From contig JAFQFR010000013.1 of the NCBI GenBank assembly GCA_017398595.1, positions 152-64,151 of the forward strand: DNA of 64,000 bases. The letters run 5' to 3'. Made by a program: the position numbers and the translations under genes. The notes beneath the pieces were generated by a model. It made no database searches. It saw only the letters and a program-made list of their open reading frames with translations, and was not told where the DNA came from. The DNA comes from Clostridia bacterium. Its GTDB lineage: Bacteria > Bacillota > Clostridia > Oscillospirales > CAG-272. This document shows positions 1 to 64,000 of this stretch, piece by piece (positions within the stretch are counted from its first letter, which is position 1; each line of letters starts with the position of its first letter).

Positions 1-160
1 ACACACTAGACTTTGCAAGCAAAATCGTGTGCCAACAGGGATGCTTCTCGCCCCTATTGGAAACCCAGAGCCAAGGGATTTCACCCCTCTGGATACCCCG
101 CATATTTTCCTCGAAAATGGTACCCAAACTGTAAAAATGCAGTTTGACACCTTTTCTCAG

Positions 161-217
161 AAAATACAAAACCGCTGTAATTTTCATCCCCGCAAGGATG
201 TAGATTACAGCGGTTTT
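161..217 (-). terminator. Rho-independent-type terminator downstream of the MATE gene
   Basis: 13-bp stem AAACCGCTGTAAT/ATTACAGCGGTTT (169-181/204-216) with a nested CATCC/GGATG hairpin. On the minus strand it is followed by TTTTGTATTTT, about 50 nt after the MATE stop. Confidence 0.6.
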
Positions 218-264
218 TATCGCTCGTTAATGATTATGCAACTTTGCAATAAGCATAATCATTT

Positions 265-1617
265 TCAACTGCGGACCATCTTACGATAGGCAGGAATGTA
301 CAGCGCAACTGCCAGCACCATGGATAGAACATCAACCACCGGCTGAGCCCACAGTAGCCCGTCCAGCCCAAGGAAAGATTCCAGAACAAACAGCATGGGG
401 ATGAACAAAATACCTTGACGGCTCAGATTGATGATCAACGAGGGCATTGCCGCACCCATTGCCTGCAGCGTGTTTGCAAAAACATGAAAAACACCAAACA
501 GGAAGCTGGTTGTCAAAAGGATACGGGAGAAGTGACAACCGAAATCAAATGCCGCCGGATCTGTCAAAACCAAATTAACAATCTGTTCCGTCAACAGATA
601 ACATACTCCAGTCATCACAACGCTGATGGACAACGCAAACACCAGAGAGAAGGTCAGAGCCTTCTTAAAACGATCCCACAGTTTTGCACCTACGCAATAT
701 CCAAGCAGCGGCTGAACACCCTGCCCAAGCCCAAGGCATATCATACCAGTGATCATGGTTACTTTGGATGCTACGCCCATACCTGCAACTGCCATACCGC
801 CATACGCCATCATTCTGCCGTTGAGAAGAATCTGAGAAGCGCTCATCATCAGCGGCCCAAGAGAAGCCGGAATGCCAATCGCCAACACATTTTTGCAGAT
901 ACCATCTTTTGCGGAGCAATCTTTCAGACGAATACTCAGCAGCGAAGTACCTTTTCTGTAGTACAGAAGGTAATACAGGGCAGACAGTACATTGCCAATC
1001 ACAGTGGAGATGGCGGCACCTGCAATCTCCCAACCCAGCCAGATAATCATGATGGGATTCAGCACCAGATCCACTAAATTGCCAATCAGTGTGCCTGTCA
1101 TGGAAACATTGGCCTGCCCTTCAGCACGCAGGATACCGGAGAAACAATTGGCAAGCAGAGCAAACGGTCCGCTGAAGCTAACGATCACCATATAAGTCTT
1201 TGCGTGTTCCCATACATTCTCATCGACGCCCATCAGCGTAAGCAGCTGATCCATAAACAGCAGAAACAGACAGGAAATAACAACGCCGATAACTACACAA
1301 CTCCACATACAGAAGGAAGACACCTTCTTGGCATATTCCGTATGGCCCTCACCCAGTGCACGGGCAATAACAGAGGAGCCACCCAAGCCAAAGATGGTAC
1401 CAATTGCCATGAACATCAAAAATACCGGGGTACACATGGCAACGGCGGCCACCTGCAGGTCATCGTGAACTTGACCGATGAAGAAAGTATCCGCAAGATT
1501 ATAGATCAGTGCCATCAGCATGGCAATCATAGCAGGAATGGCGTTTTTGAGTACCGCAGAGGATACTTTTCCGGAGCTGAAAAGCTCCAATTGTTTTTGT
1601 TCGATTTGTTCGTTCAT
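265..1617 (-). CDS. MATE family multidrug/toxin efflux transporter
   Basis: 450-aa polytopic membrane protein. The N-terminal LKNAIPAMIAMLMALIYNLADTFFIGQ motif is typical of MATE (NorM/DinF-like) proteins. AAAGGAAAA lies upstream of the ATG. Confidence 0.9.
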   Translation of the reverse strand: MNEQIEQKQLELFSSGKVSSAVLKNAIPAMIAMLMALIYNLADTFFIGQVHDDLQVAAVAMCTPVFLMFMAIGTIFGLGGSSVIARALGEGHTEYAKKVSSFCMWSCVVIGVVISCLFLLFMDQLLTLMGVDENVWEHAKTYMVIVSFSGPFALLANCFSGILRAEGQANVSMTGTLIGNLVDLVLNPIMIIWLGWEIAGAAISTVIGNVLSALYYLLYYRKGTSLLSIRLKDCSAKDGICKNVLAIGIPASLGPLMMSASQILLNGRMMAYGGMAVAGMGVASKVTMITGMICLGLGQGVQPLLGYCVGAKLWDRFKKALTFSLVFALSISVVMTGVCYLLTEQIVNLVLTDPAAFDFGCHFSRILLTTSFLFGVFHVFANTLQAMGAAMPSLIINLSRQGILFIPMLFVLESFLGLDGLLWAQPVVDVLSMVLAVALYIPAYRKMVRS

Positions 1618-1633
1618 TTTGTTTTCCTTTCTT

Positions 1634-1651
1634 TCAATAGCGTGCTATTGA
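1634..1651. promoter_or_regulatory. 18-bp perfect palindrome TCAATAGCGTGCTATTGA, copy 1 (candidate MarR operator upstream of the MATE gene)
   Basis: The arms TCAATAGC/GCTATTGA are exact reverse complements. The identical 18-mer recurs at 2161-2178. This copy sits 17 nt upstream of the MATE start codon. Confidence 0.65.
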
Positions 1652-1687
1652 TTCGCTCGTATGAAATGCCCGACCACATCGGGCATT

Positions 1688-2110
1688 TCATAGGTTTTCG
1701 CTTACTTTTTTCAGCAAAGCATTGAACAAGATTCGCTCCTCATCTGTCAGCGCAGACAATAACTGAGCTTCTGATTCCGTGGCATGGATCTGGGAGTCTG
1801 CAAAGCAGTCACGACCAGCGTTTGTGATTCTCACAATTTTGATTCGCTTATCTTCACCACTACCATATCCCTCCACAAACCCTTTTTGTTCAAGTCTGGA
1901 AATAATTCCGGCTGCGGTAGATTGCGCCACTTGAAGTTGTTTTTCCAGTTCTTTCAGAGGCATTTCTCCATCAAGGGTATTATCTAACTGATGTAAAACA
2001 CTCAACTGTGACATGGTTAACCCTTTTGCTTGAAGTGCATTGTTGCAGTTTCTTTGCAGTACATCACTGATATGCTTTATATAAGTACCGCATCGATTGT
2101 TTTGTCCCAT
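1688..2110 (-). CDS. MarR family transcriptional regulator
   Basis: 140 aa counted from the internal ATG at 2110, which is preceded by GGAGGGAG. The MarR winged-helix region reads LTMSQLSVLHQLDN...STAAGIISRLEQKGFV. The longer ORF in the track (to 2230) has an implausible N-terminus. Confidence 0.85.
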   Translation of the reverse strand: MGQNNRCGTYIKHISDVLQRNCNNALQAKGLTMSQLSVLHQLDNTLDGEMPLKELEKQLQVAQSTAAGIISRLEQKGFVEGYGSGEDKRIKIVRITNAGRDCFADSQIHATESEAQLLSALTDEERILFNALLKKVSENL

Positions 2111-2160
2111 CTGCTCCCTCCTTCTGATTTTTATTATTATAACATAAAATCCGTGTTTTT

Positions 2161-2178
2161 TCAATAGCGTGCTATTGA
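2161..2178. promoter_or_regulatory. 18-bp perfect palindrome TCAATAGCGTGCTATTGA, copy 2 (candidate MarR auto-operator)
   Basis: Identical to 1634-1651. Lies about 50 nt upstream of the MarR start. Confidence 0.65.
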
Positions 2179-2226
2179 AAATTCTGTAAATTTGCCCGTA
2201 GGATTTCTCCCACGGGCAGCGTGTGA

Positions 2227-2475
2227 TCAACTATCCAAAGGTTTGTATTCGGTTACGGTTTTCAAATAGGTTTCGGGATCGCCATTCAAGATAAGGTCTG
2301 CATACTCCAAAGGGACGTTGTAGATCAGATAGTCAAGCTCTGACCGTTCGTACATATTACGGGCAATCTCGTTCTCAACAGCAATGGTATCAATCGCAAT
2401 CATGCTGCCATCGGCAAATTTCAGCTCCACACAGCAGTTATCGAAGTTATATTCGCAGGAAATCAGCTTTTTCAT
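2227..2475 (-). CDS. Small hypothetical protein (82 aa)
   Basis: ATG at 2475 is preceded by GAAGGT, and the coding-like ORF starts MKKLISCEYNFDNCC.... No catalytic motif recognised. The region is AT-rich by eye. Confidence 0.5.
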   Translation of the reverse strand: MKKLISCEYNFDNCCVELKFADGSMIAIDTIAVENEIARNMYERSELDYLIYNVPLEYADLILNGDPETYLKTVTEYKPLDS

Positions 2476-2540
2476 AGGGTTTACCTTCAATATTATGTTG
2501 TTTGGAAGTAATGTAAGCGTGGGTTTTTAGTGTGGTATCT

Positions 2541-2681
2541 TTAAGTTTGGGAAACCCCGTTCTCCCATTTGGAAACCGCCTGCGCGGAGATGCCGATCTT
2601 TTCTGCGACCTGTTCCTGCGTCATGTTCAAATTTTTACGGTGATTTTTCAGCTTGTCGCCGAATGTTTTGGTATCCAACAT
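2541..2681 (-). pseudogene. Truncated XRE-family HTH (46 codons)
   Basis: My own translation of the minus strand gives MLDTKTFGDKLKNHRKNLNMTQEQVAEKIGISAQAVSKWENGVSQT followed by a stop. It matches the first three helices of Cro/C1-type HTH proteins (compare the 11205-12320 product) and stops where full-length relatives continue. It is below the 60-aa ORF-track cut-off. Confidence 0.45.
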
Positions 2682-2877
2682 AATGACTCTCCGGTATACG
2701 ATAGATTCGTGTAGCTACATCGTACTTTCAGTTTAGCATACGAAAAATCAACTGTAAATAGTAAGTTTGTTGAATATCCATCCTGGAATTCAACCGTAGG
2801 TTGTGATGCAGATGTGCTTTATATTGTGTTTTATCGAGATGTGTACCGCATAAAAGGTTATGGAATGATGTACTATA

Positions 2878-3122
2878 GGCTTCCCCCTTGGGGGAAGCTC
2901 CCGTGAAACGGGTGATGAGGGGTAGCCGCCGCAGCGGCGTTATTCATTTTATTACCCTGTGAATACATACGGATGCGCCTTCGCCGCATCCTACCCCTCA
3001 TCCGTCAAACGCTCCATAGCAAAGTGCATCGCCGCAGGCGAGGCAAGACGCGACAGAACCTATAGTTCCTATTTACGCTTTGCCGGAGTCGCGTTTGACA
3101 CCTTCCCCCAAGGGGGAAGGCT
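2878..3122. repeat. Block of nested GC-rich inverted repeats (REP-like or structured-RNA-like)
   Basis: Outer pair: CTTCCCCCTTGGGGGAAG (2880-2897) and its reverse complement CTTCCCCCAAGGGGGAAG (3102-3119). Inner pair GATGAGGGGTAG (2914-2925) / CTACCCCTCATC (2991-3002). Inner pair GTCAAACGC (3004-3012) / GCGTTTGAC (3091-3099). Several local hairpins are also present. Confidence 0.6.
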
Positions 3123-3194
3123 TATGAATTTCCTTTACATTCTCTTGGTTAAAAACGGCAAAGATGGCGGAGAATAGAAATATACATCCCACTC

Positions 3195-3223
3195 TTGACA
3201 AAATTTTTAAAATGTGATAACAT
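3195..3223 (+). promoter_or_regulatory. Sigma-A-type promoter of the GT8 operon
   Basis: TTGACA (3195-3200), 17-nt spacer, then TGaTAACAT as an extended -10 (3218-3223), about 55 nt upstream of the first GT8 start. Confidence 0.5.
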
Positions 3224-3279
3224 GGTTTTAAAAACAAGATAAAATAATTTATCAAACAAAATATTTTGGTTGCGAGAAT

Positions 3280-4122
3280 ATGAACATATTGTATTGCGGC
3301 GATAAAAACATCGGCGACGGCGTACTGCTTTCGGTGCTGTCGCTGACCAAACATGTGCAAGAGCCGCTGCACATTTATATTTTGACCATGCGGTATGCGG
3401 CAGGGGACAAAACTTACGAGTGCCTGCCGCGTTCCTTTGCAGACGCGCTCGATCGCCGCGTCAAGGCGCAAAACGTCGACAGCACGGTCACATGGATCGA
3501 CGCAAGCATGCTGTTTGCGGCACAGCCGCCGACGGCGAACCTCGGCACGCGCTTTACCCCCTGCTGTATGCTGCGGCTGTACGCCGATCAGATCGCCGCG
3601 CTGCCCGACCGCATCCTGTACCTCGACAATGACGTGCTCTGCCGCGCGGACATAACAGACTTTTACGCACAGGACATGGATGGCTGTGAGCTCTGCGGCG
3701 TGCTCGATCACTACGGCAAGTGGTTTTTCCAAAAGAACCTTTGTAAATTTGACTATCTCAACTCGGGCGTGCTGCTCCTGAACCTCGCCGAGATCCGTAA
3801 AACGGGGCTGTTTGCAAGATGCAGAGACCGCTGCGCGACAAAGCAGATGTTCATGCCCGACCAGTCGGCGCTCAACAAGTTAGCGGCAAGGAAAAAGACC
3901 GCGCCGCGCCGATACAATGAGCAGCGCAAGCTGCAAAAAGATACCGTTTTGCAGCATTTTACCACGAGCTTTCGCTTTTTGCCGTGGTTTCACGCCGTGT
4001 CGGTCAAGCCCTGGCAGATCGATCGCATGCACGGCGTGCTGAAACTGCACGAATATGACGGACTGCTTTCCGAGTACCTTTCGCTGAAAGCGGCATACGA
4101 AAAAGGAGACCACCATGGATAA
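3280..4122 (+). CDS. Glycosyltransferase family 8
   Basis: 280 aa. Shows the GT8 signatures LYLDNDVLC (DxD) and YLNSGVLLLNL. Confidence 0.85.
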   Translation: MNILYCGDKNIGDGVLLSVLSLTKHVQEPLHIYILTMRYAAGDKTYECLPRSFADALDRRVKAQNVDSTVTWIDASMLFAAQPPTANLGTRFTPCCMLRLYADQIAALPDRILYLDNDVLCRADITDFYAQDMDGCELCGVLDHYGKWFFQKNLCKFDYLNSGVLLLNLAEIRKTGLFARCRDRCATKQMFMPDQSALNKLAARKKTAPRRYNEQRKLQKDTVLQHFTTSFRFLPWFHAVSVKPWQIDRMHGVLKLHEYDGLLSEYLSLKAAYEKGDHHG

Positions 4123-5068
4123 GATCATTCCGATTTTCTTTACGATCGACGACAGCTATGCGCCCTTTTTAGCAACGGCACTGACCTCGGCGATCGACAA
4201 CTGTTCGGCGGAGCGGAACTACAAGGCGATCGTGCTGTACCGGGAGCTTTCCGAGGAGAACCGTGCGCGGCTGATAAGCCTTTCGACCGACAATTTCACC
4301 ATTGAATGCACGCCGATGCAGGCAGGGCTCGAGAGCATCACCGACCGCATGTCCAACCGTCTGCGCTGCGACTATTTCACGCTGACGATCTATTTTCGGC
4401 TGTTCATTCCAACAATGTTCCCCGAATTTGACAAAGGCATCTACATCGACAGCGACGTGGTGCTGCGCGGCGACCTTGCCGAGCTCTACGACATCGACAT
4501 CGGCGACAATTTGATCGGCGCGTGCGCCGACCGCTCGGTGGTAGAGGTGCCGCCGCTGGCAAGATACATGGAAAACGCCGTCGGCGTGGAGAAACACAGC
4601 TACATCAACTCGGGCGTGCTGCTGATGAACCTCAAAAAACTGCGCGAGGTCGAGCTTGACCGCCATTTTCTGACCCTGCTCAACACCTATCATTTTGACT
4701 GCATCGCCCCCGATCAGGATTATCTCAACGCGATCTGCAACGGCAAGATCCACTATCTCGACGCACGCTGGGACGCGATGCCGAACGAGGATCAGCCGCC
4801 GCTTTCGGATGCAAAGCTCATTCATTACAACCTGTTTTCCAAGCCGTGGTGCTATGACAACATCCAATACGGTGAATACTTTTGGCAGTACGCAAAAGAT
4901 TCGGGCTATCTTTCGGAGATCGAAGCATACAAGGCGGCGTACAGCGATGAGCAAAAGGCGTCCGATAAAAAGTGCCTGGCGTTGCTGATCGAGCGCGGCG
5001 ACAGCATCCCCGCGCAGGACGTCACCTTTAAGAAAATGTTGGAAAGCGGAGTGAAGATTCGGCTATGA
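4115..5068 (+). CDS. Glycosyltransferase family 8 (paralogue)
   Basis: 317 aa. Motifs IYIDSDVVL (DxD) and YINSGVLLMNLKKLRE. AAAGGAG RBS. Overlaps the previous gene by 8 nt. Confidence 0.85.
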   Translation: MDKIIPIFFTIDDSYAPFLATALTSAIDNCSAERNYKAIVLYRELSEENRARLISLSTDNFTIECTPMQAGLESITDRMSNRLRCDYFTLTIYFRLFIPTMFPEFDKGIYIDSDVVLRGDLAELYDIDIGDNLIGACADRSVVEVPPLARYMENAVGVEKHSYINSGVLLMNLKKLREVELDRHFLTLLNTYHFDCIAPDQDYLNAICNGKIHYLDARWDAMPNEDQPPLSDAKLIHYNLFSKPWCYDNIQYGEYFWQYAKDSGYLSEIEAYKAAYSDEQKASDKKCLALLIERGDSIPAQDVTFKKMLESGVKIRL

Positions 5069-5943
5069 TCATCGGCGAAAACAGAGAAGCGGTCATTGCA
5101 AACATCAAATCGGCGGCGGAAAGCGGCGATTTCCATGTCAAGGTGGAGCTCGGCGATCCCGTCCTTTCCGACGCGGAGAAAAACGAGATCGTACAGCGGT
5201 ATCTCGCGCGGCGAAAGACCGCCTCGTATCACACGAAGTCCTTCGTGGCGCGGCAGCTGGCAAACGCGGCGACCTATGCGCTCAACCGCGACACCGAGAT
5301 CGACGGCTTGGAAAAAGCTGCCGCGGTGCGCGGCGGCGCGATCCTCACCAGCAACCACTTCGGGCCCGTAGACAATACGGTGGTGCGGCACCTGACCAAA
5401 AAGCTCGGCAAAAAGCGCATCAACATCGTCAGCCAGGAGACCAATTTGGCGATGACCGGCGTGTTCGGCTTTTTGATGAACTACGCGGATATTATTCCCA
5501 TCACGGGAAATTTGCACTATATCCGCAGTGACTTTCCCGCCGTGCTCGAAGAACTGCTTACAAAAGAAGAATTCATCCTCATCTACCCCGAGCAGGAAAT
5601 GTGGTTCAACTACCGCAAGCCGCGTCCGCCCATGCCGGGTGCGTATCACTACGCGGCAAAGTTCGGCGTGCCGATCCTTTCCTGCTTTGTGGAGATGCGC
5701 GACAAGACAAAGACGGACACCGACGCATTCCTGCAGGTGCAGTATGTCATGCATGTGCTCGAAGTGCTCTATCCCGATCCCGAAAAGAGCGTGCGCGAGA
5801 ACACAGAAGCCATGCGCGCGCGGGACTACGCGCTGAAAAAAGCAGCCTATGAAGAAGCGTACGGCAAGCCGCTGACCTACACATTTGAGAACAGCGACAT
5901 TGCGGGATGGATCGCGGAGGGAGCCGATGAAAAAAGAGCCTGA
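5065..5943 (+). CDS. PlsC/LPLAT-family acyltransferase
   Basis: 292 aa with an NHFGPVD (HX4D) acyltransferase motif. ATGA start/stop overlap with the upstream GT8 gene. Confidence 0.75.
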   Translation: MIIGENREAVIANIKSAAESGDFHVKVELGDPVLSDAEKNEIVQRYLARRKTASYHTKSFVARQLANAATYALNRDTEIDGLEKAAAVRGGAILTSNHFGPVDNTVVRHLTKKLGKKRINIVSQETNLAMTGVFGFLMNYADIIPITGNLHYIRSDFPAVLEELLTKEEFILIYPEQEMWFNYRKPRPPMPGAYHYAAKFGVPILSCFVEMRDKTKTDTDAFLQVQYVMHVLEVLYPDPEKSVRENTEAMRARDYALKKAAYEEAYGKPLTYTFENSDIAGWIAEGADEKRA

Positions 5944-6703
5944 AACGCGGCAGTACCGCACCTTTACCGATGATTTTATCGAGGCGAAGGACCAAGACTA
6001 CGCCATCCCCGAGGGGTACAAGTGGGTGCGAACCTCGCTCGGCGCGCGGATCGCTTCGGCACTGCTCTACGGTGCGGCGGCGGTGTTTTCGAGCGTGTAT
6101 TGCCGCCTGTGCCTGCATATGCACATCGAAAACGCGCAGGTCTTGCGGCAGGCAAGGCAAAGCGGCGCGTTTATCTATGCCAACCATACGCAGCCGCTCG
6201 GCGATGTGTTTATTCCAGCGCTGGCAGCCCTGCCAAGGCGCGTGTATGTCGTGGTCAGCCCCGCTAATCTTTCGATCCCCGTGATCGGCAGGCTGCTGCC
6301 GTATCTCGGCGCACTGCCGCTGCCCGACAGTATGCAGGGCATGCGGGCATTTCACGCGGCGATGGAACAGCGGCTCGCGGAGAAAAAGTACATCGTTATC
6401 TACCCCGAAGCGCATGTGTGGGAGTATTACACGGGCATTCGCCCGTTTCCCGACGCGGCGTTTCGCTATCCCGTGAAGTTGGACAAGCCCGTGTATGCCG
6501 TGACCGTCACCTATCAAAAGCGGTGCCTTTGCAGAAAGCCGAAAATGGTCGTCTATGTAGACGGACCGTTTTACCCCGACAAAGCGCTGCCCCCGCGCGA
6601 CGCGGCAAAGGCGCTGCACGATACGGTCTATACCACGATGCAAGCGCGCAGTCGGAAAAGCAACTGCGCATATATTCGGTATGAAAAAATAGAAGAAGAA
6701 TGA
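5927..6703 (+). CDS. Putative acyltransferase (LPLAT-like)
   Basis: Start placed at ATG 5927 (MKKEPETRQY), which is preceded by GGAGGGAG. The ANHTQPLGD and VIYPE motifs resemble lysophospholipid acyltransferases, but the His-Asp spacing is HX5D rather than the canonical HX4D. Confidence 0.55.
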   Translation: MKKEPETRQYRTFTDDFIEAKDQDYAIPEGYKWVRTSLGARIASALLYGAAAVFSSVYCRLCLHMHIENAQVLRQARQSGAFIYANHTQPLGDVFIPALAALPRRVYVVVSPANLSIPVIGRLLPYLGALPLPDSMQGMRAFHAAMEQRLAEKKYIVIYPEAHVWEYYTGIRPFPDAAFRYPVKLDKPVYAVTVTYQKRCLCRKPKMVVYVDGPFYPDKALPPRDAAKALHDTVYTTMQARSRKSNCAYIRYEKIEEE

Positions 6704-6718
6704 ATCCTTTTCTTCCCC

Positions 6719-6748
6719 CGCCACGCCCGAACACGGGCGTGGCGTTTT
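6719..6748 (+). terminator. Rho-independent terminator of the GT8/acyltransferase operon
   Basis: 10-bp GC stem CGCCACGCCC/GGGCGTGGCG, 6-nt loop, then TTTT. Confidence 0.75.
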
Positions 6749-6865
6749 GCATCTTTACGGCTGCACGGTTTTCTGCTATAATTTTTACAAAACCGTGAAC
6801 CGCAGAAAGGTTTCTGCAACTAAAGGGGTGAAATCAAGCCCAAGGGGCAGAAAGGAGGTACCTCT

Positions 6866-8521
6866 GTGATCGATTTTGATAAGGCGTTTGCAAACGAGTG
6901 CGAGGAATATCTGCTGTATGTATCCGAGCTTGCGGCGCGCAAGTACGGTGACTGTCCCGACATAGACAGCCTGATCCAGGACAGCATCCTGGCACTGCTC
7001 ATGCGCAAAAGGCAGGGGATCGAGGTCGAGCATCCGAAAGGATTCCTTGCCGCGGTGCTGCAAAACAAGTATAATGCGTGGCTGCGGGCGAAATATAAGA
7101 ACAAGATCCTGCAGTTTGAAAGTGCAGAATCCTTGCAGGAAGACGAGCTTTTATGGCGGGAAGAAGCCGAAAGCCGCGACGCGGAATACGCTGCGGTGCG
7201 CCGCGAGCTCGGGCGGCTGATCCGCATCTACCGCGAGGTGGCGGTGCGGTATTATGTGCACGGGCATTCGGTGGAGAGGATCGCAAAAGAGCTGCATATT
7301 TCCGCGGGTACGGTGAAATCCAGACTTTCGAGCGCGCGAAATCAGATCAGGGAGGGACTGGAGATGGAAAAATATGCACAGGTGAGTTATGAGCCGAAGA
7401 AGATGACGATCGGCATCTGGGGCGGCAGCGGACTGAGCAATGAGCCGTTTTCTTTGGTGCACTCGGATGTGGAGACGAATATTTTGATCTTAGCGTATGA
7501 CAATCCCACGTCGGTACGCGGCGTTGCCGATGCCATGGGTATGCCCGCGGCGTATATTGAGCCCTTAATCGACAGACTTGTCGAGGGCGAGCTGATGGGG
7601 CGCACCGACGGCGGTCTGGTCTACACCCGATGCTTTATCCAGCGGCAGAGCGAGTCGTTCGGCGACATCGGCGCGCAGGAGGCGCTGGCAGATCGCTATG
7701 CGGAGGCTGTGTGGCAGATCGTCTGGAAACATCTCGAGCCGCTCACGGTGCGCGAGGAGTTTGCCGCGATGTCCGAAAAGCAGAAAGCAACGATGGTTCT
7801 GTTTGTGATGCATCAAGCACTCGCCGATGTTGTACATCGGTGCAAACCGGTGGATCCGAGCGAGCCGAAGAAGCCGCCCGAGCGCCCGAACGCCGGCAGA
7901 TGGCTTGCGACCGGCACGATTTTAGATGTTGACCCGACCCAGCGCTGTAAATATGCAAGTTCGGGACCTGTACAGGTCGGCTATGCGGCGAAAAATGACG
8001 GTAAGTACGATTGCCGCATGTTCGACTGCCAGTCTTTGTTCGGCGAGGCGCACTGGGCATACGGCGAGTTCAAATATAAATGCTCACTGCAGAGCATCCT
8101 GCGATTTTACGCGTCGTTTTTGCCGTGTGATGTGGAGACCGACAACAAGCTGTTGTATGAGCTGATTCCCGAGTTTGAAAAGCTCGGCATCCTGAAGCGC
8201 GGCGGCGACGGCGAAGTTTCGCTCGACATTCCTGCGCTGACATTTGACGAGGCGGCGCAGTACTGGGATCCCGCAAGTGCGAAGATCCGCGAGGAGCTGT
8301 ATGCACTTTTGCACGCGGATCTGGAAAAAGCATGGAACAGCCGAAAGAACCGCGTGCCAAAGCATGTGGACGAAAGCAAACATTTCTTGCATACGGGTGC
8401 CATGGGCGCATATACCAAGGCGCAGATGCTCGCGATCGTGCAGAAAAATTTGATACCGTACCCCGTGACCGTCGGCAAAACGCCGATCATCTACGTTGCG
8501 TATCGAAAGAGCGAAAAATAA
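6866..8521 (+). CDS. Sigma-70 family (ECF-like) sigma factor with a long C-terminal extension
   Basis: 551 aa with a GTG start after AAAGGAGG. Region 2-like DSLIQDSILALL...FLAAVLQNKYNAWLR. Region 4 HTH VERIAKELHISAGTVKSRLSSARNQI ends near residue 165. About 385 further residues have no motif I recognise. Confidence 0.75.
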   Translation: MIDFDKAFANECEEYLLYVSELAARKYGDCPDIDSLIQDSILALLMRKRQGIEVEHPKGFLAAVLQNKYNAWLRAKYKNKILQFESAESLQEDELLWREEAESRDAEYAAVRRELGRLIRIYREVAVRYYVHGHSVERIAKELHISAGTVKSRLSSARNQIREGLEMEKYAQVSYEPKKMTIGIWGGSGLSNEPFSLVHSDVETNILILAYDNPTSVRGVADAMGMPAAYIEPLIDRLVEGELMGRTDGGLVYTRCFIQRQSESFGDIGAQEALADRYAEAVWQIVWKHLEPLTVREEFAAMSEKQKATMVLFVMHQALADVVHRCKPVDPSEPKKPPERPNAGRWLATGTILDVDPTQRCKYASSGPVQVGYAAKNDGKYDCRMFDCQSLFGEAHWAYGEFKYKCSLQSILRFYASFLPCDVETDNKLLYELIPEFEKLGILKRGGDGEVSLDIPALTFDEAAQYWDPASAKIREELYALLHADLEKAWNSRKNRVPKHVDESKHFLHTGAMGAYTKAQMLAIVQKNLIPYPVTVGKTPIIYVAYRKSEK

Positions 8522-8547
8522 AAAAAGCCGCGAAAGCGGCTTTTTCG
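8519..8547. terminator. Bidirectional terminator between convergent genes
   Basis: AAAAAAAGCCGC-GAAA-GCGGCTTTTT. The A-run and T-run flank a GC stem with a GAAA loop. Confidence 0.8.
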
Positions 8548-8555
8548 TTTGCTGT

Positions 8556-9278
8556 TTACGATTCGGTGTTGTACGTTTCCACGCAGAAGCCCTTGTGCCC
8601 ACAATGGGTGCAGGTGAGTCTGCGGGTGGTGGGGGTGTGGCGGGCAAAGAACGCTTCCTTGAAGCTCGGCTTGAAGATAGTATGGCACTTCGGGCAGATG
8701 TAGACAACCTTTTTGAAATAGTATATGCTGATCCATATACTGAGCGCGACGGCAATGCACATGCCGATCGCAAAGGGCCACCAGACCCCTTTCGTGATGC
8801 CGAGGATCAGCGTGCCGATCTCGATCGCTTCCGCGACAAGCCCTACCGTGAGCATGGTCCAGCGTACTTTTTTGAGTTGTTTCTTGGTTTCCATAAGGTG
8901 TACTATGTCGGTGATGGATTCGACCGAGAGCGTGTCTATTTTTTTGAGCCCTTTTTCAAGCTCCAGCAGCTTATCAAGCTGTACTTGCCGCTCGTTGATC
9001 TCCTCAGTGAGCGTTTGCTTCTGCTGGTCGATCAAGAGGGAAATGACGCTTGCGGGATCTTCCTCTTGAAAGAGTTCGCCGATGCTGCCGAGCGGCACGC
9101 CGAGATCGCGCAGAAAGCAAATGACTCGCATCTTGCCGAGATCGTCCTCGGAGTACAGGCGTCTGCCGCCCTCGCTCAGCTCGCTCGGGATCAGAATGCC
9201 GCGGGTATCGTAATATTGCACGGTGCGCACGGATACGCCGCAGAGCTTTGCCATTTCTCCGGTCGTGTATTTGGACAT
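8556..9278 (-). CDS. MerR family regulator fused to two TM helices and a C-terminal CxxC...CxxC zinc ribbon
   Basis: N-terminal MerR HTH YTTGEMAKLCGVSVRTVQYYDTRGIL, then a coiled-coil. A hydrophobic stretch follows (TMLTVGLVAEAIEIGTLILGI...FAIGMCIAVALSIWISIYYF), then CPKCHT...CTHCGH. Confidence 0.85.
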   Translation of the reverse strand: MSKYTTGEMAKLCGVSVRTVQYYDTRGILIPSELSEGGRRLYSEDDLGKMRVICFLRDLGVPLGSIGELFQEEDPASVISLLIDQQKQTLTEEINERQVQLDKLLELEKGLKKIDTLSVESITDIVHLMETKKQLKKVRWTMLTVGLVAEAIEIGTLILGITKGVWWPFAIGMCIAVALSIWISIYYFKKVVYICPKCHTIFKPSFKEAFFARHTPTTRRLTCTHCGHKGFCVETYNTES

Positions 9279-9302
9279 AGCTTTCGCCTCCTTTCACGAG
9301 GT

Positions 9303-9333
9303 ATTGTAGCGTATGACGCAGCGTCACAAGCAA
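9303..9333 (-). promoter_or_regulatory. MerR-type promoter with 19-bp spacer and internal dyad
   Basis: The minus strand reads TTGCTT-gtgacgctgcgtcatacgc-TACAAT. The spacer is 19 nt and contains the dyad TGACGC-n-GCGTCA. A GGAGG RBS follows. Confidence 0.55.
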
Positions 9334-9382
9334 TACCTTACGCAGGGGGATTTTTCTCAGAATCACGCAAAAACGCAAGGTT

Positions 9383-10279
9383 TTATGCCTTTTTCTTGCC
9401 GAAGATCTTCGCCTGCGAGAGCAGGATGCCGACGAAGATGAGGGCACAGCCGATGTAGCCGCGCACACCGAGAAATTCATCGCGCAGCAGCCAGCCGCCG
9501 ATGGCGGCGAACACCGATTCGGTGCAGAGGATGATGGATGCGAGCGCGGGTTCGGTGCCGCGCTGACCGATGACCTGGCAGGTGTAGGCAACGCCGACCG
9601 AGAAGATACCGCAGTAGAGCAGGGGAACTGCCGCGCCCGTGAGCACCGCCCATGTGACGGTGATACCGCTCTCAAAGATGGGGGCGCAGAGCAGGTTCAG
9701 CGCGCCGCAGACGACAAACTGCACCAGCGAGAACTTCAGCGAGGGACAATCGCCCGCAAAGGTGTCGATAAAGACGATATGCGCCGTCCAGAAGAACGCG
9801 CCGATCAGTACGACGAGGTCGCCGAACTCGACCGACTGCGCACCGTCTGCAAAGCTGACGAAATACAGTCCCACAATGGCGACTGCCGCACCGATCCACG
9901 CCTCTGCGCGGATGCGCTTGTGCATGAAGATGCCGCAGAAGGGAACAAAGACCATGTACAGTCCCGTGATAAAGCCTGCCTTTGCCGAGCTGCCCGTCAG
10001 CGAGATGCCGTATTGCTGCAGTGCGGACGCGGAAAAAAGGATGGCGCCGCAGACGGAACCCTTGATGAGGAGATTTTTCCACTGCTTGCCGCTCAGCTTG
10101 CCTCGCTCAAAGAGCAGAACCACGGGGATCAGCGAAAGTGCGCCGATCATAAAACGGATACCGTTGAACCAAAAGGTGCCGAGCGTTTCGCCGCCGTCTG
10201 CCTGAAAGGCAAAGGCAAAGCCCCAGATGATCGCGGTGATAAACAAAATGATGATGGAGAAAATGCTGTTCTTTTTCAT
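9383..10279 (-). CDS. DMT superfamily (EamA-like) transporter
   Basis: 298 aa with about 10 hydrophobic segments and the two-EamA-repeat architecture. Confidence 0.85.
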   Translation of the reverse strand: MKKNSIFSIIILFITAIIWGFAFAFQADGGETLGTFWFNGIRFMIGALSLIPVVLLFERGKLSGKQWKNLLIKGSVCGAILFSASALQQYGISLTGSSAKAGFITGLYMVFVPFCGIFMHKRIRAEAWIGAAVAIVGLYFVSFADGAQSVEFGDLVVLIGAFFWTAHIVFIDTFAGDCPSLKFSLVQFVVCGALNLLCAPIFESGITVTWAVLTGAAVPLLYCGIFSVGVAYTCQVIGQRGTEPALASIILCTESVFAAIGGWLLRDEFLGVRGYIGCALIFVGILLSQAKIFGKKKA

Positions 10280-10314
10280 AGAATTGCCTCGATGGGAAGA
10301 TTTATTCTATTATT

Positions 10315-11184
10315 TTAGCGTTTTCCCGTATTTTTGTCAACTGAAATTCGTGGTTTTATAGCAGCATTCTTTTCATCCATATTCTCGGTAATAAAATTTT
10401 TCAGAAAATCCGTTGCAAAGGTATAAGAAATACCTTCTGTGCTTTTCCAGTATTCCAGCTCTGTGGAGATGTGATCCAACATATAGAAAAGCAGCGTGGC
10501 TAATTCATCATAGCTTTGCGGATAGAAAAACATTTTGTCAATGCGCATTTGTTCTTCTATCGGTAATAGATACATTTGCTTATACCGTTTGGAGTCAACT
10601 TCGTTTCTTTTTGCAATCAAATCAATGACTGCGGTTCGGATCTCATTTAATTCATAATAGCATCTGTATTTGTCATTCCGTTTGTATGCAATAATCGAGT
10701 GCATGAAGTTATACCATAACTTTTCGTCTATTATTCGGATAACTTTGTGCATATCAACAACATCTGTTGTGCCTTTGTTTTTCAGTTGCAGGTCATGCCA
10801 AGAGTTCACCATCTGTTTTTCTGCTTTGCCGGTTTTGTCATAAATAACTTTAAAATTTTCTCTTTTGGCATACAGGGCATCTAAAGTACAGTAGCCAATA
10901 TCTATTTCTAAGTAGTTATCTAACAAGAATACTTGCAGCTTTCTTCTTGGGATGGCTTCGTATGCGGCAATCTGACATATTTGCTGCATGTCTTGATATG
11001 TTTTTGTGAAAATGGTTTCTATATCACTGTCGTTTGTAACGATGGATAAGTCCAAATCCGAATACTTGTCTTTAAAGCCGATGGCGCCCGATCCCACCAA
11101 AATGACAGACAATATGTCTTCTCTGCTTTGCAAAGACATTACAAGTTGGTTTAATATTTTCTCTCTGTCTTTCGTATCGTACAT
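10315..11184 (-). CDS. Nucleotidyltransferase-domain protein with an Lnu/ANT-like antibiotic nucleotidyltransferase fold
   Basis: 289 aa. The pol-beta-type NTase motif LVGSGAIGFKDKYSDLDLSIV (GS...DxD) resembles the YGS...YSDIEF motif of lincosamide/aminoglycoside nucleotidyltransferases as I recall it. A helical C-terminal domain follows. Clearly AT-rich by eye. Confidence 0.55.
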   Translation of the reverse strand: MYDTKDREKILNQLVMSLQSREDILSVILVGSGAIGFKDKYSDLDLSIVTNDSDIETIFTKTYQDMQQICQIAAYEAIPRRKLQVFLLDNYLEIDIGYCTLDALYAKRENFKVIYDKTGKAEKQMVNSWHDLQLKNKGTTDVVDMHKVIRIIDEKLWYNFMHSIIAYKRNDKYRCYYELNEIRTAVIDLIAKRNEVDSKRYKQMYLLPIEEQMRIDKMFFYPQSYDELATLLFYMLDHISTELEYWKSTEGISYTFATDFLKNFITENMDEKNAAIKPRISVDKNTGKR

Positions 11185-11204
11185 TATATGAACCTCTTGA
11201 AACT

Positions 11205-12320
11205 TTACATTTGATTGTGTATTTCTTGCAGAATCGAACTGCCCTGCAAATTCGGTAACTGTGACAAACGATCAAAGCAGTCGGTAACATAGGTGTTGAT
11301 TGTTTCCGGGGACACATACTGATTTTCAATATAATCGGTTTCCGGAAACATCAAGCAATGTTTATTTTCCGAATCGTTCAAAAACGTCAAATATACCGTT
11401 CTTGTTTCCAGTAGCTGCTGCATGCAGGAGAGTGCTTTGTCCGTCATATCGAGGTCTGCATATTGCTTTACCATTCCATAGAGCAGTAAAGTTTTTTGAT
11501 AGATCATGCGATACGGCAAATAGTCACCTCCGGACAAAAATGCGTTGAGAATATGCAGCATATATTCATTTAGCGCCAACTGCTTTTCAACGCCTGTTTC
11601 TCCCTCTGCTGCTATGCTGATATTGCGGCACAGACGAATGCACCTTGCGATAAATCGCGCTTTTTCCGCAAAGCTTTCCTTGCATTTTTGCAGTGCCAAT
11701 TCCATATCCCCGTCTGCATATGCAAATTCTGCTTCCCAATAGGTACGATCGCCGAATGTGTGCGGCAGCTTTTCCTTGATTTGCTCGGCTCGTTCCTTTT
11801 CTCCGAGAAAGGTATAGCATCGTGAAGCAATATAATAACTTTTGAAAACCGCATCGGGATTTGTTTCATAGCGAGAGATACAGTTTTCATATCGCTTGCA
11901 TTCTTTTAAAAGTGTCTGTTTGTCGGCGTTTGTCCGCTTCGCGATTATCAGCACCGACAGGCTCTCAAGGCACCAAAAAGCGATCTCGGGATTGGTTGGA
12001 TGCTGGGCAAAAAGAGGGATCGATAAGTCATATATACGCTGTGCTTCGTCCGCGGAGAAAGAAACGGTATGATGTCCGATTTTTTCGCGGATAGAAGTGA
12101 TTTCTTCTTCTGTTTCATCCGACGTTAGCCCCAAAAGCTTGTCCGTAGAGATATTGAGTACCTTTGCAAGTGGTACGATCATAGAAATATCCGGCATGCC
12201 CCAATCCGTTTCCCATTTGGAAACCGCCTGCGTAGAGACATTGATCATTTCTGCGAGTTCACTTTGCGTGAGCCCCAGTTCTTTTCTGTAAAATCGAATG
12301 GTTTGACCTACTGACATCAT
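11205..12320 (-). CDS. XRE-family HTH regulator with a TPR-like helical C-terminal domain
   Basis: 371 aa. N-terminal Cro/C1 HTH IRFYRKELGLTQSELAEMINVSTQAVSKWE, followed by a long alpha-helical repeat-like region. AT-rich. Confidence 0.75.
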   Translation of the reverse strand: MMSVGQTIRFYRKELGLTQSELAEMINVSTQAVSKWETDWGMPDISMIVPLAKVLNISTDKLLGLTSDETEEEITSIREKIGHHTVSFSADEAQRIYDLSIPLFAQHPTNPEIAFWCLESLSVLIIAKRTNADKQTLLKECKRYENCISRYETNPDAVFKSYYIASRCYTFLGEKERAEQIKEKLPHTFGDRTYWEAEFAYADGDMELALQKCKESFAEKARFIARCIRLCRNISIAAEGETGVEKQLALNEYMLHILNAFLSGGDYLPYRMIYQKTLLLYGMVKQYADLDMTDKALSCMQQLLETRTVYLTFLNDSENKHCLMFPETDYIENQYVSPETINTYVTDCFDRLSQLPNLQGSSILQEIHNQM

Positions 12321-12492
12321 TGCTGTATGTTCTCCTTTTATGTTTTCGGTACCGTAATTCTATTATACTACAGCGATTCTTTACTGTAAACAAACTTAAC
12401 CGAAAGGTGAATTCCACGCACCGTGGAATTTTGAAGTGAGGCATGCAGCGTATTTCATAAAAAAACTCGTCAGAAATGGATAGGTTTTTATA

Positions 12493-12529
12493 TTGACAAA
12501 TGCACAAAGAGATGCTAAAATTTTAACAT
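12493..12529 (+). promoter_or_regulatory. Promoter of the hydrogenase-sensor operon with an overlapping Rex-like operator
   Basis: TTGACA (12493-12498), 17-nt spacer, TAAAAT (12516-12521). TGCTAAAATTTTAACA (12513-12528) has one mismatch to the Clostridia Rex core TGTTAA-N4-TTAACA. Confidence 0.6.
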
Positions 12530-12571
12530 TAGATAATGCAATTTTACCAATACTTTAAAGGAGAAAATTAC

Positions 12572-12811
12572 ATGAAAATTACCGTTTGTATCGGCAGCTC
12601 CTGTCACCTCAAGGGATCACGCCAGGTCGTTACCGGTCTGCAGTACCTGATCGCGCAAAACAATCTCGCCGACCTTGTGGAGCTCGGCGGCACTTTTTGC
12701 ATGGGCAAATGCCAGGACGGCGTTTGCGTAACGGTGGATGAGAAGTTTTTCTCTGTATCTCCCGATACGGTAGAGGAATTCTTTAAAGAGCAGGTGCTTA
12801 CGAGGCTGTGA
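12572..12811 (+). CDS. Thioredoxin-like [2Fe-2S] ferredoxin-domain protein
   Basis: 79 aa from the ATG after AAAGGAG. Cys pattern CIGSSC...CMGKC (Cx4C...Cx3C), as in NuoE/HydC-type [2Fe-2S] modules. Confidence 0.7.
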   Translation: MKITVCIGSSCHLKGSRQVVTGLQYLIAQNNLADLVELGGTFCMGKCQDGVCVTVDEKFFSVSPDTVEEFFKEQVLTRL

Positions 12812-12812
12812 G

Positions 12813-13061
12813 ATGGTAATACAGATTTGTGTGGGCAGTTCCTGCCATCTGAAAGGCTCCCAGGAGATCGTGGAGCTGTTGCAAAAGGCGATCGAGGAGC
12901 ATCATCTTACCGAAGAGGTCACGCTGGCAGGCAGCTTTTGTATCGGCACCTGCAACCGCGACGGTGTGACCGTGCAGGTGGACAACGAGGTCTGCGTCGG
13001 CATCAACCGCGAGAACTTCAACAGCTTCCTGCAGAGAAAAATTCTGTCAAAATTCGCATAA
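12813..13061 (+). CDS. Thioredoxin-like [2Fe-2S] ferredoxin-domain protein (tandem paralogue)
   Basis: 82 aa with the same Cys pattern, CVGSSC...CIGTC. Starts 1 nt after the previous stop. Confidence 0.7.
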   Translation: MVIQICVGSSCHLKGSQEIVELLQKAIEEHHLTEEVTLAGSFCIGTCNRDGVTVQVDNEVCVGINRENFNSFLQRKILSKFA

Positions 13062-13092
13062 CCGAAACTGATTTACCAAAGGAGAGAGCAAA

Positions 13093-14769
13093 GTGTCCGA
13101 TTGCCTGACGCTGAAAAAATCCAACTGTAAAAACTGTTATAAATGTATCCGTCATTGCCCGGTGAAGTCCATCCGTTTTTCGGGAAACCAGGCGCATATC
13201 ATCGGCAATGAGTGTATCCTGTGCGGACAGTGCTTTGTCGTATGTCCGCAGAATGCAAAACAGATCGTAGACGAGACCGAAAAGGTGCGTGTCTTGCTGC
13301 AGGGCGGCGATCCCGTGATCGTCAGCCTGGCGCCCTCGTTTATCGCCAACTACAACGGCGTCGGCATCGGGGCAATGCGGAAAGCACTGCTCTCACTCGG
13401 CTTTTTTGACGTTGAGGAGACCGCGGTGGGCGCGACCATCGTCAAAAACGAGTATGAGCGCATCCTGCACGAGGAAAAGCCCGAGGTGCTGATCTCCTCC
13501 TGCTGCCATTCGGTCAATCTGTTGATCCAAAAATATTTCCCCACGGTGCTGCCGCATCTTGCCGACGTGCTGTCGCCCATGCAGGCACACTGCAAGGATA
13601 TTAAGCGCCGCAACCCGGGCGCGAAAACCGTATTCATCGGTCCCTGCGTTGCAAAAAAGGATGAAGCCGCGTATTACGAAGGCTATGTCGATGCGGTGCT
13701 GACCTATGAGGAGCTGACCGGATGGCTGAAGTCGGCGGGCGTGGAGCTCGTCCCCGAGAAGGACGAAACTGCCGAGAGCCGTGCACGCTTCTTCCCGACG
13801 ACGGGCGGCGTGCTCAAGACCATGAAACAGGACGAACCCGGCTATACATATCTTGCGATCGACGGTGTGGAGAACTGCATCGCCGCACTGCACGACATTG
13901 AAAGCGGCAATATCAAAAACTGCTTTATCGAGATGTCTGCCTGTGTCGGCGCCTGCGTCGGCGGTCCCGTTATGGAAAAATACCATCGTTCGCCCGTCAA
14001 GGACTACATGGCGGTCGCGGAATATGCAGGCGACCGTGACTTTGTCGTAGAGCAGCCGGGCATGCGCGAGCTGCGCAAGAATTTCACCCCCATCGAGCGC
14101 CGTTTGCAGACGCCGAGCGAGGACGAGATCCGCAGCGTTATGCGCCAGATGGGTAAGTTCAAGCCCTCGGATGAGCTCAACTGCGGCACCTGCGGATACC
14201 CCACCTGCCGCGATAAGGCGATCGCCATCTGCCACGGCAAGGCGGAGATCTCCATGTGCCTGCCGTTCCTCAAGGATAAGGCAGAGAACTTCTCGGACAC
14301 GATCGTGGAGAACACGCCGAACGGTCTGATCGTGCTCAACGAGAGCCTCGAGGTGCAGCAGATCAACTCGGCTGCACGCAAGATCATGAACATTCGTTCG
14401 GCATCCGACGTGCTCGGCGAGCAGGTCATCCGCATTATGGATCCCGCCGTTTTTGCCGAGGCCCTGCGCAACGGCAGAGGACCCGTCAACCAGCGTGCGT
14501 ATCTTGCCGAGTACAAGCGCTATGTCGAGCAGACCGTGGTCTACGACCGCGACTATCATCTGCTCATCTGCATCATGCGCGATGTGACCGATGAGGAAAG
14601 TGCGCGCGAGAGAAAAGAAGACATCAGCCGTCAGACGGTAGAGATCGCCGACCGCGTGGTCGATAAGCAAATGCGCATCGTGCAGGAGATCGCGTCGCTG
14701 CTGGGCGAGACGGCTGCCGAAACCAAGATCGCGCTGACCAAGCTAAAGGAGTCGATTTCTGATGAATGA
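13093..14769 (+). CDS. hydS: Sensory-type [FeFe]-hydrogenase homologue with C-terminal PAS domain (HydS / group C-like)
   Basis: 558 aa, GTG start after AAAGGAGAGAG. Has an N-terminal 2x[4Fe-4S] motif (CIRHCP, CILCGQCFVVCP). H-cluster-like motifs are SSCCHS, GPCVAKKDE and EMSACVGACVGG, with Ser where catalytic enzymes have Met before the Cys. An extra CGTCGYPTCRDK cluster and then a PAS-like region follow. Confidence 0.8.
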   Translation: MSDCLTLKKSNCKNCYKCIRHCPVKSIRFSGNQAHIIGNECILCGQCFVVCPQNAKQIVDETEKVRVLLQGGDPVIVSLAPSFIANYNGVGIGAMRKALLSLGFFDVEETAVGATIVKNEYERILHEEKPEVLISSCCHSVNLLIQKYFPTVLPHLADVLSPMQAHCKDIKRRNPGAKTVFIGPCVAKKDEAAYYEGYVDAVLTYEELTGWLKSAGVELVPEKDETAESRARFFPTTGGVLKTMKQDEPGYTYLAIDGVENCIAALHDIESGNIKNCFIEMSACVGACVGGPVMEKYHRSPVKDYMAVAEYAGDRDFVVEQPGMRELRKNFTPIERRLQTPSEDEIRSVMRQMGKFKPSDELNCGTCGYPTCRDKAIAICHGKAEISMCLPFLKDKAENFSDTIVENTPNGLIVLNESLEVQQINSAARKIMNIRSASDVLGEQVIRIMDPAVFAEALRNGRGPVNQRAYLAEYKRYVEQTVVYDRDYHLLICIMRDVTDEESARERKEDISRQTVEIADRVVDKQMRIVQEIASLLGETAAETKIALTKLKESISDE

Positions 14770-15934
14770 TCTGTGTGCCGACATCGGCTATAAAAGCATC
14801 AATCACTACGGCGAGCAGCTCTGCGGCGACCACGTGGACGTGGTCGATCAGGGAGAAAACTCGACAGTGATCGTCCTCGCGGACGGACTCGGCAGCGGCG
14901 TCAAGGCGAGCATTTTGTCCACGCTGACCTCCAAGATCATTTCCACCATGCTCGCGGCAAATCTGCCGCTGGAGGAGTGCGTTGCGGCGATCGCCGCAAC
15001 ACTGCCCGTGTGTTCACAGCGCGGCGTGGCGTATTCGACCTTTACGATCCTGCATCTGATCAACAATGAGACTGCCGAGGTCATCCAGTACGATAACCCG
15101 CAGGTCATCCTCATCCGCGACGAGGTCAACTACGATTACCCGAAAACCGAGATGAACATCGGCGGCAAAAAGATCTTCAAGTCGGTGATCAAGCTGCAGG
15201 AGAATGACATCTTCGTTTCCATGAGTGACGGATGCCCGCACGCGGGCATCGGCACCGCCTACAACTTCGGCTGGAAACTGGCGGATATTACCGAATTCTT
15301 GGAGGGGCTTGCCCCCGTCGGTTACACGGCGAAAACGCTCTCCACCATTTTGGTGGATGAGTGCGACAAGCTCTACGGCGGGAAGCCGGGAGACGATGCC
15401 ACCGCCTGCGTGGTGCGCATCCGCCGCCGCGTGCCCATGAATATACTGTTCGGTCCGCCGTCCAACCGCGACGACTGCGACCGCATGATGTCGCTCTTCT
15501 TCTCCAAGGAGGGCAAGCACATTGTTTGCGGCGGTACGACCTCGACCATCGTGTCGAACTACCTGCGCAAGCCGCTGAAAGCGTCGCTCAACTTCGTGCA
15601 GTCGGACATCCCGCCGATCGCCGAGATCGAGGGTGTGGATCTTGTCACCGAGGGCGTCATCACGGTCAACCGCGTGGTCACCTATGCCAAGGACTATCTG
15701 GAAGAAAACAAGTGCTATGAGCACTGGAGCATCCAGCGCGACGGCGCTTCGCTGATCAGCCGCCTCTTGTTCGAGGAAGCGACGGACATCAATTTCTTTG
15801 TCGGCAGAGCCGTCAACCCCGCGCATCAGAACCCCGATCTGCCGATCAACTTTAATATCAAGATGAATCTGGTTGAAGAACTTTCAACCTGCCTGCGCAA
15901 GATGGGCAAGCATGTCAAGGTCGTATATTTTTAA
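14762..15934 (+). CDS. SpoIIE/PP2C-family serine phosphatase with an additional C-terminal domain
   Basis: 390 aa. Motifs CGDHVDVV...VLADGLGSGVKASI and SDGCPHAG are typical of SpoIIE-like PP2C. Overlaps hydS by 8 nt. Confidence 0.8.
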   Translation: MNDLCADIGYKSINHYGEQLCGDHVDVVDQGENSTVIVLADGLGSGVKASILSTLTSKIISTMLAANLPLEECVAAIAATLPVCSQRGVAYSTFTILHLINNETAEVIQYDNPQVILIRDEVNYDYPKTEMNIGGKKIFKSVIKLQENDIFVSMSDGCPHAGIGTAYNFGWKLADITEFLEGLAPVGYTAKTLSTILVDECDKLYGGKPGDDATACVVRIRRRVPMNILFGPPSNRDDCDRMMSLFFSKEGKHIVCGGTTSTIVSNYLRKPLKASLNFVQSDIPPIAEIEGVDLVTEGVITVNRVVTYAKDYLEENKCYEHWSIQRDGASLISRLLFEEATDINFFVGRAVNPAHQNPDLPINFNIKMNLVEELSTCLRKMGKHVKVVYF

Positions 15935-15952
15935 GGAGATTTTTGAAAAACC

Positions 15953-17376
15953 ATGAGAAAGTTTGATACCAAAGTACAGCACCTCAAATACAAGGTCCTG
16001 CGCGAAGTCGCGCGCGAGGCATGGAACGGAACTCTGCTGGAGAATGCGCTCGATATTCCGAAGAAGATCGTGCCCGGCAAGGAGCCGACCTGCGCTGCTG
16101 CGTGTACAAGGAGCGCGCGATCCTCGGCGAGCGCGTGCAGATCGCCATGGGACGCACCGATGACGGTCAGCATGTGATCGAGGTCATCGAGATCGCCTGC
16201 GACGAGTGCCCTGCTGCCGGCTATGAAGTCACCGATTCCTGTCGCGGATGCCTTGCACACCGCTGTGAGGACGTCTGCAAGCGCGGCGCGATCTCCTTTG
16301 ACCACAACCATGTGGCGCACATTGATAAAACCAAGTGCGTGGAGTGCGGTCAGTGTGCGAAGGTCTGCCCCTTTGCCGCGATCGCCAACCGCAAGCGCCC
16401 TTGTCAGAATGCCTGCAAGATCAAAGCGATCTCCATGGATGAAAACAAGGCGGCAAAGATCGACTACGAAAAGTGCATTTCCTGCGGTGCGTGCGTGTAC
16501 CAGTGCCCGTTCGGCGCCATCACCGACCGTTCCTATATCCTTGACGTCATCGACCTCTTGAAAGAGAGCGAGGGCGGCAAAAATACCAAGGTATATGCGG
16601 TCGTCGCACCCTCGATCTCCAGCCAGTTTACATATGCAAAGCTCGGTCAGGTCATCACGGGACTCAAGGAGCTCGGCTTCTTCACCGTGGTCGAGGCGGC
16701 GCTCGGCGCGGATATGGTTGCCCTGTCCGAGTCGAAGGAACTTGTCGAGAAAGGCTTCTTGACCAGCTCCTGCTGTCCCGCGTTCGTAAAATACATCAAG
16801 TCGTCGTTCCCCGAGCTCGTACCGCTCGTTTCGCACAATCCCTCGCCCATGACGGCGATCGCCAAGTATATCAAGGAGATCACGCCGAATGCCAAGGTGG
16901 TCTTTATCGGTCCCTGCACGGCGAAGAAGGGAGAAGTGCAGCTCGAAGAAGTGCGCCCCTATGTGGATGCGGCAATGACCTTTGAGGAGCTGCAGGCACT
17001 CTTTGACAGCCGCGACATCGATATTACCACGCTTTCCGAGGGCGTGCTGGATAACGCGTCCTACTTTGGCAGAATCTTTGCCCGCTCGGGTGGTCTGTCC
17101 GATTCGGTCAAACAGGCACTCAAAGAGCAGGGCATCGAGGACTTCCCGCTGAAAGCCGCTGTTTGCGACGGTATCGAAGCCTGCCGCACGGCACTGCTCA
17201 AAAAGAGCAAGAATCTCCTCGACGCAAACTTCATCGAGGGCATGGCATGTATGGGCGGCTGCATCAACGGCGCCGGATGCCTGACGCATGGGGAAAAGAA
17301 TAAAGCCGAGGTCGATAAATACGGCATGGAAGCATACGAAAAAACCATCACCGAGGCTGTATCGGTACTGAAATAA
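15953..17376 (+). pseudogene. hydA: [FeFe]-hydrogenase (group B / HydA2-like), interrupted by a 1-nt frameshift as assembled
   Basis: The N-terminal 46 codons (15953-16090, ...IVPGKEPT) are in one frame. The rest, RCCVYKERAILGERV... from 16093, is in another, with only 2 nt (TG) between them. Catalytic H-cluster motifs are intact: TSSCCPAF, GPCTAKKGE, EGMACMGGCINGAG. Several 4Fe-4S motifs are also present. Confidence 0.75.
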
Positions 17377-17380
17377 TCCA

Positions 17381-17416
17381 AAAACGGCATGCTTTTAAAC
17401 GAGCATGCCTTTTTTC
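17381..17416 (+). terminator. Rho-independent terminator after the hydrogenase gene
   Basis: GGCATGCT/AGCATGCC stem followed by TTTTTTC. Confidence 0.75.
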
Positions 17417-17417
17417 T

Positions 17418-17446
17418 TTGACTTTTTCTTCTCACGGTGTTATACT
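17418..17446 (+). promoter_or_regulatory. Sigma-A-type promoter ahead of the riboswitch
   Basis: TTGACT (17418-17423), 17-nt spacer, TATACT (17441-17446). Confidence 0.55.
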
Positions 17447-17451
17447 GAGTG

Positions 17452-17640
17452 CAGCAGATCAAGAGGAATCGGGTGCAACTCCCGGGCGGGCACGCCGCCG
17501 TGAACCTTTTTGCTGCAAAACGGGCACATTGCCACATGTGCTTCGCGAAAGCGGTCATTGATGCATTTTGCATCGAGAAGGCGTTTTGCATTTTGAGGCA
17601 AGCCGGAATACTCGAGATCGAACGCGGCTGTATGCGAGTG
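17452..17640 (+). promoter_or_regulatory. Probable cobalamin (B12) riboswitch
   Basis: AAGAGGAATCGGGTGCAACTCCCGGGCGGGCACGCCGCCGTGAAC matches, by eye, the conserved core AGGGAA..GGTG.AA.TCC...C.G.CCCGCCACTGTAA. The downstream CAAGCCGGAATACTCG resembles the AGCCAGGAGACCTGCC element. It precedes genes of B12-uptake type. Confidence 0.6.
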
Positions 17641-17688
17641 CCGACATCGCGGCTGCGGCGATGCATCATTAGAAAGGACAGAAAGAAA

Positions 17689-18135
17689 ATGAAAAAACAA
17701 ACTCTTTTGATTCGCCTTTCGCTCGTTCTGACCCTTTGTCTGCTTGTGGCGGCAGTATCGGTCGGATGCGGCGAACAAACACCACAGGAGACGACAGGTA
17801 CATCGGATGTGCAGCCTGCACCGGCTGCGGAGCCGATCGGAGAGGGGCAGTACACCTTTGCCTTTACCGCGGTCTTTGCCGATGGCAGCGCAAAGCGCTA
17901 TGCGGTCTCCACCGATCGTGAAACGGTCGGAGAAGCGCTGATCGAACTGAAACTGATCGAGGGAGAAGCAGGTCCCTACGGTCTGTATGTCAAGAGCGTA
18001 TGCGGCGTGGTCGCCGATTACAATATCGACGGCACCTATTGGTCGCTGTACACCGACGGCGAAATGTCGATGACCGGCGTGGACTCGCTTGGAAGCGCGG
18101 ACGCCGTGGACATTGAATTCCGCGTAGAGAAATGA
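17689..18135 (+). CDS. DUF4430 (transcobalamin-like C-terminal domain) lipoprotein
   Basis: 148 aa from ATG 17689. Signal peptide plus lipobox (LLVAAVSVGC). The YTFAFTAVFADGS...WSLYTDGEMSMTGVDS region is typical of DUF4430. Confidence 0.7.
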   Translation: MKKQTLLIRLSLVLTLCLLVAAVSVGCGEQTPQETTGTSDVQPAPAAEPIGEGQYTFAFTAVFADGSAKRYAVSTDRETVGEALIELKLIEGEAGPYGLYVKSVCGVVADYNIDGTYWSLYTDGEMSMTGVDSLGSADAVDIEFRVEK

Positions 18136-18665
18136 GAACACGCACGCGGCTGACCGTCCGCGAGATCACGGTATTTGCCATGCTTGGCGCGGTGATGTTC
18201 GCGGGCAAAAAACTGGTGGAATGGATCCCGAACGTGCATCCCGCTACGATGCTTACCATGGTGTACACGCTCGCGTACCGCAAAAAGGGGATCATTCCCG
18301 TCATTGTGTACCTCGTGCTGGAAACGGTTTTTACGGGCGGTATCACATGGCTGGTTCCGTATTATTACATTTTTCCGCTTTGCTGGCTGTGTACGCTGCT
18401 TTTACCGAGACACTTGCCGAAGTGGGGCGCGCAGATCTGCTATACGCTTTTGTGTACGCTGTTCGGACTGCTGTTCGGCGTGTTGTACGCACCGTGGCAG
18501 GCGATCCTGTACGGGCTGAGCTTTGAAAAAACGCTCGCATGGGTGGCGTCGGGATTCGCATTTGACGTGACGCACGCTGTCGGCAATTTCGCGGCGTCGT
18601 TTCTGATATTCCCGCTTTTGAATCTTTTACAAAAAATAAACCAAAGCAAAGGCGCTGACGGGTAA
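18132..18665 (+). CDS. ECF-transporter substrate-specific (S) component
   Basis: 177 aa, about 6 TM segments, with the small integral-membrane architecture of ECF S components. ATGA overlap with the DUF4430 gene. No ECF A/T genes are adjacent. Confidence 0.65.
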   Translation: MRTRTRLTVREITVFAMLGAVMFAGKKLVEWIPNVHPATMLTMVYTLAYRKKGIIPVIVYLVLETVFTGGITWLVPYYYIFPLCWLCTLLLPRHLPKWGAQICYTLLCTLFGLLFGVLYAPWQAILYGLSFEKTLAWVASGFAFDVTHAVGNFAASFLIFPLLNLLQKINQSKGADG

Positions 18666-18727
18666 CTGTCGGTGCCTTCTTTTTGTATAAAATATTGGGC
18701 AAAGTACATAGAAATTTCATGTATATG

Positions 18728-18763
18728 TTGCCATTTGCGCAGAAATATGTTAAAATTTTAATG
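18728..18763 (+). promoter_or_regulatory. LysR-gene promoter with an overlapping degenerate Rex-like box
   Basis: TTGCCA (18728-18733), 17-nt spacer, TAAAAT (18751-18756). TGTTAAAATTTTAATG (18748-18763) has two mismatches to TGTTAA-N4-TTAACA. Confidence 0.5.
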
Positions 18764-18792
18764 TTCAGTGATGTAAACAGGAGGTGCAAAAA

Positions 18793-19713
18793 ATGAATCT
18801 GTTGCACTTACGGTATGCCGTAGAAATATCCAAAACGAAGTCGATCAGCAAGGCGGCGGAGAATTTGTTCATGGGACAGCCCAATCTCAGCCGTGCGATC
18901 AAGGAGCTGGAAGAATCGCTTGGCATCGTTATTTTTGAGCGTAGCTCCAGGGGCATTATCGTCACCGCCGCGGGAGAGGAATTTTTGCAGTATGCGCGCC
19001 GTATACTCAATCAGGTGGACGAGATGGAATCGCTCTACCGTGACGGGCAGCGCAATCGGCAGAAGTTTTCCGCCTGCGTGCCGCGCGCAAGTTATATCGC
19101 TGAGGCATTTGTAGAGGTCGCTTCGCAGATCGACTTACAGCAGCCCGCGGAATTTTATTATAAGGAAACCAACCCGATGCATACGATCGACAATGTCTGC
19201 AGCGGGGATTACAATATCGGTATCGTACGGTATCAGGAGACGTTTGCGCAGTATTTTTCGCAGACCTTCGCGGATAAGAATCTGGAGTATCGCCCGATCG
19301 TGACCTTTTCCTATTTACTGCTCGTATCCGAGCGGTCGCCGCTTGCCAAGAAAGAGAATATCAGCGGGGACGATCTGCACGATTATATCGAGGTACTGCA
19401 CGGAGATCCCTATGTGCCGTCGTTTTCGGCAACGGATGCCAAGCGCACGTCCAACGACGATTTTTCGGATAAGCATATCCATGTGTTTGAGCGCAGCAGC
19501 CAGTTTACGCTGCTGGACGCCAATCCGAATACTTATATGTGGGTCTCGCCCATTCCGAAAAAGCTGCTGGATGCCTATCATTTGGTGCAGCGTCCCGCGT
19601 TCGGCGCTATGGAGTACACCGACGTGCTGATCTATCGCAAGGATTATCAGCTGACGCCGTTTGACGAAACTTTCCTTGCCGCCCTGCGTAAAAAACGCGC
19701 ACAGCTGTTTTGA
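18793..19713 (+). CDS. LysR family transcriptional regulator
   Basis: 306 aa from the ATG after GGAGGTG. N-terminal LysR HTH MNLLHLRYAVEISKTKSISKAAENLFMGQPNLSRAIKELE. Confidence 0.9.
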   Translation: MNLLHLRYAVEISKTKSISKAAENLFMGQPNLSRAIKELEESLGIVIFERSSRGIIVTAAGEEFLQYARRILNQVDEMESLYRDGQRNRQKFSACVPRASYIAEAFVEVASQIDLQQPAEFYYKETNPMHTIDNVCSGDYNIGIVRYQETFAQYFSQTFADKNLEYRPIVTFSYLLLVSERSPLAKKENISGDDLHDYIEVLHGDPYVPSFSATDAKRTSNDDFSDKHIHVFERSSQFTLLDANPNTYMWVSPIPKKLLDAYHLVQRPAFGAMEYTDVLIYRKDYQLTPFDETFLAALRKKRAQLF

Positions 19714-19808
19714 GTGAAGAGGCGCATTTCCTCGGTTTGCATGCAGAATTCCGACAATATAGCATAAAAAAGCGGTATGCGCATAGCAATATTCGTATGT
19801 TTTTAGGA

Positions 19809-19844
19809 TTGACAAGCAGCCAAAAGAATGTTAAAATTTTAACA
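19809..19844 (+). promoter_or_regulatory. adhE promoter with an overlapping Rex-like operator
   Basis: TTGACA (19809-19814), 17-nt spacer, TAAAAT (19832-19837). The perfect palindrome TGTTAAAATTTTAACA (19829-19844) matches the Clostridia Rex core. Confidence 0.65.
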
Positions 19845-19894
19845 GAATCAAGAATACCTCTATCAAACTAAAAAAATGTAAGGAGAAACGCAGG

Positions 19895-22513
19895 ATGAGT
19901 ACCACAGAATACAAGATCGTCGACAGCGTGGAAAAACTGGAGGATGCACTTGCCCGTGTACGCGCCGCACAGAAGAAATTTGCGACCTACACGCAAGAGC
20001 AGGTAGACGCCATCTTCCGTGCCGCCGCGCTTGCCGCCGATAAACAGCGTATCCCGCTTGCCAAGCTCGCCGTTAGTGAGACGGGCATGGGTGTTGTCGA
20101 GGATAAGGTCATCAAGAACCATTATGCCGCCGAGTATATCTATAACCATTATAAAGATACCAAAACCTGCGGCGTGATCGAAGAGGACAAAGCCTACGGC
20201 ATACAAAAGATCGCATCGCCGATCGGTGTGATCGCGGCGGTCATCCCCACCACCAACCCCACCTCGACCGCGATTTTCAAGACGCTGCTCGCACTGAAAA
20301 CGCGCAACGGCATCGTCATCAGCCCCCATCCGCGCGCAAAGGAATCCACCATCTGCGCGGCAAGGATCGTTCTGGAGGCGGCAGTTGCAGCGGGCGCACC
20401 TGAGGACATCATCGCATGGATCGACGTTCCCTCGCTGGAAATGACCAATTTTATTATGAAAGAAGCCGATACCATTCTGGCGACAGGCGGTCCCGGCATG
20501 GTCAAGGCGGCGTATTCCAGCGGTAAACCGGCGCTCGGCGTCGGCGCGGGTAATACCCCTGCCGTGATCGACGAATCCGCGGACATTTTGCTCGCGGTCA
20601 ACTCGATCATCCATTCCAAGACGTTTGATAACGGCATGATCTGCGCTTCCGAGCAGTCGGTCATTGTGCCGGATAGTATCTATGAGACGGTGAAAAAGGA
20701 ATTTGCCGATCGCGGCTGCTATTTCCTCGAAGGCAGCGAGCTTGAACAGGTGCGCAAGACCATTCTGATCAACGGCGCACTCAATGCCAAGATCGTCGGT
20801 CAGAGTGCGCACAAGATCGCGTCGCTCGCAGGCGTACATGTACCCGAATATACCAAGATCCTCATCGGTGAGGTCGAGAGCACCGATCTTTCCGAGGAGT
20901 TCGCGCACGAAAAGCTCTCGCCCGTGCTTGCCATGTACCATGCAACGAGCTTTGAAGATGCACTGGACAAGGCAGAGCAGCTGGTCGAGGACGGTGGCAG
21001 AGGACATACCGCATCCGTCTATCTCAACGCCATGACCGAGCGGGAAAAGATCCATGCATTCGCCGAGAGAATGCATGCCTGCCGCATCATGGTCAACACC
21101 CCCTCGTCGCAGGGCGGCATCGGCGATCTGTACAACTTCAAAATGACTCCCTCCATGACGCTCGGCTGCGGTTCCTGGGGCGGCAACAGCGTCTCCGAGA
21201 ACGTAGGCGTAAAGCATCTTTTAAATATCAAGACCGTTGCTGAGAGGAGAGAGAACATGCTGTGGTTCCGCGCACCTGAAAAGGTATATATCAAAAAGGG
21301 ATGCCTGCCGGTCGCTCTCGACGAGCTCGGCACCGTGATGCACAAGAAAAAGGCATTTATCGTCACCGATACGTTCTTATACAATAACGGCTATACCAAG
21401 CCGATCACCGACAAGCTCGATGCCATGGGCATTCAGCACACCACCTTCTTTGATGTTGCGCCCGATCCCACGCTCGGCTGTGCCAAGGCGGGTGCCGAGC
21501 AGATGCGCGCTTTTGCGCCCGACTGCATCATCGCACTCGGCGGCGGCAGCGCGATGGACGCGGCAAAGATCATGTGGGTGCTCTATGAGCATCCCGAAGC
21601 AGACTTTATGGATATGGCAATGCGCTTCATGGACATCCGCAAGCGTATCTATACCTTCCCGAAGATGGGTGAAAAGGCATACTTCGTTGCCATCCCCACC
21701 TCTGCAGGTACGGGCTCCGAGGTGACGCCCTTCGCCGTCATTACGGATGAGACCACGGGTGTGAAGTATCCGCTCGCCGACTATGAGCTGCTGCCCAAGA
21801 TGGCGATCGTGGATGCCGACTTCCACATGAGCGCGCCCAAGGGACTCACCGCCGCATCGGGTATCGACGCGGTTACACATGCACTGGAAGCGTACGCTTC
21901 GATGATGGCGACCGATTATACCGATGGCTTGGCGCTCCGCTCGCTGAAGGTGATCTTCGAGTACCTGCCGCGTGCTTACGACAACGGTGCAAACGATCCC
22001 GAGGCGCGCGAAAAGATGGCAAATGCCGCAACCATGGCGGGCATGGCGTTCGCAAACGCATTCCTCGGTGTCTGCCACTCGATGGCGCATAAGCTCGGTG
22101 CTTTCCATCACCTGCCGCACGGCGTTGCAAACGCATTGATGATCGACGAGGTCATCCGCTTCAACGCGAGCGATGTACCGGCGAAGATGGGTACCTTCCC
22201 GCAGTATGACCATCCGCGCACCGCAGAGCGCTATGCCGAGGTTGCCGATGCGCTCGGACTCGGCGGCGCGACCGTTGCAGAGAAGGTAGAAAACCTGATC
22301 GCCGCGGTCGATGCGCTCAAAGCAAGAGTGGGTATAAAGTCCACGATCCGTGACTATGTTGCGGATGAGGCAGACTTTATGGATCGCCTGGACGAGATGA
22401 CCGAGCAGGCATTCGACGATCAGTGCACGGGCGCGAACCCGCGCTACCCGCTGATGCGTGAGATCAAGCAGATGTACCTGAACGCTTACTACGGCAAGCA
22501 TGAAAATGTATAA
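19895..22513 (+). CDS. adhE: Bifunctional acetaldehyde-CoA / alcohol dehydrogenase
   Basis: 872 aa. An N-terminal aldehyde dehydrogenase domain is followed by a C-terminal iron-containing ADH domain (GGGSAMDAAK, HxxxH region), which is the classic AdhE architecture. Confidence 0.95.
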   Translation: MSTTEYKIVDSVEKLEDALARVRAAQKKFATYTQEQVDAIFRAAALAADKQRIPLAKLAVSETGMGVVEDKVIKNHYAAEYIYNHYKDTKTCGVIEEDKAYGIQKIASPIGVIAAVIPTTNPTSTAIFKTLLALKTRNGIVISPHPRAKESTICAARIVLEAAVAAGAPEDIIAWIDVPSLEMTNFIMKEADTILATGGPGMVKAAYSSGKPALGVGAGNTPAVIDESADILLAVNSIIHSKTFDNGMICASEQSVIVPDSIYETVKKEFADRGCYFLEGSELEQVRKTILINGALNAKIVGQSAHKIASLAGVHVPEYTKILIGEVESTDLSEEFAHEKLSPVLAMYHATSFEDALDKAEQLVEDGGRGHTASVYLNAMTEREKIHAFAERMHACRIMVNTPSSQGGIGDLYNFKMTPSMTLGCGSWGGNSVSENVGVKHLLNIKTVAERRENMLWFRAPEKVYIKKGCLPVALDELGTVMHKKKAFIVTDTFLYNNGYTKPITDKLDAMGIQHTTFFDVAPDPTLGCAKAGAEQMRAFAPDCIIALGGGSAMDAAKIMWVLYEHPEADFMDMAMRFMDIRKRIYTFPKMGEKAYFVAIPTSAGTGSEVTPFAVITDETTGVKYPLADYELLPKMAIVDADFHMSAPKGLTAASGIDAVTHALEAYASMMATDYTDGLALRSLKVIFEYLPRAYDNGANDPEAREKMANAATMAGMAFANAFLGVCHSMAHKLGAFHHLPHGVANALMIDEVIRFNASDVPAKMGTFPQYDHPRTAERYAEVADALGLGGATVAEKVENLIAAVDALKARVGIKSTIRDYVADEADFMDRLDEMTEQAFDDQCTGANPRYPLMREIKQMYLNAYYGKHENV

Positions 22514-22525
22514 GGAGGAGCGCAC

Positions 22526-23275
22526 ATGAAACTGGATAAAGTGATCGCGGTACGCACCGCAAAGACCATCTATCGGGACGGCGACAAGGTCATTAAGCTT
22601 TTTAATGAGGACTATTCCAAGGCGGATGTACTCAACGAGGCGCTGGGACATGCGCGCGTAGAGGAGACCGATCTGCATATCCCGAAGATCCACGAGGTCG
22701 TCAAGATTGATGGCAAATGGGCGATCGTGATGGACTACATCGAGGGCAAAACGCTCGAACAGCTCATGCTCGAGAACCCCGAGAAGAAGAACGAGTATAT
22801 CGAGCTGCTGGTTGATCTGCAGATGCAGGTGCATGCGCACAAGGCGCCGCTGCTCACGCGTCTCAAGGATAAGATGAACCGCAAGATCGATCAGGCGGAA
22901 GTGGATGCGACCACCCGCTATGAGCTGCACACCCGTCTGGAATCCATGCCCAAGCACAACAAGGTCTGCCACGGCGACTTTAACCCCTCTAATATCATCA
23001 TCACGCCTGACGGCACGCCCTATATCGTAGACTGGGCGCACGTTACGCAGGGCAATGCGTCTGCCGACGTGGCAAGAACCTATCTGCTGTTCTACCTGGA
23101 CGGCGATCTGCAGGGGGCGGAGACCTATCTCGATACCTTCTGCAAAAAGAGCGATACGGCAAAGCAGTATGTGCAGAAATGGATGCCGATCGTTGCGGCA
23201 TCGCAGTCGGTCAAGGGTAAACCCGAGGAACGTCAGTTCCTCCTCGGCTGGGTAGACGTGGTCGAATACGAATAA
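22526..23275 (+). CDS. Phosphotransferase-family (APH/choline-kinase-like) protein
   Basis: 249 aa with the catalytic-loop motif HGDFNPSNIII...IVDW. Lies 13 nt after adhE, with a GGAGGAG RBS. Confidence 0.75.
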   Translation: MKLDKVIAVRTAKTIYRDGDKVIKLFNEDYSKADVLNEALGHARVEETDLHIPKIHEVVKIDGKWAIVMDYIEGKTLEQLMLENPEKKNEYIELLVDLQMQVHAHKAPLLTRLKDKMNRKIDQAEVDATTRYELHTRLESMPKHNKVCHGDFNPSNIIITPDGTPYIVDWAHVTQGNASADVARTYLLFYLDGDLQGAETYLDTFCKKSDTAKQYVQKWMPIVAASQSVKGKPEERQFLLGWVDVVEYE

Positions 23276-23292
23276 GAAAATAATAAAATAGA

Positions 23293-23326
23293 AAGACCTG
23301 CAAGGCTTGCCTTGCAGGTCTTTTTG
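23293..23326 (+). terminator. Rho-independent terminator
   Basis: AAGACCTGCAAGG/CCTTGCAGGTCTT stem followed by TTTT. Confidence 0.8.
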
Positions 23327-23397
23327 CGAATACATTTTTATTGCAAAAATTCCAGCGCGTGTGTATAATGGAGACAGAAAAAACTTCGGAGGCGCAC

Positions 23398-41530: not shown

Positions 41531-44002
41531 ATGGAACAATATAACGTAACGGGTATGAGCTGCGCGGCATGCAGTGCCCGCGTGGAAAAAGCGGTCAAAG
41601 CGCTGGATGGCGTGACCGAGTGCTCGGTCAACCTGCTCACGGGTTCGATGGCGGTTTCGGGCAGTGCCACCGACGAGGAGATCATTGCCGCCGTGACCGC
41701 GGCGGGTTACGGCGCCTCGAAAAAGGGCGCGGAGAAGAAGCCGTCCGCCGACGAGGATGCGCTGAAAGATACCGAAACGCCGAAGCTGCTGCGCCGTCTC
41801 GTGACTTCGGTCGGATTTTTGGCAGTGCTCATGTACATTTCGATGGGGCATGTCATGTGGAACTTCCCGCTGCCGCCGTTCTTTACGAACAATCCGTTGG
41901 CAGTCGGCATGGCGCAGATGCTCCTGACCGTCGTGGTCATGTTCATCAACCGCAAATTTTTTATCAACGGTTTCAAGGGGCTTTTGCACCGCGCGCCGAA
42001 CATGGATACATTGGTTGCGCTCGGTTCGGCGGCTGCGTTCGGCTACAGCACCTGCGTGCTGTTTCTGATGACCAAGCAGTCGCCCGACGCGGCAATGCAC
42101 TCGATGCACGGGCTGTATTTTGAGTCGGCGGCAATGATTTTGACGCTGATCACGGTCGGCAAAATGCTGGAAGCGCGCGCCAAGGGCAAGACCACCGATG
42201 CGCTCAAAGGACTCATGCGCCTTGCGCCGAAGACGGCGACGCTCCTGCGCGACGGCAAAGAGGTCACCGTGCCGATCGCCGAGGTGAACAAGGGCGACAT
42301 CTTCGTAGTGCGCCCGGGCGAGAGCATCCCGGTGGACGGCGTTGTGACGAACGGCGGCGGTGCGGTGGATGAATCGGCGCTCACGGGCGAGAGCCTGCCT
42401 GTGGATAAGGCGGTCGGCGACCGCGTGTTCGCCGCCACGTCCAACCGTTCGGGGTATATGCAGTGCGAGGCAACGCACATCGGTGAGGACACCACCTTTT
42501 CGGGCATTATCAAGATGGTGAGCGATGCATCGGCGACCAAAGCGCCCGTGGCAAAGCTCGCCGACAAGGTTTCGGGCGTGTTTGTGCCGGTGGTCATGGG
42601 TATCGCCGCGGTGACATTTGCCGCGTGGATGCTTGGCGGCGAGACGGTAGGCTATGCGCTGGCACGCGCGATCTCGGTGCTGGTCATCAGTTGCCCCTGC
42701 GCGCTCGGACTTGCCACACCCGTTGCCATCATGGTGGCAAGCGGCGTGGGCGCCAAGCACGGCATTTTGTTTAAGACTGCGACTTCACTCGAGGAGACGG
42801 GCAAGGTCAAGACGGTCGCACTGGATAAAACGGGAACCATCACGCGCGGCGAACCGAGCGTGACCGAGTTGCTGCCTGCCGACGGCGTCATGCCGGGCGA
42901 TCTGCTGGCACTGGCGGCGGCACTCGAGTGCAAGAGCGAGCACCCGCTGGCAAAGGCGATCATGCAAAAAGCCGCCGCGGACGGCGTTACTGTCCGCGAT
43001 ACCGAAAACTTCACGGCGGTCGCGGGTAAGGGACTCACCGCCACGCTCGACGGCGTGGAGCTCACGGGCGGCAGCCTTGCGTATGTGGAAACCATCGCAA
43101 AACTGCCCGATACCGTAAAAACGACCGCCGAGCGCCTTGCCGCAGAGGGCAAAACGCCCCTCTGCTTCTGCCGCGGCGGGGCATATATCGGTATGATCGC
43201 GGTCGCCGACACGGTCAAGGAAGACAGCGCCGAGGCGATCGCCGCACTCAAAAAACTGGGCATTCACACAGTCATGCTCACGGGCGACAACGAGCGCACT
43301 GCGCGTGCCATTGCCGAGAAAGTGGGCGTGGACGAGGTGATCGCGGGTGTACTGCCGAGCGAAAAGGCAAACACCGTAAAGAGCCTTGCCGCGCGCGGCA
43401 AGGTCGCCATGGTCGGCGACGGCATCAACGACGCCCCCGCGTTGACGAGCGCGGACATCGGTATTGCGATCGGCGCGGGCGCGGATATTGCCGTGGACGC
43501 GGCGGATGTCGTGCTGATGCACAGCCGCCTGTCCGACGCGGTCTCGGCGATCCGTCTCAGCCGCGCGACGCTGCGCAACATCCGGCAGAACCTCTTTTGG
43601 GCATTCTTTTATAATGTGATCGGCATCCCGCTGGCGGCGGGGCTGTGGATCCCCGTGCTCGGCTGGGAGATGGATCCCATGTTCGGCGCGGCGGCAATGA
43701 GCCTGTCCAGCTTCTGCGTGGTGACAAACGCCCTGCGGTTGAACTTCTTTAAAACAAATTCTGCAAAAACGACTATCGAAACCGAAAAGGAGACAATAAC
43801 TATGGAAAAGACAATGCATATCAAGGGCATGATGTGCCCGCACTGCGAGGCAAACGTGAAGAAGTGTCTGGAAGCACTGCCCGAGGTAGACGAGGCGATC
43901 GTCAGCCACGAAAAGGGAACCGCAGTTCTGAAGCTGAACGCAGATGTCAGCGACGATGTGCTGAAAGCAACGGTAGAAGCGCAAGGCTATAGGGTGGTAT
44001 AA
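41531..44002 (+). CDS. copA: Copper-translocating P1B-type ATPase with an N-terminal HMA domain and a fused C-terminal CopZ-like HMA domain
   Basis: 823 aa. Motifs [18 protein letters not shown] (SCPCALGLA), [16 protein letters not shown] second [16 protein letters not shown] lies in residues 758-823. Confidence 0.93.
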
Positions 44003-44003
44003 A

Positions 44004-44525
44004 ATGAGCACAGTACAGGAAAACATTCTCTCGCGCCGCAGCGTGAAGGCATACAAACCCGATGCGGTACCGAAAGAGCTGATCGACCGCGTGATCGAAG
44101 CGGGACTCTATGCCGCAAACGGACGAAACTGGCAGTCATCCATCGTGCTCGCCGTGACCGACAAGACCATGCGTGACCGCCTTTCGGCAATGAATGCGGC
44201 AATCATGGGCAAGACCGACTTCGATCCCTTTTACGGTGCGCCCGTCGTGCTGGTGGTGCTCGGCGATAAGCAGTTTCCCACCCATGTATACGACGGTAGC
44301 CTGATGCTCGGCAACATGATGCTTGCCGCGCACGATCTCGGACTCGGCTCTTGCTGGATCCACCGCGCCAAAGAGGAGTTCGAGAGCGAAGAGGGCAAGG
44401 AGATCCTGCACTCGCTCGGCATCGAGGGCGATTATGAGGGCATTGGGCATCTCATCCTCGGCTACGCCGCCACCGAGCCGAAAGCGGCTCCCCCGCGCCG
44501 CCCGGGCCGCGTATACGAGATATAA
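44004..44525 (+). CDS. Nitroreductase family protein
   Basis: 173 aa. N-terminal ILSRRSVKAYKPD motif and the GLGSCWI motif typical of NfsB/FRase-type nitroreductases. Confidence 0.85.
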   Translation: MSTVQENILSRRSVKAYKPDAVPKELIDRVIEAGLYAANGRNWQSSIVLAVTDKTMRDRLSAMNAAIMGKTDFDPFYGAPVVLVVLGDKQFPTHVYDGSLMLGNMMLAAHDLGLGSCWIHRAKEEFESEEGKEILHSLGIEGDYEGIGHLILGYAATEPKAAPPRRPGRVYEI

Positions 44526-44654
44526 ATATGAAAAATGCACTGCTTCGGCAGTGCATTTTTTTGTGTGCGGGAAAATTACAAAACATAAAAATGAATAAAA
44601 CAGTTGATTTAGCGCGTGGCGTACAGTACAATTGGATATAAGGATGGTGATGGC

Positions 44655-44963
44655 ATGGAACAACAGGAATTCAGCCTTAGGCTTGCGCAATTGCGATTGA
44701 ACAAGGGTGTTTCCGCACGAGAAATGAGCCTGGCGATCGGTCAAAGTAAAGGGTATATCAACAATATCGAGACAGGCGTCAGCTTTCCGTCCATGACGGT
44801 ATTCTTTTATATCTGTGAGTATTTAGGCATTACGCCGATGGAATTCTTTGATGTGGATTCCAAAAATCCGTCCAAAGCGCAGGAATTGCTGTCCGCTGTG
44901 AAAGGGCTTAGCAACGACGACTTGGATCACCTGATCGCTCTTGCGAAAGGTTTGAAAAAATAA
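44655..44963 (+). CDS. XRE family HTH transcriptional regulator
   Basis: 102 aa from the ATG after AAGGATGGTG. Contains RLAQLRLNKGVSAREMSLAIGQSKGYINNIETG. A TTGATT-N17-TACAAT promoter lies at 44604-44632. Confidence 0.8.
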   Translation: MEQQEFSLRLAQLRLNKGVSAREMSLAIGQSKGYINNIETGVSFPSMTVFFYICEYLGITPMEFFDVDSKNPSKAQELLSAVKGLSNDDLDHLIALAKGLKK

Positions 44964-44969
44964 CAAAAG

Positions 44970-44998
44970 AAAAAAGCCGCGGACGCGGCTTTTTCTTT
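44970..44998. terminator. Bidirectional terminator between convergent genes
   Basis: AAAAAAGCCGCG-GAC-GCGGCTTTTTC. Confidence 0.8.
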
Positions 44999-45002
44999 TG
45001 CT

Positions 45003-46031
45003 TTATCGGATCATTTCTTCTTGCTTGCCGGTGGATTTGTGCGAGCGGATGACGCCCTCCACCTCGGTGATGCTGCTTGCGGGCAGGTCGCCGACGATGG
45101 TATTCTTGACGGCGGAGAGTGCGTTGCCGATCTCGAGCGCGCGGGTAATATCGCCGTAGCGCACGAGTCCGAATAGCACGCCCGCGATGTACGCGTCGCC
45201 GCTGCCGATACGGTCAATGACTTCGATGCCCATGTACGGCGGCTCCTCGTAGAACGCGCCCTCAAAGTAGATCTTCGAGCCGAAGTTGTGGCGCATGGGG
45301 CTGACGACCTCGCGGCGGGTGGTGGCTACCAGTTTGCAGCCGTATGTATCCGCGTAGCCGCGCATGATCTCTTCCAGCGTGCCTGTGCGCTGCAGCATAC
45401 GGCGGGAGGTCTCCTCGGAAACAAAGAGCAGATCAACGTAGGGGAAAACCGACTCGACGACCTCTTTCGCCTCCTCCTCGCTCCACAGCGTTGCGCGGTA
45501 GTTGACGTCGAACGAGATCAGCGCGCCCGCTGCCTTGAAGCGCTTGATGACCTCAATTGCGGTCGCGCGCAGCGACTTGCCGATGGCGAGCGAGATGCTG
45601 CTGATGTGGAAGATCTTTGCCTTACCGTAGATGTCCTCGGGGATCTCGTCGAGCGTGAGCGTGGTTGCCGAGGAGAGGGCACGGTCATAGATCACGGCGG
45701 ACTTGCGGGGGTACGCGCCGCTTTCGTAATAGTAAATGCCGAGGCGCTTTTCGGGCGAGTTGTCATAGACGATGTAGTCGTCGCTGACGTCACCGTAGCG
45801 GATCTTGTTGCGGATGAAGTGGCCCATCTTGTTTTCGGGCAGCTTTGTGATGATGGCGGAGCGTGCGCCGAGCATTGCCGCGCCCGATGCGACGTTCAGT
45901 TCGGTGCCTGCGGCGCCTTTTTCAAAGGTCTCACTCTGCGAGATCTTTTCTTTATCGGGGGCGGACAGACGCAGCATGACTTCGCCCAGTCCAATGATGT
46001 CAAATTCGGTGTTTTGCTTGAGGGTTAACAT
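45003..46031 (-). CDS. PfkB-family sugar kinase (2-keto-3-deoxygluconate kinase-like)
   Basis: 342 aa. Motifs GAAGTELNVA (N-terminal) and DRIGSGDAYIAGVLFG (the PfkB ATP-site motif). Confidence 0.8.
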   Translation of the reverse strand: MLTLKQNTEFDIIGLGEVMLRLSAPDKEKISQSETFEKGAAGTELNVASGAAMLGARSAIITKLPENKMGHFIRNKIRYGDVSDDYIVYDNSPEKRLGIYYYESGAYPRKSAVIYDRALSSATTLTLDEIPEDIYGKAKIFHISSISLAIGKSLRATAIEVIKRFKAAGALISFDVNYRATLWSEEEAKEVVESVFPYVDLLFVSEETSRRMLQRTGTLEEIMRGYADTYGCKLVATTRREVVSPMRHNFGSKIYFEGAFYEEPPYMGIEVIDRIGSGDAYIAGVLFGLVRYGDITRALEIGNALSAVKNTIVGDLPASSITEVEGVIRSHKSTGKQEEMIR

Positions 46032-46032
46032 T

Positions 46033-46578
46033 TTAATACTCCTTGTTTTCTTTCAGAAGCTCCCGCATGCAGGCAAAGGCGACTTCCTCGCCGTGCTCGG
46101 CAAGCAGTGTGAGCAGTTTTTCGGTCAGATCCGAGGTTTCGGGGTGGATGAAGCGGTTCGCCTTTCCGCGCAGAAAGTAGTCGAGCGGATGGCGGTCGGT
46201 GTACTGATCTCCCTGATAGATCTTGCTGGCGGCGACGCGGTCGCAGACCATCTCGATCACATAGCGCAGCGGCATCTTGACGGGCTCCACTTTGCGTGCT
46301 TTCGGATTGTAGTCGTTCCAGTACTCAAAGTGATGCTTGTTGCGCCCCTTGTGGTGCAGCCAGGCGGCGGAATAGCCGTGCTCCTCACGTTCCAGCTCGT
46401 TGGGGCTGCGCGTGCCGACATAATACCGCGCACCCGCCGAGAATTCGCAGGGCGAATACTTGGAGAGATCGTGCCGCAGTCCCTGCCAAAGGATGCCCGC
46501 GCGTGCGCAGTGGCGAATCACCGTGTGGCGGTGCTTGGTAATGGTTTTAAAATGCCCGATGGCTCCGCGTATGCTCAT
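46033..46578 (-). CDS. DUF5662-family protein
   Basis: 181 aa from the ATG after GGAG. Contains HFKTITKHRHTVIRHC...GLRHDLSKYSP...AAWLHHKGRNKHHFEYW, which I recall as the DUF5662 signature. Confidence 0.6.
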   Translation of the reverse strand: MSIRGAIGHFKTITKHRHTVIRHCARAGILWQGLRHDLSKYSPCEFSAGARYYVGTRSPNELEREEHGYSAAWLHHKGRNKHHFEYWNDYNPKARKVEPVKMPLRYVIEMVCDRVAASKIYQGDQYTDRHPLDYFLRGKANRFIHPETSDLTEKLLTLLAEHGEEVAFACMRELLKENKEY

Positions 46579-47069
46579 GTTTGTTCTCCAAATTTGCCGA
46601 ATTCGCACAGCCCATCAAAATCGCGCTGACGCAACACCTCGTACACACCTACGGCGACAGAGTTTGAGAGATTCAGACTGCGCAGATGGTCGCGCATCGG
46701 GATGCGCACCGTGCGGTCAAGGTTGGCTTCGAGCAGATCCTCGGGCAGTCCCTTGGTCTCCTTGCCGAACATCAGATACACGGGGGCGGGGTAGGCGACT
46801 TCGGTGTACGCCCGCGGCGCCTTGGTGCTGTAATAATAGACCTCGGCATTCGGATTTTTTGCGTAAAAATCCGCGAGGTTATCATAGTAGGTGATGTCCA
46901 GTTTGTCCCAGTAGTCGAGCCCCGCACGCTTCAGCTTGCGGTCGTCGATCGCAAAGCCCAAGGGGCGGATGAGGTGCAGTGCCGCGCCCGTCGCGGCACA
47001 GGTACGCGCAATGTTGCCGGTATTCTGGGGGATCTCCGGCTCGAGCAGTACGATATTGATGTCTTTCAC
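46575..47069 (-). CDS. trmL: tRNA (cytidine/uridine-34-2'-O)-methyltransferase (SpoU/TrmL)
   Basis: 164 aa. Contains IVLLEPEIPQNTGNIARTCAATGAALHLI and the SLNLSNSVAV knot motif. Confidence 0.85.
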   Translation of the reverse strand: MKDINIVLLEPEIPQNTGNIARTCAATGAALHLIRPLGFAIDDRKLKRAGLDYWDKLDITYYDNLADFYAKNPNAEVYYYSTKAPRAYTEVAYPAPVYLMFGKETKGLPEDLLEANLDRTVRIPMRDHLRSLNLSNSVAVGVYEVLRQRDFDGLCEFGKFGEQT

Positions 47070-47251
47070 ACGAAACTCCTGATTTTCTTATTAACAGAAC
47101 TATTATATAGCGTTTTTTTGCGCTCTGCAAGCGGAAATATGATTTATTTGTGAAATTTCGGAACAAGGGTTCAAAAACAGTAAAATATGTGGTACAATAA
47201 CTTAAATAGAAACTTAAAACAGAACAATACCGAAAGGACAATCTATACGCT

Positions 47252-50002
47252 ATGGGACTTATCGCAAAAATTTTCGGCACCTACAGCGACCATCAAATCA
47301 AGAAACTGAAAGTGATCGCAGATCAGATCGAGGCACTTTCTTCTAAATACGCTGCTATGTCCGACGAGGAGTTGCGCGCACAGACCGCAGCACTCAAAGA
47401 GAGACTCGCCGGCGGAGAAACGCTCGACGACATCCTGCCCGACGCATTTGCCGTCGTCCGCGAGGCAGACTGGCGCGTGCTCGGCAAGCGCCCCTTTTAT
47501 GTGCAGCTGCTCGGCGGCATCATTCTGCATCAGGGCAGAATCGCCGAGATGAAGACCGGTGAGGGTAAGACGCTGGTTGCCACCATGCCCGCGTATCTCA
47601 ACGCGCTGACGGGCAAGGGCGTACACATCGTCACCGTCAACGACTATCTGGCGCGCCGCGACAGCGAGGAAATGGGTCGCGTGTACGAGTTCCTCGGACT
47701 CTCCACGGGACTTGTCGTGCACGGACAGATGCCCGGTGAAAAGCACAAGGCTTACAACGCCGACATTACCTACGGTACCAACAACGAGTTTGGCTTTGAC
47801 TATCTGCGCGACAACATGGTCGTCTACAAGGAGCATATGGTGCAGCGCGGACACAATTTTGCCATCGTGGACGAGGTGGACTCCATCCTCATCGATGAGG
47901 CGCGCACACCGCTGATCATTTCGGGCGAGGGCGAGAAGTCCACCGAGCTGTATCAGCTCGCGGAAAAGTTTGCATGGGGATTGCGCAAAAAGGTCATCAA
48001 AGAAGCGGACGACAAGCAGGATATTGAGGAGATCGCCGACGATGCCGATTACGTCGTAGACGAAAAGGCAAAGACGGTCGTGCTCACCGCGAGCGGTATC
48101 GCCAAGGCGGAGCAGTTCTTCCACCTCGACGACTACTCCGATCCCGCAAACTCCACGATCGCCCACCACATCAACCAGGCGATCCGCGCACACGGCATTA
48201 TGAAGCGCGACGTGGACTATGTTGTCAAGGACGGTGAGGTCATCATCGTCGATGCGTTCACGGGCCGTCTCATGCCCGGCAGACGCTACAACAACGGTCT
48301 GCATCAGGCGATCGAGGCAAAAGAGCACGTCACAGTGGAAAAGGAATCCAAGACGCTCGCGTCCATCACGTTCCAGAACTATTTCCGTCTGTATGCAAAG
48401 CTCTCGGGCATGACGGGTACGGCACTCACCGAGGAGAACGAATTCCGCGAGATCTACAGCCTGGACGTTGTCGAGGTGCCCACCAACCGCCCCATGATCC
48501 GCAAGGATTTTCCCGACGCGGTGTATAAAACGCGCGCGGGCAAGTACCGCGCGATCGTGCAGAAGATCATCGAGTGCCATGCCAAGGGACAGCCTGTCCT
48601 GGTCGGTACCGTTTCGATCGAAAAGAGCGAGGAGCTCTCGCATGAACTGAAGAAAAACGGCATTGCGCATGTTGTGCTGAATGCAAAGCACCACGAAAAG
48701 GAAGCCGAGATCGTCGCACAGGCGGGTAAGCTCGGCGCGGTCACCATTTCCACCAACATGGCGGGACGCGGTACCGATATTATGCTCGGCGGCAACCCCG
48801 AATATCTTGCCAAGAACAAGATGCGTCAGATGGGCATTGCCGAGGAGCTGATCGCGCTGTCTACGGGCAGCTCGGTCACAGCGGATGCGGAAGTGCTTGC
48901 CGCACGGCAGACATTCTCCGAGCTGTATGAAAAGTATAAAGAAGAGATCAAACCCGAGGCGGAGAAGGTCCGCGAGGCGGGCGGTCTCTTTATCCTCGGT
49001 ACCGAGCGGCATGAGAGCCGCCGTATCGACAATCAGCTGCGCGGACGTTCGGGACGTCAGGGCGACCCCGGTCAGTCCAAGTTCTATATTTCGCTCGAGG
49101 ATGACCTCATGCGCCTGTTCGGCGGCGATCGTCTCTATAATATGGTAGACCGTCTCGGTCTTGACGAGGACACCCCCATCGATGCAAAGATCCTGTCCGA
49201 CAATATCGAGTCGGCGCAGAAGCGCATCGAGGATCAGAACTTTAACCGCCGTAAAAACGTCCTCACTTACGACGACGTTATGAACCAGCAGCGTGAAGTT
49301 ATCTACAAGCAGCGCCGCGACGTACTCGACGGCGTGGATATCAGCGAGACGGTTCGCGGCTGGCTGGACAGCGTGACAAGCGATGTAGTCATGTCCTTTA
49401 TGGACCACGAGAGCGGCGAATATAACTATGCAGGTCTGCTCACAAACTTCGTCGGCGCGATCCTGCGTCTCGAGCACTCCGAGGAGGAGATCCGCTCGAT
49501 GGATGAGACTGCGCTCGCCGCGGCTGCGTCCGAGTGCGCGAAGAAGCTGTACGCAAACCGCGAGCAGGTTTGGAAAGAGGCAGGCATCGACATGCGCGAG
49601 GTAGAGCGCACGCTGCTGCTCCGCTCGGTCGATGAAAAGTGGATGGATCACATCGACGCAATGGATGAACTCAAGGGCAGCATCGGACTCAACGCCTATG
49701 CACAGCGTAACCCGATCAACGAGTACCGCATCCAGGGCGCGGATATGTTTGACGCAATGGTTGCCGACATCAAGGAAACCACCGTTCTGCGTGTGCTTTC
49801 GGCTCTGCCGAGAAGAGAAGCGCCCATCGAGCGTAAACAGGTCGCAAAGCCGCTGGTAGAGGGCTTTGCGGGCGGCAAGATGCCGCAGAAGAAGGCGCCT
49901 GTACGCAAGACGGAAAAGGTCGGACGCAACGATCCTTGCCCCTGCGGCAGCGGTAAAAAGTATAAAAAGTGCTGCGGCGCGAACGACAGCAGCGCCGAAT
50001 AA
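47252..50002 (+). CDS. secA: Preprotein translocase ATPase SecA
   Basis: 916 aa. Motifs [39 protein letters not shown] and [11 protein letters not shown]-terminal zinc finger [14 protein letters not shown]. Confidence 0.97.
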
Positions 50003-50105
50003 GTGAAGCCTACGGAGGAATGGATTTTTGCACGGTAGTGCAAAAATCTTCCTCACCTCTTCACTCTTCACTCTTACCTATTACTTCAAAATCAGGAGGG
50101 AACGT

Positions 50106-51566
50106 ATGAAGAACAAGATGATCCGCTTTGGACTTTTGATCTGCGGTTTGGTCTTTTTTTGCAATCCCAATCTCAATATTGTTGACTTTTTGCCCGATTG
50201 TATCGGATGTCTCCTGATCGTCATCGCGCTTACCAAGCTCGGCGATCTGTGCGCCGATGTTGGCGAGGCAAAGCGCGCGTTTACCACGCTGTTTTGGATC
50301 ACGCTCTCCAAGCTCCCTGCGCTGATCCTGGTGATGTGGATCACCGGTCAGAACGCAAGCGAGGAGACCATGTGGCTGGTATTTACCTTCTGCTATGCCG
50401 TGGCGGAAACGGTGTTTGCCATGCGCGCATTCTCGCTTCTGTTTGACGGGCTTGCATATCTTGGAACAAGACACGATGGCGGAGAGTTTTTGTATGTTTG
50501 GTCGTCCAAACCGCAAAAAGCGGATGCGAACGGTGCATCTCGCCGTGTACGGGCGAAACGCGTTGAAAATCTGATGCACTTGACTTCTGCTTTTTTGGTG
50601 GCGAAAGCACTGCTGTACACATTGCCCGAATTTTGCCGCCTTTCGTCGTATGACACGCTGGGCTATATCACCCCCGAGGGACTTGCGCTCAGCGGATTTT
50701 ACCCGCTGTTTGTAGGCGCTGCCGTATTGGTCGGGCTGGTTATCGGTATCGTGTGGCTGTGTCAGGTCTGCGGCTATGTGCGTCAGATCGCAAAGCATAC
50801 GGATTTTTGGAACGGCATGTATCAGCAGTATGCGGCAACCGTTCTCCCGCGCACGGGCATCTTCGTGATGCGCCGCATGTATGCGTTTTCCGTGCTTGTA
50901 TCCGCGGCGGCGATCTTCTCGGTCGATTTTTATCTCGACGAGGTCAACTGTCTGCCCGACTTTATCTCGGCGATCCTGTTCTTTATTGCGGCTTTCGTCA
51001 TTGCAAAGGATGCCGGCGGTGCGCTGTGGCTGAAGATCACTTCGGCGGCGTACTTTGTTGCTTCCGCGGCGACATTCGTCACCATGATCGGCTTTACCAA
51101 TGAGTATCCCTACAGCGCGGTGCACAAGATCGAGCGCGCGCAGATGCTGTATTCCCGCTATGCGATCTCCAATGCAGTTGCGCAGATCACTTTCATCGCC
51201 GTGATGTTTTCGCTTGCCGCGCTGCTCATGCGCATCGTGCGTGCGCACACGGGCATCAACACCGTCACCGGCGTGTCGAACAGCTCGCGCCCGCTGGTGC
51301 AGGTATACGGCGGCAGAACCGTTCGCCTGCGTATCGTTTCGGTTGCTGCGGCGATCATGAGCGTTCTGTATTTCTACTTCGTTGTCGATGTCAAAACGAT
51401 CCAGCTTCGTGCCAATGCGTATACCGAGGGCGGATACCTCTATTTCCCCGAGTTTGAGATCGTTTGGATGGTCGATTTTGCGATCGCCATGATCTACGCG
51501 ATCTTCACCTGCAACCTCGTCAGCGATCTGCTCTCCGAGGTGCGGTACAAGTATAAGTATGAATAA
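50106..51566 (+). CDS. Polytopic membrane protein of unknown function with internal duplication
   Basis: 486 aa from the ATG after GGAGGG, with at least 10 hydrophobic segments. The N-terminal block NIVDFLPDCIGCLLIVIALTKLGD is echoed by EVNCLPDFISAILFFIAAFVIAKD in the second half. Confidence 0.6.
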   Translation: MKNKMIRFGLLICGLVFFCNPNLNIVDFLPDCIGCLLIVIALTKLGDLCADVGEAKRAFTTLFWITLSKLPALILVMWITGQNASEETMWLVFTFCYAVAETVFAMRAFSLLFDGLAYLGTRHDGGEFLYVWSSKPQKADANGASRRVRAKRVENLMHLTSAFLVAKALLYTLPEFCRLSSYDTLGYITPEGLALSGFYPLFVGAAVLVGLVIGIVWLCQVCGYVRQIAKHTDFWNGMYQQYAATVLPRTGIFVMRRMYAFSVLVSAAAIFSVDFYLDEVNCLPDFISAILFFIAAFVIAKDAGGALWLKITSAAYFVASAATFVTMIGFTNEYPYSAVHKIERAQMLYSRYAISNAVAQITFIAVMFSLAALLMRIVRAHTGINTVTGVSNSSRPLVQVYGGRTVRLRIVSVAAAIMSVLYFYFVVDVKTIQLRANAYTEGGYLYFPEFEIVWMVDFAIAMIYAIFTCNLVSDLLSEVRYKYKYE

Positions 51567-51589
51567 ATAGAATAAACAGAAAAAACAGA

Positions 51590-51622
51590 AAAAACAGGTC
51601 GGCACCCGCCGACCTGTTTTTG
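51590..51622 (+). terminator. Rho-independent terminator
   Basis: CAGGTCGGC/GCCGACCTG stem followed by TTTTT. Confidence 0.75.
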
Positions 51623-51702
51623 TAAACGCAGATTTCTTTTTTCTTTTCCCGATGCAACCAAATGGGAAATTTTTCGATATTATAGGTGAAGGGAGTGGCG
51701 AT

Positions 51703-52266
51703 ATGGACGACACGAAGATCATAGACTTATACCTTGCACGCAATGAAGATGCCGTGCGGCAAACGGATACAAAATACGGTAAGCGGCTGCTCGCGCTCTC
51801 CGAAAATATCACCGCTGATCATGCGGACGCCGAGGAATGCGTGAGCGACACCTATCTTGCCGCTTGGAACGGCATTCCGCCGAGTGAACCGCGCGATCAC
51901 TTTTTTGCATGGCTGGCGCGGATCGCGCGGTGCAGTGCTTTAGACATCTGCCGCCGCCGCAGCGCGGCAAAGCGGCAGGCAGTACTGGTGGAGCTGTCCG
52001 AAGAGCTTGGGCAGTGCCTCGCCGCTGAGGCGCGCGCCGATAGGCTGCTCAGTGAAGAATCCGAGATCGCGGCGGCGCTCGATGCATTTTTGGCAACACT
52101 GGATAAAGAGACACGCGCGGTATTCCTGCGCCGCTACTTCTATGCCGACCGCATCAAGGTGATCGCGGTGCGCTTTTCTATGAGCGAGAGCAAGGTCAAG
52201 TCCATGCTGCTGCGCACGCGCGAAAAGCTGCGCGCACACCTTTCGGAAAGGGGGATCACGCTGTGA
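51703..52266 (+). CDS. ECF-type sigma-70 family sigma factor
   Basis: 187 aa from the ATG after GGGAG. Region 2 EECVSDTYLAAWNGIPP and region 4 RAVFLRRYFYADRIKVIAVRFSMSESKVKSMLLRTREKLR. Confidence 0.85.
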   Translation: MDDTKIIDLYLARNEDAVRQTDTKYGKRLLALSENITADHADAEECVSDTYLAAWNGIPPSEPRDHFFAWLARIARCSALDICRRRSAAKRQAVLVELSEELGQCLAAEARADRLLSEESEIAAALDAFLATLDKETRAVFLRRYFYADRIKVIAVRFSMSESKVKSMLLRTREKLRAHLSERGITL

Positions 52267-54353
52267 GAGAACAAAAACTGTTGGACGCTTTTTCCGCCAT
52301 TGATGAAAAGTACATAGAGGAAGCCGCAAGGGCGAACGGCGCAGCGCGGCTGTGGAAACGCTTTGGCGCCGTTGCCGCCTGCATTTGCGTGTGCGTGATC
52401 GCGGCGGCGCTGTGGCACAGACAGCCGCAGCCTGTGATCGTGGACGATCCCGTGATCATCAACGAAAACGGATTTTACATTGCGGATGGTGTACTGCTGT
52501 CCTACAGCGGCAGCGAGACCGAGGTCGTGATCCCCGAGACGGTCACCGAGGTCGCCGATTATGCTTTCTTAGCGAATGAGAATGCAAAGACCATTCACAC
52601 GGTTACGCTTTCATCGAGCGTGCAGACGGTGGGACGCAACTCCTTTGCGGGGCTTTCCAACCTTGCAGAGCTGGTGCTCGAGGATGAGAGCACCGCATTT
52701 GTCAAGCGGGACAACGCTGTTTTCACCTTTGACGGCTCTATGTTGATGGACTATATTGGCGACGATACAAGCTACACCATCCCCGACGGCGTAAAATATA
52801 TTGCCGCGCATGCGTTCCAGAATACACCGATCACCGAGATCAAGTTCAACGACGAGCTCGAGTACATCGGCTATAACGCCTTTGCGGGATGCGCACTGAC
52901 CGCTATTTATCTCCCTGAAAGCATTGTCCGTGTGGATGATGGGGCATTTTCGGGATGCACCTACGCGGTGGACGGTTATATCCCGAATCATATCGACATG
53001 GACGATACTTCGTTTAACCATGTACCGTTTTATCTGTCGCAGCTCGCGGGGCATATGTCTCCGCTCGAAGAGATCCGCCGCGGGCTGATCACCCCGTCCG
53101 AGGCAATTCTGCAAACGGATAACGGGATCCTCGCCGAACAGATCGATGCGATCCTGTATTATTACCGCACGGGTGCGTACATGCCGAATCCCGAGGACAA
53201 GGACGTCCTGAAACGGTTGCAGCAGAACCATCTGCATATAGAGCTGCCCGAAAATGCGGTAGTTCCCGAAACGTGGTCGTATGACGATCTTTCGTGCAAT
53301 GACAACAGCTGGGGCGGTATGGGCATCCGTGATGTGCAGATCCGCCTTGCCTTCGGTAAGCACTGCACACTGGTGATGGAGGCATATCTCTACGGCGGCG
53401 GAATGGATATCCTCGACTGGAACGAAGCTGAATGGCGTATTGAACAGATTATGTTTATCCGCGAAGAGGGGGCAGAGGACTACGGCGACTGGCAGGTCAC
53501 GCAGGAGTCGGACTCGTCGCTGACGTTCTATAACCGCGTCACGGGTGCCACGGTCCGTTCCTATCCCCTGCAGGATCGGTCCACAGAATACGAGCTTACC
53601 TTTTCGCCCGACGGCAACCGCTGTATTGTAGAATACAATCGCCCTGCCTACGGGTGGGCGTGCTTCATCCTGTCGCTTGACGGAGAAAAATTCTATGTGA
53701 GCCAAAACAACTATGTGGATTACCTGAACCGCTATTTCGGTCAGTTTGCGCATGGAACGCTGTTCTGGCAGGATAACGACACGGTCGGCGGCGAAAATGA
53801 ATACGGAAAATTTGCATGGTATATTTATGAGGTATATCCCGAGCAGATTACCGATTACCGCTCGGATTTTAGTGAAGACAACATCATAACCTACACCGTT
53901 GAAATGACAGAGACGTATGATGGGAAAAAGCACACTTTGACCATGTGCATTCCCGAATGTTGGAACGGAAAATACTATCTGGACGATGTGCAGCGCATGT
54001 CGGTTGATCCGGCAGACGCCACGCGGATGACCGGGTACTATACTTTGTATGCAGCCGATTCTGTCTATGACGGCGGATGGGATGAGCAGGCGCTCGCGCG
54101 TAAGGGCGTGAATCTGTATCAGGGCGAGGTTTTGGTCAATACCGAAAAGATGTTTGTGGGCGCGGATATCCGATATACCGAGACATCTTCCTACCTCACG
54201 GAGGAACGGGAATTTTCCAGGATCTTCTATGAAGCGGCTGTTCGCATCGGTGAATATGCGGTGATCGTCCGGATCACCCAATACCCCGAGGACAGCGACG
54301 ATTATTTTGACCGCATCGTTCTGCCCGTGTTGGAGAGCATTACGGTAGAATAA
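52263..54353 (+). CDS. Putative anti-sigma factor: short cytoplasmic N-terminus, one TM helix, extracellular BspA-type leucine-rich-repeat domain
   Basis: 696 aa. GTG start overlaps the sigma stop. N-terminal LLDAFSAIDEKYIEEA, then TM FGAVAACICVCVIAAALW. LRR_5-like repeats follow (IPETVTEVADYAF..., IPDGVKYIAAHAF..., LEYIGYNAFAGC...). Confidence 0.65.
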   Translation: MREQKLLDAFSAIDEKYIEEAARANGAARLWKRFGAVAACICVCVIAAALWHRQPQPVIVDDPVIINENGFYIADGVLLSYSGSETEVVIPETVTEVADYAFLANENAKTIHTVTLSSSVQTVGRNSFAGLSNLAELVLEDESTAFVKRDNAVFTFDGSMLMDYIGDDTSYTIPDGVKYIAAHAFQNTPITEIKFNDELEYIGYNAFAGCALTAIYLPESIVRVDDGAFSGCTYAVDGYIPNHIDMDDTSFNHVPFYLSQLAGHMSPLEEIRRGLITPSEAILQTDNGILAEQIDAILYYYRTGAYMPNPEDKDVLKRLQQNHLHIELPENAVVPETWSYDDLSCNDNSWGGMGIRDVQIRLAFGKHCTLVMEAYLYGGGMDILDWNEAEWRIEQIMFIREEGAEDYGDWQVTQESDSSLTFYNRVTGATVRSYPLQDRSTEYELTFSPDGNRCIVEYNRPAYGWACFILSLDGEKFYVSQNNYVDYLNRYFGQFAHGTLFWQDNDTVGGENEYGKFAWYIYEVYPEQITDYRSDFSEDNIITYTVEMTETYDGKKHTLTMCIPECWNGKYYLDDVQRMSVDPADATRMTGYYTLYAADSVYDGGWDEQALARKGVNLYQGEVLVNTEKMFVGADIRYTETSSYLTEEREFSRIFYEAAVRIGEYAVIVRITQYPEDSDDYFDRIVLPVLESITVE

Positions 54354-54447
54354 AATGTGCAAAAATCGTTGACAAACCGAGAAATATCTGTTATACTTCT
54401 CTATGGATAACAAGTGTTATCTACAGAGGATGAAAGAGGAAATGCGC

Positions 54448-56727
54448 ATGCAGAAAATAAGGATATTCGCGTCCGTTTTACTCAGTGCTGTGCTGCTTGC
54501 ATCGTGCGGCGGCAAGACGGACACTGTCGAAAACACAACAGAAGACATAACGACCGCGCAGTTGCCCGAAAAGATCACGACCGAGCAGACCGCCGATGCG
54601 CAGGGAGCAACGCCATACACCGCGCAGATGGATCTCCGATCGTACATGCGGTATTTTGTGAACTATTTTCACGAGCCGTACAACGCCGCCGATACGATTG
54701 AGGATGCGGATATTCTCACGCTCGTTTTTCACTTCTGCTTTTCGAACATGGACAGTTTGGACTATGTAGAGTGGGACGCATCCACAGCAGAGACATCCCG
54801 CAGAATTCATATTCAAGGGGATGCGTTTACACAGGCGGCAAAAATGTTGCTCGGTGACGACTTTGAGCCGACCTACTACCGCGACTTTTTTGCAAACAGT
54901 GCAGAGAAGTACTCGGCAGAGAGCAATACATACAGTGTGCCCACAGCAAAGGACTATTGGGGCGGTGACCTGTATTATATTCCGTCCGGCACGGAGCTCG
55001 AGATTTCCGAAACCGAGGACACCGCCACGGTGATCGCCAGCGTATACGCCGAAAATGTTCCCGCACGCAAACTGGAATACTCCTTCAAAAAAGTGGTGCA
55101 TGACGGCTTTCTGTTCTATCAGATCGTCGAAGTGCGCGATATAGATGCGCTTGCAAGGATGGGCGAACAGGCGCAGACGGTTGCCGATTCGGTCACCTAC
55201 ATCGACATTGACGGCACGTACATTCCTGTTTCCTATGTCAAAGACGGCGAGCAAATGCTTACGGACAGTACGGCATACAGCATGGTGGCAGAGGGAATGC
55301 CGAAAGACGTAACGACAGCGGATGATTTGCCGAAGAACAACGGCGTTGCTTCGGACGGAACGTGGAACCTGTTTCCGACAGAGGTACAGTACACCGAGTA
55401 TACGCCTTACGATCAACCGAATATCGAGACGTGGAACGAGTATTTTGCACAAAAGCCGGAATCGGCAGATACACCGATCCTCATTACCGAGGCGTGGAGC
55501 TTTGACTGGAACGGCTGTCGGGCGGCGGTGGTCACGGCAAGCAATGTGATCCTCTCGGGCGATCTCAATGTTTTGTATGCGGTGGGCGACGCACATGCCG
55601 CGCCGAATCTGCCTGCGGCGGAAAACACCGCTTTGTATACGATGACCGCGCTTTTTGTCGAGGGACAGCCGCCTATGGAGCTGGACAATCGGCATCAAGC
55701 GATCGCAAGAGAAGCTGTAGACAGCGGCACCGCGGGAAACGGGGGTGTTTTGTATCTTCCTGCGGCGTCCGAACACTATCAGCAGATCTTTTCCGCATGG
55801 CAATATGACGCATCGGGCAAGATCGTCCAATGCCCGATCTTCAATAATATGAACGGCTGGTATTTGACACGCGACTTTGCATACCATCCTGCATGCATGG
55901 TTTGCGACATCGACGGAGACGGGGCGGCGGAGCTGATCTGCCATGCCGAAAAAACATCTTCGGACATGTCCTGGTGCCGGGTGTATGCTTTTGAGGACGG
56001 GAAAGTCAACAGAGTGCTCAGTATGCCGACGATGGTAGCCGCAACGCCTAAAGCTGTGCAAACGCAAAAAGATGTGCAGAGCACTCCCGCGCCGTCGGTG
56101 AAGCCGATCGCCGATCTGCGGGACGCGACATCCGTAGAAGATCACTACGGTCCCGATGCGGTGTACCGCGCGGATCTCACAGGGGACGGTATTCCCGAAA
56201 CCTGCACGGTCCATGTTGCGGGATACGGCACGGAATGCTACGAAGAAGAGATCACCGTGACCGACGGGCAGAGCGGCGAAAAAATTTGCATTGAGGATCC
56301 CGAATTGCATACCGACTGCCGTATCGAATTTTCGGATGTCGGCGACGCGTATACCGTCGATGTGAACGGCATGGTGTACAGAATGGAAAAGAGCACGCTG
56401 GATACGCCGCCCGAGAACCTGACGGGGCTTGGAAAAGGTCAGATCTACGATTACACCGTGACTGACCGCGGACTGCTCTGCCGCGTGGGACTGATGTGCG
56501 GCTGCGTGGAAGTATGCGGGGAGCTGATCTATACATATTCGTATGTGGATGGCGAACTGGCGATCACGGGCGTTCGGCTGTATGATCTGCGGACAAAAAC
56601 GGAAGCGGACTTCGGCGCGGTGGAGCCCTCACTGTATCTGCCGAGCAAACTTGTGGGGCTGCTTGACATCCGTGCAGGGACGATCGGCTATCGGTACGGG
56701 GAAACCGCCTGTACCCGACCGGTTTGA
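54448..56727 (+). CDS. Large lipoprotein of unknown function with FG-GAP/VCBS-like DxDGDG motifs
   Basis: 759 aa from the ATG after AGAGGA. Lipobox LLASCGG. Motifs CDIDGDGAAELIC and ADLTGDGIPETC. Confidence 0.6.
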   Translation: MQKIRIFASVLLSAVLLASCGGKTDTVENTTEDITTAQLPEKITTEQTADAQGATPYTAQMDLRSYMRYFVNYFHEPYNAADTIEDADILTLVFHFCFSNMDSLDYVEWDASTAETSRRIHIQGDAFTQAAKMLLGDDFEPTYYRDFFANSAEKYSAESNTYSVPTAKDYWGGDLYYIPSGTELEISETEDTATVIASVYAENVPARKLEYSFKKVVHDGFLFYQIVEVRDIDALARMGEQAQTVADSVTYIDIDGTYIPVSYVKDGEQMLTDSTAYSMVAEGMPKDVTTADDLPKNNGVASDGTWNLFPTEVQYTEYTPYDQPNIETWNEYFAQKPESADTPILITEAWSFDWNGCRAAVVTASNVILSGDLNVLYAVGDAHAAPNLPAAENTALYTMTALFVEGQPPMELDNRHQAIAREAVDSGTAGNGGVLYLPAASEHYQQIFSAWQYDASGKIVQCPIFNNMNGWYLTRDFAYHPACMVCDIDGDGAAELICHAEKTSSDMSWCRVYAFEDGKVNRVLSMPTMVAATPKAVQTQKDVQSTPAPSVKPIADLRDATSVEDHYGPDAVYRADLTGDGIPETCTVHVAGYGTECYEEEITVTDGQSGEKICIEDPELHTDCRIEFSDVGDAYTVDVNGMVYRMEKSTLDTPPENLTGLGKGQIYDYTVTDRGLLCRVGLMCGCVEVCGELIYTYSYVDGELAITGVRLYDLRTKTEADFGAVEPSLYLPSKLVGLLDIRAGTIGYRYGETACTRPV

Positions 56728-56770
56728 TCAGTTGTTTGCGCATCGAGAAGGCGGAAAAGTGACGATATAC

Positions 56771-56804
56771 AAAAGACCAAACGGAATTTTCCGTTTGGTC
56801 TTTT
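56771..56804. terminator. Bidirectional terminator between convergent genes
   Basis: AAAAGACCAAACGG-AATTTT-CCGTTTGGTCTTTT. Confidence 0.8.
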
Positions 56805-56816
56805 GCTGTTTTTGGC

Positions 56817-58700
56817 TTAGTGCCTCTTGCCGCCGTGTCCGCCAAAGCCGCCCATGCCGCCCATGCCGCCGGATGTACCGTAGACGGTAGAGGTCATGGT
56901 GATGTTTTTGAAGTAGCTGCCTGCGGAGAGCGTGTAGGACGATCCCTGCTTGATCTCGGGGCAACTGATAATAACGCAGGAGAAGGGCAGAAGTGCCTCG
57001 TGGGAGCGGATCACGTTTCCGTTTGCATCTTTCAGCGCAACGGTGGAGCCTGCGACCTGCGAGCCGACGCTCATCATGATGACGCCCTGCGTGGAAGAGG
57101 TGCTGAAGTTCTGCGCCATGGACGAAGCGCCCGTGCCGATAAAGATGCCGCCGCTGATGGTTCCGCTGGTATCAAAGTCAAGGATCGAGGTGTCGCCGCT
57201 GTTGGGACCCGAAACAGTGGTGATGCCGCCGCTGATCTCCACAGAACCGTTTGCGTCGATGCCGTCACCCGATGCTTGGATGTTCACGGTGCCGTCCGAA
57301 ATGACGATCTTGCCTGTAGAGGAAGTAAACGAGCCGAAGCCGGGGCGACCGCCCATAGCGGAAGAATCGTTGCCGCCTGCGGCGTTGATGCCGTCGTCGG
57401 AAGCGGTGATCGAAATATTGCCGCCCGAGATCACGACCGTGCTGCCCTCAATGCCTTCATAGCTCTTGGTGATGGTGAGGGTGGTCGCATCGCCCGAGAT
57501 GGAAACATCGGTGTCGGCGTGTACGCCGTCGTCGCCCGAGGACAGGGTATAGCTGCCGCCCGAGAGCGTCACGGTGCCGTTGGAGTGGATGCAGTCATCC
57601 TTGGTATCGAGGGTAAAGCTGCCGCCGCTGATGAGAATGTCCGAACCCGCTTTCAGTCCCTTGTAGGACTCGTCGGACGAGGACATGGAAGTGCCGCTAC
57701 CGCCGCCCGTCTTGACGGTGAGGGCGACATCGTCGATCTTCAGGATCGTTTCTGCCTGTATGCCGTCGTTTGCCGCGGTGATATGGATCGTGCCGCCGTA
57801 CAGGCAGATGTAGCCGCGCGAGGTATCCTCGTCGTTATCCGAGCGGATACCGTCGCTGCCTGCCTCAATCGTGATATTGCCGCTGTTGATCTTGACGCAG
57901 TCTTTGCCGTTCAGACCGACGTTATTGGCAGTGACCTGCAGCGTGCCCGAGGAGATGATGAGGTCATCTTTCGAGACGATGCCGTGCTTGTAGTTGCCGT
58001 TGACTTTGAGTGTGCCCGTGCCGTTGATCGTCAGATCGGCACGGCTGAAGATCGCTGCATCCAGCTCGGAACCGCCGTCCGTGATCGAGTAGCTTGTACC
58101 GTCGGAAAACGTGTTGACGGTTCCCGCGTTCAGCGTGACGGTGACTTTGTCAGCGGATTGGATATACAGGGCAGGCCCTTCGCTGTTCTGCACGGTGATG
58201 CCGTCTAAAATGAGCTGTACGTCGCTGTCACCGACATTCACGAGGATCATGGTGTCCTTCTTATTGCCGCTGAGCGTATACGTGCCGCCCGAGGTGATAC
58301 GCAGGATGCCGTCGGATACGGCAGGCTCGTCTGCGGTCGGTGCCGATGTTGTCGTGGATGTTGTCGCCGATGTGGTGGGGGCGGTCGTTTCCGCTTTCGG
58401 TGCGGTGGTTGCTTCGGTAGTCACTATGGTGGAAGAAGCTGCGGAAGTGGTCGCTTCCGTTGCCGCGGTCGTTTCTTCTGTATCCGCAGGAGCTTCTGTG
58501 ACAGTCGTGCCGATGGTCGTTTCGACGGTGGGGCCGATGTCCTCTTCGTCAAAGCTGAAATCCATGCCGTTTGTATCTGCCAGACGGATGCTTACAGTGT
58601 CGTCGTCGGTCGTTTGCACGGGACTGCTTTGATGATTGCAGCCAACAAGGCACGCTACTGCGCACAGCAGGGCAGCGGTGCAGATCCATAGCTTTTTCAT
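56817..58700 (-). CDS. Secreted lipoprotein, right-handed beta-helix carbohydrate-binding family (Cthe_2159-like)
   Basis: 627 aa from the ATG after GGAGGT. Lipobox CLVGC. Thr/Ala-rich linker. Many repeats of the form I.I.GG.... (for example LYGGTIHITAANDGIQA, ISGGSFTLDTKDDCIHSNG). Ends in a Gly-rich tail GGMGGMGGFGGHGGKRH. Confidence 0.65.
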   Translation of the reverse strand: MKKLWICTAALLCAVACLVGCNHQSSPVQTTDDDTVSIRLADTNGMDFSFDEEDIGPTVETTIGTTVTEAPADTEETTAATEATTSAASSTIVTTEATTAPKAETTAPTTSATTSTTTSAPTADEPAVSDGILRITSGGTYTLSGNKKDTMILVNVGDSDVQLILDGITVQNSEGPALYIQSADKVTVTLNAGTVNTFSDGTSYSITDGGSELDAAIFSRADLTINGTGTLKVNGNYKHGIVSKDDLIISSGTLQVTANNVGLNGKDCVKINSGNITIEAGSDGIRSDNDEDTSRGYICLYGGTIHITAANDGIQAETILKIDDVALTVKTGGGSGTSMSSSDESYKGLKAGSDILISGGSFTLDTKDDCIHSNGTVTLSGGSYTLSSGDDGVHADTDVSISGDATTLTITKSYEGIEGSTVVISGGNISITASDDGINAAGGNDSSAMGGRPGFGSFTSSTGKIVISDGTVNIQASGDGIDANGSVEISGGITTVSGPNSGDTSILDFDTSGTISGGIFIGTGASSMAQNFSTSSTQGVIMMSVGSQVAGSTVALKDANGNVIRSHEALLPFSCVIISCPEIKQGSSYTLSAGSYFKNITMTSTVYGTSGGMGGMGGFGGHGGKRH

Positions 58701-58710
58701 CTTTACCTCC

Positions 58711-59406
58711 TTACAGCTCGGCAGTGGTGGTTTCCTGCTTCGAGACCGTGATCTCCAGGTTGCCGTTTCTGCATCTGAGCTTGTCGATAAATTCTTTTTC
58801 CAGTGCGATGTCGCGCAGCGATACCGCATAGGTCAGACGGAACATGCTGCCCATGTTGGTGGTTTTTACACGCACCAGCTCGTGCTCGGTGGTGTACTGC
58901 GCAAAAATATCGTCAAAAACGTCCGAATAATCGAGATCCTCGGGAATCGTGATGTTGATCGTCTTGTAGATCGCGGCGTTTCTTTTTGTGCCGAAGTCCA
59001 GGCGGTTATACAGCATGCACATGCCGCACATGATGAGGGTGAACAGAAAGGCGAAGCCGATATAGCCCATGCCCACGATCAGACCTGCGCCCATGGCGAG
59101 AAAGATCGCAACGATCTCTTTGGCACTGCCGGGGGCGGAGCGGAAACGCACCAGGCTGAATGCGCCTGCCACGGCGACACCCGTGCCGACGTTGCCGTTG
59201 ACCATCATGATCACTACGCAGACTACTGCGGGGAGCAGCGCCAGCGTGACCACGAAGCTCTTGGTATAGCGCGTGCGGTACATATAGCCGAATGTCAAAA
59301 GGATGCCGAGGATGAGCGCAGCGCCCATGCAAAGCAAAAAGTGCGGCACGCTGATCACGCTCGTCAGCACCGAGTCAAAAAGACCTGTAAACAGTTTGTC
59401 AAACAT
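58711..59406 (-). CDS. DUF4956-domain membrane protein
   Basis: 231 aa with 4-5 TM segments followed by a soluble C-terminal domain. Overlaps the VTC gene by 8 nt, the usual partner arrangement. Confidence 0.65.
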   Translation of the reverse strand: MFDKLFTGLFDSVLTSVISVPHFLLCMGAALILGILLTFGYMYRTRYTKSFVVTLALLPAVVCVVIMMVNGNVGTGVAVAGAFSLVRFRSAPGSAKEIVAIFLAMGAGLIVGMGYIGFAFLFTLIMCGMCMLYNRLDFGTKRNAAIYKTINITIPEDLDYSDVFDDIFAQYTTEHELVRVKTTNMGSMFRLTYAVSLRDIALEKEFIDKLRCRNGNLEITVSKQETTTAEL

Positions 59407-60124
59407 AGAGAATCTCCTTATGTAAATTGGGATAAATGATCGTTTCGTAAGCGGTTCCGTATTTGGAAAATGAGGTCTTGTAAATGTGCTCTTCGGTCAG
59501 CACATGCGTCATCCACAAGGGGATGGCACCGGGGCACTTGATCTCCATCAGCACCATGCCCTCGGGGAGCAGCGGTGTGCCGTAGGGTTCGGCACGGAGC
59601 GTAAGGTTGTCCTCGCGGCAGAGGATCGTATCGTCAAACGTCACGCGGAAGTCGCCGCCGTCGAGCGAATAATAGGCTTCCCGCTCATAGGAAAGAAAGA
59701 CCGCGGGGCGCAGCGTTTGGTAATAGGAGAGAAAGTAGTCGATCTCCTCGGAGATCTGCGTGTGCTTTTGGCAGTGCGCACCGCCGCAGATCCATTCCAT
59801 TGCTTCCGCTTCGGGGAGCGTGATGCGCCGTTTGTACACGATGGAGTCGTATTTCTTTTTCAGTTCCACGAACACCGTGCTCTCGGGATCTGCCTGCTTG
59901 TAGCTGCGGATGCGCAGCTTTTCTTTGTATGCGGGGCGCTCGATCGAGCGGCGAACGAGACGATAGTTGTCGGTGTCAAAGTAAATATTGCGGATAGTGG
60001 TGCGTCCGTATGCATCCATTGCCATGTGCGGCTCCATCGCGCGCAGGATCTTTTCTTTTTGTGCCGGTGTAAGCATATATTTCAGCTCGTAACGCTGAAA
60101 AACAGTTTGTATCGCTTTGCTCAT
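59399..60124 (-). CDS. VTC-domain (polyphosphate-polymerase-like, CYTH tunnel) protein
   Basis: 241 aa. Contains FQRYELKYMLTPAQKEKIL...IRNIYFDTDNYRLVRRSIERPAYKEKLRIRSY, which is typical of bacterial VTC-domain proteins. Confidence 0.75.
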   Translation of the reverse strand: MSKAIQTVFQRYELKYMLTPAQKEKILRAMEPHMAMDAYGRTTIRNIYFDTDNYRLVRRSIERPAYKEKLRIRSYKQADPESTVFVELKKKYDSIVYKRRITLPEAEAMEWICGGAHCQKHTQISEEIDYFLSYYQTLRPAVFLSYEREAYYSLDGGDFRVTFDDTILCREDNLTLRAEPYGTPLLPEGMVLMEIKCPGAIPLWMTHVLTEEHIYKTSFSKYGTAYETIIYPNLHKEILYV

Positions 60125-60223
60125 AGCGTACTCGCCCTCCTTCCTGCCTCATTATAAGCGTAAAAACTTAAAAGTACCTAAATGTACAGCAATTTTTAGC
60201 AGCTCGTTTGGTGAATCTTTGGT

Positions 60224-60254
60224 GAAGAAAAAAGCCGTGCTCGCAGCACGGCTT
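60224..60254 (-). terminator. Rho-independent terminator after tlpA
   Basis: The minus strand reads AAGCCGTGCT-GCG-AGCACGGCTT followed by TTTTT. Confidence 0.75.
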
Positions 60255-60263
60255 ATGAAAACT

Positions 60264-60842
60264 TTATTCTGCAATCAAGGCTTCGATCTTCGAGGTCAGC
60301 AGGCTTTCGCTGATGACGCCGAGCTTTTTGTAAGTCACAACGCCGCTTTTGTCGATGAACACGGTCATGGGGATGGAGTATGCACCGTAGGTATTTGCGC
60401 CGTCCAGCTCGGTGTCAAAGTAAACAGGGAAGGTGTATCCGCTGTCGGCGACGAATTTTTTGACGCCGTCCACCGTATCGCGGTATCCGTCGGTGAGATT
60501 GAGCATGATAAACTGCACGTCTTCGCCGTAGGTCGTATACGCCGCGTCAAAGGTGGGTAGCTCGGACTTGCAGGGCGAGCACCATGTTGCCCAAAAGTTG
60601 ATGACGATGGGTTTACCGAGAAAGTCGGAGAGGGAGACCTCGCTACCGTCCGCGTCGGTCATGGTAAAATCGGGCGCGGTTTCGACTTCTTCGGTGACGG
60701 CGGCGCTGTTGCCGCTCGTCTCGGCAGGGAGCACGTCGCTTGGCACATAGTCTTCGGAAAGTGCGCTGTAGGTGACCGCCGCAACGGCGATCAGTGCCAC
60801 CAGCAGTACCGAAAGAATAATAATGATTACATTTTGTTTCAT
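60264..60842 (-). CDS. TlpA/ResA-family thiol-disulfide oxidoreductase (membrane-anchored thioredoxin fold)
   Basis: 192 aa. N-terminal TM anchor. Active site WATWCSPC. Confidence 0.85.
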   Translation of the reverse strand: MKQNVIIIILSVLLVALIAVAAVTYSALSEDYVPSDVLPAETSGNSAAVTEEVETAPDFTMTDADGSEVSLSDFLGKPIVINFWATWCSPCKSELPTFDAAYTTYGEDVQFIMLNLTDGYRDTVDGVKKFVADSGYTFPVYFDTELDGANTYGAYSIPMTVFIDKSGVVTYKKLGVISESLLTSKIEALIAE

Positions 60843-60850
60843 AATTCACC

Positions 60851-61543
60851 TCATGCAAACAGCGCGAGCAGCGCGTTCATCCATCCAAACAGCATGCAAA
60901 TGCCGACCACGATCAAAAAGATGCCGCAAACAAGGTTGATGACCTTGTAGTGCCGCTTGATAAAGCGGAATGCGCCGCTGAGTTGTTCGATCAGCACGGC
61001 GGAGAGCAAAAACGGAACGCCGAGTCCGAGCGAGTAGGTCACCAGCAGCAGCGTGCCGCGCAGTGCCGTGCCCGAGAGCGCCGCCTGTGAGAGGGCAGAG
61101 CCGAGAAACGCGCCTACGCACGGGGTAAGGCTCACCGAGTAGACCACACCGAACAGAAATGCCGATAGGATCGTGGTCGCACCTTTGCCGCGCTGCATCC
61201 CCTTGAAAAAAGGCAGGTGAATGACTTCCAGATAGCTCAGACCGAACAGGATCACCAGCCCGCCCGTGACGATGTTGACCGCCGTTTGATACTTGCCGAG
61301 AAATGCGCCGAGCGTACCCGCAAACAGCCCAAGCAGGCTGAACACCACGGTAAAACCGAGCACAAAAGCCGCCGCCCGCGCGAATACGCGATGCTTTTTG
61401 TCCGCGCCGCCCGCAAAGTATGAAATGTACACCGGCAGCATCGGCAGCATGCACGGCGAAATGAACGAGATCACGCCCTCGAGAAATGTCAGTAAAAAAT
61501 CCAAAACGGTTCCTCCCGATATAAGGTAAGTATAGTATACCAC
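60851..61543 (-). CDS. ccdA: Cytochrome c biogenesis protein CcdA (DsbD-family membrane thiol reductant transporter)
   Basis: 230 aa, 6 TM segments. Conserved SPCMLPMLPVY and TPCVGAFLG motifs. Confidence 0.85.
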   Translation of the reverse strand: MVYYTYLISGGTVLDFLLTFLEGVISFISPCMLPMLPVYISYFAGGADKKHRVFARAAAFVLGFTVVFSLLGLFAGTLGAFLGKYQTAVNIVTGGLVILFGLSYLEVIHLPFFKGMQRGKGATTILSAFLFGVVYSVSLTPCVGAFLGSALSQAALSGTALRGTLLLVTYSLGLGVPFLLSAVLIEQLSGAFRFIKRHYKVINLVCGIFLIVVGICMLFGWMNALLALFA

Positions 61544-61638
61544 ATCGCGCGGGAGTTTTCCATAGGTATTGCAAAACGATTGACAGCAGGTTATATTTAT
61601 GGTATGCTTTAATCACAATTCTATGTAGAGGTAACGGT

Positions 61639-61902
61639 ATGAAACGAGTGATTTTATATATTCTTGCTGCTGTTCGGGTGGCGGCGCCGCTTTTGCATGC
61701 GGTGGCTGTGGGGTATGACAGCGTCGGTATGTTCCTTTGGGATCTTTTCTGTGCGGCTGCATTTGCCTTTGTATGCTCCGTCGTGGCAGACTTGCTCCGC
61801 CGCATGGACGACATGGAGTATAGCGCGGATGAAATGCACGCGCGTGCCTCGGAGCAAAAAAGACGCATAGAAGCGCTGGAACAAAACAAGGGGAAGGAAT
61901 AA
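61639..61902 (+). CDS. Small hypothetical membrane protein with a charged C-terminal helix
   Basis: 87 aa. GAGGT RBS. Two hydrophobic segments followed by EQKRRIEALEQNKGKE. No family recognised. Confidence 0.4.
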   Translation: MKRVILYILAAVRVAAPLLHAVAVGYDSVGMFLWDLFCAAAFAFVCSVVADLLRRMDDMEYSADEMHARASEQKRRIEALEQNKGKE

Positions 61903-61983
61903 GTGAAAGGAAAATAATAGCTATGCCCTCCATTTCTATCGCACATGCTTGATTAGTGCGGACGGATGAAAGAGACGATCATG

Positions 61984-62030
61984 TATAGGCTCCCTCTGAT
62001 GAGGGAGCTGTCGCGTAGCGACTGAGGGAG
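61984..62030. repeat. GC-rich double-hairpin module related to the 2874-2925 repeat
   Basis: TATAGGCTCCCTCTGATGAGGGAGC plus GTCGCGTAGCGAC. It shares the TATAGGCT(T/C)CC lead and the TGATGAGGG motif with 2874-2920. Confidence 0.45.
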
Positions 62031-62040
62031 AGAGAACGTA

Positions 62041-62100
62041 ACCAAACAAAAACAGACACATCCCGCGGGATTGCTCCCAAAGGATGTGTCTATCTTTTTA
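62041..62100. terminator. Hairpin terminator downstream of the GGGtGRT gene (usable in both directions)
   Basis: AGACACATCC/GGATGTGTCT stem with an internal TCCCGCGGGA palindrome. T-runs lie on both sides (GTTTTTGTTT on the minus strand, CTTTTTATTT on the plus strand). Confidence 0.65.
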
Positions 62101-62124
62101 TTTGGTTATTCGGTCAACGTGCAA

Positions 62125-63123
62125 TTACTTGCTTGCTTCTTCGATTGCAACGGCAACTGCGACGGTCATACCAACCATCGGGTTGTTACCTGCGCCGATG
62201 AGACCCATCATCTCTACGTGTGCGGGAACGGAGGAAGAACCTGCGAACTGCGCGTCAGAGTGCATACGACCCATGGTATCGGTCATACCGTAGCTGGAGG
62301 GACCTGCTGCCATGTTGTCGGGGTGCAGGGTACGGCCCGTACCGCCGCCCGATGCAACGGAGAAGTAGTTCACGCCGTTCTCATTGCACCACTTCTTGTA
62401 GGTACCTGCAACGGGATGCTGGAAACGGGTGGGGTTGGTGGAGTTACCGGTGATGGAAACGCCGACGTTCTCCTTGCGCATGATGGCAACGCCTTCCGGA
62501 ACGTTGTCAGCGCCGTAGCACTTAACGTCTGCGCGGGGACCCTTGGAGAAGGGAACTTCGCGGACAACGGAAACTTCCTCGGTGTAGGGATCAAACTTGG
62601 TCTCTACATAGGTGAAGCCGTTGATTCTCGAAATGATGTATGCAGCGTCCTTGCCGAGACCGTTCAGGATAACGCGAAGGGGCTTTACGCGAACCTTGTT
62701 TGCGTTCAGAGCGATCTTGATCGCGCCTTCTGCTGCTGCGAAGGACTCGTGACCTGCGAGAAAGCAGAAGCACTCGGTCTCCTCGGAGAGGAGCATCTTG
62801 CCGAGGTTGCCGTGGCCGAGACCTACCTTGCGGTTTTCAGCAACGGAGCCGGGGATGCAGAAGCTCTGCAGACCGATACCGATAGCGGCAGCGGCGTCAG
62901 CAGCCTTGGTGCAGCCCTTCTTGATTGCGATAGCAGCGCCTACGGTGTAAGCCCACTTTGCATTTTCAAATGCGATCGGCTGGGTCTCCTCAACGATCTT
63001 ATAGGGGTTGATGCCCTTTGCGTCGCAGATTTCCTTACATTCGTCGATGGAGGAAATGCCGTATTCTTTCAGAGCAGCGAGGATTTTCGCCTCGCGTCTT
63101 TCATAACCTTCAAACTGTGCCAT
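62125..63123 (-). CDS. GGGtGRT-family protein (conserved, function unknown)
   Basis: 332 aa containing the eponymous motif ASGGGTGRTLHPDNM. Confidence 0.8.
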   Translation of the reverse strand: MAQFEGYERREAKILAALKEYGISSIDECKEICDAKGINPYKIVEETQPIAFENAKWAYTVGAAIAIKKGCTKAADAAAAIGIGLQSFCIPGSVAENRKVGLGHGNLGKMLLSEETECFCFLAGHESFAAAEGAIKIALNANKVRVKPLRVILNGLGKDAAYIISRINGFTYVETKFDPYTEEVSVVREVPFSKGPRADVKCYGADNVPEGVAIMRKENVGVSITGNSTNPTRFQHPVAGTYKKWCNENGVNYFSVASGGGTGRTLHPDNMAAGPSSYGMTDTMGRMHSDAQFAGSSSVPAHVEMMGLIGAGNNPMVGMTVAVAVAIEEASK

Positions 63124-63140
63124 TACGATACTCCTCCTTC

Positions 63141-63857
63141 TTATTCCTTGCGGGGGTCGATGTACTTAACCGCATCGTTGAAGCGGCCGTACGTACCCTT
63201 GGACTTCTCATATGCTTCGTTCGGCTCCATGCCCTTCTTGATGAAGTCGGTCATCTTGCCGAGGGATACGAACTCGTAGCCGATAACTTCGTTGTTCTCA
63301 TCGAGTGCCATTCTGGTGCAGTAGCCTTCGGTCATCTCGAGGTAACGAACGCCCTTTGCCTTGGTGCCGTACATGGTACCAACCATCGAACGTGCGCCCT
63401 TGCCGAGGTCTTCCATACCTGCGCCGATAACCAGACCGCCCTCAGAGAAAGCAGACTGCGTTCTGCCGTATACGATCTGCAGGAACAGCTCACGCATAGC
63501 GGTGTTGATCGCGTCGCATACGAGGTCGGTATTGAGTGCTTCGAGCACGGTCTTGCCGGGGAGGATCTCAGCAGCCATAGCTGCGGAGTGGGTCATGCCC
63601 GAGCAGCCGATGGTCTCAACGAGTGCTTCCTCGATGATACCGTTCTTAACGTTCAGAGACAGCTTACAGCCACCCTGCTGGGGTGCGCACCAGCCGATAC
63701 CGTGGGTATAGCCGGAAATATCCGTAATCTGCTTGGACTGGATCCACTTGCCCTCTTCCGGGATCGGAGCGGGACCGTGGTCGCAGCCCTTTGTGACACA
63801 ACCCATGTGCGCAACTTCGCTGCTCATGGCGTACTCACAAGAAAATTCTTTGCTCAT
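63141..63857 (-). CDS. NifU/IscU-like iron-sulfur scaffold-domain protein (usual partner of GGGtGRT)
   Basis: 238 aa. Cys-containing scaffold-like motifs: GWCAPQQGGCKLS, TIGCSGMTHSAAMAAEILPGKT. Confidence 0.65.
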   Translation of the reverse strand: MSKEFSCEYAMSSEVAHMGCVTKGCDHGPAPIPEEGKWIQSKQITDISGYTHGIGWCAPQQGGCKLSLNVKNGIIEEALVETIGCSGMTHSAAMAAEILPGKTVLEALNTDLVCDAINTAMRELFLQIVYGRTQSAFSEGGLVIGAGMEDLGKGARSMVGTMYGTKAKGVRYLEMTEGYCTRMALDENNEVIGYEFVSLGKMTDFIKKGMEPNEAYEKSKGTYGRFNDAVKYIDPRKE

Positions 63858-63894
63858 GGTTTTTTCTCCTTATGTAATTATATTGCTTGATGAT

Positions 63895-64000
63895 TTACTT
63901 TACGATCTCGCCGTAGAACTCGCCGAATGCGCATGCAGCGTTTGCTTCATCGGTGTCGATGTGCATAGCCAGTGCAAAGGTGGGGTTCACGCGAACGACA
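63895..64000 (-). CDS. 3' end of an unidentified CDS that continues beyond the window
   Basis: The minus-strand frame reads ...VVRVNPTFALAMHIDTDEANAACAFGEFYGEIVK then a stop. Coding-like composition, but too short to assign. Confidence 0.45.
   Translation of the reverse strand, partial: VVRVNPTFALAMHIDTDEANAACAFGEFYGEIVK

Follow-up and report, generated by a model that had tools for sequence, protein, structure and literature searches.

A rearranged copy of the Ruminococcus albus H2-sensing hydrogenase/ethanol-dehydrogenase cluster in an uncultured gut bacterium

The window, i.e. the whole 64-kb stretch of DNA analysed here, belongs to a 1.88-Mb genome assembly (75% complete) of an uncultured gut bacterium whose close relatives are labelled Acutalibacteraceae/Oscillospiraceae. 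It carries a putative H2-sensing locus, all features of which lie on the forward strand. The five-gene sensor operon (12572-17376) is preceded by a promoter (12493..12529; TTGACA-17-TAAAAT) that three further assemblies of the species share letter for letter and that bears the palindromic operator ATGCTAAAATTTTAACAT over its -10. The first two genes (12572..12811 and 12813..13061) code for Trx-like [2Fe-2S] ferredoxins of 79 and 82 aa, both of which match PF01257 above the cutoff and have cysteines at positions 6, 11, 43 and 47 (Cx4C...Cx3C). They are followed by the gene for HydS (13093..14769), a putative H2-sensing [FeFe]-hydrogenase homologue of 558 aa with two Fer4 motifs (2x[4Fe-4S]), Fe_hyd_lg_C, a C-terminal PF04060 region at residues 362-391 with a four-cysteine cluster (C364, C367, C372 and C389; Cx2Cx4Cx16C) and, after this, a PAS domain (402-498).

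HydS retains the four H-cluster cysteines (C138, C185, C284 and C288) and, as C137, the proton-relay cysteine equivalent to Cys299; in the second sphere, Ser282 and Gly183 occupy the positions of CpI Met497 and Met353, respectively. It scores far below the cutoffs of the catalytic-family NCBIfam models and, along its entire length, has 71% identity with R. albus HydS, a group C protein according to the literature; on these two grounds, the assignment of HydS as a sensory, group C-like protein is supported at the sequence level. Sensory enzymes of low activity typically have a PAS domain, an extra C-terminal cluster and Ser and Gly at the Met497 and Met353 positions (PMC10055695). Two putative sensors have been characterised biochemically, Thermotoga maritima HydS (TmHydS, group C) and Thermoanaerobacter mathranii HydS (group D). 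In common with TmHydS, the window HydS has a PAS domain, an additional [4Fe-4S] motif at the C-terminus and the substitutions, which match S267 and G177 of that protein, but it has a cysteine (C137) at the Cys299 position, where TmHydS has alanine; this cysteine is kept in only about 17% of sensory sequences (PMC10055695). Another difference is that the window HydS is paired with a PP2C, whereas the studies of the T. maritima and T. mathranii proteins treat no such partner.

This HfsC-type PP2C phosphatase of 390 aa (14762..15934), the start of which overlaps the hydS stop by 8 nt, consists of a SpoIIE domain (residues 32-220), in which all the catalytic metal-binding Asp motifs are invariant, and an extra C-terminal domain (225-390; 165 aa). 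Foldseek matches its fold to that of SpoIIE/RsbU phosphatases (5mqh, E 6e-15). The C-terminal domain is conserved and Rossmann-like with an invariant, glycine-rich beta-CGG(T/S)T-alpha loop, but is absent from Pfam and has no solved relative in the PDB: the best Foldseek matches against the PDB (UbiX, methylglyoxal synthase, PGK) reached E 0.01 and TM about 0.3-0.4 and thus indicate a generic alpha/beta sandwich only. The only profile match, SIS-like, was weak (E 0.045), and the domain was not assigned to a family. The fold and the metal-binding motifs are shared with the partner-switching phosphatases SpoIIE, RsbU and RsbP, from which the window PP2C differs in having its regulatory domain at the C-terminus, with a fold lacking a solved relative, in being partnered with a hydrogenase-like sensor and in lying at a locus without a STAS substrate or HATPase_c_2 kinase.

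The last gene of the operon (hydB, 15953..17376) encodes a group B1 ferredoxin-dependent, monomeric [FeFe] hydrogenase (TIGR04105, 522.9 bits against a cutoff of 450), orthologous to HydA2/HfsD. It is frameshifted in this assembly by the loss of one A after position 16090, and is uninterrupted (474 aa) in three sister assemblies; at the site of the deletion, the sister assemblies read ACC-ATG-CGA/C. The preliminary description of this DNA had proposed a HydS-type sensory module with a PP2C, and the paired Cx4C...Cx3C proteins, the Ser-for-Met exchange, the additional four-cysteine cluster and the PAS domain of HydS, the C-terminal extension of the phosphatase and the catalytic group B hydrogenase downstream were all borne out by our analysis.

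A terminator-like hairpin (17386..17409) closes the sensor operon and is followed by a unit outside the system (17421..18665) with a cobalamin riboswitch, a DUF4430 protein and a 177-aa membrane protein. Further downstream, and linked to one another, lie a lysR-type regulator gene (18728..19713), adhE (19809..22513) and, beginning 13 nt past adhE and 6.6 kb downstream of the flagged sensor genes, a gene for an APH/RIO-fold phosphotransferase of 249 aa (22526..23275). The latter matches PF01636 with 61 bits against a cutoff of 23.2 and has the catalytic loop HGDFNPSN at residue 149 and DW at residue 169. The protein is closest to the APH, thiamine/choline kinase and Bud32 families and could be a small-molecule kinase.

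The locus comprises three transcription units with a common promoter/operator design. Besides the copy at the sensor operon (12512-12529), the operator is found at lysR (ATGTTAAAATTTTAATGT, 18747-18764), which has its own promoter, and at 19828-19845 in the adhE promoter (TTGACA-17-TAAAAT). Within the 1.88-Mb assembly, the 16-nt palindrome TGYTAAAATTTTAAYR is confined to three sites, each overlapping the -10 of one of these promoters; the reversed control pattern gave no match. Compared to the Rex box TTGTTAAN4TTAACAA, the local operator has 2-4 mismatches; genome-wide, 11 Rex-box sites with at most two mismatches were found versus about 3.4 expected. Among 80 relatives, only 6 have the strict local motif in front of adhE. 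The predicted operator may be bound by Rex or by the LysR of the cluster.

All these genes have one-to-one matches, with 47-80% identity and matching lengths and domain architectures, in the pRUMAL01 cluster of Ruminococcus albus 7 (RUMAL_RS17345-17385; Zheng et al. 2014, Greening et al. 2019). The identities are 68% for Fdx1, 57% for Fdx2, 80% for PP2C, 76% each for HydA2 and AdhE, 47% for LysR and 69% for the phosphotransferase, in addition to the value given above for HydS; rex is the sole gene of the R. albus cluster missing from the window set. The gene order in R. albus is LysR-Rex-adhE-phosphotransferase-Fdx-Fdx-HydS-PP2C-HydA2, in which Fdx stands for (2Fe-2S) ferredoxin and PP2C for the SpoIIE phosphatase. 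In the window, by contrast, fdx-fdx-hydS-pp2c-hydB come first, followed by the B12-riboswitch transporter unit (DUF4430/ECF-S), which R. albus does not have at this place, and then by lysR and adhE-kinase, so that the block lying upstream of the sensor genes in R. albus lies downstream of them here. This permuted order was found in three independent assemblies. The window locus also differs from that of R. albus in the 1-nt deletion in hydB. It is situated on a 202-kb contig of a chromosome or plasmid, and the R. albus locus on a megaplasmid. We therefore regard the region as very probably the orthologue of the R. albus 7 hydS-hydA2/adhE regulon, i.e. the hfs-type system of Thermoanaerobacterium. 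The H2-sensing hydrogenase/ethanol-dehydrogenase cluster of R. albus 7 is already known, and the locus described here is a rearranged copy of it in an uncultured gut bacterium. In R. albus, the cluster was reported to go down 111-fold upon H2 removal (PMC6776011).

In most of 80 close relatives, identified by a contig scan that covered relatives of at least 75% identity and among which there is no named Thermoanaerobacterium locus, the nine-gene set LysR-(Rex)-AdhE-Kin-Trx-Trx-HydS-PP2C-HydB is present in that order. The Trx-HydS-PP2C core is kept across 40 diverse Clostridia loci, with HydS and PP2C adjacent in 39 of them, and 144 of 399 Clostridia genomes code for the full-length PP2C, including its C-terminal domain. 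The invariant core of the system is HydS-PP2C. The arrangement in the window conforms to this, in that the gene for the PAS-containing HydS homologue is preceded by the Trx-like genes and directly followed by that for the SpoIIE-family PP2C of about 390 aa, with the group B ferredoxin hydrogenase behind it.

A partner-switching module, i.e. PP2C, STAS protein and HATPase_c_2 kinase encoded together, is absent. Profile searches of the 64-kb window yielded no STAS gene, no rex gene and no anti-sigma-type kinase; for STAS and rex, this had been stated beforehand. Searches of the whole 75%-complete assembly, which covered HATPase_c_2, STAS, Rex, SpoIIE, Pkinase and APH, did recover such genes outside the window, namely spoIIAA/spoIIAB/sigF, one further kinase of the HATPase_c_2 type, one Hanks kinase and a single rex on contig C27, the product of which is 32% identical to the Rex of the R. 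albus cluster. The only small STAS/kinase pair of the genome, spoIIAA-spoIIAB, is the sporulation operon with sigF, and the second HATPase_c_2 kinase lies in a hydABC operon on contig C52 beside a gene for a HydS-like protein without PAS; both were rejected as partners, neither being linked to the locus described here. Rex is missing from the clusters of many relatives as well and is thus a variable feature. No STAS or anti-sigma kinase gene flanks the core in the 40 diverse loci, and in the 80 close relatives the only one found belongs to an unrelated spoIIAA-spoIIAB-sigF sporulation operon on the opposite strand (L162). In these loci, diverse and close alike, the system does not include STAS/anti-sigma partners.

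The preliminary description had inferred a kinase-less H2-sensing variant, in which the twin mini-ferredoxins or the C-terminal domain of the PP2C take the place of the kinase/STAS partners. This explanation agrees with the lack of a kinase gene in the sensor operon and of STAS and rex genes in the window, but can hardly be upheld, since the statement that the 64 kb hold no kinase turned out to be wrong: the orthologue of the 'adjacent kinase' of R. albus sits behind adhE, under the same operator design. Moreover, R. albus 7, whose reference locus does have the kinase, and most of the 80 close relatives also carry twin ferredoxins and the long PP2C, so neither is a local 'missing link', and STAS genes are not found beside the core elsewhere either. 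Each of the features flagged as odd, i.e. the missing kinase, the twin ferredoxins and the long PP2C, is either an error or an ancestral trait. Likewise mistaken was the statement that the hfs cluster encodes a kinase: hfsABCD codes for a small protein, a PAS-hydrogenase, a Ser phosphatase and a ferredoxin hydrogenase, and a kinase gene is absent (PMC11837493). At the level of gene descriptions, the window locus resembles hfsABCD of T. saccharolyticum/T. thermosaccharolyticum in that these four kinds of genes form one kinase-free operon and in the regulatory link to adhE on the hfs side; it differs in having two small proteins instead of one and in its nearby adhE, which is not described as adjacent to the hfs operon. 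Deletion of hfsA/B led to higher adhE expression, and deletion of hfsB increased both hydrogenase activity and adhE expression (PMC5707799). This effect of the hfsB deletion, together with the sensory-type substitutions, PAS domain and extra cluster of HydS and the fact that no role of a PP2C in catalytic hydrogenases is known, makes it very unlikely that HydS and the Trx-like proteins, perhaps with the PP2C, make up a multi-subunit catalytic Hfs hydrogenase, as in the original 'hfsABCD hydrogenase' view, and not a sensor. That view can draw on the retention of all four H-cluster cysteines plus C137, on the tightly packed or overlapping genes, on the measurable activity of T. maritima HydS (PMC10055695) and on a 2026 paper that still weighs HfsABC as an active hydrogenase without HfsD (PMC13277313).

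A possible, though on balance doubtful, explanation is that the phosphotransferase belongs functionally with AdhE, its substrate being AdhE itself or a small molecule, and that the PP2C works with another kinase or on HydS. The kinase gene is located directly 3' of adhE in the window and in 20 of 20 kinase-bearing genomes without PP2C; adhE is present in 93 of 104 kinase-bearing genomes, and expression changes did not fully account for the changes of AdhE activity in T. saccharolyticum (PMC5707799). In addition, an orthologue of the phosphotransferase is missing from 84 of the 144 genomes with the PP2C, and 44 genomes have kinase and adhE without PP2C, which means that kinase and PP2C are not an obligate pair. 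On the other hand, all 11 kinase genomes without adhE have the PP2C, in 43 genomes the kinase gene lies upstream of the PP2C gene at a distance of no more than about 2 kb, and it adjoins Trx-HydS-PP2C with no adhE between them in six relatives' loci (L118, L130, L132, L136, L160 and L166); all of these counts are drawn from related genomes and are non-independent samples. Overall, the kinase tracks adhE as much as the sensor.

For the orthologue of the R. albus regulon, a sequence of events can be proposed from published work on R. albus, T. maritima HydS and the hfs mutants of T. saccharolyticum. HydS would bind or slowly turn over H2 at an H-cluster detuned by the exchanges of Met497 to Ser and Met353 to Gly, and its redox state would be relayed along the FeS chain to the [4Fe-4S] cluster at the C-terminus and the PAS domain, with the Trx-like [2Fe-2S] proteins probably poising HydS or accepting its electrons. 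The redox signal of HydS would then alter the activity of the translationally coupled PP2C, which in turn would set the phosphorylation of some Ser/Thr phosphoprotein; the opposing kinase in this lineage would most plausibly be the adhE-linked APH/RIO-fold phosphotransferase. At high H2, adhE and the ferredoxin-only hydrogenase would be upregulated from the shared operator by way of Rex and/or the LysR of the cluster. We know of no published biochemical link between HydS, PP2C and any substrate. A bolder version, which we consider rather improbable, is that the kinase and the HydS-coupled PP2C constitute an H2-controlled phospho-switch with a direct effect on AdhE, or on the cluster LysR/Rex, to which the C-terminal domain of the PP2C adds the input of a phosphate-bearing metabolite (NAD(H), acetyl-CoA or a sugar phosphate).

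If true, such a phospho-switch would represent a new kind of Ser/Thr signalling in bacteria, by which ethanol fermentation is coupled to the partial pressure of H2. The comparative by-products of this analysis are useful for work on H2 sensing in gut and rumen fermenters and narrow the possible signalling outputs: the HydS-PP2C core is invariant, the Rossmann-like domain is always part of the PP2C, the so-called Ser/Thr kinase has the APH/RIO fold and comes after adhE even where the sensor is absent, and more than half of the sensor-bearing genomes are without this kinase.

The sensor operon (12572-17376) encodes two tandem Trx-like [2Fe-2S] ferredoxins (79 and 82 aa), the putatively H2-sensing hydrogenase homologue HydS (558 aa; 13093-14769), the SpoIIE-family phosphatase PP2C (390 aa; 14762-15934) and a group B1 hydrogenase (hydB, 15953-17376), and the descriptive part of the preliminary description of these open reading frames holds, their coordinates included. 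Both small proteins scored above the Pfam cutoff for PF01257, the Trx-like [2Fe-2S] ferredoxin family, and HydS contains, besides two 4Fe-4S motifs and Fe_hyd_lg_C, the reported extra four-Cys cluster (PF04060 'FeS', residues 362-391) and PAS domain (402-498). According to residue positions in an alignment with the other hydrogenases of the genome, all four H-cluster cysteines of HydS (C138, C185, C284 and C288) are kept, as is Cys137, the equivalent of the proton-relay Cys299; the serine noted in place of Met before the last H-cluster Cys is Ser282, at the position of CpI Met497, and Gly183 occupies the Met353 position. HydS of T. maritima likewise carries Ser and Gly there (S267 and G177; PMC10055695). 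The hydB product, described as a catalytic group-B hydrogenase directly downstream, reached 523 bits with the NCBIfam model for group B1 monomeric [FeFe] hydrogenases (cutoff 450), compared to only 197 bits for HydS. After 16090, hydB is one A short of the sequence in three sister assemblies and in every relative examined (ACC-TGC at 16090-16091 in the window, ACC-ATG-CG. elsewhere). This splits its frame at codon 47, and the gene may be a genuine pseudogene or may have been assembled wrongly here.

The central claim, that this is a kinase-less variant of the module, was refuted. In 40 diverse Clostridia loci around full-length PP2C homologues, whose neighbours were sorted by phmmer and Pfam tally, one unknown neighbour kept recurring: a ~250-aa member of the APH/RIO1/Pkinase families, encoded between adhE and the Trx-like gene. 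Its window counterpart (249 aa) lies at 22526-23275, 13 nt after adhE (19809-22513), matches PF01636 with 61 bits and RIO1 with 34 bits, and carries the catalytic loop HGDFNPSN with DW downstream. The statement that no kinase is encoded in the 64 kb is therefore wrong; in a genome-wide search, this was the sole APH-family gene of the assembly. The adhE-phosphotransferase pair is kept across Clostridia even without HydS or PP2C (20/20 inspected), often with a LysR gene upstream of adhE in the related loci (L046-L185; 40 + 20 + 80), and we found no discussion of this pairing in the literature searched.

Nor are the twin mini-ferredoxins and the long PP2C, previously put forward as candidate missing links, peculiar to this locus. 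In a tblastn search of plasmid records, PP2C matched pRUMAL01 of Ruminococcus albus 7 at 80% identity, in a region annotated in the order LysR, Rex, adhE, phosphotransferase (249 aa), two (2Fe-2S) ferredoxins (79 and 83 aa), hydrogenase-domain protein (558 aa), SpoIIE phosphatase (389 aa) and 4Fe-4S dicluster protein (478 aa), and the best match of each window protein was the corresponding R. albus protein (47-80% identity). Both twin ferredoxins and a long PP2C therefore belong to the kinase-bearing reference system itself. Among 80 close relatives (loci with PP2C 75-85% identical), Trx genes normally come in tandem, and the genes mostly run LysR-(Rex)-AdhE-kinase-Trx-Trx-HydS-PP2C-HydB. The R. 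albus cluster is 111-fold down-regulated on H2 scavenging, and its phosphatase was described as a sensor subunit (Greening et al., PMC6776011). The hfs operon, which had been credited with a kinase or anti-sigma-type partner, is published as HfsA, the PAS-hydrogenase HfsB, the Ser phosphatase HfsC and the ferredoxin hydrogenase HfsD, without a kinase (PMC11837493).

Whereas lysR, adhE and kinase genes precede the sensor genes in R. albus 7 and, usually, in the close relatives, the order in the window is permuted: the sensor operon (promoter 12493-12521, terminator 17386-17409) is followed by an unrelated unit (17421-18665), lysR (18728-19713) and adhE-kinase. A binning artefact was ruled out, since this order recurs in three assemblies that represent the same species but derive from separate samples. 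The intervening unit, which splits the hydS and adhE halves of the cluster in the sister assemblies too, consists of a cobalamin riboswitch (17421-17633; Rfam RF00174, 46 bits), a DUF4430 gene and a gene for a 177-aa membrane protein. Between an EamA gene and the sensor operon lies a two-gene islet of low GC (10280-12570; ~2.3 kb, 41%) encoding a nucleotidyltransferase (289 aa) and an XRE-family HTH protein (371 aa), which we judge to be a strain-specific insertion because it is missing from one sister assembly (L186; EamA to trxA1 gap of 223 bp).

As previously noted, the cluster contains no rex; the single rex of the assembly (75% complete) is on contig C27, its product being 32% identical to the cluster Rex. 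The promoters of the sensor operon, lysR and adhE share one layout (-35 / 17 nt / TAAAAT, with a palindrome on the -10), and the palindromic motif TGYTAAAATTTTAAYR occurs in 1.88 Mb only at these three places (reversed control, 0). It is similar to the Rex box of clostridia, from which it deviates at 2-4 positions, and either Rex or the cluster LysR could bind this putative operator. Good Rex-box matches outside the window, TTGTTATTATTCTAACAA at C10:140780, near a second group B-like hydrogenase (C10:138873-139559), and TTGTAAAAATTTTAACAA at C56:157978, suggest a wider Rex regulon. Also outside the window, upstream of bifurcating hydABC genes, a second putative sensor set (C52:24666-33254) encodes a DRTGG protein, a HATPase_c_2 kinase (140 aa), a PAS-less HydS-like protein (448 aa, with a C-terminal four-Cys motif), DRTGG, PHP, NuoE-like, HATPase, Trx-like Fdx and NuoF-like proteins and HydA, whose L1 motif reads TSCSPGW compared to canonical TSCCPxW in a four-sequence alignment.

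In PP2C, the SpoIIE/PP2C domain (residues 32-220) has metal-binding motifs (GD, DGxGSG, SDG and GDD(T/A)T) that are invariant in 33 sequences with identities down to 22%, and the AF2 model (pLDDT 87.6) matches SpoIIE/RsbU-type phosphatases. The extra C-terminal domain was confirmed as residues 225-390, for which Pfam holds no family. It occurs in 1102 representative clusters, almost always as residues 225-390 of ~390-aa proteins, with the invariant motifs GPP, CGG(T/S)T, PP..G.DL.TEG and G...N. Its confidently predicted three-layer alpha/beta fold (pLDDT 89.4) had no significant match in the PDB, and sequence searches gave only a marginal SIS-like match; HydS docking or ligand binding are possible roles.

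We assessed distribution in 399 sampled Clostridia genomes as raw tallies, from which no statistics were drawn because related genomes are not independent samples: full-length PP2C was present in 144, a kinase orthologue (E < 1e-50) in 104 and AdhE in 176. Kinase and AdhE co-occurred in 93 genomes, 44 of them without PP2C; all 11 genomes with the kinase and no AdhE had PP2C, and 84 had PP2C without the kinase. The kinase gene was directly 3' of adhE in 20/20 inspected genomes having the kinase and no PP2C, and less than 10 kb from PP2C in 43 of the 60 genomes with both, at a spacing of at most 4.1 kb (typically ~2 kb) with the window (6.6 kb) as sole exception. These counts and spacings suggest that HydS-PP2C is the core of the system, that the kinase is accessory, with ties to adhE and sensor alike, and that in most lineages PP2C must work independently of this kinase. 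Beside the core, the phmmer and Pfam tally of the 40 diverse loci revealed neither STAS nor HATPase_c_2 genes; one close relative (L162) has, by chance, an unrelated spoIIAA-AB-sigF operon next to it on the opposite strand.

The locus is an orthologue, with altered gene order, of an H2-responsive cluster already described in R. albus 7, and the finding as first noted is therefore of little interest in itself. Its value is modest and lies in useful comparative observations: how the kinase is distributed, the operator common to the three promoters, and the uncharacterised domain of PP2C.

Follow-up and report, generated by a model that had tools for sequence, protein, structure and literature searches.

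The hfsABCD-type operon

The window, by which is meant the whole stretch of 64,000 nucleotides that was analysed, belongs to a MAG of 1.88 Mb in 57 contigs (75% complete, N50 79.5 kb, 53% G+C). It carries a set of five co-oriented genes, the last of which is a [FeFe]-hydrogenase gene split between two reading frames. The features of the region, all on the forward strand, are given here in order of position.

12493-12521 (+): promoter-like site, TTGACA-17-TAAAAT with TG before the -10, from a consensus scan (11 of 12 matches; a consensus match only)
12572-12811 (+): thioredoxin-like [2Fe-2S] protein, 79 aa (PF01257, E = 2.7e-6), also called in the conspecific contigs
12813-13061 (+): second thioredoxin-like [2Fe-2S] protein, 82 aa (PF01257, E = 1.9e-8)
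13093-14769 (+): HydS/HfsB-type homologue, a putative sensory [FeFe]-hydrogenase with a C-terminal PAS domain, 558 aa, intact (PF02906, E = 1.6e-47; PF04060; PAS PF00989)
14762-15934 (+): PP2C/SpoIIE-type phosphatase, HfsC-like, 390 aa, intact (PF07228, E = 2.8e-14)
15953-16090 (+): hydrogenase codons 1-46 in frame A, by translation; group B [FeFe]-hydrogenase, HfsD/HydA2-type
16021-17376 (+): the 451-aa ORF that gene callers give for the broken gene, from the ORF list; on record as P0123
16091-16092 (+): deletion site, the leftover TG of codon 47 (ATG, Met), from single-gap alignments to L003/L015, L016, L017, L018, L019 and the genome's own paralogue
16093-17376 (+): hydrogenase codons 48-474 and stop in frame B (-1 relative to frame A), by translation; all of the Fe-S and H-cluster cysteines are kept
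16174-16177 (+): GTGA overlap of the frame B GTG at 16174-16176 with the frame A stop TGA at 16175-16177, read from the sequence
17386-17409 (+): terminator-like hairpin, a 9-pair stem then TTTTTTCTTT, from a consensus scan

All five genes have Pfam or NCBIfam matches to the gene set of an hfsABCD-type operon, and they stand in the same order in all of the conspecific and sister-species contigs. The HydS/HfsB-type homologue scores 197 bits against TIGR04105, which is below the cut-off of that model, and is 558 aa long in all of the conspecific contigs. The hfsABCD layout has been described in Thermoanaerobacterium and HydS/HydA2 in Ruminococcus albus, with HfsD equated with HydA2 (PMC11837493; PMC13277313). 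As in hfsABCD of T. saccharolyticum and T. thermosaccharolyticum, the Fe-S protein(s) are followed by a PAS-bearing HydS/HfsB sensor and a PP2C HfsC, with a ferredoxin-linked monomeric [FeFe]-hydrogenase last. The window differs from those operons in that its first gene is duplicated (79 and 82 aa), where the literature describes a single HfsA, and in that its HfsD-type gene has a one-base deletion. From domain content and gene order, compared with the published descriptions (PMC11837493, PMC13277313), the genes would be orthologues of Thermoanaerobacterium HfsA-D and of R. albus HydS-HydA2.

The hairpin closes the operon with the broken gene in last place, and no polar effect downstream is therefore expected. 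Beyond it are a LysR regulator gene and adhE, the latter 2.5 kb downstream. A search of the genome for PF02906 found four other intact [FeFe]-hydrogenase-domain genes, these being two on another contig (C52), the sensor gene of the operon and an intact group B paralogue.

The break in the reading frame

At 16079-16110 the sequence reads AAG GAG CCG ACC, then TG, then CGC TGC TGC GTG TAC AAG GAG. Frame A, from the ATG at 15953, encodes MRKFDTKVQHLKYKVLREVAREAWNGTLLENALDIPKKIVPGKEPT up to 16090 (MRKFDT...PGKEPT); past this point it continues out of frame to the TGA at 16175-16177, for an ORF of 74 aa. Frame B, from the CGC at 16093, encodes RCCVYKERAILGERVQIAMG... for 427 residues and stops at 17374-17376. 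The shift needed to rejoin the two is -1 (or +2). An earlier note on this DNA, made from the sequence alone, had placed the two frames in just these positions with nothing but TG between them, and the reading is exact. There is no doubt about the break in the sequence as it stands, and it is not a chance resemblance.

That note also held that one nucleotide is missing between ACC and CGC, and the alignments to the paralogue and to the conspecific contigs bear this out and identify it: the A of the ATG codon for Met47 is absent between 16090 and 16091, where all of the relatives have it. The surrounding CC[A]TG forms no homopolymer or repeat, in agreement with the note's description of the site as non-homopolymeric. 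In the 451-aa ORF on record, the first 24 residues (MERNSAGECARYSEEDRARQGADL) are an out-of-frame reading of the true N-terminal coding region.

Family, motifs and predicted structure

The two pieces of the gene fit consecutive parts of one family model. In TIGR04105 (FeFe_hydrog_B1), the NCBIfam model for monomeric [FeFe] hydrogenases of group B1, the 46-aa piece covers model positions 1-42 and the downstream piece positions 45-461, the latter with 519.3 bits against the curated membership threshold of 450 bits. In translation, the downstream piece has the H-cluster motifs TSSCCPAF, IGPCTAKK and EGMACMGGCINGAG, with the cysteines C274/C275 in TSSCCP, C322 in GPCTAKK and C433/C437 in MACMGGC. 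In the 36-sequence alignment (A3), C275, C322, C433 and C437 are invariant and C274 is nearly so. The ferredoxin-type Fe-S motifs, invariant in the same alignment, are also downstream of the deletion. A member of the family has a single frame of about 470-495 aa with the N-terminal helical segment and RCC, whereas in the window copy the frame changes between 16090 and 16093. The window copy is thus a broken member of group B and, as written, would not be functional.

The Bacteroides group B enzymes described by Welsh et al. 2025 (PMC12578642) likewise have a small N-terminal ferredoxin-like domain, two further [4Fe-4S] motifs and an H-domain; in those enzymes the N-terminal domain carries two "off-pathway" clusters and is joined to the H-domain by a flexible linker. 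Unlike the group B enzymes of gut bacteria collected in TIGR04105, the window copy is split by a frameshift, and it is a Clostridia enzyme.

The PDB search found no solved structure of a group B enzyme, and no PDB sequence matched roughly the first 120 residues. The intact conspecific protein was modelled with AlphaFold2 from an 81-sequence alignment (37 close homologues had yielded only a poor model, at pLDDT 53). The model has a mean pLDDT of 89 and a pTM of 0.87, and Foldseek matches it to the solved [FeFe]-hydrogenases CpI, DdH and HydABC HydA at E = 1e-17 to 1e-19. In this model there are helices at residues 7-25 and 28-39 (pLDDT about 95), followed by a loop, 40-50, that holds T46-M47-R48-C49-C50, and then a helix at 51-65. 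The frameshift sits just ahead of the first conserved cysteine pair, C49/C50.

Comparison with intact relatives

Homologues were sought with the read-through protein, with X at the junction, as the query. The best 120 are all full-length, at 472-495 aa. The top match, P0003, is 99% identical, reads ...GKEPTMRCCVYKE... and agrees with the window at all 46 of residues 1-46. The contig that encodes it (L003/L015; ENA ERZ27297755 k141_383075) shares 99.0% identity with the window over 15 kb, and at the site exactly one gap sets the two apart, with ACC-ATG-CGC in the contig and ACC-TG-CGC in the window. ACC-ATG-CGC is also found in TONG22-1_SAMN15871218, TONG22-1_SAMN15870993, TONG22-1_SAMN15871044 and ERZ27297558 k141_378579, so that five conspecific contigs from five sample assemblies, 98.9-99.2% identical to the window over 7-15 kb, are all intact. 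An alignment of orthologues had been proposed as the means of finding the expected codon, and in the conspecifics that codon, between ACC and CGC, is ATG.

The paralogue in the same genome (C10:138777-140192, minus strand, 80% amino acid identity) has ACC-ATG-CGT. Gene conversion or chimeric assembly with this paralogue was considered and rejected, as the flanks of the site match the conspecific orthologue and not the paralogue. In the sister species (G006, 96% amino acid identity) both of the paralogues are intact. A match is present in 14 of the 30 related genomes, and in each of these a single open frame spans residues 1-474 (in a few cases 1-471); among the related genomes with a match, only in the window's own does the match run from residue 46 on. 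The 80 species-representative copies taken from GTDB genomes can all be aligned to P0003 without a change of frame. It is because the conspecifics, the sister species, the paralogue and these 80 representatives are all in a single frame that the missing base can be named as the A of the Met47 codon.

The most distant family members in the alignment have 35-55% identity to the window enzyme. In none of these 36 sequences is the N-terminal segment separated from the RCC motif; conservation is 90% or more at R48, C49 and C50, and position 47 varies. In closer homologues, residues 2-46 match the catalytic core in their degree of conservation. Down to 35% identity, residues 1-46 and R48-C49-C50 hardly vary, and they are therefore under selection. 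The earlier note had given PTxRCCVYKERAI as the reading of relatives; close relatives have PTMRCCVYKERAI, and RCC persists to the same depth, so the statement holds. It had also allowed that the first 46 residues might normally be encoded by a separate ORF, and this is ruled out by the continuous frame in every relative examined.

Many of the relatives' MAGs are from the guts of goat, sheep, yak and cattle, and the sample labels XIEF21 and TONG22 appear to denote ruminant-gut studies. The protein cluster includes MBQ9133473.1 ("MAG: Clostridia bacterium"). When JGI metagenomes were scanned by pattern, neither the deleted nor the intact allele turned up. Other disrupted copies were met in passing rather than by systematic search: there is an in-frame stop in the copy of another species' MAG (L025), and a sister-species contig (L100) has TGA at the codon for the H-cluster Cys322 in the same type of gene.

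Age of the lesion

Between the window and L015 the gene differs in 17 codons, 15 of them synonymously and 2 non-synonymously, and with the sister species as outgroup both of the non-synonymous changes arose on the L015 side. All 8 of the positions at which the window is distinct from all four conspecific haplotypes are synonymous; among the polymorphic codons of the conspecifics, 37 are synonymous and 5 non-synonymous. The nearest intact haplotype, L018, differs by 35 SNPs per 5.3 kb. The fact that the private changes are without exception synonymous indicates purifying selection along almost the entire branch that ends in the window clone, and the deletion must therefore be either very recent or not real. 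The earlier view that the remainder of the gene is intact, and that any inactivation would be recent, is supported both by these 8 substitutions and by the 37:5 polymorphism.

The deletion in other assemblies

Three recorded contigs carry precisely the 451-aa ORF of the broken gene (P0123).

Carrier contig 1: recorded as 0.2-1 Mb, taken as the window's own contig, C10 (201,926 bp)
Carrier contig 2: ERZ28653877 XIEF21-1_SAMN15829895_METAG-scaffold_41, 232,971 bp
Carrier contig 3: ERZ28018964 k141_448489, 10,545 bp, listed for 2 samples

Deletion included, scaffold_41 is 100% identical to C10 over 21.4 kb, and k141_448489 is 100% identical to C10 over 10.5 kb. The boundaries differ: scaffold_41 begins about 2.7 kb inside C10 and reaches about 34 kb past it, and k141_448489 ends at window positions 7867 and 18411. 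These are three separately built assemblies of the same clone that share the deletion, and a glitch specific to one assembler is unlikely. At least three assembly runs, which differ in contig ends, naming and contiguity, arrived at the deletion, which means that the deleted form must dominate the reads; that the reads themselves carry it is what we infer from this. Being identical in sequence, the three assemblies may stem from one read set that was assembled again.

Apart from the deletion, alignment with the 99% identical strain over about 21 kb shows indels at only three positions (9385, 19870 and 26710), each of a single base in an A/T run between genes; the assembly is not generally prone to indels in coding sequence. 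A codon-usage scan of the MAG for frameshifts gave 67 candidates, and since the strongest of those inspected were antisense "shadow" ORFs, the scan is of low specificity.

Interpretation of the frame break

The sequence probably records a genuine and very recent loss of one base, the A of the ATG at codon 47, from an HfsD/HydA2-type gene in one clone of an uncultured animal-gut Clostridia species. That the organism's gene is instead intact, the A having been lost from the consensus of one read set and the error repeated on re-assembly, is rather unlikely. The source is a MAG that is 75% complete in 57 contigs, the three carrier contigs are 100% identical over 10-21 kb and so may derive from the same reads, and the gene shows no amino acid change on the window side, as an intact gene would. 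Such an error would, however, have had to pass through at least three assembly runs that differ in their boundaries and in their naming ("k141_", "scaffold_", MAG contig), at a site that is not a homopolymer, in an assembly where the other indels relative to the 99% identical strain are confined to intergenic A/T runs. Contig names in "k141_" are typical of MEGAHIT, a short-read assembler, and with short reads single-base deletions in the consensus are rare outside homopolymers. The assembly error that the earlier note offered as an alternative is thus weakened by the three assemblies that share the deletion, and keeps some part of its probability.

Two further possibilities accept the deletion as real and would leave the cell with a working enzyme. 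One, which is highly improbable, is an N-terminally altered or truncated enzyme made by internal initiation at ATG 16021 (451 aa) or at GTG 16174 (400 aa). Frame B is open from 16021, and the GTG at 16174 overlaps the TGA at 16175-16177 in an arrangement that is known to permit translational coupling; this GTGA is conceivable as the only plausible site of termination-reinitiation, and its product would be of 400 aa without residues 1-74. Given the flexible linker and the off-pathway nature of the N-terminal clusters (Welsh et al. 2025, PMC12578642), a truncated protein with the H-domain might retain some activity. Against this, none of the internal starts of frame B that were checked has a properly spaced Shine-Dalgarno sequence. 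At ATG 16021, where the earlier note had suggested reinitiation, the one Shine-Dalgarno-like sequence, GAGG, ends just one base before the start, which makes that suggestion unlikely; for GTG 16102 and GTG 16135 there is an AAGGAG about 18-21 nt upstream, and upstream of ATG 16147 and GTG 16174 there is no Shine-Dalgarno-like sequence. The near invariance of residues 1-46 and of R48-C49-C50 in group B also argues against internal initiation, as does the fact that the 400-aa product would lose C49/C50 and the confidently modelled helix 51-65, and the short form is normal in no relative examined. The other possibility, that the cell still makes the full-length protein through programmed recoding, by a -1 ribosomal frameshift or by slippage during transcription, is barely credible. 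A -1 shift after ACC that re-reads base 16090 would give ...EPT-L-RCC..., and position 47 does vary in distant relatives, but a slippery heptamer of the form X XXY YYZ is lacking, G CCG ACC TGC GCT at the site being free of identical-base repeats, and there is no homopolymer on which transcription might slip. Nor is a shift conserved, the frame being plain in the 5 conspecific contigs, the sister species, 13 other relatives and 80 species. A +1 shift at a CGG codon would go in the wrong direction, and the site has no CGG, a codon with a frequency of 3.5 per 1000 in this genome.

Consequences of the probable loss

If the one-base loss is genuine, ribosomes starting at the ATG at 15953 would make residues 1-46 followed by 28 wrong codons and would stop at the TGA at 16175-16177. 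Little or none of the remaining enzyme would be made, the internal starts being without a ribosome-binding site, and the part left unmade would include the C49/C50 pair, every Fe-S domain and the H-cluster domain. Such an allele would be null, or at best a weak hypomorph. The sensor module upstream, made up of the two [2Fe-2S] proteins, the PAS-HydS homologue and the PP2C phosphatase, would be untouched. Since the second group B paralogue and the other hydrogenase genes are kept, the loss would be tolerable and H2 metabolism need not cease. In the thermophiles, deletion of hfsD lowers H2 and the flux through pyruvate:ferredoxin oxidoreductase (PMC11837493; PMC13277313); the window operon stands apart from these in that hfsD-deletion phenotypes are known only for thermophiles, and here any effect on fermentation would be by analogy.

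An indel in a conserved ORF that is intact in close relatives is the usual mark of a null allele, and here it takes the form of a single-base gap relative to contigs that are 99% identical. Like ordinary strain-specific frameshift pseudogenes and null alleles, it is a single-base indel in one clone, with intact relatives and no further decay; it departs from them in that the indel is outside a homopolymer, and there is otherwise nothing distinctive about it. The gene is of a well-known kind, and the frameshift is an ordinary allele confined to one clone.

A wider reading, in which this is a naturally circulating hfsD-null clone and one example of how strains of animal-gut Clostridia repeatedly, and perhaps adaptively, lose the group B hydrogenase linked to the sensor, is very unlikely. 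Were it true, there would be clones that keep the H2 sensor and the phosphatase while losing the cognate enzyme, and electrons would shift from H2 to ethanol or lactate, adhE being 2.5 kb downstream.

If the deletion is real, this clone is a knockout made by nature, lacking the HfsD/HydA2-type hydrogenase linked to the sensor while the rest of the regulatory operon is intact, and comparison with the intact relatives, at 99% identity, could show what share of gut H2 is due to this enzyme. A recent proposal makes group B hydrogenases the chief producers of H2 in the gut (PMC12578642), and it is for this reason that natural nulls would be of modest value for study. With respect to annotation, the 451-aa "hydrogenase" called from this MAG and the public protein records identical to it are artefacts of the broken gene, with a spurious N-terminus of 24 residues, and should not be counted as evidence of a functional H2 producer.

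Disrupted and intact copies of the hydrogenase

No frameshift is present in any of the 80 species-representative copies of this group B [FeFe]-hydrogenase, and one of the 80 contains an internal stop. That copy, from an Acutalibacteraceae MAG (locus L025, JAZRQN010000129.1, positions 301-1722), is full length and 80% identical apart from a single stop that interrupts its frame around codon 417 (ALL*KKKN). In the sister species there is another disrupted allele of the same orthologue as in the window, at positions 1-989 of locus L100 (ENA ERZ28436104, NODE_4360_length_19288_cov_3.9), where a TGC-to-TGA change puts a stop (FIGP*TAKK) in place of Cys322, a ligand of the H-cluster. This allele also carries C155R, with 6 differences from L004 in total over 992 nt, but since the contig name gives a coverage of only ~3.9x, these changes could be sequencing errors.

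Beyond the window, the window's own contig carries a second group B [FeFe]-hydrogenase paralogue, which is intact (G000:C10:138777-140192, minus strand; locus L002 416-1894). It has an open frame of 492-494 aa with 80% amino acid identity to the hydrogenase of the window, and it adjoins an L-lactate-dehydrogenase-like gene, with a radical-SAM gene nearby. Both paralogues are also found in the genome of the sister species (G006), while most of the other congeners searched have one match.

Sequences around the hydrogenase gene

In the alignment, two conspecific contigs (L015 and L016) lack the 2.1 kb at 10349-12457 and show 39 bp in its place. Because neither contig has this stretch, it is a strain-specific islet, placed immediately upstream of the promoter of the hydrogenase operon. 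Its gene content is two genes, both on the minus strand, with products assigned by domain search:

10315-11184, minus strand, nucleotidyltransferase-domain protein, 289 aa
11205-12320, minus strand, HTH_3/XRE-type protein, 371 aa

The ORF list includes a 452-aa antisense ORF (15931-17289, minus strand) that spans nearly the entire hydrogenase gene. This is a shadow ORF, of a kind that is common at 53% G+C, and a genome-wide scan for frameshifts was overwhelmed by shadow ORFs of this type.

Downstream of the hydrogenase, the DUF4430 gene (17449-18135) is called as 199 aa in the window clone, as against 148 aa in all of the conspecific contigs. As their alignment contains no indel between the window and conspecific genes, the length difference is one of start site, generated by SNPs at 17569-17670.
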